NCBI GenBank assembly: GCA_977017645.1
Contig: OZ360238.1
Location: 59,830,001 to 59,894,000 of the forward strand
Length of the DNA stretch: 64,000 nt
Reading direction: 5' to 3'
Origin: Torpedo marmorata
Taxonomy: Eukaryota
In this document: piece after piece, positions 1-64,000 of the stretch
Layout of the letters: every line of letters starts with the position of its first letter
Numbering within the stretch: the stretch's first letter is position 1
The notes under the pieces: generated by a model
The model's database searches: none
Told to the model about the DNA's origin: nothing
Seen by the model: the letters and a program-made list of their open reading frames with translations, nothing else
Program-made: the position numbers and the translations under genes

Positions 1-1691
1 TTCAGTCCAAAGTTACTGAAGTGTCAACATAGGGGCTCAAACCCTGGTGTGCAACTCTTACCTACAATCTTATAATCAAGTTGTGGGAGTAATAACAAAT
101 GCAGGAGAGTAAGAAAAGCAATATAAGCCAAAGTGCTTTTGAGACCTATTCAAAACTGACGTTAGCAAAGATCTGGGAAAAGAGCACCCTCACATATAAC
201 TGAAATAGAGCATTCACACACATGTACTGAAGTAGAGTGAAATGAATGTAGAAGGCCAAGTGACAGTAAACAAATCTACCAAATACCTGTAGCTACAAAT
301 TCAGTACTTTGGGAAAGACTGATTTATTCTCACAAAATTAGTAGATACATACTACTTTTGAAATACTTGAGCAAACTATTAGAAAGTGTTAATGTTACCA
401 ACCTCTTTTAGCCACAGACTATTGCAATATTTTATCAAATGAAAAATGGCTCCTGTTTCTGTCAAAAAACTAAACATAATACTTGTTAGACAATAGCATT
501 CTCTGGTTAGTTGTGTAAAGACAGGATATCATTACAGATTTATTTAGTAATAATGTGAATTACTTAATACAACATCCTCAGAGAAGCAGTGAGCAATGTG
601 GCTACTACATTAAACATCAGTATCTCATGGAATTATCTTAACTTTGCATTGAAAGGACATCACTGTTTTCCATCAGGTTAAGTCACAAAAAAATTGTTTC
701 CAAAATGTCCAAGGAAAATCTATAAAAGTTTTACAAAGCTCCAGATGCTAGGGTTTCCTTTAAAAGCACTTCTACATTAAATATGTGCCCTCATGTTCCC
801 TTCTTTTTCACAAGATAATTATTTGTAGCTTTTTATTTTTTGTCTTTGGTATTTCCCCAGATATTTAGAAAGCTAAAGAATTTTTTTTTGGTCTATCTGC
901 CAAAACTAGTTCCATCATTATTTTGTACTGGAAAAGATGATTAAAGCATGAGGTGCAGGCTAGTGCTTTAATCAGCACCAGGTTCCCATTCCAGATGGAA
1001 CACCCTGGGGCACTCATTACAACCATTAGTATACACGACAATTTTCAAATTTGTTCTTTCAATGCTGCAGTATGTGAGTTTGTTAAAAACTCACATAGAG
1101 TGCTGTTTTTGATTCATGACGTGCAATCTTAGAATGTGGGGTTTTTACACACATTAATGTTTGATCTTTGAGTCAGGCGTATGGCTTCTTTTTCTTAATC
1201 CATGTTGCAACATGAATTAAACATGTTTTGTAGTCTCAACATTTTTTCAAAATTAAGGATTCTTTTAGGTTCCTTTGGCTCATACTTAGTTGAGGGAACT
1301 GTATGGGGCAACACTGTTATGACCACTAGGGCAGGGGCAAGATTTACATGAGAGACAACCTCTCTCTTTTATCCTTGCATCTTCCTGGTAGGTGCCATTT
1401 TACGAAGCCCTGCAAATCTCTCACACCAGGTTTATAGTAAATTTGTCTGGTTGCTACAAACAAATTTCTCATCTATGAATGAAAATTATGAGCAATGTTC
1501 ATATGAATTTCTGATGGGTGCAGTGGACTGTATCCTTGGCATCACTGCAGATTTGTACATTTATCCCCCTTTCCTCCCCAAGTGCCAATCTGCCGAGGAG
1601 CCTCATTACATAAGAAATCAATGGAGCACAAGAACTGGGAAGTCATTTTGACATTGTTGTATGCCCACAAACATTAGCTTTTACTTCATTT

Positions 1692-1751
1692 AGTGTGTGT
1701 ATACATGTGTGTATGTGTGTGTGTGTATAAGTGTGTGTGTGTGTATATATA
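1692..1751. repeat. (GT/AT)n microsatellite
   Basis: Imperfect gtgtgt/tatata run seen directly. Confidence 0.9.
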
Positions 1752-1935
1752 CAGTGCCTTTCATAATGTTTGGGACAAAGAGACCTTTTCCCTTTATTTG
1801 CCCCTGTGCTCCACAGTTTTAAATTTGTAATCAAACAATTCACGTGATTAAACTGCACATTCCAGATTTTATTCAAGGTTATTTGTATACATTTTGGTTT
1901 GACCATGTAGAAATTACAGCATTTTTTATACATAG
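1752..1935 (+). mobile_element. Tc1-like DNA transposon terminal (TIR) fragment
   Basis: TA|CAGTGCCTTTCATAATGTTTGGGACAAAG start typical of Tc1 TIRs; reverse-complement copy at 54811-54983. Confidence 0.75.
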
Positions 1936-2094
1936 TTCCCTCAAAGAAAATACACTTCAGTGGATGGAGTCATATCATACACAAAGGAAGGTGATCGTGC
2001 GTAGAAATGAATCATTCTGTCCCCATTACAGATATTCATCAAGGTAGTGTCCCTGGCTCAACTATATTCATCAGCTTCATCAACGACATACATT

Positions 2095-2855
2095 GCATCA
2101 TGAGGAGTGGGAATGTTTGTCTATGACTTCCACAATGTTCAATTCCATTTACAACACCAACATGTCTGCATGAAGGAAAGCCTAAACAACATACAGGCTT
2201 AGGCCAATAGGTAGTAAGTAACATTCAAAGTGCCAGCCAATGACCATCCAAACAAGATTTTAACCTCTTCCCCTGATAATCTAATGGCATTACCTTCCCC
2301 ACTGTCATCATCATTGATCAGTTACTCAACTAGATCAGCTACAAAACGATGGATAAAAACGCAGGTTAAAACCTGGAGTGAGTGATTCTCCTCAAACCTT
2401 TTCTGCCATGTAGAGTGCACCATTCAGCAAGGTGTTGGAATACTCTCCATTTGCTTGGATTGGTGTAGTTCCAGGAAGTCTCAAGAAACTGGGAGCCATC
2501 CAGAACAATGTAACCTTCATCCTAAACATTTGCTCATTTTACCACTGACGCATAATGACTGCAGTGTGTACCATTTACAAAATACACCAAAGTTACCCAC
2601 TTAGGCCACACCACAACACTCCCAAACTCAGAGCTCCGCAACCATGAAGGACAAAGATTTTAGGACCAATGACTATCACGACATGCATATTACCATCCAA
2701 ACTTGGAAATAAATCACCATTCTTTTATTGATACTGGCTCGAAATCCCATCACTATGGGAGCACTTTCAATAGAAGGATCACCCAGCATCACCTTGTCCA
2801 GGGTACTACAAATCTGCAATAAATGTTGGGCTTGCAAGCAATACGCAGATCCCTA
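2095..2855 (+). mobile_element. Degenerate chondrichthyan LINE (CR1/L2-like) 3' fragment
   Basis: Decayed RT-region motifs (gtaacattc...gccaatgaccatc) and a 3' end gcaataaatgttgggcttgc typical of an old shark/ray LINE; the same 3' end recurs at ~38850-38925. Confidence 0.55.
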
Positions 2856-2877
2856 CAAAATAACTACTTGAATAAAA

Positions 2878-2946
2878 CTGCCGAGTTTCTCCAGCATTGT
2901 GTTTTTACTTCAATCACAGTGTCTGTAGACTATCGTGTTTCACACG
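2878..2946 (+). mobile_element. Short Penelope-like terminal-repeat fragment
   Basis: ctgccgagtttctccagcattgtgtttttacttcaa... shared with the Penelope copies below; flanked by a tgaataaaa direct repeat (2869-2877, 2947-2955). Confidence 0.7.
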
Positions 2947-3416
2947 TGAATAAAAGACGTCATCCAGTAAATAAAAAGTTATTCTTATTTTTGCTTTAAA
3001 TGTATTTATTGCTCATTTCAATTTATGTCTAATTGTTTTATTTTCTTGGTTTATTATTAAAGTTTTAAGCAAATAGTTAAAGTTACTGTATAAATATTAA
3101 CAAGGATCATCATACACATTTCCTTCATAAAATGCAAAGTTCAAACTTCTCCAGTATTTCCCACCAACTTAATCCCTTGGCACATAGAATCACATTGCTT
3201 TATGCTATACCTTCATCAATGCCTGTGGACCTTTTGTGGTAAGTTGCCTGAAACCTAGTACAATAAGCTAAGTATCATCTTATTGGTCAAACATTCATAT
3301 AACCTGTCTACTATAAAACATACTAGATTGCATATGAGATAGTTTTAATATTTCACATTAAATGTGGTGGATTTATTGTTATTTGCAATACTCTCACCTT
3401 CACAATTTATTACCTA

Positions 3417-4497
3417 CCGTATATTTCGGCGTATAAGTCGACCGGCGTATAAGTCGACCCCCCTTTTTCAGCCTCATTTTAATGGTTTTATGGTATATCC
3501 GGCATATAAGTCGACCCCAAAAATCGCGATGCCTGAGATGTTGCGCATTGACCGGCATATAAGTTGACCCCCAATTTTCAGGCTGTCTGGGCCTCCCAGC
3601 AACAACCCAAAATTTGTTACAACATCCCAATCGCCAAGTAACAAAACTGTAAATTAAGCAAGTACCGGTAAGTAAAAAAAACATTAAAAAAAAACCTTTG
3701 CTTCTGGCCGGGAAGATGCAGGTGTGGCGACGTCTTTCTCCCGAGCAGGAGCGGGGAGCTCGTTCTCCCGAGCAGTAGCGGGGAGCTCGTTCTCCAAGGC
3801 AGTAGCGGGGAGCTCGTTCTCCCAGGCAGGAGCGGGGAGCTCGTTCTCCCGAGCAGGAGCGGGGTGCTCGATCTCCCGAGCAGTAGCGGGGAGCTCGTTC
3901 TCCCGGGCAGGAGCGGGGAGCTCGTTCTCCCAGGCAGTAGCGGGGAGCTCGTTCTCCCAGGCAGGAGCGGGGAGCTCGTTCTCCCAAGCAGGAGCGGGGA
4001 GCTCGTTCTCCCGGGCAGGAGCGGGGAGCTCGTTCTCCCAGGCTGTAGCGGGGAGCTCGTTCTCCCGGGCAGTAGCGGGGAGCTCGTTCTCCCGGGCAGG
4101 AGCGGGGAGCTTGTTCTCCCGGGCAGGAGCGGGGAGCTCGTTCTCCCGGGCAGGAGCGGGGAGCTCGTTCTCCCAGGCAGGAGCGGGGAGCTCGTTCTCC
4201 CGGGTAGGAGCGGGGACCTCGGGCTCTACAATTGTAGAATGTCTGGGTGGTTTATGGCGGCGCCCGGCGGTGGGGAGGTGTCGGGGAGCGGCGGCGCCGT
4301 CAGTGGGGAGGCGCTTCCAGGGTCGACCTATACGCCGAATCGTGTTTTCAGGGGTCGACTTATACGCCGAATCGGCGTGAACTCGATTTTGAGCTGATTT
4401 TAAGGTCTCAAAAGTATATCCGGCGTATAAGTCGACCCCCGTTTTTTGAGACATTTCTGAGGGTTTCAAGGGTCGACTTATACGCCGAAATATACGG
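3417..4497. mobile_element. Non-autonomous pogo/Tc2-type (TcMar) MITE with internal minisatellite
   Basis: Perfect 27-bp TIRs CCGTATATTTCGGCGTATAAGTCGACC, TA duplications at 3415-3416 and 4498-4499, multiple subterminal GGCGTATAAGTCGACC motifs, CpG-rich. Confidence 0.9.
3737..4219. repeat. 27-bp GC-rich minisatellite, about 18 units
   Basis: Unit GGGGAGCTCGTTCTCCCGGGCAGGAGC in tandem with no spacers; explains the four overlapping repetitive ORFs. Confidence 0.95.
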
Positions 4498-4699
4498 TAA
4501 TTATATTACAATTTTTAAAAATTTAATTTCAATTGTCCACTTCAAATTTTGATCCAAAGGTCCCTGAAGACATATAGGCTATAGCTGCCCTCTATTGTTC
4601 TTAGAATTTTGGAACTGCTGGTAACTCCAAGTTATTTTAGTGAACAAAAATCAACAGGGATCCAAACACTGACCCTTGGTCAAAAGGTCAACTTTATGT

Positions 4700-4950
4700 T
4701 TAAGGGAAACATGAGGGGAAACTTCTTCACACAGAGAGTGGTGGGGGTGTGGAACGTGTTTCGAGCTGAAGTGGTGAATGCGGGCTCAATTTTAACGTTT
4801 AAGAGGAATTTGGACAGGTACATGGATGGGAGAGGTATGGAGGGCTATGGACTGGGTGCAGGTCAGTGGGACAAGGCAAAGAAAATGGTTCGGAATGGAC
4901 TAGAAGGGCCGAAGAGGCCTGTTTCTGTGCTGTAATGTTCTATGGTTCTA
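4700..4950 (+). mobile_element. CR1 (HER1-like) LINE 3' end
   Basis: Encodes RGNFFTQRVVGVWN...FKRNLDRYM, the CR1 ORF2 C-terminus; gttctatg tail. Confidence 0.9.
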
Positions 4951-5959
4951 TCCCTTGACAATTTTCTATTTTGTAAACAGTGCTTTCTATTAGATATTCA
5001 AATGACTATTGACCTAAGAGGAAGTCTTTCGTGAGGCACATGCCATGTAGCTTTCTGTCATTAAAGGTTATTTTATTCACTTTTGGTTTTGCCAGGTAGT
5101 ATCTTTTATCTCCAATTCATGTTTGCATTTTTAAAAATTAAGTCATTGCCACACAATTTCATTCTTGCTGAACTTCAACAATAGTTATTGACTTACTCAT
5201 GATCCTGACCAATGTTCTGGATTTTTTCACCTCCTATTTGCATCAGCACTCGTTGTTAATGCCAATTCACCCAGGGAACATATGAATCTCATGATTCTAT
5301 TAAGCAGTTTTATATTGCACTGCCTTCAATTTTCTCAAGACCATGAAAACTTTGGGATTTTACTTTCATCTAATTACTCATTTACAATGATAAAACTATC
5401 ATATTTTTAAAATATTCTGTTTCAGGGTCTTCTCTCTATTTCTGAGTTGTAGTGGAACATTTAGTATATCTTGTGTTCTCTACATATCTAGTGACCTTTT
5501 ACCACCACTGGTGTTCTATTTTTTTGTGGAGAATTCCTAAGGTTCTCAAGTGGTTTGGCTCCTACTTTTCCTCTGTATGTTCATCTAGTTTTTTTTTTAA
5601 TTCTCATTTTACTTTGTCAAAGATCCAGTGTTGGTCCATTAACTTCCTCTCATTTTCTACAGTACATAATTATCTTGCAATTTCAGCATGAAGGTTTGAA
5701 AAGTTATATTTTGCTTTACTGTGATGCTTAGTAATATTTGCTTGTCTAACTTGCACTTACTTAAAAGTTAGATTTTTAATTCTATACATGTAAAATTGAG
5801 AGGGTGCATTATATTTCAACTATAATTCTCACGTTTTATATTTTCTTACAGCATAGGAGCCCATAGGATTCAATGATCTACTGACTCTCATAACAATCCC
5901 ATCGGTCCAATTCTGCCCTTAGTTTTTCTGGAACCTATTCTCCCTCATATATCCATCAA

Positions 5960-6137
5960 CTCTTCCCAATTCTCCTGCCACACACCTACACTAGGAGTAA
6001 TAGCCAATGAAGCTGTCAATCAGGACATCTGAGAGACGTGAGAGGAAACTGGTGTGGCCAGGGAACATCCAAGTGGTCACATGTAGAATGTGCAAACTCC
6101 ACTCAGAAAGCACCAGAAGTCAAGATCGAACCTTGGT
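5960..6137 (-). mobile_element. Degenerate V-SINE
   Basis: Reverse V-domain-like gaggaaactgg...gtgcaaactccac...gatcgaacc (B box). Confidence 0.6.
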
Positions 6138-6140
6138 CTT

Positions 6141-8550
6141 GATAAGTTTTGATTGAAATCACCTACAAAGGGTCTGTCAATTCCAAATTTTAGATTTTAT
6201 TATTGGGTGGTCAATATACGTAATCTGCTCCTTTTGTTACATTTTGATAAATTAGTTGACTGCCCTTCTTGGGTAGAAATGAAATTGAATTTTTCTAAAA
6301 ATTCATCTATGTTGGCAGTTTTAGGGTCCTTTTTACCCTTTTCCTTCTCCAAATTGACAGACAATCCGATAATGAGGCATAGGCTGAGAATATGGGCACA
6401 ATTTCAAAAATCTTTTGTATTTCATAGTTTTTCTCATGCCAGTCCTATTATATCCAACCATCTTTTTCTACTTTCTTTGTCAGATACAGGTTTTAAGGAT
6501 TGGTATAGACTAGGTATTAAAAGTTTTAAAGATCTTTTTATTCGAGATCAATTTGCTTCTTTCGAACAATTGACGGCAAAATTTAAACTACCTAATAGTA
6601 ATTTTTTCAGATATTTACAAATCAGACATTTTGTTCAGTCCAAGCTCTCTGAATTTCCACGGATCTCTGAAACAAACATTCTTGATTTATTTTTTGACCT
6701 TCAACTCTCTCATAGAGGCTCAATATCAATTATTTATAATAATTTGATGGACTTGAGAATAGCTTCGCTAGTTAAGATCAAGAATGATTGGGAACTTGAT
6801 CTGAATTTATCACTTGCAGAGGAAGACTGGGACACTATTCTTAATCTGATTAATGAGTCCTCCTTCTGTGCACGACATAGTTTGTTGCAATTCAAAGTGG
6901 TGCACAGAGTACATATATCTAAAGTTAAATTATCTTGCTTTTATTCTGATTTTGATCCATTATGTGATAAGTGTAAATTTTTGAGGCTTCATTGATCCAT
7001 ATGTTTTGGGCTTGCCCTAGTTTAGAAAAATTTTGGAAAAACATTTTCCAAACTTTATCAGTGATTTTTAAGATCAAATTAGAACCATGCCCCTTAATTG
7101 CTTTATTTGCTTTTTCTCAAGAAGAGGAGATATTATTGACTTAATCTCAAAAGCGAATTTTAGCTTTTACCTCTTTGATAGCTGGACAGGCAATTTTGAT
7201 GAAATGGAAAGACAACACCCCACCTACTCACATTCAATGATTACATGTGTTACAAACTCAAATCAGCAACGACAGAAGACGCAATGCAAAAGGGGCAAAA
7301 TTGAAATTTATATTTATTAACGACAATTAAACATATAATTTCACAACAATCAACCCCACTATAAATGTCTATAAACACTATTCTTATCTAAAGAGTGTGT
7401 GTCTGTGTGTCTGTGTGTGTGTGTGTGTGTGTGTGTAAAGCCCAGACCATTACAGCCCGTGCCCAACCCTCATGTAAAAATGGAAAACCTTCCCCAAAAC
7501 CCCAGGTCAGTCATAAAAATAAGTCAGTCCCAAAAATACAGTCCACAAAAATCACTTGCTATGTTCAGGGTCCAAATTCAGCTCTGTACTCTGGCACGAA
7601 GGACTTCTTAATGAACATTGGAGAGAGAGACAATGACTGTTTAAGCTTACGAATACTTGGCCTGCTTTCCTTCCGATGACTTTCCCTTTTGGTAGGTACT
7701 CTCTGAGCACAGCCAGCCCTGGGCAAGTTAACTCTTTCAGTACCTGGTCCCAGTATGTACTCAAAAGACTTCATCTTTCCTGCTGACCGTCCACAGTCCA
7801 TATGGTCAGTCATGATCCATAACACATGATATCATGTCCTTCCTAAGTTTAGAAAAAATCAGATAATATTAAAAATGTTTAATTTTCATAAGATGTGGGG
7901 CCCATTCATGGATTACTATCACAATTTAAAGAATGAAGGTGTTTGGATGCTCCGGAGATGCCTTGTCTGGTTTCTGGATGTCATCATTCGATTCATATGT
8001 TTATTATTTATATAAGTTAACCTTGTTTTAAGGGAGGGGTTTGATTACAAGGAGGTTTTTTTTTCTCTTTTTTTTTTCTTTCTTTAGAGATTTATTAGAT
8101 GAATGCGAGTTTAATTAAGAATTGTAAACACTGATCATATTACTGAAGATAAAGTTAATATCTGAGAAGTATAAATTCCCATTTTGTTTTAAAAGGGAAT
8201 TTTATTTATAACTTACCTTACCTTAAAAGAAAGTATATTTTTGTCTTAGGTTTTTATTGGGTTTTTTTACTCTCCCCCTCATTGGGGGATTTTCCTTTTT
8301 TTTCTTTCTTCTTTTCTTATTCTCTTCAATATTGTCTCTGATATATTATGAAGAATATGTCAATTGTAAATTATATCCAATCCTAGATTTAATGTTTTGG
8401 ATAAGTTTGAGTTAAGAAACGAATTATGGCTATGTTTTCGATTTACAATTTATGTACATTATGTATATGTTAGGGTTATGCCATCTACTAGATTATTATG
8501 TGTATAGAATTCTTATTAAACTCAATAGAAATATTTTTAAAAGAAGAAAA
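6141..8550 (+). mobile_element. 5'-truncated L1-clade LINE (ORF2 C-terminus plus 3' UTR), interrupted by a solo LTR
   Basis: ORF 6153-6995 (GLSIPNFRFYYW...LLQFKVVHR...CDKC) continues through a frameshift as HMFWACPSL (CCHC) and resumes at 7825; A-rich end near 8545. Confidence 0.9.
7248..7824 (-). mobile_element. Solo LTR (internally deleted copy)
   Basis: TGTTA...TAACA termini, 4-bp TSD CATG, splits the L1 reading frame; homologous to 62468-63403. Confidence 0.88.
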
Positions 8551-9157
8551 ATCACTTACGATTACTTTATCTGTACATGCCCTTGTTATATAAAAAGTTA
8601 TCACAACCCTCCCGGAGGGGTTGTCATCATTCTAGCTGCTGGACAGCACTTAGTTCTACTTGCACCCAACTGCACTTCACTCAAGTTGTTGTGAATGTTT
8701 GACAACATGTGATAATTATCGTTTTCAGGCTATCTGAACCCGATTCCATTGTTGGCATTCAGAAATGTCACTTCCAGTTCTGACTGATAATTGTTCTGCA
8801 CTCCCTAACCTTGAGACACAGACTTGATTAGTCATGATCTGATTAACTGGCATGACCTACATCCCTCTCCTAAGTCTTATGTTCTTTGGCTTGAGGTAGA
8901 CGTACATTGGTACCTCAGTCTATAATCATGGTATATAATGGGTTTTTTGGCTTGCTTGAATAAACACATTTAGTGATGAAAGGAGTCACTTTATGTTCAA
9001 CCCAAACTTTGTCACCTTGGTCTTTGAATGGCATATCAAATTCAGCTTCATTTGTTTCAAACATTCCCTATTTTTCCAAATTATTCTGAACAATAACTAA
9101 AGTTTTGGATATTGAATGCACTCATAATTTATCTTGTGAGTCAGTCTATGTAATCTA

Positions 9158-9771
9158 AAAACTTCAAATTTCTGGGTGTCAACATCTCTGAAGATCTGTC
9201 CTGGGGCCTCCATGTTGATGCAATCACAAAGAAGGCTCACCAGTGGCTATACTTCGTGAGGAGTTTGAGGAGATTTGGTATGTCCCCAAAGACTCTTGCA
9301 AATTTCTACAGGCGTACCGTGGAGAGCATTCTGATTGGTTGTATCACTGTCTGGTATGGAGGTGCTAATGCACAGGACAGGAAAAGACTACAGAGAGCTG
9401 TGAACTCAGCCAGCACCATCATGGGCATCAGTCTTCACTCCATCGAGGACATCTACAAGAGGCGGTGTCTTAAGCAGCCTCTATCCTCAAGGACCCTCAC
9501 CACCCAGGCCATGCCCTCTTCACATTGCTACCATCAGGAAGGAGGTATTGGAGCCTGAAGACAAAGACCCAACGGTACAAAAACAACTTCTTTCCCTCTG
9601 CCATCAGATTTCTGAATGGACAATGAACCACAGACAGCACCTCACTTTCTCTTCTTTCGCAGTAATTTATTTATTTTTATAAAATGTAATTTATCGCAAT
9701 ATTTGCACCTGTAATGCTGCCGCAAAACAACAAATTTAGTGGTATGTTCATAACAATAAATTCTGATTCTG
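9158..9771 (+). mobile_element. Rex1/Babar LINE 3' fragment
   Basis: FKFLGVNISEDLSW...LRRFGMS...TVESIL.GCITVWYG motif; attctgattctga tail. Confidence 0.88.
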
Positions 9772-10361
9772 AATCCACAAAACCTTTTGTATTGGTGATA
9801 CCTTTCCCACAACAAGTGCATGAGCGTGAGCCATGAAAATTAAAAACTTTTATATATTTAATATATAATCACCTTAGTGTTTACAAGTGAATTTACAGCC
9901 TTTTCTTGTAATTTGAAAACAAAACTTAGCACCCTGTGTCTACTATTGCTATGAGCAAAATATTTCATTTTAAATGGTAACTTAAAGTAGAAATTCATTT
10001 TAATACTTGGTGGCAATTGTACACCATAATCACTGAGATAATCAATGGGTAGATTACGTTGTTTCCTGGACATTAGCAGTTATATTCTGGATGTTGTACA
10101 AGGGCGAATCTGATGTCACCCTTCAATTGTGTGCAGCTAGGCACATCAACAGCTTCATTGAGTTACAGACTAAATATAACGAGCTCAGAATGTTTAATTT
10201 TGTGCACAACTTGAACTTTGATATCTACAGCATCTGGCACATCCAGTAATTCACAGTATCATTCAGCAAAGAAAACATATTAACCAATTTACCCAGGCCA
10301 TTGCCAAGTTTAAGGTACACCATGTCAATGTCCACTGGTAGAACAAGCTCCTCATCAAAAT

Positions 10362-10502
10362 GTACCAGGGGTCTAGGTTAATGGGGTGTAAATTGGGCGG
10401 CACAGACTCGTAGGGCCGAAATGGCCTGCTACAGTGCTGTAAGTCTAAATTTAAATTTAAAATCTAAATTTAAAATTTAAATTTAAAATTTAAATTTAAA
10501 AA
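10362..10502 (+). mobile_element. V-SINE 3' half with (TAAATT)n tail
   Basis: Matches the 3' half of the SINEs at 19980 and 31909. Confidence 0.85.
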
Positions 10503-13500
10503 TCTATCATACATACATGGCTTTTTGTAAGGACACCATTTAAGAGGCTTCCTTGGCTGTGCTGCCGGAAACTTCCATCTGCACCAAGCCTGATTTTCTT
10601 TGTCTCTTCTCCAGGTTTGCAAATTTTATTCATTCCAATTTCTTTTAATCTCATAGTCTGCATGATTGAAATTTGCAATGTTTCATCGATTCAGCAGATA
10701 AAAACCTTGCAGCCAATGACAGTGATTTTCCCAAAGGCATTGAAAAATCAGTGTTTAATGAAAGAGCTAATACTCACTTTTTTGAGATGTTAGGATAGCA
10801 GCCATTCTATTCTCCGATTGGTCTGTTGACATATGAGCACTTTTACTGCTGATCAAAACTTTTCAGTCCTAAGCTAAATGTGCATGTCCTGTTTCCAGCA
10901 TCCACTGGCAGTGTCCAGGTAACAATATCATGATCCCTTCAGGGGCTGCGACATCTCTATCGATAGCCACTGCCACAGAATAATGTAATATTAAATTTGT
11001 GTTCATGCCTCTTAAGTGTGCATGTTTGGGACGTTAGCATGGAAAAGCATATTATCACATTAATGACAACAACCACCTTGCTTTTAAAAAAAAAATTAAC
11101 ATTCCAAATTTTTAAAAAAACAACTATTACTGTGTTGTTGAGCTTGAAAGGCCAAAAATCAGTCTTAAATGATCAATACCAGTTTTGGTAGCATCAGGTA
11201 CAATATGACTGATTTCAGGAATTGCATGGTTTGAGATTCCACTCACAACTGTGACCTCAGGAGTCTTTTGCTTAAAAGTGGATAGTGGGTGAAACAGAGG
11301 ACAGCATCAAGATTGTGTGGTCTTCTCACACCAGCAGCAGTTAGTCTTTGGTTCAAGTGAAGAATAGCTCCTTGGGTGGGGCATGTGGGTCGTGGTGTAC
11401 ATTTATGATTCCTGTTTAATGTATGCATTGCAGCAATGCTAAATTGACTTGGCAACCCTGGAATCATGCCCCATTTTATTTCAGGAGTGAAATGATGTTT
11501 GATTCCCTGGAGCCTGTTATTTCAGATTTCTTCAGTTTGACAGAACATGGAATGCAAATCCCATACTCTAACAAACCTACTTTTTAAAAGTATTCAGAAG
11601 GTATGTTGGCTACCTGGACACTTTGACTTTCTACCATGCACAATTTAAACGTTAACAGAATAAGGATTTCCCTATTCCTAGTTTCCAAAAGAATTAAATC
11701 TTTGACAGTTGAGAGATCACTGTTTCTCCACAAATTCTTTGTGAAACAGGACTGATGTGGATTTAGCCAAACAGAAAGCAAACAGTGTTGAAAGCATACT
11801 GTCAAACTGGAACAAGTTTGTCGATACACTCCACCGCAGTAGCAATATCATATCTCAACAAGAGAGGAGAAAGCAAATATGAAAACAGTAAAAACAAATC
11901 AAAGATCACTATTTAAGAATGTTAAGAACAGCAGCTTTGCACTTACGTTTGATAAATTCATTTTATTAAAATTCAAACAGGATCCTTTAAATGTCCTGAT
12001 TCAGGAAGGAGCAGTCGTATTATGCTGTTTAACAACTTATGTACTTCTCAACTCCTGTGATGCCACTCCTCAATATGACAGCAGTGAAGAAAAAGGTCTT
12101 CATACCTGCCTACCTAAAGAAGGTTCCTGTTAAATAATGAACACAGACAGCTCTGGGACCATACACCTGCACTGCCTGCCTTTTATTGCTTGAAAGGAGA
12201 GGCCACAGGGGATAGGCAGAAGGTGCATGTCTGACAGGGCCAGGACAGGCTTCCTCTGTGGTGACAGCCTGGGCCCTGCCTCCTAGGCCTGACCCACCAT
12301 AATTCCTTCACAATGCAGTGGCAATGCAGCTGACAGTAGCAGCTGCGCCTCCTAAGCGAGATGGATGGAATTTTCATAACTATTTCCCCAAGTTACATTT
12401 CACCTTCAAGATAATTTATGAGCTGCTCGGGAGCCTTGAAGAGACAATATGCTTGCCATAAAATTAACTGTAATAGTCTTGTAGGTTATAATTAACAATG
12501 GGAGGGTAGCACCAACTGGATGAAACACATGGTATAATTGATGATGAAACTGGGAAATTAAGGAAGCTAACACTATCATTACTGCACACGTCACTCCAGT
12601 AAAGCTTAAACCTTCAGAGTGTTAATTACAGCCCCCCGCACCCTGATATGGGTATGAGCTTCTGAGCTGGGAGGAGACACTTTATTGGCAAGGCCACCTT
12701 GCACCTGGGCTGACGTACGTTGCATTTTCTGCCTGGAAGAGAAATATGAGTCTAACCAACACGATCTCCTGAACATCTGTCAACAAGCCCGACATTATTT
12801 CCAAATACCTGTATGCGGCTCCTAAGGTGCTTTGTAAGCCAGCTAGACTTGTCCATTCAGGGTTTAGAGCCTTACTTTGCCTTTCAGTGAGCCAATAGCA
12901 ATTTAACTTAATAAAAAATCTCATTAGTAATGAACGAGGAACAACTGTTCTTTTTTTCTAAGCTGCTTTCATTAGGCTTCTCTACACAATTAATTTTAGC
13001 AAAGCAGACAGAAGCTCTTTTCACCTCTACACTAACACTTCTAATTCTTTTCTATAAACTCCCAGCTTTCTGAATCTCAGGCCTTCACTTAATCATTTTC
13101 AGTAGCCTGCCGATTTATCGCTTTGGTTTACTCTTGTGAATTCCAAAAAAAATTACAGCTTAGTTTTATAAAAATCTGCTCCATTGTCCTTCACAATTAC
13201 ACATATCACTGTGAATAATGAAGAAAGTATCTTTTTTGTCCTTGAAAAGGAGGAGGTGTAAGGATTCAAAAGGAGGAGACAACAAGAGGAAAATGTTCTA
13301 GAGGAATCAAACAACAACTGGTGGCTGTTAAAATGTAGCATTTAATCAAACAGTGTTTCTATTGTCTGTAGGAACTATTCAGCATCGTCCCGATTTATTT
13401 CAGAGCCAGAAGACAAAAGTGACACAGGTGAAGGACAGAGCAGAGGTAGAGAAGCACAAAGGGTCATGGCAGACAAAGGGAATCCAGTATAACTTAAAAT

Positions 13501-15023
13501 GCACTCGGGTCAGAGGGCTTTGCGGGCAGCTGAACATCGAGCACAACTAAACGTCCGACATCTTCATTTAGAGCTGAGCTTCATTCTCAGCATTTTAAGG
13601 CTGTTCTCTCTGCTTAAGCATGGTCTGCCGTCCTACAATTAATCTCATCCTATTCATCACAATGTGAACCTCCCTCTCTCATTCATCATATATTCATCCT
13701 CAACTATACTGGCCCCTTTTCCTCTCACTTTTTCTACTTAATCTATACTTTTGATTCATTATGGGTCAGTAGATCTGCATCCACCATGCCTTTTCTCTGA
13801 ATCTGTCCTCCCCTAAAAAGGCAGCCTAGAAGCCAGATGGGCAACTTTACAATCCATTTATCAAGCCCAATGCATCCTGCCTCAATAAGCATTCAGCATG
13901 TTTATTGCGTTAATGTGGCAAAGCGTCAGTGTAATCTGCAAATAATTTTCATTATTGTATTCTGACCTTACCAGTCTCAGCAGTTCGCACACAGAAACAG
14001 ACAGACGAATGTGTTTGAAAACCTCACAGCTGGTAGTTTTAATGTTAGCTTGCCATCCGTAACACCTCTCATATTTTATTGACCAAGTAACGACCTTTAC
14101 TCTGAAAAGGTCAAGAATGTTCAGTTCAAATGGCCTGAGCACCTCGAACAACTATAACAGATTGCCCATCAGAAGTTATGTTCTGGCAAATAAACTGTTG
14201 CCTTTACCTCTTGTGATGTAGTCAATTCAACACATTCAGGAAGTACCAGGGTTGAGGGCTGCAGCTGATCCCCTTCATCGGAAAAAATAAATTAGTGCAA
14301 TAACAGTTTGATTTATTTTTAAAAAAACATGAGTATAAATCATTTGTTGCTTTGGCACACATTTTTTGGTGTGATGACAATAGCCCGACCTCTGCGAGAG
14401 TGGCATGGAAGGAATATGGCAAATGTTTTATAGCTTTCAACGTTGGGCAGTTGATGGACACAATTGTTAGTCTTTCAGTCCAGATAACACAGATCATCTC
14501 AGCTTCACAACTAAATGTCACCATAACACTTTGATGAAGTAAACTGAGGTGTGTGGTAACAATCTGTTTGAGCTACTCTAGTGCTTCACATGTTCAAGAT
14601 GGTTCACTGGGTAGAAAAAAAACATCAAACAAGAAAAGGTCATAGGTGTATCAGCCACTGGGGACAAACTTCCCAGCAGAATTTCAAGTCAGTTAGTAAA
14701 ACCACGATTCAGAATATCCTTCTGCTTTAGCTTAAAACAACTGCGATGTTTCGTCAAAGCTCTGTGGCAGTTTGAAATGTAAAATCATTTCTTTTTAGTG
14801 GTGGTTACCGTCTTTGATTAAAATGTTCAATGCAAAGAAAGATATCTGCAGCCAGTTTTCCAATCCCCACCCATCAACAAAATTTCCTTTGCACAAAAAT
14901 GCCATTTATCACCTTCATTGATTTTTTCCATGAAGGAATGGGCGCTGTTAAACAAAACATGCACCACTGGAAACAATGGTTACCACAAATATAAAATGAC
15001 ACTGAATGCAAGCCTTGCCTTAC

Positions 15024-15148
15024 CTCATCCTCCAGATCTTCCTCATTTCTTGTCGCTCCTCAAGGAGTGGCAAAACACAACGAATAATTTGCTGCTTTTC
15101 CTCGAAACTCCATTCCGTCTTATTGATTTCACGCAGCAAAAGCTTTGT
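15024..15148 (-). CDS. FTO: FTO coding exon (equivalent to human exon 8)
   Basis: 125 bp between catttttttttAG-type acceptor and GTaagg. Translates TKLLLREINKTEWSFEEKQQIIRCVLPLLEERQEMRKIWRM(R), colinear with human TNAVLHEVKRE...ARQNLRREWHAR. Same length and phase (0/2) as the recalled human exon; not in the ORF track. Confidence 0.9.
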
Positions 15149-16784
15149 CTAAAAAAAATGTTTAAAAACTGGCAATAAAACTAAAAATTAATAAAAATTG
15201 CCCTATGGCAAATAACACAAGGAAAAAATAATCAATATGATCTTTATTACTCCCTTCTACCATGAGCAGATCAATAAAGCAAATGAAGTTAATGATGACC
15301 AAAATGGATAATATATTTATTTCCAGTAAATCAAGTTACACGGTGCACTTGGGGTGAACCTTTACAATTTTAAATAAATGTTTACAAGTTGGCCAGCGCA
15401 GCAAAGTTAAGGGTCAAAAGGTTCAGGTAATTCGGAAACCCTAAAAAGAGATGTTATCAAGAGAGATAGATACAAGAAAACAAAATCATTCTTCACATCT
15501 CAATTGCATATATTGCCTGGAAACAACTGACTCGACAGCTACCAGAGACTCTGAAAAGAGAGGAGTGCTTGCTGCTTAAAACCATACCAACAATTTTCCC
15601 TCTCTGTCTCTTTCTTTATTAGTTTAATGAAGGTTAATGACAGATAATTGTCTTCTGAGGCCCTTTGTTCATATGTTGTTGAGTGAGGCCTTCACATTTT
15701 TAAACTTTCATCCTTCTGAGCGTGACTATGTCAGAGACTGCAGCTTAAAGAGAACAAACAAACAGTTTGGGCAGCCCGAATGCCTGCCTTATCTCATCCT
15801 TCTGTTAGCAGAAGACTCAAACAGCACAAATGTTTAAAGGGTGATGAAAATTTATTCCTCTTTCCATGAAATCACCAAACATGCATTGGCATGACTTCTT
15901 CAATATTCCAGAAGGGAACACAGCTTTTAAAAGGAAGCAGGTACGTGCAAGGCCCAGATCTACCTGTTATTATCTTTCTGAATAAAGGATAAATGGAAAC
16001 ATTAATTGGCACAGGCTTTAAAACAATAAACCAATCTCAATTGCACAAACAGGCATCTTGGAAATTTTAGATAAATAAATTATATTTTCATTTCACATGA
16101 ATGCGCTGCTCCAAGTAGTTTTAGTGTTATTTCATGTTATCTTGCTACAATTTTATTCCAAAAGACGTTGAATACTCGTCCAAAATATTTACAACATCCT
16201 CTATTTTCTCCAATGCCTTTCCACAGACAACTGGCTGGAAGCAAGAGATGTAAGGGATGAAAAATCCTGGAGCCAGAAGATAAGAATGTTAGAGCCTGGT
16301 TACTGTTAAGATTTGGTTCCTAATAATAGCTCGGAGGCAATGAGTTTTTTTAAGCTCACAACAATGTTAACATGTTATGACTTAAATATTAACTGCTTAG
16401 GTAACATGCATTTTTACAATTGTGGATAAAGAAAAAAAATCCAGGCTTTACTCAGGAATTTATCTACTCTTGACATTGAGGTGAAAAGGTTTTTGATTTT
16501 TCAGGAGAAAAGCTGCACGAGGAAGAGGTTGTTACAAAGGTCAACTTCTCAGGGTTTGGAGCCATCATTTCAGCAGTGCCAACAAGCCTTGCATGTAAAC
16601 AGGCACAGGTAGAGCTCAAAACCAATATCCATGCTTTTGAGATGATTCTCTAATTCTGTGCGTGATTTATTGTTCAAAACATGAAGGACAATATGACTAA
16701 GGAAGCATCAAATAATTCATACCTTTACATATTTTGATTCGCTCATGATTTATGGACTTACTGGAATAAAACATTCAAAGCACA

Positions 16785-16960
16785 GACTTGGAAACTTTAA
16801 CAAAAAAAGAAAATGATGGAAATACTCAGCAGGCCAGGCTGCATCTGTGGGAAGAGAAACGGAGCAAATGTTTTCGGTCAAAGACCCTTAATCAAAACAT
16901 CTGCTGAATATCTCCAGCATTTTCTGTTGTTATTTTAGATTTCCAGTATCTGTAATTTTT
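16785..16960. mobile_element. Old fold-back Penelope terminal-repeat remnant
   Basis: gaaaatgatggaaatactcagcagg ... ctgctgaatatctccagcattttctg inverted pair. Confidence 0.6.
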
Positions 16961-17759
16961 TTGACTTGGTAGTTTTGCCCAGTCAGATAATTTGGCACTG
17001 AAGTGACTAACATGAAACAAAAATGTCCTGATGTTGTGATTTTGTTGTGGCATTTGATTTTGTGTTATCTCCATATGCTGTACTCATTTACTGCATTAAA
17101 ATGCACCAAGTACAATTTTTAGCAACTGTTGTCTGGTTCATCTGCAGCCGAGACAGGCTTGTGTAATACAAATTAGAATTCTGTCCTTCTTTAAACTCCT
17201 CAGCGTTTCCTATTAGCAGCGACCTTTCAACAAATACTTTATATTATTCAGAAAACTATGATGGTAATTATGCTGAGTCACTAAGAATTTATCAGGCTCT
17301 TTCGGACAGAGGGAAAGAGCAGTGGTAATAATCCAAGACTTTGAGAGAGAAGTAAACATAACGAGCCTATTTCTTGATTGTCATTTTTTTTAAATTGAAC
17401 TATTTTAGCTGCTGTTATTAAGTTTCAGACATTAGATATAGTTGGATTAAAGCGTTTGCCACTTTGATATTTCACGTCATGTTAATGCAAAATATTTAAT
17501 TACTGTATGTCTAATGAATTCTCATCTGGAATACTTTCTTGCTTACTAATTGTCACAAAGCATTTTATTTCACAATCCCATCCAACAACATTTAGTGCCT
17601 GCCATCTCTTTTTTAAAATTTTTATTCTGTTTTTGTCACTGGCATAGCCCTAATTTCCCTTATGGTGTTGCTAGTAAGTCACCTTCTTATGAATGGTCAC
17701 ATTTCTTCTGGGGAAGATCTTCCCTCACTGCTGTTCGGTAAGGAAAACCTGGATTTTAT

Positions 17760-18200
17760 GAAAGAATGGTGGCATGTGAAGATTGTGCGCGACTTGGAGG
17801 GGTACGTGTACCTGTTGCCTTTGTCCCTCTTGGTGTAGAGGTCACGGGTTTATGCATTTTGTAGCTACCACAGGCATGGGGTGTTGGAAGGAATGAATGA
17901 GTATATAGGACAGTGGATATGGTGAAGCAAACTGCTTCGTCGTGGATGGTGTCAGGCTTCTCAGGTGTTGGGGAGCTGTACATCAAGGCAAGTGGGAAAT
18001 GCTCCACTACTTGTTGATGTTAGAAAGGCTTTGGATGTCTCTTACTACAGAATACAGCGTCTGACCTGCTCTAGTAGGTAAAAAATTTATACATCGACCA
18101 TGGTGACTACAGGATGTATGCCATTGAATATCAAGAAGTGGTCTCCATCTTTTCGGAGGCAGTCATGAATGCTCCTCACTGCATATTAGTCCCTGTCTGA
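17760..18200 (-). mobile_element. Degenerate LINE fragment (same old family as 2095-2855)
   Basis: ttgtccctcttggtgtagaggtcacgggtt and related motifs, complementary to the 2.1-2.8 kb copy. Confidence 0.5.
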
Positions 18201-18651
18201 ATACTGAATCCCACAGTCCAGATGATTTCATTTTCCATTACTTTTTTTCATTTTGGGTAGGTGGTCTCAACCAAACTGTACACTTACACTTCACAAAAAA
18301 CCTGTCTTTTCAGTCAATCCAAATCTATGCTCTGTTCTCGTCACTTTACTCTGTGTACGTCTGTCTGTGGAAGGAGTTTCAGATAAATGTTTACCTGCCT
18401 CCAAAGTCAAGGGAAACTGCTGGTCCGGAGAGCGAACAGCTGCCATAACTTCACATTAGTTCAGAGTTATATAGGGTAGTTAAACTTTTAAGGTAAATCT
18501 GAGTTAGCAATAAATCCACCTAACCTGATCAAGTTAGGATTACAAAAAAGTTTGGACCCTGTTCAAATTAAATGCTATGTTTACATACAGGGAGACTAGA
18601 TTTTGATAGTTGGCAAGATTACTCCTTTTAGGAGCTACCTTTCCTTTTCTA

Positions 18652-19660
18652 CTTTTTTTTAAATATTTTATTTAAATTTTTAAATCACAAATTACATAAA
18701 ATAATTTTGCATATAATTCTTTAAAAATACATGTGATTACATTTTCTCCCCCCCTTCCCACCCTCCCCTCCCTAGCCCCTATATCCCCCTATTCTAAATT
18801 TTAAAGTAAAATAATAAAAAGAAGAAAAAGAAAAGATAGAAAAATAGAGAAATAGAGTGAGGAGTCAAAACTTAAAAACTAATATACCTTAGAGGTTATT
18901 TCGCCAGCGGATCTGATATCCAGAGAATTTACAATGTTAAACCCATAATCCTCATATATGGGCCCCAAATTTTCAAAAAGGAATGATATTTATTTCGTAA
19001 ATTATAAGTAATTTTTTCTAATGGTATACATGACCGTAACTCTGCATGCCATCTCTCTAGATTTAAATCAACATCCGATTTCCAAGTAATAGCTATACAC
19101 TTTTTCGAAACTGCTAATACTATACGTAAAAATTCTACTTGATACATATTTAATCTATTTCTGATACTAAATTTTTTAATATCTCCAAATAAAAATAACA
19201 TAGGATCCATTATAACTTCAACATTAAAAATTCTTTCTAAAAAATTCTTAACTTTCAACCAAAAATTTTGAATTTTTGGACATGACCATGTACAGTGTAC
19301 AAAAGAACCTATTTCAGTTTTACATCTAAAACACATATCTGATAACGCTGGATTGAATTTCTTCAGTTTTTTAGGTGTTAAATATAGTTGATGAAAAAAA
19401 TTATATTGTACTAATCTATATCTCACATTAATAACTTTAGTCATACTTAATTTACATAAATCTCTCCAGTGATTTTCATCTATATTAACATTTAAATCCA
19501 ATTCCCATTTTAATCTAGATTTATGCGCTCCTACTTTAGACATCTTCCTTTGAAACAATTTATACATTTGCGATATAAACTTATTAACATTAACTTTAGT
19601 AATTAACAATTCCTTTCCTTTTCTACTTAATTGTGTTCCCTTTGCTTCTTCTGCTGAACA
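18652..19660 (-). mobile_element. L1-clade LINE 3' end
   Basis: ORF 18929-19663 with CFRCK...HCTWSCP zinc knuckle and LEKITY; poly-T at 18653. Confidence 0.92.
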
Positions 19661-19979
19661 CATTAATGCAATACTTTTCCCCGTGTGACGCTATACACCT
19701 GAGACCCTAGCTATGTTGGCATTATTCAGGGGACAGATACATAATGCCTGTCTACATTAGACATTCTGCCACCTGATTCGTCCACCAATGAACATATCTA
19801 AATCAAGCTGAATCTTCCCCTCATACAAGCTGTAGGACCAGAACCATTATCCCAGGTGAAGCAAGATAAATCTGCAGGTTTTCTGCAGGTCTGCTTATAA
19901 CACTTTCAGATTTGTGTTAAAATAGCAGGAAGCACAAAATCTGGTTTAAAAAATATTCTAAAATGGTAAGGAACCATTT

Positions 19980-20235
19980 GGGCGGCACGGATGGAGCAGC
20001 GGTTAGCGCAACATCTTTACAGCGCCAGCGATCGGGACTGGGGTTCGAATCCCGCGCTGTCTGTTGTATGTTCTCCCCGTGTCTGCGTGGGTTTTCTCTG
20101 AGGGCTCCGGTTTCCTCCCACCGTTCGAAACGTACCGGGGGTGTAGGTTAATTGGGTGTAAATTTGGTGGCACGGATTTGTGGGCCGAAATGGCCTGTTA
20201 CCGTGCTGTATGTCTAAATTTAAATTTTTTAAAAT
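19980..20235 (+). mobile_element. tRNA-derived V-SINE (HE1-like)
   Basis: A box, B box GGTTCGAATCC, V-domain ttctccccgtgtctgcgtgggttt, CR1-like tail. Confidence 0.92.
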
Positions 20236-20329
20236 TTGGAACAAAAAAATGGAGATCTTGATGCTTTGGTTCACAAAAGGCACAGCTGGCATGCAGCTTG
20301 TGCAGGCAATTAAAATGCAAACAATATAT

Positions 20330-20895
20330 TAGCCTCCAGTGCAAAGGGTTTAGAGTACAAGAGCAAGGAAGCCTTGCTGCAATTGTCCAGATCTTTGGTA
20401 TCACATCTGGTCCACTGTTGCACTTCTGGTCTCCATATGTAATGAAGGGTCAACTTGCCTTGCAGATAGTGCAGCATAGATTTGCTAGATGGATTCCTGG
20501 GTCTGTCCTATGAGATCAGATCAAGCAAGGCTGGTCCGAACTCACTACAGTTTAAAAGACTGAGATAATATTTAATTGCAATGAAGATTCAAAGTGGAGT
20601 GACAGCTTCAAAATGGTTCACTCAGAGTGGAAAGTCTAAATCTAAAGGGTATTGACAGGCTAAAGAGTAGGCTGTTTAGGGAGGTAAGAATGTCTTTATA
20701 CAGTGGGCTGCAAATCTTTGGAACTATCTTCAAAGTTCTGTACTCACTACAGTATTTTCAAGTCTGAAGTCAACAAATTTTTGTACATCAAGGAAATCAA
20801 GAGATCAAGAGGAAAAGTACATGTAGGACAAATCACCCATAATATATTGAATGACAGATCAGGCTCGACGAACCCTACAACCTGCTCCAGATTCT
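20330..20895 (+). mobile_element. Highly decayed CR1 LINE fragment
   Basis: Remnants of the CVQFWSP/VQRRFTR region (ttctggtctccata, gtgcagcatagatttgctagatg). Confidence 0.55.
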
Positions 20896-20902
20896 ATATC
20901 TT

Positions 20903-21122
20903 AAATTTAAATTTAGAGATACAGCACTGTAACAGGCCCTTTTGGCCCATGAGCCTGCACTGCCCAATTACACCCAATTGACCTACAACCTCCGTACCTT
21001 TTTGAAAAGTGGGAGGAAACCCACGCAGACACGGGGAGAACTTACAAACTCCTTACACACAGCATGGGATTCGGCTGCAGGCGCTGTGACATCGTTGCGT
21101 TAACCACTACACTAACCGTGCT
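20903..21122 (-). mobile_element. V-SINE
   Basis: Reverse complement of the 19980 family; flanking tatctta duplication. Confidence 0.88.
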
Positions 21123-24100
21123 AGCAGTATCTTACATAATACTGCTGCCTCACCATCTCCTGAAATTATAATTTTCAAAATTTTCCTTTTTTTAATAATG
21201 AAATCTCTTACAAACTAGTGGGCAATAACAAGTAGAGAACTTTTAGAATGACACAATAAATTATCATAATTCAAAAGTGACTTGTTACACTTATATAATA
21301 AATAGAGGGAAATTTGGAAAGCCAAAATGTATTTCATTATTCTAAGTGACTGCTTTTGGCCTGTAGTTTTAGGGGGAATGCAAAGTGAAGCAAAGGGGAG
21401 AGGGCTTGACACAATATCTTGGTGGTCCTAAAGTTGCACTGCTATTATTCTCTGATTCCCACAAAAAAAATTATAATTTATCTTTCTGAGGCAACTTTAT
21501 CATGTAAGTGTTATATATTTATATTCGAAAATGGCAATGTGGTCCTATCTCTGTCATTGAGCCTCAATTTACACTCTATCTATAACCTGGACGCCCAACA
21601 ATACACTCAATATTGCAGCAAACTGAAATTACTACACTAACAAATCAGTACTTGTGTTGAGCACGTTTATTAAGCCTTTCTTCCAGGAACGAGAAAAAAA
21701 AAAGCAGATACCATGTTATTTTTAATATGTGGGAAAAAAAGCATCAGCTAATTCAGCAAACTTCTCAGTTCAGTTTGCTCCAACACACTTTAATTCCTAT
21801 TGATTGTAAGTGCAATGTAATACGTTTAGCAGTTCAACATAAGGCTGACTTAAGACGAGACAAGAAAGGAAGTGGTCACTTCAGAATTTTCTGTTATTCT
21901 ACTCTAACCTCAAGTGTTCAAAACTAAAAGCTGTTCCTTGTGCTGCCAGAAATGCATTCTTACCCAATCAGGTTCTTGAAGTTACAAAAGATAAGTCATT
22001 TGGCACCCTCTAATGCATGGGTGATTTACCCTCAGAGCAAGCCACTTCTTTTGCCTGACATCAATTATTTCAGGAGAGAAGTAAGCTTTGCATACATGCC
22101 AGATTATATGAAGTGTAAAACATTGGCAAAAAAATGCTTTTGAAGAGAAACGAAAGAAATTACACTTGCAAGAGGAACCAGCTGACAGTCTAGTCCTTAA
22201 CAAGTGAATATTCTTCAAACCATCGTGAATGCAAGAGCAGAGGCCGTCCTTTGTTTTCTTTTCCTTAGAATGTCCTTAACTCAACAGTTGCCTGCACGGC
22301 TGAACATATGTTTTTGCAGAAGTACTGAGGCACAAAGGAAGTCTTTGTTGTATTTCAGTCTTTTGTATTTAATTCTTTTCTCTTTTTGCTCAGTTTCAAA
22401 CACGTTACAGCAAGCACTTATGGTCCTAATGAAAGCTGAAGAAGTCCGTCTGCTACATGCTTCAATAATGATTCAGAATTACTGGATAGAATCGAGCTAC
22501 AAAGCACACAAGCAAATGCATTTCATTGTTCTGGTCTGTATGCTGCCCATGTACACATGGCTGAAACAAAATTTTACTTGGAAAAAAAGGAAACGTGTGC
22601 GTACAAAACAACTTCAACACTATTATTGTTTTGAAGTACCTAGATTTGGTCTTATTATTATGGTTGTCATGTGAATTCAGAGGGCAAGTAAAATGATAAT
22701 ATAATTGTCTTTCAGGGATTAAGACACCAAATAACCAAAAGGGGTAAAAGATAAAGAGCAATGGGGATGGGGGGGGGGGGTGCTGAAGGAAGGTGAATGG
22801 GAGAGACGAAAGAAAGAGTAATGGAGGAAAGATTTCTCAAATGATATGTGAGGGTCAGTGTACACACCAAAAAGGTCAAGGGAGCAAACCTTCCCCGCAC
22901 CTCCCCTCCCCCCATGCCCACCCCTCACCACCTTCAAAAATATCCATTGTTAAATGAATAAATGAGGTTGTGCTTCGATGCGCAAAGCGAAAGCTAAACA
23001 ACTGTGCTATGGAGATACAAATAACGGACTCCCATTGTGACCGTTCTACAATGTTATTTAGCTTACAGAGCCCTTGCCTTGCACCCTCCCCAGATACAAC
23101 TTCTGCACACATTAATGAAAACAAAAGGAGGCACTTTAAATTGTAACCATGCCATAGGATTATCCACGTGACCTCAAAGGATCGGCTACTTGTGTGAGGC
23201 AGATACCTTTTTGACTGTTCACACAAGAATTACTTCAGTTGGAGAAAGGAAAGACAATTAAAACAATCCAAAAAGCATGTTCGACAGCTGTCCAGATTTT
23301 AGCTCTATCTGACCTTTGTGTGGAAGTTGAGTGGAAAAGAACGAAGATAACAGCAAGGAAGATAGAAGGGTCTGAAGGAGCACATCTTTCCTATTTTTTT
23401 TTGATCAGCCAACAAGATCCAGCAGAGCTTGTTTAAAATATATATTAAAAAAATGCTGTAAGCTGGTTTAAAAAAACACTCCTATCTTTTTCACTGGGCT
23501 AATTGAAAGACAAGTGTAATAAAAAATGAGTGGACTTCTGCCACCTGTTTGACAGCCTCAAATTATCAAACCATTAGAGCAATACAAACTTTAAAATGCA
23601 AACATCACTCCAAACTGAACAAGAGATTGATTAAGCTGTTCGAACAAGTTCAAAGAATTAAGCAATATTGAAGAGATTGATGAGGAAATGAAATCAAAAG
23701 GCTTTCAGACAACTAGAGCAATGAATTTGTAAGAGAAAACAAAACCGACTAGGAGGCAGGCTTAAAGGTAGATAACTCACCTCCAGGCACACTTCCACAT
23801 TCTTTAAATTATCTTCTGCACTGAATTGGCTCTGTTATCCTTGAGGATAACAAATGAGGGAATAAAATTAATGACACCTTGTCCAAAATACAAAAGGAAG
23901 AGAAACCTGGTCCTGAATATCATATTACACAAAAATAATTAATGAAATCTAAAAGTTATTGCAGTTATGCATGCCTACTGTTCGTTTTCTTCCAGATGCT
24001 CTTATACTTGACACCTTCCTTACATATTTTAAATAATTAATAATTAGTGAATGCTGCTTTGGATTTTGTTATGCAAATTAGCAATCAAATTGATTCTGCC

Positions 24101-24299
24101 TTGGTTAAGCACACCAAATAAAGTACAATTCCCTTGTAAATGGAAAGGGAAATACACTGAAGGCAAAACAGTTTAAAAGAGCAGATGATTGTGCCACTGG
24201 TTTGTGAAAAGTGCATTTCCTTATTCGTGCATGTGATGCAGACATTTTTGGGAAGGCCAGCTTTTATTCTCAGTTCCCAATTGCAGAGAAATGGATCAG

Positions 24300-24765
24300 A
24301 GGTCAATCCACAGGACCATAAGAGTGGCAGAGAGGATCACTGGAGTCTCCCTCCCCCCCTACCCCATCGACGTGATCTACCGGGATCGTTGTCTGAAGAG
24401 GGCGAGCAAAATCATTAAGGAACCCTTGCAACCTGCACACAGCATCTTTCAGCTACTCTCATTGGGAAAGAGATACAGGAGTATTCAGAGCCAGCACCAC
24501 CAGGCTGAGGAACAGTTTCGTCCCACAGGCAGTGAGAATGCTGAATGACAAAGGAACTGCTCACATTAACCATCTGAGAGTCTCACATTACATAAAAATA
24601 TTTATTTATTTATTGTATATATGAATACTTGTCCTGCATATGTATTGTTGGTCTGTATGTGTGTTATGTCTGGTTGTGTGTCTGCGTGTTTTGCACTGAG
24701 AACCTGAGAACGCTGTTTCGTCGGATTGTACTTGTGCAATCAGATGACAATAAAATTGACTTGAC
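24300..24765 (+). mobile_element. Rex1/Babar LINE 3' end
   Basis: AERITG...RCLKRASKII...FQLL.LGKRYRSI motif; ttgacttgac tail. Confidence 0.85.
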
Positions 24766-26883
24766 GTAAAGAGGGGTTGATGGGCAGCATTCTCAGTATT
24801 CCTCCAGCTTGTAATAAGGGACTCTGGCCATTATGTTGTACAGTGAGCTCCAGAAGTTAACCCATACTGTGATGTATGCAAAAATGTTGGGTTGTAATTG
24901 GTGGACATGACAAAGTGAAGATGGCTTGGTAAATTGTCACTCATATAAAGATTTGCATTTTCACGGCTGAGATTTTGACAAGAAAAGGGAATTCAAGGTG
25001 ATGGAGATCAGGCAAGAAATTAGAGCAAATATCAGATCAGCTAAAATAACTGGAAATGCTAAGGGCAGCTCACTAAAGTACCCCAATGTGATTTCTGAAT
25101 CAAAAGTGTACAGGATGATGTCACTTCCCAAGCATCACTTGTCACTGCAAGTAACTTCAGTGATGACCTGAGTGATGTCTGTCACTGGGCTAAAATCATA
25201 ATTTCGTAGGAACACAGATTAGGGAGCTTGGAAAATCACATCACATCCTTCATACCCAGTCAGAGTGCTCCATTCCCCAGGCTGCCCACCTCCCAATCGT
25301 CGAACTCCTATGCCCTGACCCCCCTGATTTGCCACATTCTCAATCCTGTGGTCACTTTATTACTACATTCCAATACTGCGATCGTCCCTCTCCCGACAAA
25401 GCTACTGACTTCACTACCTCCCTGATTTCCCTCCCTATTAAAACTGTTCTCTCTCCCAATCCAATTCACGTTTATTAAATTGCTGCCTCATTACTTTTCA
25501 AACTGTCAAAAGCACAGAATCACAACTCATTCCTCATTCTCACCATCCAAACTACAGTTTGATGTCATGAAACATACTTGATCAGGGAGTTGGGCGCAAA
25601 GCATCCTGAATCCAGCCTCAGATCTAAGCTCTGAGGGACAGATTTTCATGGCTGAAAATGTCCAATACTGGTCAGTTGTGTTCAAGGTCTTGGGCCTCTC
25701 TGATGAAGAGAGAACGTGTGTACGATTGACTTATGCTTCCTGAAATTTATAAGAATGAGAGCTCTCACTGAGCAATGCAATGTCCTAAAAGGATGGCAGA
25801 GCACACCATTTCCTCTGGCCGGGAATATAGAACTGGCGGGCATAATCTCATGATCAGGGGTTTACCATTCAGTTCTGGGATGAAGTTTCTTTAAGCAGCA
25901 GATTGTAATAGTTTTGAATTCCACCTTGCACGGCTGAAGTCAATAGGTCATTCGAAATTGAAGGTATCAAAAGGAGATTGGGAAAGTGGACAAGGAGCTA
26001 AGTGATGGGGATGTTTTTAAAATAACTAATGAAGAGGAGGCTCAATGGGCCATAATGGCCCCTTTCTGCTCCCACTTTCAAAGTCATGAGAGTGTGGTAC
26101 CCATTTATTCCTATTCTTCCATAGGCATTGTTCTGCCAGATTGGTAATGACAAAGTCCAGTTCTCTCATCACCAGCCATTGGACAGTTTTGAAGTTGTAT
26201 CCCAGAGGTTTCATCCTGTGCAATCAGTAGCAGTCCCACCATAACCCTCCTGGCCATGGAAAATGACATGCACCATCCATGCTAAATAGTGTAACTTCGC
26301 TAACCTTCTTGCTGCTTCTAAATGGTGGAGTAAAAATTCATCCACTGGGATAGGATGGTAATACTGCAATCAGTATTGCAGCTGAAGTCCTTGGTCATTT
26401 TTGATCAGGTCAAATAAGTCACACGCCATAAGGTTATTAATGAAAATCTCAAGGCCTCAGCCTCACAACTGTACACCATTCAGCTGTCCAATTTGGAGGG
26501 AGTGTCATCAACGGAAAGTGACAGAGGAGTTTGGGTAACTAACATGAGCCACCTGTGAGACAGTTTTCCCAATGTCGGCACAGACCCCCTGCTTGTAGCG
26601 AGGATGGCATTGAAAGCATAATGAAACTGGGTTTGACTTTGTCTTTGCTGAAGTTAACACCAAGGTTGGTGCTGGGTGGTATGTCATGTATCATTACGTC
26701 ACTGCAAGTGGATGCAACTTGTGATTAGCTCGGCCATTTCAGACAGCAGTTGAGAGTCAATCACAGGACAGTGGGTCCAGACACATGCAAGGTCAGTCAG
26801 GTTGCCTTCTCCAAAAGACATTCGTGAACCAGATGGTTATTGTGGCAAGCTGGTCACTACAATTGACATCGTCTTAATATTCC

Positions 26884-28007
26884 AAATAATATTCCCCATA
26901 TCCGAAATTCGGTTAACCGAAAAGTTCAATTATCCAAACTTTTTTTCGGCGGCGACATGACGTCACAAGTTGAAAAAAATTTTTCACCCGACGTGCTCAT
27001 GTGGGGCTCTGACGCACTGTTAGTGCCATTTTGAATCCAACGGAGCTCTCATGTATTGTACAATGGCAAAAAGGTCTGCAGATAGCACTGTCGATGTCAG
27101 TGAAAAGAAAAGGAGGAAGCGTTTATGTCAGAAAGCTGGAAGAAGAGGATATTGAAGAAGTTTTTAATATCGATAATGATACTCCAGTTGTTCATTCACT
27201 GACCGATGATGAAATAGCTGAAATTGTTCTGCATCAAGGTGAGCGCGATGAAGATGCCTTAGTTGACACTGCAGAAAAAGTGCCTATAGACGACATTGCG
27301 AAAATGTGTGATGGACTTATTGTTGCACTAGAGCAGCGTGCATTCATAACAGAACAAGAAATCAAGATTCAAGATTCAATTTATTGTCATAGAAATAAGA
27401 CAGTGTCATATTCCATGAAATTTCTTTTTGCCTGCTGCAAGGCAGACAGATTCGCCACCGGCAGAAATTGCCTTAGCACCTCTAACATTCCTTAGTCAGA
27501 GAAAGAGAAGCAATAGAGTCCCCCAGAGTCACCGAGTGTCCGTAGATTTGCCTCTAGCGCTTCCGCAGCCACACAGAGTCAAATCCAAACCATCGGCAAC
27601 CCGAGCTCCAGATCCGAACCTCCAACACGCCATTACGCAGCACTGCGTATCATGACTTTATCATGTCAGTGTATAAAATCAAAGACAGACTGCTAAGACA
27701 AAAACCATTGTTATTGAGGCAGATGACACTGGAGGAAACATTTGAAAAAGCCATCGAGAAGAATTTCTAGTGTTTGTTGCTGCATTTATCTTATTTTGTA
27801 AGCAGAGATCACGTTGTTTTTAGGTAAGAATTAAACACTATTTCATACTTGAAAAGCCTTCCGTTGTTTTTTGTTGTTGTTTAACCGCTGATACAAGTAT
27901 TCTGCTGATGCTACTGGGCTGCTTAAAGCCATATCCGGTTATCCTAAAAATCCAGTTAACCGAAAAACGTCCGGTCCCAAGCTTTTCGAATATGGGGAAA
28001 CGTACTG
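26884..28007 (+). mobile_element. Tigger4/Zombi-like DNA transposon deletion derivative
   Basis: Transposase C-terminal remnant KLEEEDIEEVFNIDND...KVPIDD.AKMCDGLI...EQRAFITEQEI|MSVYKIKDRLLRQKPLL; degenerate TIRs, right end ...GTACTG|TA; split by an insertion at 27364-27659. Confidence 0.85.
27364..27659 (-). mobile_element. Short retroposon with Rex1/Babar-type tail, nested in the Tigger
   Basis: aagattcaagattcaatttattgtcat tail; near-identical to 51110-51380. Confidence 0.8.
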
Positions 28008-28686
28008 TATAATTTCTACACGAGGATGTTAAAAACATCAGAATTGAGATCTAACTCAATGTTGGCAGAATTGTAGTTCACAGTACTAAAGTGGTTAAGG
28101 GCTTTATAGATTTTATCCAAATACCCTTTCATTGTTTTAGTCATTACTTGTTTTTATATTATACACATCTACATTAGATTCTTGGATTCTTTGGACTTAA
28201 TTGAACATAAAGTATGCTCTCATGCATAAAGGTTTGCGTTTTTCTTCACAAGTGTTGTGCAATTTGAATGCCCCTTTGAAGCACCCTCAATGCACAATTT
28301 TTCATATTAAAATCCATGACTTCGATCTAGATTATTTCTGACCCTGTTTCAGTTCTCCTGAAATCTCTTGCATCCCTTCAGTTTATTAATTTGGTGTCAT
28401 GCTGTGAGTAGTTTTGATACCCAGTTCATATCTATACACACACAAATATATATATATATACACATAGATGACCACTTTGAGCAATGTTTTAACATTTTTC
28501 AATCCTTTACCATTAAAAACATATCAATTTTTCTACCAAAATGGATAACTCCAAATTTTTACACAGTACAATCCAGCTGCAACATTATCACCCTTTCACT
28601 AAGCATGTCCATATCCCCCAAAGCCTTTCTATATACTCCTCATTCCACCCAGCTTTGCATCATATGCAAATGTATATAGGTTATAC

Positions 28687-29659
28687 AGGTCTAGGACATT
28701 TTGGCGGCCAGTTTGGCGCCGGACATTTTGGCAGCCAGTTTGGCGCTGGATATTTTGGCCCACCACCCCACTCACCGTCTGCTGGCCGACTCTGTCCCGC
28801 CGCACTGCCTGAACCCCCCGCATTGCAGAAACTCCCTCCCCCCAAGAAACCACTCCCCTGGCAAACAAGGGCTTTTTGTAGCTTATAGCAATATTTTTAA
28901 ATTATTAAAAACAGTCGGGGAACAATCAAAAACAAAGGCTTTTGGTAAATTATAACGATATATTTATTATATTTATTGTAAGTTAATTACATATAATGGA
29001 ATATATAATTAATTGAATTTAAAATTATTAAAAATTTAAAAACACTCGTTAAAAACAATCCAGTTGTCGTAAACAATATTAAATTATTAAAAATTGTTTA
29101 TTAAAAAAATTAATCTATCAGTTCTTTCTCTCCATATGAAGACACTATCTTCAAGATTATTTGTTCCACACATCTGGCGCAACTCACTGCAACCACTGTG
29201 ACTATAACCACTGTCGCCGTTCTCTCTCTGCAGTGTCGTTCACGCAGCTTTTGACAAGAAATTGCGATAAAACGATCGAAAGTAAAACCCACCGTTAACC
29301 AAACAGAGCATTCTATAGTCACAACCCTCAGTACAAGTGAAAGGGTGCAGATAGGCGTTATTAACAAGAAACTTGCATACACATACATATAATTAATATC
29401 CTGCAATATATTATTAATCACAACTACCGTTAGATCTGCCACTGCCACCAGGGGAGCAGTTTCCTGGGGGGAGGGAGTTTCTGAAACGCTAGGGGTTCAG
29501 GCAGTAGCAGGCGGTGAGTGGAGCGGGGAGCTGGGCCAGTGCCAAACTGTGGGCGCCAAAATGTCCGAAGGGCTACAAAAGTCTCTTTTTTTTTTTGCCA
29601 AAATGTCTAGCGCCAAAATATCCGGCGCCTAACTGCGGGCGCCAAAATGTCTGATTCCG
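28687..29659. mobile_element. Mutator-like (MULE-type) non-autonomous element carrying a captured gene fragment
   Basis: About 170-210 bp imperfect TIRs built on GACATTTTGGCG repeats; 9-bp flanking duplication aggttatac/agattatac; interrupts a CR1 remnant that is continuous across it. Confidence 0.75.
29165..29451 (-). pseudogene. Captured fragment (about TM2-TM4) of a GPR139-like class A GPCR
   Basis: LVAVADL...TPICTLSLVLRVVTIECSVWLTVGFTFDRFIAISCQKLRERHCRERTATVVI: ADL of TM2, Cys at top of TM3, DRF motif; resembles the GPR139-like family expanded in sharks and rays. No stops or frameshifts. Confidence 0.88.
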
Positions 29660-30274
29660 AGATTATACGTGGTTTCCTTATCCAAATAATTGATGCACAC
29701 TGTGAACAGTTGAGGCCCAGCATCGATCCCTGTGGCATCTCACTAATTCAACGCAAAAAAAATGACTGTTTAATCTTACTTTGCTTTTAATTTCCTCTCT
29801 AAGGTAAATCACTCTTATTGCATTTGAAAATTGTTCATCCATTGTCAATAGGGACATTCAAAAGAGTCTGAGATAGGCACATAAATGTAAGAGAAATAGA
29901 GGTTATGGGTAGGGAAAAATTAGACTGTTGTGGAGTAGGTTTCTATAGGTCAGCACAACATCATGGGCTGAGGGCCTGTACTGTGTGTAATGTTCTATCT
30001 ATCTTCTAAGCTTCTCAATCAATATGCCACCCACATCTAAATTTTAAAAATAATTAATTTTATAAATGTTTATTCCATAGGATCTGGCAAAAACAGCTTA
30101 TTTTTGCTATCTCTAATTATGCTTGGTGGTGAGCAGCCTTTTGGAGATAGATATAAAACTAGTGATTTCAGCATTACCCCTGAGAGAAACTAGTTAAGTC
30201 CAAACAATAAAACACTTTTTATCAACCATTTTTTACAAATGTTTCCATCAAACCCACTTCTTGCCCATATACAG

Positions 30275-30323
30275 TACATGTCCATTTAAACATTAAGGCA
30301 CATAATGTTTAAATGGACATGTA
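30275..30323. repeat. Perfect 21-bp inverted repeat with 7-nt loop
   Basis: TACATGTCCATTTAAACATTA-aggcaca-TAATGTTTAAATGGACATGTA. Confidence 0.92.
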
Positions 30324-30374
30324 TATTGTTTTCAACTCCCTGCAGGGTCCATTGCCTCAGGGATAGAAACAGCT

Positions 30375-30590
30375 CTGTGGTTGCATTCTCTTCTCTCAAT
30401 CAGAAGGTCATGGATACACGCTTCGCTCCAGAGGCTTGTGTACATAATCAAGTCTGACACTCCCATTGCGGAGCTGAGGGATTGCTGCACTTTAGGTGGT
30501 GCCATCCTCAAGGGGAGACAATAATCTGAGGTACCATCTGTCCTTTCAGTGAATAGTGGAAGATCTCACAACTTTATTCAAAATAAAAAG
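30375..30590 (+). mobile_element. DeuSINE (SacSINE1-like) 5' part
   Basis: tcagaagg...ctccagag.cttg...ctgacactccc...gagggattgctgcac; continues at ~30830-30870 and ~31160-31220 after a nested V-SINE and CR1. Confidence 0.65.
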
Positions 30591-30604
30591 CACAAGACAC
30601 AAGA

Positions 30605-30825
30605 CAGTTAGCGCAATTCTTTTACAGCGCCAGAGACCGGGAATCGAATCCCACGCTGTCTGTGAGGAGTTTGTATGTTCTCCCCATGTCTGCGTGGGTT
30701 TCCTCCGGGTGCTCCGGTTTCCTCCCACCCTTCAACAACGTACTAGGGGTGTAGGTCAATTGGGTGTATTTGGGCGGTACCGCCTTGTGGGCCTGTTATC
30801 GTTTTGTATGTCTAAATTTAAAATT
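30605..30825 (+). mobile_element. V-SINE
   Basis: Same family as 19980-20235. Confidence 0.9.
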
Positions 30826-31908
30826 TGGAACTTCTCGATGATATTCTGGCAAACAGTTATCCCTTATCCAAAATCAGTAAGCATGAGCATATTGGGCCTA
30901 TACTCTGAAGTTTAAAAGAATGAGAGGTGCTTTGGATGAAACATACATAATTCTTATAGAACTTAAAGTAGAATGCAAAGATTATGTTCCCCTCATTAGG
31001 TTCCTCAAACTAGGATTGCTGTTTCGAAATACAGGGTCAACCATTCAGGACTGAGATGAGGAGAAATTACTTCACAATTTGTCATGAATTATCTATCCAA
31101 GAGGAAGGTGGAGACTCAGTCATGGAGTATATTCATTGAACAGTTTCTATTTTCTACATCCTCACCTACTAAAACTGATTACCTAATTATCCAATTGCTG
31201 TTTGTGGTCAAGTTTCCTACCTACAAGTTCTTCCTTTTCACTCTTTCAGAAATTAAATTTAATTTCACTCCACCAGTCTTTGATTTCTTCCTTTTCTAAT
31301 TTCTCATTTGATGTTCTCAGATCCTCGCCTACATAAAAGGTGCTAAATCTACAATGTAATCTATTTTTACAATTTTAAATATGAAAAATAATACATATAT
31401 TGTTGTTTATATTATATATTCCATTCATAAATTCTACGATTATGGTGCACGTCAGATGGATATATTCTCCTTTTAATACAATTATTAATCTTACGTATTT
31501 CTACCTGGGACCCATTCCTACATTGGCCTCCATGAGGTTTATCATCTGATCTTGCAGCACTTAAATTGGTGTGGAAGTAGCTCCTGAAATTTAAATGGGC
31601 CAGTAAATCCAGAATCACTTCTTCCACTTCAAAACAAGATGTTCATCAAAAACAACGGCACATAATCCCGGAGCAGGCCTGACCCACTGAGTCTGCCACC
31701 AACTCGTTTTTCTGCACATAATTCTGAATGGAGAAATCAGATTTTAGGAAGCAAATTTCAACCCACTGTCAGTTCTGATTAGTTAAGGGCAGAATCAGAG
31801 TAATTGACTCACAGGTGTTCCAAGGCCCAGCAATTAAGAGAGAATGTCAGTGGCATCAATGTTTATTCAGAATTTCAAGGAACTTCAGAAATCTTGTATT
31901 TTAACTGA

Positions 31909-32175
31909 GGGCGGCACGGTTAGCGTAGCGGTTAGCGCAACGCTGTTACAGCGCCAGCGATCGGGACCGGGGTTCAAATCCCGCATTGTCTGTAAGGAGT
32001 TTGTATGTTCTCCCCGTGTCTGCGTGGGTTTCCTCCGGGTGCTCCAGTTTCCTCCCACCTATCAAAAAAACATACTGGGGGGTTGTAGGTCAATTAGGTG
32101 TAATTGGGCGGCACGGGCTCGTGGGCCGAAAGGGCCTGTTACTGTGCTGTATGTCGAAATTAAAAAATATATAAA
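31909..32175 (+). mobile_element. V-SINE, full length
   Basis: gggcggcacggttagcgtagcggttagcgc head, B box GGTTCAAATCC, V-domain and tail. Confidence 0.92.
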
Positions 32176-33371
32176 TTAATATTAATTCCATCTTTCACAA
32201 ACTCAAGAATCTGCAGACTTGTAACATGGAGACTAATAAAATATCATGAACAGAAATAGGAAAATAATGGTAAACATTACAGGCACATGTAATATATATT
32301 ATATCAAGGCATTAATTAGTTGTTTTAGATCAATTGAGTATTAGGCTGTCTTATACTGAATGGCTGGTTTAAGCAGTTGTTTTAAGAATAAGAATAGATT
32401 CATAACATTAGTTTTATCATCCACAGCACCTGTTTTACATGTGAAGAGTCAAATAAAAATATGCACCAATACATTAATGGATGAAGAGATTGTATGCAGT
32501 AATTAAATTCATGTTTATCATGATCAATAATTGTCTTTTGCAACAGACATTTCCTTTTTTCCCCCCTAAAGGAACTTGTCTGCCCTTAAAAAGGTTAATG
32601 TGGAAACAAAATCTGAAAGAAGATGCATTAAGCAGAGAGTGTTTGTGGAGCCATAGGTCATGTAAAAAAGCCAAGGTGCTCCACCCGAAGCAATATTTAA
32701 TTGACCAGCTTTCCATCCAAAGTCTTCGCTTCACAACCATTCTGGCAGCCTGATAAGGATCAAGCTCCAAGGTAGTCATCTACAACAACGTGTTCAATGC
32801 TTGACATTTCCTGTTTCGAGCTTTTGCTTCCCTTATCCACATCTCCAGCAGTTTATTTTTAATCTCGACTCACCATCGGGGCGACACACGGCACACTGCA
32901 TCCCTACTACCAGGAGAGAAAAACTAGCTTGAAAATTGTTTGTGATTCTGATCTCATTGTTACCCTTTATTGTGGGCTAAACTGAGTGATTACACCATTA
33001 GAGGGATGTGCTTTTGAAAACAAGTACACAACTTTTTAATTTAAGATGGATAACAGCAACTTTATTGTTCCTATTTGGATGGCTTGCAATTTATCTCTTT
33101 AGCTGAAACTAATTATTCCACATTTTGTGGATCCTTTGAAAAATCAAACAGTAAATTCCCTTTCAACATCCCAGGGAAGAGCTATCAAAGAAAAGCATTA
33201 GTGCTGAAACTTAAATGGCAACAAGAAAACCCTTATCTGTTCTTCTACCAAGTACAAGAGCACTGCTTTGTGTCTATAAAAGATTTCTGGCACAGTGGGA
33301 AAACCTGGTCAATCTCATACCCTGGGACCTGTCCAAAGTGCCAACACAGCTAAGTTGGAAATTAATACACT

Positions 33372-33561
33372 NNNNNNNNNNNNNNNNNNNNNNNNNNNNN
33401 NNNNNNNNNNNNNNNNNNNNNNNNNNNNNNNNNNNNNNNNNNNNNNNNNNNNNNNNNNNNNNNNNNNNNNNNNNNNNNNNNNNNNNNNNNNNNNNNNNNN
33501 NNNNNNNNNNNNNNNNNNNNNNNNNNNNNNNNNNNNNNNNNNNNNNNNNNNNNNNNNNNNN
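33372..33561. other. Assembly gap
   Basis: Run of N. Confidence 1.
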
Positions 33562-36500
33562 AGAATTTAAAGCCATTTTAGCTTTTTTCCTAAAAAGCAA
33601 AGGTGGTGAGATATTGTCTTCTACGTTTTCTCAGTATGATAGTTTTCAACTCCTCGACTGGAGGTCAAAAGCTACTGACCACAACAGCTTAAGGAAACAA
33701 GATTTCTCTTAACTATTTTTCCTAAAGCATTATGTTGCAATCATGCAGGTATTTTCACCACTTGTCCTTTCCTGACTGATTGCAGAAACACTCCACATAT
33801 GCTCTGCTAGTAAACACTGGGAATTACACGAGTTTGCTGCTTCCTGCTAGCTTCTCATTCTGTTACTTTCACCAGTAACTTTGTTAAGGAAATATTGCCA
33901 GCTGGGAAACTATTATTTGTCAAAATATCTCAAGAATAAAATTAAACTAAACATTACTAATGCTAATTTTGCAGTGGTTACACACTATAAAATCAAAAAC
34001 TTGCTGTTCTTTGATTCCTATAACCAAACAATTGTTAACAGTGGCTCAATGCTAAATATTTAAATATATGACAATGAATTTTAATTTGCCAAAATTGTTT
34101 CTACCATATATATGAACAAAATATTTCACTTGGATTTCATTGCAATTTATTTTTTCATAAACCCAGGCTGTTTTTAAACGATGTCTGCACATTGTGTACA
34201 TTTTCCAGCTGATATGAATTTTAGTTGCCTATTGGTTTGCATGATTTCAAATCCTTGGAGACAGGTTGCTATCCTTTGCATCTAGGAACAGCCACAGCAA
34301 GTCTCAATCATCTCACAGGAGAATTTGGCTTTTTATGTTACCTCTTTTACTCAGAAAGCAAAGCTTGTATAGGTTCTTTTGAAAGGTAACTATCTTTGAA
34401 TGGTGTTGACGGCTATCTTAATCTCACACCTGATAATGCTTCAATCTCAGATGCCTTTTATGAAGCACAAACATTTACTTAACCTTCATCTTTCAATAAA
34501 TGCATCATTCATCTAATAGCTCATCATTTCATAGGATAAAATTTTGCAAAAATAGTTGATGGTTTATCTGGATGTCATTTTAATGGAAGGTTCAACATTT
34601 ACATCACAACAGCGAACACTGTGGGAGGAAAACTGTGGTCCATAGGGAGATAAAATGGCAGGAATAAATTTTGCCATTAGAATATGGTAAATAAAATATC
34701 TATTCTTGACTTGTGCTTTCAAGAACCATGGCACCTTGAAATTAGAAATTTAATAATAATTTTCTCTCAAACAAACAGCTGAAATCTGTCTGCAGATCAC
34801 ATGATTTTTTTTCCCACACAACCACTTTTGGATTTTCTAGCTAATTTAATTTGAAAGCATTATTTTGACAGCATGAAAGTGTATCTCACAAAAAGTCCAT
34901 CAATGGAATAACAATCATATATTTCAAATATCATATTTTAAAATAGTTTGTAAAATCCTAGTGTAGCTTAAAGTAGTTTAAAGGAAAAGCTTGCTTTATA
35001 AACTCTTTTCATGAATCTTACAGAATGCCGAGCCCTGTCTCTATTTGTTGAAGACGAGAAGCTCATGCTCCAAACAATCCCGGGAAAGAGGCACCTTCCA
35101 ATATCTGTTTTAGTTTAAGCAGTTCAATCTCAATTCAAATCGTCACCCTAAACCCCATTAAAATGAATTTTAGGTAGAGGAATTAAAAAAGCTTATCAAA
35201 GAAGCAGTCAGAGAGTATAATAACTTCATTTTGTTTAAAAAAGCTGCACCAAAATCAAGAAGAAACACTAGGATATTTTTTGCAGGGTTTTAATTACCTT
35301 TAAGGGTAAGGTGATATACAAATAATTTCTGTTAAATTATTACATCACAGACTGAGCCATGCTTAGGTTTGACCAAGAATATTTTAAAAAAGCCTCATTA
35401 TCTCAGGAGTACGACAGCAACACGTCTGCCTCATTTTTAGGATCAGATCGGCTCTTTTTTTTTTTACAGTTCATATACAGAACACTGTTGAAATTAGCCC
35501 TGGTATTTGGCAGTGCAGTTTATCAAATACTGTTCCCTAAGATGCTATGTGACAGAAAGCATGTTTGCATTCAGCAAAATGTTAAGAAAACTCAGAATTC
35601 AAATGATAATCGAGGCACACCATGTAGAGCTTGTGAAGGTGAGGTATATGGTCATCTCTTCCCCAGGATTCCACAGGAAACTGCTAATCACCTCTGAAGG
35701 ATTTACTGCAATTTTTAAAAAAATCAATGGAGGGAAGCAATTTCTCATTTTGAAATGAGGCAGCATTTGATTTACCTACTTTTATCCAACCTTTGTTATA
35801 TCATCATCCCATTTAAGAATTTGAAAATACTCTCAATTCATTACAGCATCACTCAATGTTTTATTTATGTCAAAATACCTTATATTTTGAATAATGATCG
35901 AAATCATAACCCGTGTTTCTATAAATGTATATTTTTCCCAGATAAAAATTTCCCTAACTTGGCACAATTAATTTAAATCTAACATGAATGAATACACCTA
36001 TACTTTTCAAATCCACCCAAGTGAAACGTTAGTGGCAGCATTATTTCCCTTTATTCACTTGACTCAATAGTTTTATTGCCACCTTTTAGTAATTTCTTAT
36101 TTTACTCCCTTAATTTGCATCTTATTTCTTTCATATATCCATAAACCTGTTCAGCGACAGCTGTTTAATATTCTACATGCTGGCTGCCAAGACCAACTGC
36201 CATTATAGTACAGTTGAATATGATAATAAGGATTCACTCTGCAAAACTGACTTCACTGCAGCAATCCATAGTACCTTACATAGATTGTAAGGTGACAGCA
36301 ATGTGTGAAAAAGCAATGGTAAATTTGATTGATGATGGTTTAAAATTTCAGCAAATGTAGGTCAATAACAGAGATGGTGAACTTTTAAACCTTTCCTGTA
36401 GCTCAAATTGAAGAAAAGCATGTAAAGCAGCATGTGGCTATCACATAGCAACTCAATGGATTAGCATAATGGCTTCTTCTAATGAATGTCTGCTTATGAC

Positions 36501-37429
36501 CAAATGCTTGTGAGAGAGCCAAATCCAATGTAGAGCACTGCGTGGCCACTGTACCATTGCACAAATGGGGCACCCAGTCTCACTATCATCCTGTTGGCTG
36601 TTTGAGGCCATGTCCACAATCCTCAAAGTACTATGTGGCAAACTAGCTCATTTGACAGCCAACGTGATAAAGTTGGTGTCCAACACAGACATTATATCAG
36701 AATCAGAATTTATTGTCATGAACAAGTCATGAAATTCGGTGTTCAGTCATCAGAGTTAATTAATTTCATCAGTGATACGTTTTTTTTTCAAGTTTGGAGG
36801 AATTTGGCTGAAAGTCCAGTTGATTTTCTTGTGCTCTTGCTTCAATTTTTTTAAAATTGTTTTTGTTTCAATGGTGATTCTTCCGTTTCCATCAGGTTTG
36901 GCAAGGAAGATATTTTCAGTGAATTCTCAGTGACAGTGCAAGCAATCTGAATTAATAACACGGCAGGGAAAATTATTAACTCTTTCCATGTTTCAAACTC
37001 TCTCCATTCCAAACGTGCCAGGGACTCTTCCAACAAGTATTTTCTAATTCCATTGCCATTGGAGACCAATGGTCCAACTCTTTCTTTTAAAAGAGTGGCT
37101 GAAGTGAAAAAATGACTCACAATGGATTTCAATGTTCATGAAGTAAAACAGATAGCATGAATTTCAAATCCCAATGATGCAGTATTTTTTTTAGAAAGGA
37201 TAACTGGCACCATAATGTGGAAACCCATCTGAACACATACACAGCCCAGAGAGATTCTGCTAATGAGACTGTTCTGCCATTTCTTCACTAAACATGCCTT
37301 TTAATAAGGCATGACACAGAATTCACATGCTTCTCTCTCATGTTAATATATCTTACAATTTTACAGGTAACTAATGTGGTTTTCAGAGAAAGGAAACTAG
37401 CATGCAATAGAAACATAACAAGATAATTG

Positions 37430-37893
37430 TGAAACACGAAAGTCTGCAGATGCTGTGATTGTAGTAAAAACACAGAAAAACTGGAGGAACTCAGCAGGTC
37501 TCGCAGTGTCCATAGGAGGTAAAGATATATTACTAATGTTTCAGGCCTGAGCCCTTCTTCAATACCTTGAACACCATCAGATCTTGAGGTCACATTCTTT
37601 CTTTTGGACCTTAGCTTTCAAGATCCTCTAGAGCGGTTTCTTTATCCTTGAGATGAGCATCCAAGGACACCTTGCTTTTGTAATTATTTAGTTTCTCGAT
37701 CCAATTAACACCTTTTGTCAGTTGGTCTGTACTCTGCCCATTCTTCCCTTCTCTCTAGCCTTTTAACTCAGGCACCTGCCTGCTTTTTACTCATACCTTG
37801 AAGAAGGGCTCAGGCCCAAAATGTCGGTTATCCTTCCTCCTCCTATTTACGTTTCAAGGCCTGCTGAGTTCCTCCAGCATTTCTGTGTTTTCA
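37430..37893. mobile_element. Penelope-like inverted terminal-repeat pair with decayed hammerhead motifs
   Basis: Minus copy 37430-37563 and plus copy 37790-37893, both with TTGAAGAAGGGCTCAGGCC cores. Confidence 0.75.
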
Positions 37894-39367
37894 ATAGAAC
37901 ATTATTCGTCTTTCAATCTCCAAAAAAGAACCTGCAACTAAATTTGTATTTGGAAAATTATGGTAGAATTACATACTTATAAAAATGAAAGAACTGCTTT
38001 TACATGAATAACATCCTTACTAAATTAGTAGTAAAATTTTAGTTACTAAGAGCAAAAGGACATATGTTCCTTTGAAAAATCAACCCCCAACTTCACAATC
38101 ACAAAGCAAATATGCACAAACAAATATGAAAATACCTATATGCCTGTTTTGTCTGTTAGCAGAGCACTACCACTCCTGTTGGTAATAGTTAGAGACCAAG
38201 ATCACAACTTTTCTCAATTAAAGTCAAGAAAACATTCATGCGGTTTGACAGAGTGAGCTTTTTTTGTCAGAGGTATATGGATGTTACTCTTTATTCCTCT
38301 CCTGTTCTGGTACCAATAGCTACTCACTTTATTTAGCAGGCATAACAAACAGGCTACCTGCTGCCAGGTTTTCTGTGATGCTATTATAAGATGGCTACAA
38401 GAATGAATGTCAAATTAGCCCATGCATGTGGATTCACTCTAACTGATTGCCTCCCTTCTTGGAATAAGTTCTCAGTGCTTCTTTATAGTTGCACAACTCA
38501 GATCATACAGTGTATGGTCGGAGCCCTCCATCCCATTAGAGTTATAATCTGGCATCTCAGCCGAATATGGTAACACTAAAATCAGTTCTTTAACAGTATA
38601 TGTGTGAATCAGAATTATTTAATTGTCACTACTTTGAAATGAGATCAATTCAATATTCAATTTACTTAATATTGCTAAAATTGTAGAAAAAGATTCACAC
38701 TGAGGCACAAATAATATACAGACTACCCCTGTACTCAGTATGCATAGTGACACTACGTCAAATGTTACTTCACTATTTCACTCAGTGTGTTCTTAACTGC
38801 CTTCTGAGTTAGCCCAACCAGCCTCTCCACTCACTCAAGGTAGAAGTTCGCTTTCTCAAGTGCAATTGGGTTGGCAATAAATGCTGGCCTTGGCAGTGAC
38901 ACCCATATTCTAAAACAAGAATAAAACAAAACTCTTCAATCATCTTTAAATATTATCCTATTTAGCTTGAGATCAAAATCTATATGAAAAACCTTAATGT
39001 TTGAAACCACAATAATTACATTTTCTCTCATAAACTGACCAAAATATAGCTCTTTAATGGTATTCCTTGTGTTCATTACTAATTTTGTTCTATTTAAAAT
39101 ACAAATATAATGTATATGCTCATATTGTAAATTTGAACTGAATCAAAATTACCATCAATATTTCTATAACTTTTTTTTTCTGAAACCTATTCCTGCCTGT
39201 CACTCAAGGTCACTCTTTCATTAATTTACAAGTTCCCAGGAAATGGATGACCATGCACATATGTGAGCAAGACCATTTCAGGCAATAGGTCACAATGTCA
39301 TGTTGCTAAGTGGCACAGTTTGTTTTTCTCAGTGATGTCGCTCTGGTCTTGTGCACTATTGGAGCAA

Positions 39368-39395
39368 TAGTGCCCTCTGCTGTTTTAATTCTGCA
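39368..39395 (-). promoter_or_regulatory. Candidate CTCF site
   Basis: Minus strand TGCAGaattaaaaCAGCAGAGGGCACTA resembles the CTCF core plus upstream module; motif match only. Confidence 0.35.
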
Positions 39396-39434
39396 TTTAC
39401 GCTGACCATTACCAAGGATGCTCGTTCAGAGATT

Positions 39435-39692
39435 TTAAAAATTTAAATTAAATTTAGACATACAGCATGGCAACAGGCCCTTTTGGCCCACGAGCCCATG
39501 TCGCCCAATACACCAAATTAACCTGCAACCCCGGTACGTTTTGAAGGGTGGGAGGAAACCAGAGCACCCGGAGGAAACCCACACAGACACAGGGAGAATG
39601 TACAAACTCCTTACAGAAAGTGCTGGATTCAAACCCGGGTCGCTGCCACTGTAACAGCTTTGCGCTAACCGCTACGCTAACCGTGCCGCCCT
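39435..39692 (-). mobile_element. V-SINE, full length
   Basis: Reverse complement of the 31909 family. Confidence 0.92.
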
Positions 39693-40122
39693 AGATGTTA
39701 ATTGCTGCCAATGTGCAAATTGTTACATCAAACCCTGATCAAATGTGTTACATAATAAAGGTAGGAACAATTAAAATAGAATCAAAAAATTCCCTTCATC
39801 TGAGTTTTAATCCATATATTTCTGATTGTTGGAAGGTCTGTTGACATCAAACACTTTTCCAATAACAGTCACGTTGAGGGCTTACACATAACAAAAGGAG
39901 ATCACAAAAAAGTTCTTCCACTCTAATTCTTTACTTAATTTTCAATATGTTTGTACTCTTTCAATAACAAGTATAATCAATAGCTTTACAGGGTCAGAAT
40001 GAACCACACATCGCATTTCTTATTTAAATTAACGCTCACGAGGAAGCAATATTAAGTAATGATTCCTCATTCACCATCTGCAACTCAATGCTGGATCCAA
40101 TAAGAGTCAAATAACTACATAC

Positions 40123-40242
40123 CATTTGCTCCATTTCTTTCCAGGAATTCTCCAGGACAGCCATCGGTCCAAACCACCAGTCACTCTGTTTTGCAGAACG
40201 TTTCCCTTGAAACCAGAATTGCCGCAACCATTCAAACTCCAC
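40123..40242 (-). CDS. FTO: FTO coding exon (equivalent to human exon 7)
   Basis: 120 bp between ttcttgctgcAG and GTatgt. Translates [40 protein letters not shown]; the [13 protein letters not shown] signature of FTO continues in frame from ...IHNE of the previous exon. Confidence 0.97.
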
Positions 40243-40410
40243 CTGCAGCAAGAAAACATTGTTCCACTTCAAACAGCAAATCTCTAACCATAACAAATTT
40301 ATTGTGTAAAGACAGCACTCCTTTCGTAGAGTTGAATATTTCACATCAGCACTGACTTGTTAAATACCTCCCTCATTATTCTTAATCACATGCATCTCAA
40401 TGATCTAAAT

Positions 40411-40650
40411 CAGCCATTCTCAACAAGGGCCCTAATGCCCCCCTAGGGGCCACAGCACATTTAAGTAAAAGCCATGTATTCTTTTCACCTCACGTAACAT
40501 AAATATTTTTTATGTTTTTTTATGTAGTCGGTAGGAGAGAAGTACAGAAGAAACCAACTAAACGACTACTTCACAGAGAAGGGGGCCCATGAACTTTGAG
40601 CAGAATCCTGGGGGGGGGGGCATAGCCAAAAAAAAGGTTGAGAATGGCTG
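40411..40650. mobile_element. hAT (Charlie-like) MITE, 240 bp
   Basis: 14-bp TIR CAGCCATTCTCAAC; 8-bp TSD atctaaat/ctctaaat. Confidence 0.88.
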
Positions 40651-43037
40651 CTCTAAATAACCGTATTAACTACAAGCGGCAACACTGGAGATCAGAAATA
40701 AAGCATAATCAAGTCCACCAGTATTCACCAGGCTCTGTGCCCAAAGATTATAATTCATATTCATGATTACTGCTATGCATTTCCACGTCATTCTGCTTTT
40801 AATTTAAGATCTTAAAACAGCAGTCAAAATCTACAAAGATCTACTCATATGGATGAGTTATCTCCTAAATTTGATTGTGTGAAAATCTTGGCAGTATGAG
40901 CAAGTAACACATCCAATATTTTGTTGGGAAAGATTATCAAGAGGTATTGTTTAAAAATATTTCAGCGGAGTTGAGGTGTAAATCAAACAGGATCAAATTG
41001 AATGGGAGAACAAGGCTGAGGAGATGAATGATGGCTCCTCTTTCTATCCTCCACACTACTTGTAAAGGTTGCAGTTTTATTAATAGTTGTCATTTTGTCC
41101 TAAATAACGTATTATTCATGCTAAATGTCAACAAATACAAATGATCCAGCCATTTTGTACTGTCTTTCCTGCATTTTTAATTGTGCACTAAGAATGTGAA
41201 ATCAGAAAATTACATCTTCATTCTGCAAAATACTGCAGATACTTGAAATCTGAAATGAAATAGGCAATGTTGGAAATATGCAGCAGATCAGACAGAATCG
41301 GTAGATGGTGAAACGGATGGCGTTTCAGGTTAATCACAATTGATAAAAGGTCATCAAACTGAAATATTAATTCTGTTTCTGCCCCCCAAAAATGCTGCAG
41401 ATTTCTAGCAACTTTAGTTTCTTTTCTGCTACTAATGATCATATTAACTAGTACAATCGCACATACAACAGGATGCAACAATGAGTACATTCCATAAAAT
41501 ATTGACAACTATGCTCCTGTTTAGTGAAATTAAGAGAGGATGAAAGTTTGCAAATCCAAATTTTCCTTATACTTGATTGACAAAATTGCTGCCTTTGTGG
41601 ATATGAATCATGTTGCCCTATTTTTTAAATTTAATTTGCATTATGGTAAAGACATAACCTCCTCGATATCTCCCAATGCTCAGAACTTTGTTGTTATAAC
41701 AACAAATAATAATCAGGATTTAAACAAAGGCCAAGTCTTGGTCTAGCTCAGAGGTCAGCTATCCTATCACATAGCATCATGGAGTTAACCTTAAACTCCA
41801 GTGACTGGAAAATAAATGCTAACAGGGCTTTGGGAAATAGAGCAGAAATGAAGAGCCATATGACAACAAAGCAATCAGAGCTCTATATTAATTCTGAATA
41901 ATGAAATATTACTGCACTCAGAAATCTTGCTTTAAAATCATGTGTTAAATAAAGAACAGGGATCCGTGGATACTCAGCTCTACCTGTTGCAGAAGCACAT
42001 CGCATCATTACTGACGTGACTTTCCATTGAGCCAGATCATGCTGATGACTTGCCGATGGATACAAAGGCATAGATCATTTCATGTTCAATGCAGGCATAT
42101 AATTTCAAAGGAATTGAACCAGAAAAAGAATGTAGATATGTCATTAGCTATTTTTATAGGTTATCTTAGGGAAACCCGACAGATTTCTGGTGAGACTGAG
42201 TACAGTAATGAGCTAAGTTAAGGAAGAATATAGTTAAGCAGGAAAGTATGCAGATGCTGGAGTTGAACGCAATACCCAAAAGGAAGAATAAACTTGTTTT
42301 ATAACTAAAGCAACAAAGATTCTCCAGGTTTGAATCCCAAATCAAGGGAGTTCTCCTATGAAAAAAATTGAGCAAAATGGATCTCTGTTCTGGATGAATA
42401 GACACAATCTTATTGAAATATTCAGGAGTGAGTGGTTAAAATTGAACTGTTATTAAATGTCTTTCATCTAGCAATTCTAAGGGGCTTACAGTTTGCTGCT
42501 GTTAGGATTTTCCTCTGGCGAAGGAATCCAGCAGTGGATGGTGTTGTCTCAGGGTACATGGCCAACCCCTGGAGACTGAGATGAGGAGGAACTTTTATCA
42601 GACTAATGAACCTTTTGAATGCTCTTTCCAATGAGCTGTGGATATCGAGTCATCATGTATGCTCAAGGCTGAGAGGAAATTAGGATTGTGGGGACTGACC
42701 AGGAAAAATGGTGCTGTGCACCATGGTCAGAACAGTCACCATCTTGCTGGAGGAGGCTGAAGGAGCCACATGGTCAATTCCTGCTACTATATTCTTATTA
42801 TACATACTAGTAGGCTAGTTTTGGAAAAAAAATAACATTGCATCTCTGAATGCTTGACATCGCACATAGCCTTCCTTTCCCCCAAGTAGCCAAAAAATGC
42901 TTTTTTCCATTTCGCTACAAAAAGATATAGTGTCATGAACACTTTACTTTTAAATGAGGTGTATTGAAGTATATTTTTATATTAAAGTATATCTTTGTTC
43001 TACCAGAATTGTGTCAAGATCCTATTGTTTCATCATA

Positions 43038-43638
43038 CAGGTACAGTACCCCTTATCCGATAACCCGAAAACCGAAAAGACCCAAAATCCGAAACTTTTT
43101 TGAGCGCCAACATGACGTCACACCTGACCTCATGTGCCCATGTGGGGCTCTGACACTCTGTTGGCGCCCATAGACGACATGGTGAAAATGTGTGATGAAC
43201 TTATTGAAGNNNNNNNNNNNNNNNNNNNNNNNNNNNNNNNNNNNNNNNNNNNNNNNNNNNNNNNNNNNNNNNNNNNNNNNNNNNNNNNNNNNNNNNNNNN
43301 NNNNNNNNNNNNNNNNNNNNNNNNNNNNNNNNNNNNNNNNNNGCAGAATTTCTAGTATTTGGTGCTGCATTTATCTTCTTTTGTAAGCAGAGATCAAGTT
43401 TTGTTTTTGGTAAGTACAAGCATTATTTTCATGTGAATTTTCCACTTGTGGCATCATGTCGGTGTTCAAAAAGCCTGCCGTTGTTTGTTGTTGCTTTTTA
43501 ACAGCTGATACAGGTATTCTGCTGATGCTACTGTGCTGCTTAGCAATGTGTGCTTACACATTGTTCCAAAATCCGAAAAAATCCGAAATCCGAAACACTT
43601 CTGGTCCCAGGCATTTCGGATACGGGGTACTGTACCTG
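43038..43638 (+). mobile_element. Tigger4/MER46-like MITE (contains assembly gap 43210-43342)
   Basis: TA|CAGGTACAGTACCCC(T/G)TATCCGA TIRs|TA; internal PIDDMVKMCDELIE remnant; shares segments with 26884-28007. Confidence 0.88.
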
Positions 43639-44238
43639 TAATACATAATTATTGTCAACAACCCTGTTGTAAATGAACTGCTCCATAAGTAATGGCGCGA
43701 TCATGTTCAATCTAGCACATGCCTCACTCAACTTCTGCGACTCCATGGGACGAATCAAACTATACCTCCTCCTGCCATGGCCACCTCAAAGTGGTGAGTG
43801 GCTTTTTGGCATCAGGTAGCAGATACTAAGACCCTGATTTATTAAATACATGGAAAAATGGTTTGAAAAATATTTAAATAATTTTACATATCAAATTTAA
43901 AAACAATACATTTATTTTGAAAGAAAATATTAAATAATTTAAATGCATTCATGTTCCATAAAAAGTTGGGAAAAAACTAACTTGCCTTTCCAATCCATAT
44001 CAGCTGCCTCATTCAAATAAATAAGTGCTACATTAGCCTCTTGTATCTGGCGAAAAGACGAGGAGCCTGATATAAAGTGTATCCATTCTCTCAACTTAGG
44101 TTGATGAAGCTCCCCCGACAGCCTCAGAATCAGTGCTGAGTTCAGCAGAGGACTGGGAGCTGTGCTGGGTTCTAATCTCCAGCTCTTTCGAAAATTGCAT
44201 TGAGCAATGTCTATAACTGGATGTCAGGAACATGCAAT

Positions 44239-44279
44239 CATACCTTGATGAAGGGCTCAAGCCCGAAACGTTGGTTATG
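44239..44279 (+). ncRNA. Minimal type I hammerhead ribozyme-like motif
   Basis: catacc-TTGATGA-A-GGGC(TCAA)GCCC-GAAAC-GTT-ggttatg: core boxes, stem II hairpin, palindromic minimal stem III, stem I catacc/ggt(t)atg. C3 is replaced by U. Confidence 0.65.
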
Positions 44280-44371
44280 TATCTTTAGCTTTGCTAATAG
44301 AAAGTACACTGTTTGACCTGCTGAGTTTCTCCAGCATTGTGTTTTTACTTCAACCACAGTGCCCGCAGACT
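44239..44371 (+). mobile_element. 133-bp Penelope-derived insertion beginning with a hammerhead motif
   Basis: 15-bp TSD tcaggaacatgcaat (44224-44238, 44372-44386). Confidence 0.85.
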
Positions 44372-45591
44372 TCAGGAACATGCAATGTTTCTCAAGGGAA
44401 CCACTGGGTGCAGTTTATTACAATCCAGCTAATAAGTATCTGATTTGTTTGGGATTACAGATGAGATCAACTAATGTCCACTCCCTTTTATAGCCTGCAT
44501 TCAAATTCAAGCTTGACAGTTGGGAATGAAAATGTCTTCCTTGCTGATTGTAAGATTCCTATCTGAAATTAGATCATTCCAGAAATGTCCCAACTCCAGT
44601 GTAGTCATGTCGCACATTTTAACTCTTTGGAACTCAGGTAATAATGATTTCCATTATGCCTTAATGCTTTTCTTTTTTGATAACCTCATTTGTCCCCATT
44701 CTGCATAGCCACGCTGAGCAATGAGATTGTGGCTTATCGAGACATTTTTACACATAACAAGTCGGTGATAAACATGCAAAGAGGTCTATTGGCCCACTGG
44801 GTCCAAACCCATCAGCCTTTTACACCAATCCCATTTCATTCTCCCCACATTCTCATCAACTCCCGGCAGATTACTCCATTTACCTCTACACTTGAGGCAA
44901 TTTACAGTGGCTACTTTGCCTACCAACTTAACCTCTTCCTCACCAACACACAAAATGAAAGCAGCATTGAGCGGTGCTAATCAGGAGATCAATGTTATAC
45001 CTAATTCCGACTGAATGCTTACCTGCAGAAGTAACACTGCAATTTCAGAAGACTAGGTGAGAAGAAAATGTTAATACTGATGTAAGATGGATATACTACT
45101 GAAGTTTCAACTGGAGGTTAAATACATTTTATTTGGGTTACTTTACCAGGCAAGAATGATTGATGCCTTCACTTGTGCCTGAAATACCTTCTAGCAATGT
45201 CAATAATTCATCCCAAAACCTGCCTGTTCCAAATATATACAAATCCCTGCACAAGTTATCCAGACTATGCTGCCTGATAACTTGCAATTGCCTTCAGAAC
45301 CAGTGGTTATCAGCCACTCACTGAGATTTACTGGAGGTCAGTGCCAGTGAAACCACAGTCCACTCCTCTGCAGGACTTGCCAATGACCCCAGCTACAAAG
45401 CTCTGATGTGATGAAGAGAAACCTGGATGCATTTTGAACCTGGCAGTCAACTGTATGGCAGGAAGAGTGAGAATGGGAATGGTGACTCCATTTTTTTGAA
45501 TGGGGTCACTCACTTTGTAAGTGGCTCAGCAGTGCAGCAGTTAGTGCGACTGCCTTATAGCTCTGGCAACTGGGGCTCAATCATGGTCTTG

Positions 45592-46510
45592 TTCAAAGTT
45601 CAGATTTATTGTCAGAGTACATACGTACATGACATCACACACAACCCTAAGTTTTGCAATTCATAACTGTGAGCTCTAACAAGTTATATAGAGTTATATA
45701 TTTGCAGATATATTAGCATCCAGTCCTGATATTTGTAATTCACCATTCCACACAAACACAGCGAGCAGGCAACTTTTTGAAAACTGTTCCAAGTTCAAAA
45801 TTCAGATTTATTGTCAGAGTACATACATGTCATCACATACAACCCTGAGATTTATTTTCCTGCGGGCCAGACAGAATGTCGACTTATCGATCATGCAAAA
45901 AACTGTACTCAAGAAATGATGCGTATACAAAAGAGAGAAATGTAAACAGACTGTGCAATACAGAAAATAAATATTCAATAATAAATAATGTGCAAAGTAA
46001 GAGTCCTTAAATGAGTCTCTGATTGAGTTTGGTATTTAGGAGTCTGATGGTGGAGGAGTAGCAACTGTTCCTGAACCTGGTGGTGCGAGTCTTGTGGCAC
46101 CTATATGTCTTTCCTGATGGCAGCAGCAAGAACAGAGCATGTCCTGGGTGGTGTGGATCCTTGACGATTGCTGCTGCTCTCCGACGGCAGCGTTCCATGT
46201 AGATTTTCTCGATGGTGGGGAGAGTTTTGCCTGTGATGTCCTGGGCTGTGTCCACTCCTTTTGCAGGGCTTTCTGCTCAGAGGTATTGGTGCTCCCATAC
46301 CAGGCTGTGATGCAGCCAGTCAGCACACTTTCCACTACACATTTGTAGAAGTTTGCCAAGGTTTTCGAGGTCAACCCAAATTTTCGCAAACTCCTGAGAA
46401 AGTAGACGCGCTGACGTGCTTTCTTCACGATGACATTCATGTGTTGGGTCCAGGAAAGGTCCTTTGAAATAGTGACTCCCAGGAATTTAAATTTGCTCAC
46501 CCTCTCCACC
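45592..46510 (-). mobile_element. Rex1/Babar LINE 3' fragment with a second tail and ~140 bp intervening sequence, inserted in an old V-SINE
   Basis: ORF2 remnant FKFLGVTISKDLSW...; tails at ~45793 and ~45592; SINE halves at 45520-45591 and 46511-46630; tcttg duplication. Confidence 0.82.
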
Positions 46511-47619
46511 TCTTGGGTGCTGCTGTGTGGAGATATCATGTACGCCTATGACTGGGTTTCCCCTGGATGCCCTTCTTTCTTTGCACATTCCAAAGATGCC
46601 CTGGTAGGTTAACTGGGCACTGTAAATGGAAGTAAATTTGAAGTGGAGCTTATGAGAAATAAGATGGGAAGTGCAGTCGACAGGATTGCTCTGCTGGGAG
46701 ATGGCATGTTACATCAAAGTGTCTCTTCCTCCGTAGAAAAATGAGAAAAGGAAGTATAGTTAAGTTCTTTTCTTATTTTAATTTAGCTACTTTAAATTAT
46801 CTTCAAGCATTTTATTGTACCTGTGATTACTTATTTTTAAATCATTTACATCTTTTTGAAAAGCTTTAAAAAAATGTCCCTATCAGAGAGATTTAGCGGT
46901 AGTTGAAAAGCCTTTGCCAGCTGGTGATCTGTCAAAGGCTCTGAGGAAATTCAGCAGACAGCACGTCAGGATATGATGCTAAAGAGCCACTCACCACTTG
47001 GAGCCCTCTCACTTCACCAGAAGCCTGTCAGATATAGAGGGTTAGCTTGCTCAGCTATGCAGGAAAAGTAAGCGCAGATGGTCAGTGAGTCCAGTATGTT
47101 TGTGCATTAGAAACAATAGGTAAATATCCAACACAGCTCTTGCATAGGTAGACAAGCAATTCCACAGAATTTAAAATCCATTAAGTAAAATCGAACATAA
47201 AGATCGCTGCACTCATTGCATCATTAAAATCACCGTTTCAAACCTTCCCACAAATAGCCCAGTGCTACTCTCAAATATACATAGATTTCAAACAATCTTA
47301 CCTCAGAGCTTCATTAGCCCAAGCCAGATTGTACTGTTTCTTCATTCATTGTGATTATAGATGTATTGGGATATTTTTAGTGCAATTTAGCAATGCAGTA
47401 GTGCTTTGTCCAAAGAGACATCAAGACAAAATTAGTGACATATACAAAGTACAGCAATGCATTTAAGCTAAATGGAAATGCACTTCAATGTTTTGCTTAT
47501 ATTTTCCTTTAGTAAAGCATTCCCACTAAATTCAAACAGAAATTCTGACTGAAAATAGTTCCCATTACAGTTACTAATGCAAGTTCATGATGTACCATGA
47601 ATCACTGCATACACAGTCA

Positions 47620-48325
47620 TACAGCAATAAAACAAGCTCTTTAACCTACCCAGTCCATCTCAACCTTTTTTCCCCGTACTCTAATACCATTTGCTGCAAT
47701 AGATCTGTATCCTTCCATGTATGGCCTATATATGCGTCTGTCTAAATGCCTCTTAAACACAGTAACTTCAGCTGATTTCACTACCTCCTCTGGCAGTGTT
47801 CCAGATATCAATGACTCCCTGTGTAAAAACATACCCTGCAGACCCCCTTTAAGGATTCTTCCTCTTACCTTAAACCTATGCCCTCTTGTTTTTGATACCC
47901 TTTTCCACAAGAAAAATATTTTGCCTAACTATCCTATCTATGCCTCTCATAATCTTATACACTTCTACCAGGTCATCTCACAGCCTCCTTCATTCCAGGT
48001 GGACAAGCCTATCTCATCCCAGTTCTCATGTCATGGCAACATCCTGAAGAATCTCCTTTGCAATCTATTCTCCTCAGTCGCATCCCTCTTATAGTATGGC
48101 AACCAGAATAGAACATGATGTGCCAGGTGCACCCTGACCAGTGTTCTGTGAAGTTGCAACGTAATGTCCCAACTCTTGTATTCTAATCATTGAAACATGA
48201 AGGCAAGCATCCCATATGCCTCTTTCAGCACCCTATTTCTGCTGCCATTTACAGGGATCTATGGATTTAGACCTCCAGGTCTCTCTATTCATCACTATTT
48301 CTGAGTACACGACCATTTGCTGTAT
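47620..48325 (-). mobile_element. Decayed CR1 LINE (continues at ~49230-49800)
   Basis: KTRGHRFKVRG...FKRHLDR motif on the minus strand. Confidence 0.8.
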
Positions 48326-48334
48326 ATGCCCTCA

Positions 48335-49227
48335 TCGAGGGCTCAGTGGTGGAGAGGGTCAAGAACTTCAAATTCCTGGGTGTCATCATCTCCGAGGATC
48401 TGCCCTGGAGCCTCCATGTCAATGCAATCACGAAGAAAGCTCGCCAGCGGCTGTACTTTGTGAGGTGTTTAAGGAGATTCGGTACGTCACCGAATATTCT
48501 CAAAAACTTCTACAGGTGTACCGTGGAGAGCATTCTGGCTGGTTGCATTACTGTCTGGTATGGAGGTGCCAACGATCAGGACAAGAAAAAACTCCAGAGG
48601 GTTGTTAACTCAGCCTGCGACATCACGGGCACCAGTCTTCACTCCATCGAGGACATCGGTGCTTTAAGAAAGCAGCCTCTATCCTCAAGGACCCCCACCA
48701 CCCAGGCCATGCCCTCTTCACTCAGCTACCATCAGGAAAAAGGTACAGGAGCCTAAAGACGAGCACTCAGCGTCACAAGGACAGCTTTTTCCCCGCTGCC
48801 ATCAGATTCCTGAATGATCAATGAACCAAAGACACTGTAAAAACACAAATGCTGGAGAAGCTCAGCGGGTGAAACAGTGTCCTTTATGTAGCAAAGGTAG
48901 AAATACATAACCGACGTTTTGGGCTTGAGCGTGATGAAGGGCTCAAGCCCGAAATGTCGGTTATGTATTTCTACATTTGCTACATAAAGGACACTATTTG
49001 ACCTGTTGAGCTTCTCCAGCATTTGTGTTTTTGCTTCAACCACGGTGTCTACAGATTTTCGTGGCTTACTTTTGAACCAAAGACACTGCCTTACTTTGAC
49101 TTTTCGTGCACTATTTTTATTTATTTTTTTGTAAGGTGGTTTATATAAATGTCTGCACTGTGATGCTGCCACAAAACAACAAATTTTGTGACTTGTTCAT
49201 GACAATAAATTCGGATTCTGATTCTGA
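48335..49227 (+). mobile_element. Rex1/Babar LINE 3' fragment
   Basis: ORF 48346-48756 VERVKNFKFLGVIISEDL...; attctgattctga tail. Confidence 0.9.
48838..49072. mobile_element. Fold-back Penelope derivative
   Basis: About 90-bp inverted arms meeting at the hammerhead stem II; 16-bp TSD tgaaccaaagacactg (48822-48837, 49073-49088). Confidence 0.88.
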
Positions 49228-49313
49228 CCCACACTTGGCTTCCTAAAATGCATCACCTCACACTTGTCAGGATTAAATTCAGTCTGCCAATGCTCTGCCC
49301 AACTTTTCATCTG

Positions 49314-49484
49314 TAAAAACACACAAAAATGCTGGAGGAACTCAGCCTTCTTCAGAAGGGCTCAGGTCCAAAACGTCAGTAATATATCTTTACCTCCTAT
49401 GGACGCTGCGAGACCGGCTATGTTCCACCAGCATTTCTGTGTGTTTTTACTACAATCCCTGCGTCTGCAGACTTTCATGTTTCA
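49314..49484 (+). mobile_element. Short fold-back Penelope derivative
   Basis: 14-bp TSD caacttttcatctg (49300-49313, 49485-49498). Confidence 0.82.
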
Positions 49485-50464
49485 CAACTTTTCATCTGAC
49501 CCTAGTCCTGCTGTTGTCTTAATCTTCCACACAACCACTTTTTTTGTCATCAAAACCTCTGAATAATACCTCCGACATTCACATCCAAGATGTTATTATA
49601 TAGCATAAACAGTGGAGATATCTGCACCTATCCCTGCCATGCACCACTATCCAAAGACCCAATCAGAAAAGCATCCTTCCACTACCATCCTCTGAATCCT
49701 ATAACCAAGCCAATTTTTGGATCCTATCAGCCAGCTTGCCTCAGATCCATATGCCTTGACCTCTGGACCAGCCTACCATGCGATAACTTATCAAAATACC
49801 TTATTAAGTAAAATGTCTGATGTATTTTTATAGTGGTAGACTGTGAGAAGTGATGCCACATTTAGTTGCATTTGTACGAGTTTCATTTCCAAATGCTTGT
49901 CCCCAGATCTTTGGATAAATTCTTTACCAGATTCAAACACAATCCAATGAAAATACTTATAGGGATACATCAGTTGGAAGAACAGTATATGCTAGCACGT
50001 GGCAAGGAATTTCAGGATCCAGAAGGAGTTTAACAACACAGCTACACAAAATATGCAATTGCCAGTAAGGCTTACAGTCAATTGTCGAAGATTACAAGAA
50101 CACTGGTTTATTTATTTCAAGAATAAATGGAGCTGTACACCTGGACAAATCCAAGGTTTGCACCTTGGAAATAATTTTATACATGTGGTCTGGTGGCTTC
50201 AGGCCATGAGGTTATAGGGGAAAAATGGAAACTAAGTTGGATTTACAATGTTTCCACAACAAGTGTGGATTTCATACATTTAGTTAATGAAATTACTATT
50301 TCCCAATTATTAAAAACCACATGACATGGACTTCTGAATTAGACATGTTAATTCTGTGGTGTAAATGATGTTCATACCAATGGAAACTGAAACAAGCAAG
50401 TTTTTTATACCTGGATCTGTCACAATATGCATTAAAATATCAAAGTAAATTAATTTCTCTAAAT

Positions 50465-52835
50465 TCTTTTTTTGTTGTTGAATATTTTAAGAATTTTAAA
50501 TTTTCACACAGTAATACATACATAAGTAATATATATTATTAATTTCAATAAAATCAGTTATATATTGTATTACAGAGTGTATCTATCCCTTCCCTTAACC
50601 CCCCCAAACCCTTATAACTTCCCCAGCACATCAAATTAAAATTGCTACAACATTTAATATTTCTATCCCACCCTCCACCCTTTCCCCTCCCTTTAAATTC
50701 CCACCCCAACCTTAATAACTAGAAAGAAAAGAAGGAAAAAAAGAAAGCAATACAATATTACTTATTAAAACATCTGTACAGATCGCCGGTGGATCCACAG
50801 CTCGACGCAGGGTTTTCAACAGTATTTTATTATTTAAGTTTGAGAGAGTCAACAGGGTCTAGGATGTAGAGCAACACATTTATATATTCATACCTAATGA
50901 TTGGATATATGGACGCCAAGTTTGCAAAAAGACCCCATACTTACCGGTATTTCTCATATTATATGTTATTTTTTCCAATGGAATACAACTCCGCATCTCT
51001 GTATTCCATCAATCTATACCTAAGTTTATATCTGATTTCCAAGTTACTGCTATACATTTCCTTGCTACTGCTAAAGCAATTTTTACAAATTTCAATCAAG
51101 ATCAAAATCAAGATTCAAGATTCAATTTATTGTCATAGTAATAAGACAGTGTCATATTCCATGAAATTTCTTTTTGCCTGCTGCAAGGCAGACAGATTCG
51201 CCACTGGCAGAAATTGCCTAAGCGCCTCTAACATTCCTTGCAGTCAGAGAAAGAGAAGCAAAAGAGAGTCCCCCCAGAGTCACCGAGTGTCCGTAGATTC
51301 GCCTCCAGTGCTTCCGCAGCCACACAGAGTCCAGACCAAACGATCGGCATCCCGAGCTCAAGATCCGAACCTCCAACACGGTCAGGTCACCCTCGGCACC
51401 CCATCGCATCCCGGTTCCGATACCTGGTACTCTTCCAGCCAGTTCGAGCCAGCCTCCAGCAGTCCGCAGCCCAGTGTGAGTCCCCCGACAGCAGTCTCCA
51501 GCAGCCTACAGCCTCCGCGGGTTCCTCGCCTCGAGTCGCCAGCAGCCCGCCGCGTGCACTGGTCCTTCAGCCTCAGAGCCCCTCACCGGTCCGCCGCCGT
51601 GGTCACCGTCCCGTGGGTCATCTCCTCCGCTTCTCCTTCTCAGACGGGGGGTGATCTTCCCGTCCTCTGGTGCCCTGCTCCAGTCGTCCGCTTCCCCGGA
51701 GTCTGCAGCCCCTCGTGGCTGCTGCCGATTAAAAGGCGCTGCCATCTTGGGCGCAGACCCCGCGGTCGCGGGATCTCAAATAAAACCACCGTCGGCTCCT
51801 TTAACGGGACGTTCAAAGCCCGTGCGGTACCGACGGCAGTCGACTGGGCAATTGATATATTGATAACTTCAACTTTGGTCTAGTTCCTTCCACATTCCCC
51901 AATAAAAATAAATCAGGGTTTTGTGGAAAGGTAACACCTGTAATTTGTTTTAACAAATTCCCTAACTCTATCCAAATTTTTTTTACCTTAGAGCATAACC
52001 ATGTTGAATGTAAAAAGGTTCTCTCTTCTTCACCACATCTAAAACACTTGTTTGATAATGTAGATTTTACCTTATACAATTTTTGTGGTGTAAGATATAA
52101 TTGATGTAAAAAATTATACTGGTCATGCTATCTTGACATAAATCCGACCATCTACTTTCATCAATTATAACATTAAGATCTTGTTCCCATCTTTGTCTAG
52201 ATTTATGAAGTCCTTGGTTTAAGGCTCCCCTTTGTAACAAGGAATATATTATAGAAATAATTTTTTTAATTTTTCCTTTCCTAATAAGAGTTTCCACTTC
52301 ACTACAATTTTGTAACAGCATATCCAAACCTAATTTTTCCCTTAAATATCCTCTTAATTGAAAATAACAAAAAAGAGTATTATTCGGTATTCCATATTTG
52401 TTTCTTAGCTGTACAAACGACATCAATTGATCCCCTTCATAACAATCTTCTATTTTCTTTATTCCTTTCTGTGACCATATATTTAAAAATTGATTATCTT
52501 TTGTAAAAGGTATGAGATTATTCTGTATCAATGACGTTTTAGGTGATATAGTTCCTTTCATCCCTATCTCATATTAATCTTGTTCCAAGCAGTAATCAAA
52601 TGTTTTAATAATGGTGTTTCTTTAACTCCTATCAGTAATTTTGAGTTCCATTTATATATAAATTCTTCTGATACTTTCTCTCCTATTTCTCCTACCTCTA
52701 TTCTAACCCATGCAGGTCTTTCTTCACTTTCAAAAAAAGTAACAAATCTCATTTGTGCCGCTCGATAATAATTTTTTAAATTAGGGAGTTGTAAATCTCT
52801 CAATTCATATTTCCATGTTAAACGTTCCATAGAGA
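50465..52835 (-). mobile_element. L1-clade LINE ORF2 3' portion, frameshifted and interrupted
   Basis: ORFs 52564-52905, 52067-52561 and 51813-52079 (LQLPNLKNYYRAAQ, CFRCG...HSTWLC); poly-T end. Confidence 0.9.
51097..51847 (-). mobile_element. GC-rich non-coding retroposon with Rex1/Babar-type tail, nested in L1
   Basis: Splits the L1 frame (KLSIYQL|KFVKIALA); caat duplication; (TTGAATC)-type tail; second copy at 27364. Confidence 0.78.
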
Positions 52836-53062
52836 CTCTTAATTTCTCTAAATTCTTGGTAGTGGTGAAAATATTCAAAGTGAAACAAGAACAAAAGCAC
52901 ACCAATTACACAGTCTAACATTTATGAAGCCATAGGACATAAGCAATGATCTCATTACTGCTCCCATTGATTTAAAAAAATGTTATTCCAATATAAAATG
53001 AGTATAAAAGATCAACATTACAGATCAATGTTATGTATGCAAATGGTTTGTTAAATGATGAA

Positions 53063-53955
53063 CCATATAACCATATAACAACTACAGCACGGAAACAGGC
53101 CAGTTCGGCCCTTCTAGTCCGCACCGATCCAAGTACCCTCCTCTAATCCCACCTACCAGCACCCTTCCCATATCCCTCCATTCCCCTCCCATCCATTAAC
53201 CTATCCAATTTTTCCTTAAATGACAGAATTGACCCTGCCTCCACCACCTCTCCCAGAATCCCATTCCACACATCAACCACTCTCTGAGTAAAGAAGTTCC
53301 CCCTCATGTTACTCCTAAACCTTTTCCCGTCAACCCTCAACCCATGACCTCTTGTATCCATCTCTCCTACTCTCAATGGAAAAAGTCTATCCACATCAAC
53401 TCTATCTATCCCCCTCAGAATCTTAAATACCTCTATCAAATCTCCTCTCAGCCTTCTACGTTCCAACGAATAAAGACCTAATTTGTTCAATCTTTCTTTG
53501 TATTCCAGATGCTGAAACCCAGGCAACATTCTTGTAAATCTTCTCTGCACTCTCTCTATTTTGTTGATATCCTTCCTATAATTCGGTGACCAGAACTGCA
53601 CACAGTACTCCAAATTTGGTCTCACCAATGCCTTGTACAGTTTCATCATCACTTCCCAACTCCTATATTCTATGCATTGATTTATATAGGCAAGCATACT
53701 AAAGGCCTTCTTCACCACCCTATCCACATGCGATCCTACCTTTAGGGAACAATGCACCGTTATTCCTAGATCTATCTGCTCCACTGCATTCTTCAATGCC
53801 CTCCCATTTACTACATATGTCTTGCTTTGATTATTCTTTCCAAAATGAAGCACCTCATACTTATCAGCATTAAACTCCATCTGCCATCTTTCAGCCCACT
53901 CCTGTAAGCAGTTCAAATCCCTCTGCAATTTTGAAAACCCTCTTCATCATCCCCA
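53063..53955 (-). mobile_element. Young CR1 (HER1-like) LINE 3' end
   Basis: Uninterrupted 261-aa ORF 53143-53928 (WQMEFN...LVRPNLEYCVQFWSP...RRLRGDLIEVFKI); (GTTATATG) tail. Confidence 0.95.
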
Positions 53956-54004
53956 TTTATATCAGAAAGTCACTTCTATTGGTGTAATCTCATCTCATCT
54001 ATGT

Positions 54005-54805
54005 GAAGACCTGGACCCACTACAATTCACCACTACCACAATCATTCCACAACAGATGCAATCTCACTGGCTCTCCACTCAGCCCTGGATCACCAAGACA
54101 ACAGCAATACGTATATCAGGCTGCTTTTCATGATTACAGCTCAGCTTTCAACACCATCATCCCCTCAGCTTCAAAACCTGGGCCTCTGCACCTCCCTCTG
54201 CAAATGGATCCTTGACTTCCTCATCAGAAGACCACAGTCAGTGCGGATTGGTAATGTCTCTTTCTCAATGACAATCAACACAGGCGCACATCAAGGATGC
54301 GTGCTTAGCCCACTGCTCCACTCTTTCCACACCATGACTGTGTGGCCAGGCACAATTCAAATGCCATCTACAAATTTGCCAATGACATCACGGTTGTCGG
54401 CAGAATCACAGACAGCAATGAGGAAGCGTGCAGGAGTGAGATAGATCAGCTAGTTGAGTGGCGTCACAACAATAACCTCGAACTCAACTTTAGCAAAACT
54501 AAGGAATTGATTGTGGATTTCAGGAAGGGGAAGCCAGAAGAACTCAAACCAGTCCTCATTGAGGGGTCAGCAGTGGAGAGGGTAAGGAACTTCAAATTCC
54601 TGGGAGTCAACATCTCTGAAGATCTATCCCGGGGCCTCCATGTTAAAGCAATCATGAAGAAGGCTCACCAGCAGCTATATTTCGTTAGGAGTTTGAGGAT
54701 ATTTGGTATGTCACCAAAGACTTGCAAATTTCTACAGGTGTACAGTGGAGAGCCTTCTGACAGGTTGCATCACTGGAGGTATGGAGGTGCTAATGCATGG
54801 GACAA
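54005..54805 (+). mobile_element. Rex1/Babar LINE RT fragment
   Basis: DYSSAFNTIIP, QGCVLSPLL, KFAND, KTKELIVDFRK motifs. Confidence 0.9.
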
Positions 54806-54810
54806 TAAAA

Positions 54811-54983
54811 GTGCTGTAATTTTTACATGGTCAAACCAAAATGTATACAAATAACCTTGAATAAAATCTGGAATTTGCACTTTAATCACATGTGAATTGT
54901 TTGATTACAAATTTAAAACTGTGGAGCACAGGGGCAAATAAAGAAAAAAAGTGTCTTTGTCCCAAACATTATGGAAGGCCCTG
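54811..54983 (-). mobile_element. Tc1-like TIR fragment
   Basis: Reverse complement of 1752-1922. Confidence 0.75.
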
Positions 54984-57900
54984 AATATACTCTGACAATA
55001 ATTCTGAACTTTGAACATTGCTGTGTTTATGTGGCACAGTGAATTACAAGTACCAGGACTAGATGCTAATATACCTGCAAATATATAAACTCTTTATAAC
55101 TTACCTGATTAGAGCTCACAGTAATGAACTGTTTTCTGAATTACTCTATTGGTTTGCACAACAGAAACAATAATTGATTCAAGGCAGAAGCTCACTTTTT
55201 TAGTCAGGATTAAATATCGAAGGTCAGGCACAAGAGTGCATGGCATTTAGTGTGCATGACATGCTGAGCCAATTATTTACAAACCTTGCTGAATGAAGAC
55301 CATCCGCTCAAGTAATCCATATTTAATTTCCTTTATACCTGCAAAACTATCAGCTGAATTGACTATCTATTCTGCCACGCTACAACATGCATTACATATG
55401 CTGTGACTATTTCAAGACCAATATTCTCAACACCAAATTCATTATATGACTACTGTAATCCCATTCAATGTAACCAGCTGAAAATTCTCTGCAGTGCATT
55501 GCTTGCAAGCTAATTTTCAGAAAACTATAAGGTGGTAACCGATGAATAACAAATCAATATCCAGCATGCTTTTAGCTATACCCCAGAGCTCCAGGTTGGT
55601 TAGGTCCAAAAAGCATGGTCCAGCTGGCTCAGAGGTCTACCAATCAATCAAGCATGGCAGATCATATATTGTATTATAAATTATTACTGACCACATGTTC
55701 ATCAGCCACCTACACAGATAAAAAAATATTCTGTAATAGAGCCTCGTGGTAACTATCTCAAGTCCTGCCAATTTCTTTAGCTTGCTGCATTTGAATGCTC
55801 ATTGAAACACATTAGGACTCTGTGCAAAGTCCATCAGCAGGACTCATTGTAAAGTCAAGAAAAATATACTAAAAACAATACTTGGTTTGCAATGGAGAGT
55901 CAATAAATCAAAAATCAAGAAATGCGACTCTCCTGGGTAACCTGCAGCCAACAGCCCAATCTGTCATTTCCAACACTGCAGAAATAACTGGTGACCTTTC
56001 AGTGCAAGCCTGCATTCTGTCATATTTCTAAACACTGTCCAAGGACCAACGTCTTCAATTCTGGTTAAAGAGAGTAATATATAAAAAAGGCTCATGATTT
56101 GAACAGTTGTAAGTGTAGCAGTTCAAACTCACTTTAGATCGCAATATTATTTGGCTTTACAGTTGTTCGAAAATGCTGTAATTGCACATAAAAAAATGAA
56201 ACTCAGAGGAACCATTAGACAGCAGGGTAGTTCATCGCTCTCACGTTGAGGCCTCTCTATGATAATTACTAAGTTCTCTCTGAAAGTTCTGCTATTTGAT
56301 TGCAAGCAACAATGACAGTGCCCCTTGTTCCTTTCACAAAATAATTTTTTGTTCCTTTGGATCTTTCCAGACCTTGAGACGATGAAGTGCCGCAAGGGTG
56401 CAGAGTGCTGCAATATCTCAAACAAATATGAACAAATTTTTGCTCTCCCATTGTGTTATATAGAAATTGCGCTCGACTCCATAAAAGAAAGCTATTATGC
56501 CACAAATGACACTGTGCTCAAAGAGGCTTCATGAATTGACAGTTTGGTACCGAAATTATCATAAGATCCATTAACCAACATTAATTATATTCAAGTTTCA
56601 TGAAGTAGAAGAACAGCATCAAAAGTCTCAATTGTAATAAAAAAAGAAAACAAAGGTTAGGCAGTAAATTTTATTGAAAACAATACATATAGAATGCTTC
56701 CGTTCAATTATATCAATAGGTCGCATTTAAAATACACCAATCCTAGTTTAAACCCTGCAAACCTGGTAGGAATGATGCATGCAAGATGTTAAAAATAAAT
56801 TTATAACCTCACTATGCTATTCCTTGAGAGATAATATGGACATCTAAATACTTTTTCATTGGGACAAGGTCATAATTGGGATAAGGTCACAATTGCCAAC
56901 AGACAGAACTTGTTGCCAGTGGCAGCACCTCACATTCATTAGTGAAATGCAAATCCGCTCCTCATGTCAAATTGCTGGTAGTCAAGATCCAGCTCCAAAA
57001 TGGTGAGACCCTTGCATGGCAGGAAAGCCTTGTGTCATGTAGTGTGGGTGGGCAAGCAGAAATTTCATATCCAAATTCAGTAAAAAAAAGATTGACAGCC
57101 AGTAAAGTAACGTGCTCAGCTTTATCAGTGTCAAAAGTAAAATGAATACTTCTGCATGTTTTAACATACAAATATTTTAAAGCTACATAATATGAAGCCA
57201 TTTTAAAGACTATTAATAATTAAAAACTAAATCACAATTTTTTTCATGTAAATTATCCTTCTCCCTCACAGCCATTTATCTCCATTCAAATGAATTATCT
57301 TGTAATTCTTGGATAAAGTTGCTGACACCAACTGGAACCAAATAGAATTTTAACTGAAGACCTATAAAATCCCATGAACTATCCTTAGGGGATCAAGCTA
57401 TGAGAGAGGCTGGAAAGATTCACACATTGGCTCATAGACATCGAACTTCCTCACGGGTTAAAATCGAGGCAGCCATATCTGCAGTTAACCAGCTATTTGT
57501 AGTACCTTCAGCAAGTTCCAGATAAAGAGACAACTTGTCTGATCATTTACTTTCTAACAGCATTTTAACTAACATCATCTCAGGCATTTGAAGCAACTCA
57601 GTGTCATGATAAGGGATTTACTTTTGGCCTTAACACATACATATTTAAACCTGAAATAAATTATTCTTTTGTGCAGAATTTTCATTGTCATTTGACAATC
57701 TGTGTCTAGACAGTTCAGCAGTGAAGAACATTTAACTGCAAACAATTTAACTTGTTACAGACATTTATTTGGTGATCAAGAAAAGTTAAAATATACCAAG
57801 AAATGCAAAAGCTGCATATGTTGGAATCATAGGGAAACAAAGAATTGCTCAAGGAACTCATCAGGACAGATCCATGGGCAGAAATGGTCTGTCAATGTTT

Positions 57901-57985
57901 CAAGTTGGGACACTTTATCAAGTCTTGACCTGCTGAGTTCCTCCAATAATTCTTTGTTGCTTAATATATCATGAATTGTTTTTAC

Positions 57986-58129
57986 CTCATTGTGGATCTC
58001 TTCTGTTTGTCGCACCGACTCAAGTTCCAAGGAAATAAGGGAGGAAATGCCCAGTGTTGAATCTTTTTGAAGGTTCTTCATGGCTACATCACAGCGTCCA
58101 AAGATATAGTCCAATGTACCACTTGAGCA
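57986..58129 (-). CDS. FTO: FTO coding exon (equivalent to human exon 6), start of C-terminal domain
   Basis: 144 bp between ttgtcttgtAG and GTaaaa. Translates CSSGTLDYIFGRCDVAMKNLQKDSTLGISSLISLELESVRQTEEIHNE, matching recalled human FTO [20 protein letters not shown]...GEEIHNE. Phase 0/0. Confidence 0.95.
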
Positions 58130-58632
58130 CTACAAGACAAATAATTTAACTGCACGTTGACCAGATTTTGACTCGAGTTATGAGTAAAAAATTGGAATTC
58201 CTTTGTAATTTGCTTGATGGGGTCCACTGATTTCAAAAATCATTAGGGACTTATTCAATGGACCAGATAGCTGGTCTTTCACAGCTTATCTTAGTCATCA
58301 GGGCTTTCCCATCTTTTACCAATAACATACACATGTTGTATTTTTAAATACATGGCAGAATAGAGTGCCTTTATCATTGCACCATGGAAGAAAAATATCA
58401 TTTAAATTGATAACAATTCATAAAAGGCTTGGTGGAAATGATCACCTTTCAGAATACTTCAACAAAATGGAGAAGAAAGACAAAAGAAATTAAGAGATGT
58501 GGACTGCAGGAGCTATTGCTAATAGCAGTTTGGAATGAGCAAAGGCAGATACTGTTCTGCTGGTTTGTCCAGCAATCTAACAGCAAAGCTCTGCTTCGCC
58601 AGCATTCCCAAGTACATCTCATCCTAATAGTA

Positions 58633-59211
58633 GTAAAACACAAAAGTCTGCAGACAACGTGGTTGAAGTAAAAATACAATGCTGGAGAAACTCAGCAGGT
58701 CAAACAGTGTACTTTAGATAGCAAAGATAAAGATACATAACCAACGTTTCGGGCTTGAGCCCTTCATCAAGGTATGGAGAAATCGGCAGGCGCCCGAACA
58801 AAATGGTGGGGGGGGGGGGGAGGGAGGAGCACGGACCCAAAGGCAGGAGGTAATAGGTGGATAAGGGAGGGAGGACACAGCAGCAAGCAGGGGGAGGAGG
58901 GATGGCTCTGTGAATGGAGAGGGAAAGGGGGTGGAGAGCTGGAGGAAAGAAGACAAAGAAAAAAGGGAAGGGAGAATGGAGAGTATGTCAGCAGAAACCG
59001 GAGAAGTCGATATTAATGCCATGTGGCTGGAGAGTGCCCAGACAGAAAATCAAGTGTTGTTCCTCCAATTTACAGGTGGTCTTGGTGGGATAGTACATGA
59101 GACCATGGACAGACATGTGAGTATGGGATTGGGAAGCAGAATTGGCCACTGGGAGATCCCTGTCACTGATGCGGACAGAGTGAAGGTGATCAGCAAAGCG
59201 ATCTTAATAGA
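58633..59211 (-). mobile_element. Penelope-like element 3' fragment (GIY-YIG C-terminus plus terminal repeat)
   Basis: Minus strand encodes KLEEQHLIFCLGTLQPHGINIDFSGFC*; 14-bp TSD tcatcctaatagta (58619-58632, 59212-59225). Confidence 0.88.
58736..58776 (-). ncRNA. Minimal hammerhead ribozyme-like motif, sense to FTO
   Basis: Minus strand catacc-TTGATGA-A-GGGC(TCAA)GCCC-GAAAC-GTT-ggttatg. Confidence 0.65.
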
Positions 59212-59589
59212 TCATCCTAATAGTAACACAGATTTACTGAAGAGAAGTCATCACAAAGTCTATGGCTTCAAGTCAAACAATATCATGGACCCTTAGCTCG
59301 GACTAAAGGTCTCCAACCAGAAATGCTGACTCTGTTTCTCTTCCCATAGATGTTGCCTGTCCTGCTGGGTATTTCCAGCACTTTCTGTTTTAGTCATGGA
59401 CCCCTCCATTGATCAACTAATCAACTATCATATTCCTCATTTGATCAATCAATACTGCTTCTTGTTGACAATCCAGAGAAAGAGATTACTGCCAGAGTAG
59501 CCCTACAAAAAGTGATCAAGCCAGCATGAAGAAGCAATCTACTTGACTTCTCTGTCACCAGACTCTCCTTAACAGATGTATCTGTACAT

Positions 59590-59705
59590 CCCTGATGAAG
59601 GGCTCAGGCCCAGAACATCGACAAACTATTGCTTTCCATGGATACTGCATGAACTGCTGAGTTCCTCTAGTACTTTGTTCCAGTTCTCCAGCATCTGCAG
59701 TCTTC
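59590..59705 (+). mobile_element. Old Penelope terminal-repeat remnant with decayed hammerhead
   Basis: CTGATGAAGGGCTCAGGCCC-AGAAC-ATC (canonical CUGAUGA, damaged GAAA) followed by ctgctgagttcctc...agcatctgcag. Confidence 0.65.
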
Positions 59706-59759
59706 TTGTTCAACTATCTGTTCATCATAACATTTGCATGTAACCAGAGGTTGTACGAT

Positions 59760-60495
59760 TCAGTGATCATTGGAGGATCAGAGGTGGAGAGGGTGAGCAA
59801 ATTTAAGTACTTGGGAGTCACTATTTCAGAGGATCTTTCCTGGACCCAACACACTAATGGCATTGTGGAAAGCACGTCAGCACCTCTACTTTCTCAGGAG
59901 TTTGTGGAGGTTTGGTATGACATCGGAAACCCTGGCAAATTTCCAGATATGTGGTGGGAAGTGTGATGACCGGCTGCATCATGGCCTGGTATGGGGACAC
60001 CAATACTCCTGAGTGGAAAGCCCTGCAAACGTTAGTGGGCACAGCCCAGGACGACATCACAGGCAAAACCCTCCCCACCATTGAGAACATCTACAGGGAA
60101 CGCTGCCGTTGGAGAGCAACAGCAATCATCAAGGATCCACACCACCCAGCACATGCTCTGTTCTCACTGCATCAGGAAAGAGGTATAGGTGCCACAATAC
60201 TCACACCACCAGGTTCAGGAACAGCTGCTACCCCTCCACATCAGATTCCTCAACAACAAACTCAATCAGAGTCTCATTTAAGGACCCTTACTTTTGCACT
60301 TTATTGATTTTTTTCTCTCTATATTGCACATTGTTTACATTTCTTTATTTATTTACATGCATGCTTATCTTCTTGAGTACAGTTTTTTACACTTACCAAT
60401 AAGTGGTAATTCTGCCTCACCCACAAGAAAAAGAATCTCAGGGTTATATGTGATGTCATGTATGTACTCTGACAACAAATCTGAACTTTAAACTT
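59760..60495 (+). mobile_element. Rex1/Babar LINE 3' fragment
   Basis: EVERVSKFKYLGVTISEDLSWTQH; same subfamily as 45793-46510. Confidence 0.88.
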
Positions 60496-60499
60496 TTGT

Positions 60500-60710
60500 T
60501 GCAATTTAGGAAATGTAGCAGAAATTTTGTGCACAGCAAGCTTTTAAATTCAGCAGCAGGGTCACAATGACCAGATCACCTGTTACAGTAATGTTAATTG
60601 AGGGACCAGAATACCAGGAATAATCCCTCCTCTCTTTTGAAGTTGTGCCATTAGCAAAGTAAAGCTGGAATCTTGGTTTGACCTCTCTTTCAAAGTGTAA
60701 CATCTCAAGT
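60500..60710 (-). mobile_element. DeuSINE remnant
   Basis: gtgcacagcaagc...aatgaccagat...gttaattgaggga Deu-domain motifs reversed. Confidence 0.55.
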
Positions 60711-60879
60711 TTCAAGCTTATTGTTACATGATACCAGTGAGAAGAGTTCTTCTGCTAGCAGTCTAGCAAGTCAATCTCTGTGGCTACATTAGATTGAGTA
60801 ATGCAGGGTAACAGTCAACTGGGAAATTTACATGAGAAAGACCCTTGACATTCCTATATGCAATCCTGCAGACAATGTC

Positions 60880-61182
60880 TCACACACAGCCTGACAACTT
60901 GTAACCAAAAGTAACTGTAAACTGCCCACAGCCCCCGGCTGAAGTCCACCATAATTCTGAAATCCACCATAACTGGCACCTGCAAAAAGGCACATCGTTT
61001 TCTACCAGAAATCAGCAGGACTGGTTTGATGGAAATGACTCAGAGATCGAGAAACTAAATAATCGCAAAAGCAAGGTGTTCTTGGATTCACATCTCAAGG
61101 ATAAAGAAACAGCTCTCGAGGATCTCGAAAGCTGAGATCCAAAAGAAAGATTGTGACCTCAAGAACTGATGGTGGGTAGAAA
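60880..61182 (+). mobile_element. RTE-clade LINE fragment
   Basis: QQDWFDGNDSEIEKL-like motif typical of the RTE endonuclease-RT linker. Confidence 0.55.
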
Positions 61183-61794
61183 TAAATCTGAAATTATAAA
61201 TGTATTATTTTCTAGTTAACCGTCGAAAGAATTATCAATGGCTTACTTAATAGTCAAGATCGGCCTCTTGTACATGATTATTCCATTTAATACAGTTTGT
61301 CAGGAGCTGAATGTGAACTGCTTTAAAATGTTGCACCAAACTAAATTAAATCATTCATAACAATGCAGATCTTAAATTGTACTAAGTCGATTCAACATAA
61401 ATCTCAAGATGGTATGCCCAGGTGAGGTAAGAGTTTAAGATAATAGATATTATGTCAGTTTCTGTAACTGTAAAAAAGCAAATTCACTAGAATGCAGTAT
61501 GACTATTTTAAAAGCAGCTACATTTTCAACTTTGACGTTACCAGTTGAAAGAGACTTGCAATATCATTCATAATCAATTTAGATTCCAATCGTTTTAGTG
61601 ACATTCAAATGTCAACGTTGAGCACTAAATCTACTTCAATTATTTTGGTAAAATGTTCCCATGAAGAATCTATTTGATGCTAGGAAGTGGAACAGTAGGT
61701 TCACATAGGTTATACGAGGTTCATTAGCATACTGGGGACAATTTTAACGGCCTCTATTGGACAGAAGTTGAACACCAAAGATTGGAAAATTGCA

Positions 61795-62260
61795 GACCAG
61801 ACCGCCCGCAAATTGGAGGTTATGTACTATCCCACCCAGACCACCCGCAAATTGGAGGAACAACATCTTATTTTCCGTCTGGGCACTCTCCAGCCAGATG
61901 GCATTAACATTGACTTTTCTGCTTTCCACTAAACCTGCTCACCTTTTCCTTCTCCTTCCCCCTTCCCTGTCCTTCCAGTTTTTCCACCCACCCCTCCTCC
62001 CCCTCTTTGCTGCTGTCCCCTCCCTCCTTTCTCCACCTATCATCTCCTGCCTTTGCCACCCCCCCTTTCCCCCCCCCCTCACTCTTTTGTTCGGACGCCT
62101 GCCGGCATTTTCTCATACTTTGATGAAGGGCTCAAGCCCGAAACGTCGGTTATGTATTTCTACCTTTGCTACATAAAAGACACGGTTTGACCTGCTGAGC
62201 TTCTCCAGCATTTGTGTTTTTTACTTCAACAACGGTGTCTACAGATTTTCGTGATTTACC
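61795..62260 (+). mobile_element. Penelope-like element 3' fragment
   Basis: RKLEEQHLIFRLGTLQPDGINIDFSAFH*; 14-bp TSD attggaaaattgca (61781-61794, 62261-62274). Confidence 0.9.
62114..62154 (+). ncRNA. Minimal hammerhead ribozyme-like motif with GUC cleavage triplet
   Basis: catact-TTGATGA-A-GGGC(TCAA)GCCC-GAAAC-GTC-ggttatg. Confidence 0.7.
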
Positions 62261-62467
62261 ATTGGAAAATTGCAATTCCTAATTAGCCTGGAAAGTACCG
62301 GTATATTAAAAAATTGCTGGTGGTCAAATCACAGCTTTCTTTCGAAGGCTACACCCCTCAAGTTGAATCCCTTGTTTCCTTTACTGGAAGAACCCAAGTT
62401 TGTCCACTTGAGAGCTGATTCTGCTGTTTGGCCTGCAGTTCGTGATTGGGATTTCAGTTCTGTGCTG

Positions 62468-63403
62468 TGTTACAAAATTCAAACCAGCAACGACAGAAGA
62501 CGCAATGCAAAAGGGGTAAAATTTAAATTTATATTTATTAAAGACAATTAAACATATAATTTCACAACAATTAACCCCACTATAAACGTCTATAAACACT
62601 ATTCTTATCTAAAAGGTGTGTGTGTGTAAAGCCCAGACCATTAGAGTCTGTGCCCAACCCTCATGTAAAAATGGAAAAACTTTCCCCAAAAACCCCAGGT
62701 CAGTCATAAAAACAAGTCAGTCCCAAAAATACAGTCCACAAAAATTCACTCTCTATGTTCAGGGTCCAAATTCAGCTCTGTGTGCTGGCAAGAACGACTT
62801 CTTAATGAACGTTGGAGAGAGACAATGACTGTTTATGCTTACGAATACTTGGCTTGCTTTTCTTCTCTGATGACTTTCCCTTCTGGTGTTTTCACAAGGA
62901 TTGCGAATTCAGATCCGTTTTGGATTAAGGCGTGTACTTGGATTTCACAGCCGGTTCTTCACAAAAGCTGCTCCCAACTCAGGATTCTACCGAATCATCA
63001 GGCCTTGTTTTTCTCCCAGCCGTTTCCCCTGGGATGCACAAGACTGGACTTTTCTGATTCAAGAGACTCTGTGCTATTCTCCCAACTTCTTCTCTGGGAT
63101 GCACAAGCCTGGATACTGCTGAGTTCTCCTGCCTTTGCAACTCCAAAACTGCCACTGATTTAGTTCTCCACGAATGAACTTGAGGCCTTCATACAGAGAA
63201 AGTTTTCTCTGTCTTTCTTCTTCCAAAGTTCCACACCCAAGTATATTTCCACAGCTTGTCTCCCCCTGATGTCTCTCTCTGGTAAATACAAGAAGTCCTG
63301 GGTAAGTTAACACTTTCAGTACCAGGTCCCTGTGTACTCCAAAAAAACTTCATCCTTCCTGCTGACCGTCCGCAGTCCAAACTGTCAGTCATGGTCCATA
63401 ACA
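62468..63403 (-). mobile_element. Solo LTR, 936 bp
   Basis: TGTTA...TAACA termini, 4-bp TSD GCTG, AATAAA on the minus strand near 62535. Confidence 0.9.
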
Positions 63404-63567
63404 GCTGAAAAGGGAGAAAGTCAGTGCTGATGCTTGACTTTGTCAAAGAAGGCTAACTATTATGAAGTATTTTTAGAAACATCAATGTTGCTCAGCCTGA
63501 TTCTCATGATGCAAGGCATACATATGGATTAGGACAAAGGGTGAGGATGTGCAAGTTAGAGGAAGCA

Positions 63568-63700
63568 AAAGTTAAAAGGTTAAAAGTTCCATTATTGTCA
63601 TGTAATACTACATTTAGAATGTAACATACATGAAATTCTTTAACTTTGTCTACCGTAAGGAAGACAGAGAATCGCTACTTTGTCCAGCGCCCCTCACAGA
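63568..63700 (-). mobile_element. Rex1/Babar-type 3' tail
   Basis: gaatttcatg...catgacaataatggaacttttaaccttttaact resembles the other Rex1-type tails in this window. Confidence 0.6.
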
Positions 63701-63704
63701 AATG

Positions 63705-63777
63705 AGGCCCCTGCGAGGAACAAACTCGCAACCCCTGGTTTACAAGACCAGTGCTCTAACCACTGAGCTATGGAAGA
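63705..63777 (-). pseudogene. tRNA-Thr(UGU) pseudogene or SINE head
   Basis: TCTTCCATAGCTCAGTGGTTAGAGCACTGGTCTTGTAAACCAGGGGTTGCGAGTTTGTTCCTCGCAGGGGCCT: intact D and anticodon arms (TGT), broken acceptor stem and T loop. Confidence 0.85.
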
Positions 63778-64000
63778 CAGGCTCTTGAACCTCCCCTTTT
63801 GCACCAACCTTTACACTACTTTAAGACCACCATAGATTTGTCTGCATCACTGGCCAACTGTGAATATTTATTATTTATTTATGTATTTCTCTTCCTTTAA
63901 TATTTATTATAATTAATACACAAGAAGAAAAATAATACATAAAATTGTTGCTTACGTGTTTTAAGCAACTGGAAGCCTCCAGCAAGTTAGACTTCCATTG

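Follow-up and report, generated by a model that had tools for sequence, protein, structure and literature searches.

Mutator-like elements (MULEs) that capture pieces of host genes are a major force in plant genomes, and such ‘Pack-MULEs’ were reported to be absent from the 100 animal genomes covered by the results of Tan et al. from 2021 (PMC8277862). The same results list 370 animal ‘Pack-TIRs’, 87% of which belong to the hAT or Tc/Mariner groups. Only four multicopy families are described among them, with three copies in the example presented, and the row for the elephant shark, the only shark included, shows zero Pack-TIRs and zero MULEs (PMC8277862). Where Dupeyron et al. (2019) discuss chordates, the evidence for MULEs in these animals is considered limited and the vertebrate entries are doubted (PMC6446971). 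High-copy spread of host exon pieces in vertebrates is described for the Helitrons of bats and Xenopus, but these elements move by a rolling-circle process and lack both long terminal inverted repeats (TIRs) and a 9-bp target site duplication (TSD), as outlined in the accounts given of them (PMC4224331, PMC12001565).

The Pack-MULE family described here from the genome of Torpedo marmorata is real, is present in high copy number and carries at least two coding cargos. It offers a Pfam-confirmed MULE, donors and joints for these cargos, many dated copies and an empty insertion site. The locus from which our analysis started lies in a 64,000-nucleotide stretch of this 6.2-Gb genome (contig OZ360238.1, positions 59,830,001 to 59,894,000 of the forward strand), hereafter called the window. 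We are confident that a piece of a host G-protein coupled receptor (GPCR) gene replaced the interior of a FLYWCH-type MULE, and that the resulting element has since reached at least 91 sites. In the literature that we searched, which lay outside subscription journals, Repbase and Dfam, we found neither a vertebrate Pack-MULE nor any mention of this family. The cargo of the element Ricksha is a retroviral piece and not a host exon, in which it differs from the Torpedo family. Ricksha, from placental mammals, resembles this family as a vertebrate element with foreign DNA that is classed as MuDR in one listing (PMC5753468), and its status as a MULE is questioned in another (PMC6446971).

Plant Pack-MULEs, such as those of rice, resemble the Torpedo family in having MULE ends, a 9-bp TSD and approximately 300 bp of distant host DNA in place of the transposase, as well as several copies and several cargos within one family, to judge from the features given for them (PMC8277862, PMC6446971). 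The Torpedo family differs in its vertebrate host, in a FLYWCH transposase that is closest to arthropod elements, and in its scale: one cargo is present in approximately 90-100 copies, and another in at least 185 elements. With the animal Pack-TIRs, as these are characterized in PMC8277862, it has in common a host fragment enclosed by transposon ends, joints at which a few bases are shared, and multiple copies far from the parent gene; however, its carrier is a MULE, and its copy numbers are 30 to 60 times that of their three-copy example. In Ssk-FB4 of Drosophila melanogaster, a TIR element has likewise taken up protein-coding DNA and is present in multiple copies, but according to its description there (PMC8277862) it holds an almost whole gene that is translated and under selection, whereas the Torpedo cargo is a fragment that evolves neutrally.

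The unit in the window spans positions 28687-29659 (973 bp), and both this extent and the long imperfect TIRs and flanking duplication proposed in the initial annotation proved right. The 9-bp duplication reads AGGTTATAC on the left (28678-28686, plus strand) and AGATTATAC on the right (29660-29668, plus strand), where eight of the nine bases are the same as in AGGTTATAC. The left TIR (28687-28861, plus strand, 175 bp) corresponds to the end that lies downstream of the transposase on transposase-bearing copies, and is therefore called the 3' TIR, whereas the right, 5' TIR (29453-29659, minus strand, 207 bp) lies upstream of the transposase in longer copies. These two ends are the same across copies. 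They are imperfect repeats, with inner arms (28804-28861 and 29448-29505) that are 88% complementary over 58 nt and outer arms built of a short repeated motif, which also makes up the outer part of the 3' TIR.

Between the TIRs, the minus strand carries the captured GPCR fragment (29169-29452), followed by a shortened transposase tail with its stop codon (29110-29168), which in this long form of the element is in frame with the cargo, and then by the 3' untranslated and subterminal DNA of the MULE (28862-29109). The last segment matches DNA downstream of the transposase in six other loci (L139, L140, L146, L147, L150 and L154) at 83-92%. Because the transposase of these elements ends with the same C-terminal residues as the open frame of the window, what had been described as AT-rich filler is instead the 3' end of the MULE itself, and the frame's 19 terminal codons encode the transposase tail and not GPCR sequence. 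These 19 codons are all that is left of the transposase, and the unit is non-autonomous. Compared with L146, the cargo has replaced approximately 1.6 kb of the MULE and is oriented in the transposase sense.

The flanks of the unit (28560-28677 and 29669-29746, both minus strand) are the two parts of an old repeat remnant, which are contiguous in the empty site described below and share one reading frame across the insertion site (…YLDKETTYN, then YNLYTFAYDAKLGG). The right part matches a dispersed repeat at 78-86%. The proposed insertion into a CR1 element thus holds with respect to one interrupted repeat; by its motifs, the remnant reads like a putative CR1 reverse transcriptase, and a BLAST search against the extracted family loci for both flanks adjacent at another locus gave zero hits. 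The other 25 long frames listed in the window were judged by eye to be repeat remnants or chance frames. Elsewhere in the window, at 30275-30323, there is an inverted repeat with perfectly matching 21-nt arms, 7 nt apart.

The cargo spans TM2-TM4 of a class A receptor, including the DRF motif, in close agreement with the approximately 95 codons first noticed: it comprises 94 codons in the window copy and 96 in the donor gene. The 112-aa open frame on the minus strand matches 7tm_1 over profile positions 26-124 (E 6e-7), with a score of 29.6 bits that falls just under the curated cut-off of 30.5 bits. A 6-nt deletion has left the window copy without an in-frame ATG, which most other copies retain. 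The intact relatives of the cargo in rays and sharks are labelled ‘probable G-protein coupled receptor 139’ by NCBI, the best of them at 73-78% in an electric ray, and solved structures match about equally weakly for GPR15 (8e-8), the TRH receptor (3e-7) and GPR139 (5e-7). We therefore treat GPR139 as the label of a cartilaginous-fish receptor family and not as a demonstrated orthologue.

The element family belongs to the Mutator superfamily, as the initial annotation had assumed, and this is supported by its 9-bp TSD and by partner transposases with the same ends. A genome-wide search with PF10551 gave 25 hits, 15 of which carry the unit's ends or its 3' DNA within 1.5 kb. The remaining ten (L131-L137, L141, L143 and L153) lack the ends of this family and may represent other MULE families or domesticated genes; the MULE-domain hit of L131 lies in a 428-aa open frame. 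One transposase-bearing copy, L172, is bounded by both unit ends and an 8/9 duplication. Frames of the longer copies match the FLYWCH (E 7e-11) and MULE (E 4e-11) domains, both above cut-off, with PF10551 above cut-off in L172 and PF04500 in L173. Their nearest named proteins come from mantis shrimp, firefly and prawn (49-52%), unnamed ones reach 53%, and the similarity to these arthropod-type relatives extends over 228 aa (49-53%). The combination of a FLYWCH domain with TIRs built of repeats is tied to Phantom MULEs. Phantom-type elements, whose grouping is discussed in PMC6446971, share with the Torpedo family a single FLYWCH and MULE frame, TIRs of short repeats and a 9-bp TSD; by its domain make-up and nearest named relatives, the Torpedo family is a candidate member of this group. 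Set against the doubts about chordate MULEs in the sections of the same source that raise them (PMC6446971), this family has a Pfam-confirmed transposase in a vertebrate.

A search for an autonomous MULE with matching TIRs had also been suggested. Transposase-bearing copies with the same ends exist, but all of those translated are broken and none has an intact frame, and for this reason we infer the mobilising enzyme. A snake protein (P0016) with MULE, FLYWCH and PF01352 domains is 43% alike to the family transposase and is a possible domesticated relative in another vertebrate. Five loci (L072, L074, L080, L082 and L086) carry the 3' subterminal DNA at both ends, as fold-back forms.

At least 91 dispersed copies share both cargo joints with the window unit. 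This number combines 86 distinct cargo loci retained by a strict filter (83%) with five real copies (L006, L215, L218, L220 and L225) that the filter removed for large indels and that are absent from the frame, omega and TSD counts. When the genome was searched with the whole unit, the best 40 of 2120 first-look candidates were scored, and all overlap the cargo. A 21-base pattern across the joint between TIR and cargo has 85 matches with at most one mismatch (control, zero), three of which fall in the satellite contig C1394. The joint is visible, within the DNA extracted, in 51 of the 64 loci found before the pattern search, which puts the total of cargo copies near 100.

Among the 64 copies for which both ends are present, a 9-bp TSD matching at eight or more positions flanks 46, with an exact match in 30, and a slack of one base at the ends raises the count to 54. 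Lengths of 4-7 and 10-12 bp occur in at most two of the 64 copies, exact 8-mer duplications occur in six and are mostly end offsets, and shuffled end pairings yield a TSD in at most 2 of 46. The insertion sites are distinct in all 64 copies. Their median length is 897 bp. The long 3' form seen in the window is matched by only 10 of 86 copies, and 65 of the 86 have a shared deletion there.

A donor for the cargo was found at 14.87 Mb on contig C2 (L049), which differs from the contig of the window. The GPCR frame continues there beyond the cargo on both sides, and neither MULE ends nor MULE DNA was detected at this locus, so that the anticipated parental receptor gene does lie outside any MULE end. 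The donor is broken by a stop codon and split by an L1-like insertion; a near-identical duplicate at 13.57 Mb lacks this insertion and is also broken, and the next paralogues are only 79% alike. The donor duplicates (L231, L156 and L174) lie 1.3 Mb apart. The captured piece corresponds to 288 bases (96 codons) within one coding exon, and therefore says nothing on whether DNA or mRNA was its source.

Both joints of the cargo show overlaps of 2-3 bases, and their shortness is a point against the origin proposed below. At joint B (29169-29171, minus strand), GTG is common to the donor and the transposase gene (4/5 when neighbouring bases are included), and the cargo is joined in frame to the transposase tail. 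At joint A (29448-29452, minus strand), CC is shared exactly, and CC(C/T)GG at four of five positions, between the inner TIR end and the donor. The cctgg overlap originally noted at the TIR edge is thus real as a set of short shared bases, but its exact extent is two bases: cargo-free 5' ends mostly read CC-C-GG (five of six strict matches) and the donor reads CC-T-GG, unless the parent copy already had the C-to-T change. Of 67 full-cargo copies, 58 have an in-frame ATG as their fourth codon, immediately interior to the 5' TIR. With the TIR fused directly to the GPCR piece, the transposase has lost its 5' untranslated region.

A tree that included ten paralogues grouped 66 copies with the two donors in a single star-like clade (support 100/99); because of an alignment artefact, L014 was omitted from this tree and from the omega estimates. 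The best tree places the donors inside the star and not beside it, a topology that holds the copies together is not rejected (p-AU 0.56), and the tree alone does not establish the copies as a single clade. The donors and the copy majority differ at 14 columns. For five amino-acid changes among these, the copies agree with the outgroup, the stop codon is that of the donors, and the D of DRF is retained in the copies. As it is the donors that have departed from the outgroup, their decay likely came after the capture. The ancestral frame is better preserved in the pack copies than in either donor.

An insertion site without the unit is preserved in runs X2 and X4, which come from one sample. The contig skips 982 bases, equal to the unit plus one TSD (973 + 9), and in run X2, where it is 1949 nt long, position 28680 is joined to 29663, with 26 differences over approximately 356 flanking nucleotides. 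In the Torpedo genome itself, paralogues of the right flank are partial: among the best 40 of 97 candidates, which were scored, matches of 78-86% cover no more than 79 of its 172 bases. The contig is therefore read as the orthologous site of a related species. Runs X2 and X4 also have contigs that cross joint A and the short-form joint B, so capture likely took place before the species split. The window site was likely occupied after this split, or else the insertion was then still segregating. The mean difference between a copy and the column majority is 3.2% (2.4% without CpG), which is in line with capture before the split and a later insertion in the window.

These observations can be assembled into a route by which the family likely arose. 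A break or a stalled fork in a MULE would have been repaired by switching template to host GPCR DNA at two or three shared bases, while the donor frame was still intact. The template would then have returned into the transposase tail, leaving both MULE ends intact, presumably in one capture event. Transposase from longer family members likely moved the short element in trans, in a burst. A variant with the 3'-end deletion then out-amplified the first form (65 versus 10 of 86), and the dispersed GPCR copies are now decaying. The same family repeated such a capture with ELL exon 1 and the beginning of intron 1. No founding copy was recovered among the genome copies examined; the repair may have been gap filling after excision or fork stalling with template switching, two modes of Pack formation that comparison of related genomes makes testable in a vertebrate.

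A different history, in which the GPCR piece entered a MULE already resident at this site, either as a retrocopy or through gap filling without later movement, has precedent, since most animal Pack-TIRs are single-copy and made without transposition, according to the account of their formation (PMC8277862). We regard it as extremely unlikely here. The same two joints recur at distinct sites in at least 91 copies, the empty site lacks the whole unit, neither joint shows a poly(A) tract or an inner duplication, and the donor lies on another contig. That history is refuted for the window locus; the founding copy may have formed in this way. Thus, as the initial annotation proposed, the cargo was already inside the element when it jumped to this position. 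An assembly artefact would be suggested by the repeat-rich setting and by nothing else, and its probability is close to negligible: copies at distinct sites differ from the column majority to the extent given above, and independent runs have contigs across joint A and the short-form joint B. Neither a lack of 9-bp duplications, nor copies belonging to another superfamily, nor a TSD or poly(A) tract belonging to the GPCR piece itself, nor a misassembly was encountered. The same capture has been considered as a source of the many GPR139-like genes in these fish. The family is large in Torpedo, where approximately 68 of 151 listed matches are long open frames with 56-73% identity (hand count), and one of its members was mobilised; we nevertheless find it very unlikely that MULE capture drove the expansion of intact genes. 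None of the 20 paralogue loci examined has a TIR or 3' DNA match within approximately 2 kb, 19 of the 20 have a frame of at least 250 aa, many are clustered, and the family is large across rays and sharks. Because the copies are 96-codon pieces, less than a third of a receptor, and the intact members examined lack MULE ends, capture does not explain this expansion. The suggestion that capture disperses GPCR fragments and inflates counts therefore stands for translated searches for this GPCR family, in which the copies would yield approximately 90-100 extra fragments, but not for the intact genes.

With a transposed Pack-MULE as the preferred origin, we also considered whether its cargo could be expressed or kept by selection, either as a three-helix peptide or as an RNA that regulates the GPCR family. 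Several features would favour this: the ATG is retained in most full-cargo copies, 26 of 67 frames are unbroken, the cargo reads in frame into the transposase tail, and MULE TIRs are stated to hold promoters in the treatment of PMC6446971. None of the sequencing runs listed for the element is recorded as RNA. In run X1, which bears another organism label, one contig of 380 nt spans the two joints of the short form; its RNA status is a guess, it may represent DNA or read-through, and it was not counted as expression. Stop codons are also fewer than in a neutral simulation (10 versus 21 expected, P 0.004; 9 versus 18, P 0.01, in the junction-selected subset; 5 versus 10, P 0.065, when each change is counted once), a deficit for which shared descent and uneven site rates may be responsible. 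Against these points, a frameshift or stop codon interrupts 41 of the 67 full-cargo copies (a few by deletions at the cargo end; 19 partial copies were excluded), indels show no preference for multiples of three (19 of 62), the window copy has lost its ATG, and the TIR-GPCR joint has eliminated the transposase leader. The dN/dS comparison that had been suggested gives a neutral pattern, with omega near 1 in all five counts: 1.11, 1.06, 0.94 and 0.92 relative to context-matched shuffles, and 1.12 for copies chosen by the joint alone, 37 of 59 of which are broken. A protein search with the 112-aa frame, a weak test confined to proteins of 61-196 aa, returned no match. We therefore consider a retained function unlikely on sequence grounds; the cargo evolves neutrally, and its copies are likely decaying without function.

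The family has captured more than one host gene, a scope that the initial annotation underestimated. A pattern for the 5' end has 681 matches genome-wide (control, 1). Of 70 sampled 5' ends, 35 are paired with a 3' end and bounded by a 9-bp duplication, and six of these 35 elements are purely MULE-derived. Within 1.4 kb of the 70 ends we found ELL exon 1 in 21 cases, a telomere-like repeat with a 30-bp minisatellite in 17, a short GC-rich minisatellite in six, a 190-bp repeat in three and the GPCR piece in three. The sample skipped seven listed places, four of them GPCR packs, so this last figure understates the GPCR share, which is 7 of the first 77. Copies with and without cargo had been proposed for comparison, and GPCR packs, cargo-free ends and other cargos are all present in the family.

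The ELL piece matches PF10390 (E 1e-11) and consists of exon 1 from the fifth codon together with the start of intron 1. Among 139 matches (138 of 407 candidates were scored), 15 belong to three multi-exon ELL genes and 124 are dispersed exon-1 matches. The donor (L327, at 37.73 Mb on contig C68) holds the whole of exon 1 in a multi-exon gene and is 96.5% identical over 115 bases. The splice donor is kept in 35 of 39 ELL-bearing loci, and because the cargo retains the intron start, it was captured from DNA and not from mRNA. An ELL joint pattern has 370 hits (control, 0), which at no more than two per element correspond to at least 185 elements. Translated searches for ELL or for these GPCRs in such genomes can thus be expected to return approximately a hundred false fragments each.

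Thirteen of the 39 ELL-bearing loci have their own MULE ends and a 9-bp TSD matching at 8-9 positions (L251, L257, L267, L270, L286, L298, L329, L332, L334, L336, L339, L342 and L344), whereas 22 lie in an outer element with a common upstream flank and four are unclassed. Short TIRs delimit the outer element, and its 8-bp duplication is exact in five and matches at 7/8 in two of the eight copies with both ends in view; by this signature it is of hAT type. Such elements, 1.55-1.8 kb long, carry the ELL pack with a 170-nt inverted duplication whose arms are 92% alike (L256, L272, L330, L338, L340, L341, L345 and others), which could give rise to hairpin RNA. The ELL pack was re-amplified inside a hAT-type element, with one transposon amplifying the cargo of another. 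A tentative and unlikely extension is that Pack-MULE products act on host genes, if in some copies the TIR serves as promoter for a GPCR fragment that starts at its own ATG, and if the inverted-duplication copies of ELL, amplified within the hAT element to more than a hundred sites, yield hairpin RNA that tunes intact ELL.

Other inserts were also observed. In three loci (L274, L282 and L295), the MULE ends enclose 190 bp of a common repeat, and a derivative form with a further 719-bp insert is found in six places (L249, L346-L352). Three of these places share one TSD and flanks, one has its own, and L350 and L351/L352 are without MULE ends; comparison of the six gave no gene identity or clear donor for the insert. 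MULE ends also surround (TTAGGG)-like repeats with the 30-bp minisatellite (L245, L247, L269, L285, L289, L301, L308 and others), which are likely captured subtelomeric DNA.

Captured exons feed further repeats not only as hAT passengers but also as a large satellite. On contig C1394, one GPCR copy seeded a 66-bp satellite: truncated packs there pass directly from the 5' TIR into units of 22 codons derived from cargo bases 89-163. An exact search for the joint between satellite units gave 1117 matches on one strand, of which the first 100 all lie on C1394 from 239.9 kb onwards, and the array extends over roughly 90 kb (approximately 239.9-330 kb; L230, L234-L239 and L243). Satellites of 24 and 57 bp that lie beside it on the same contig were also considered as cargo derivatives and show no match to the cargo. 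Through repetition, the 66-bp satellite contains open frames of up to approximately 1500 codons.
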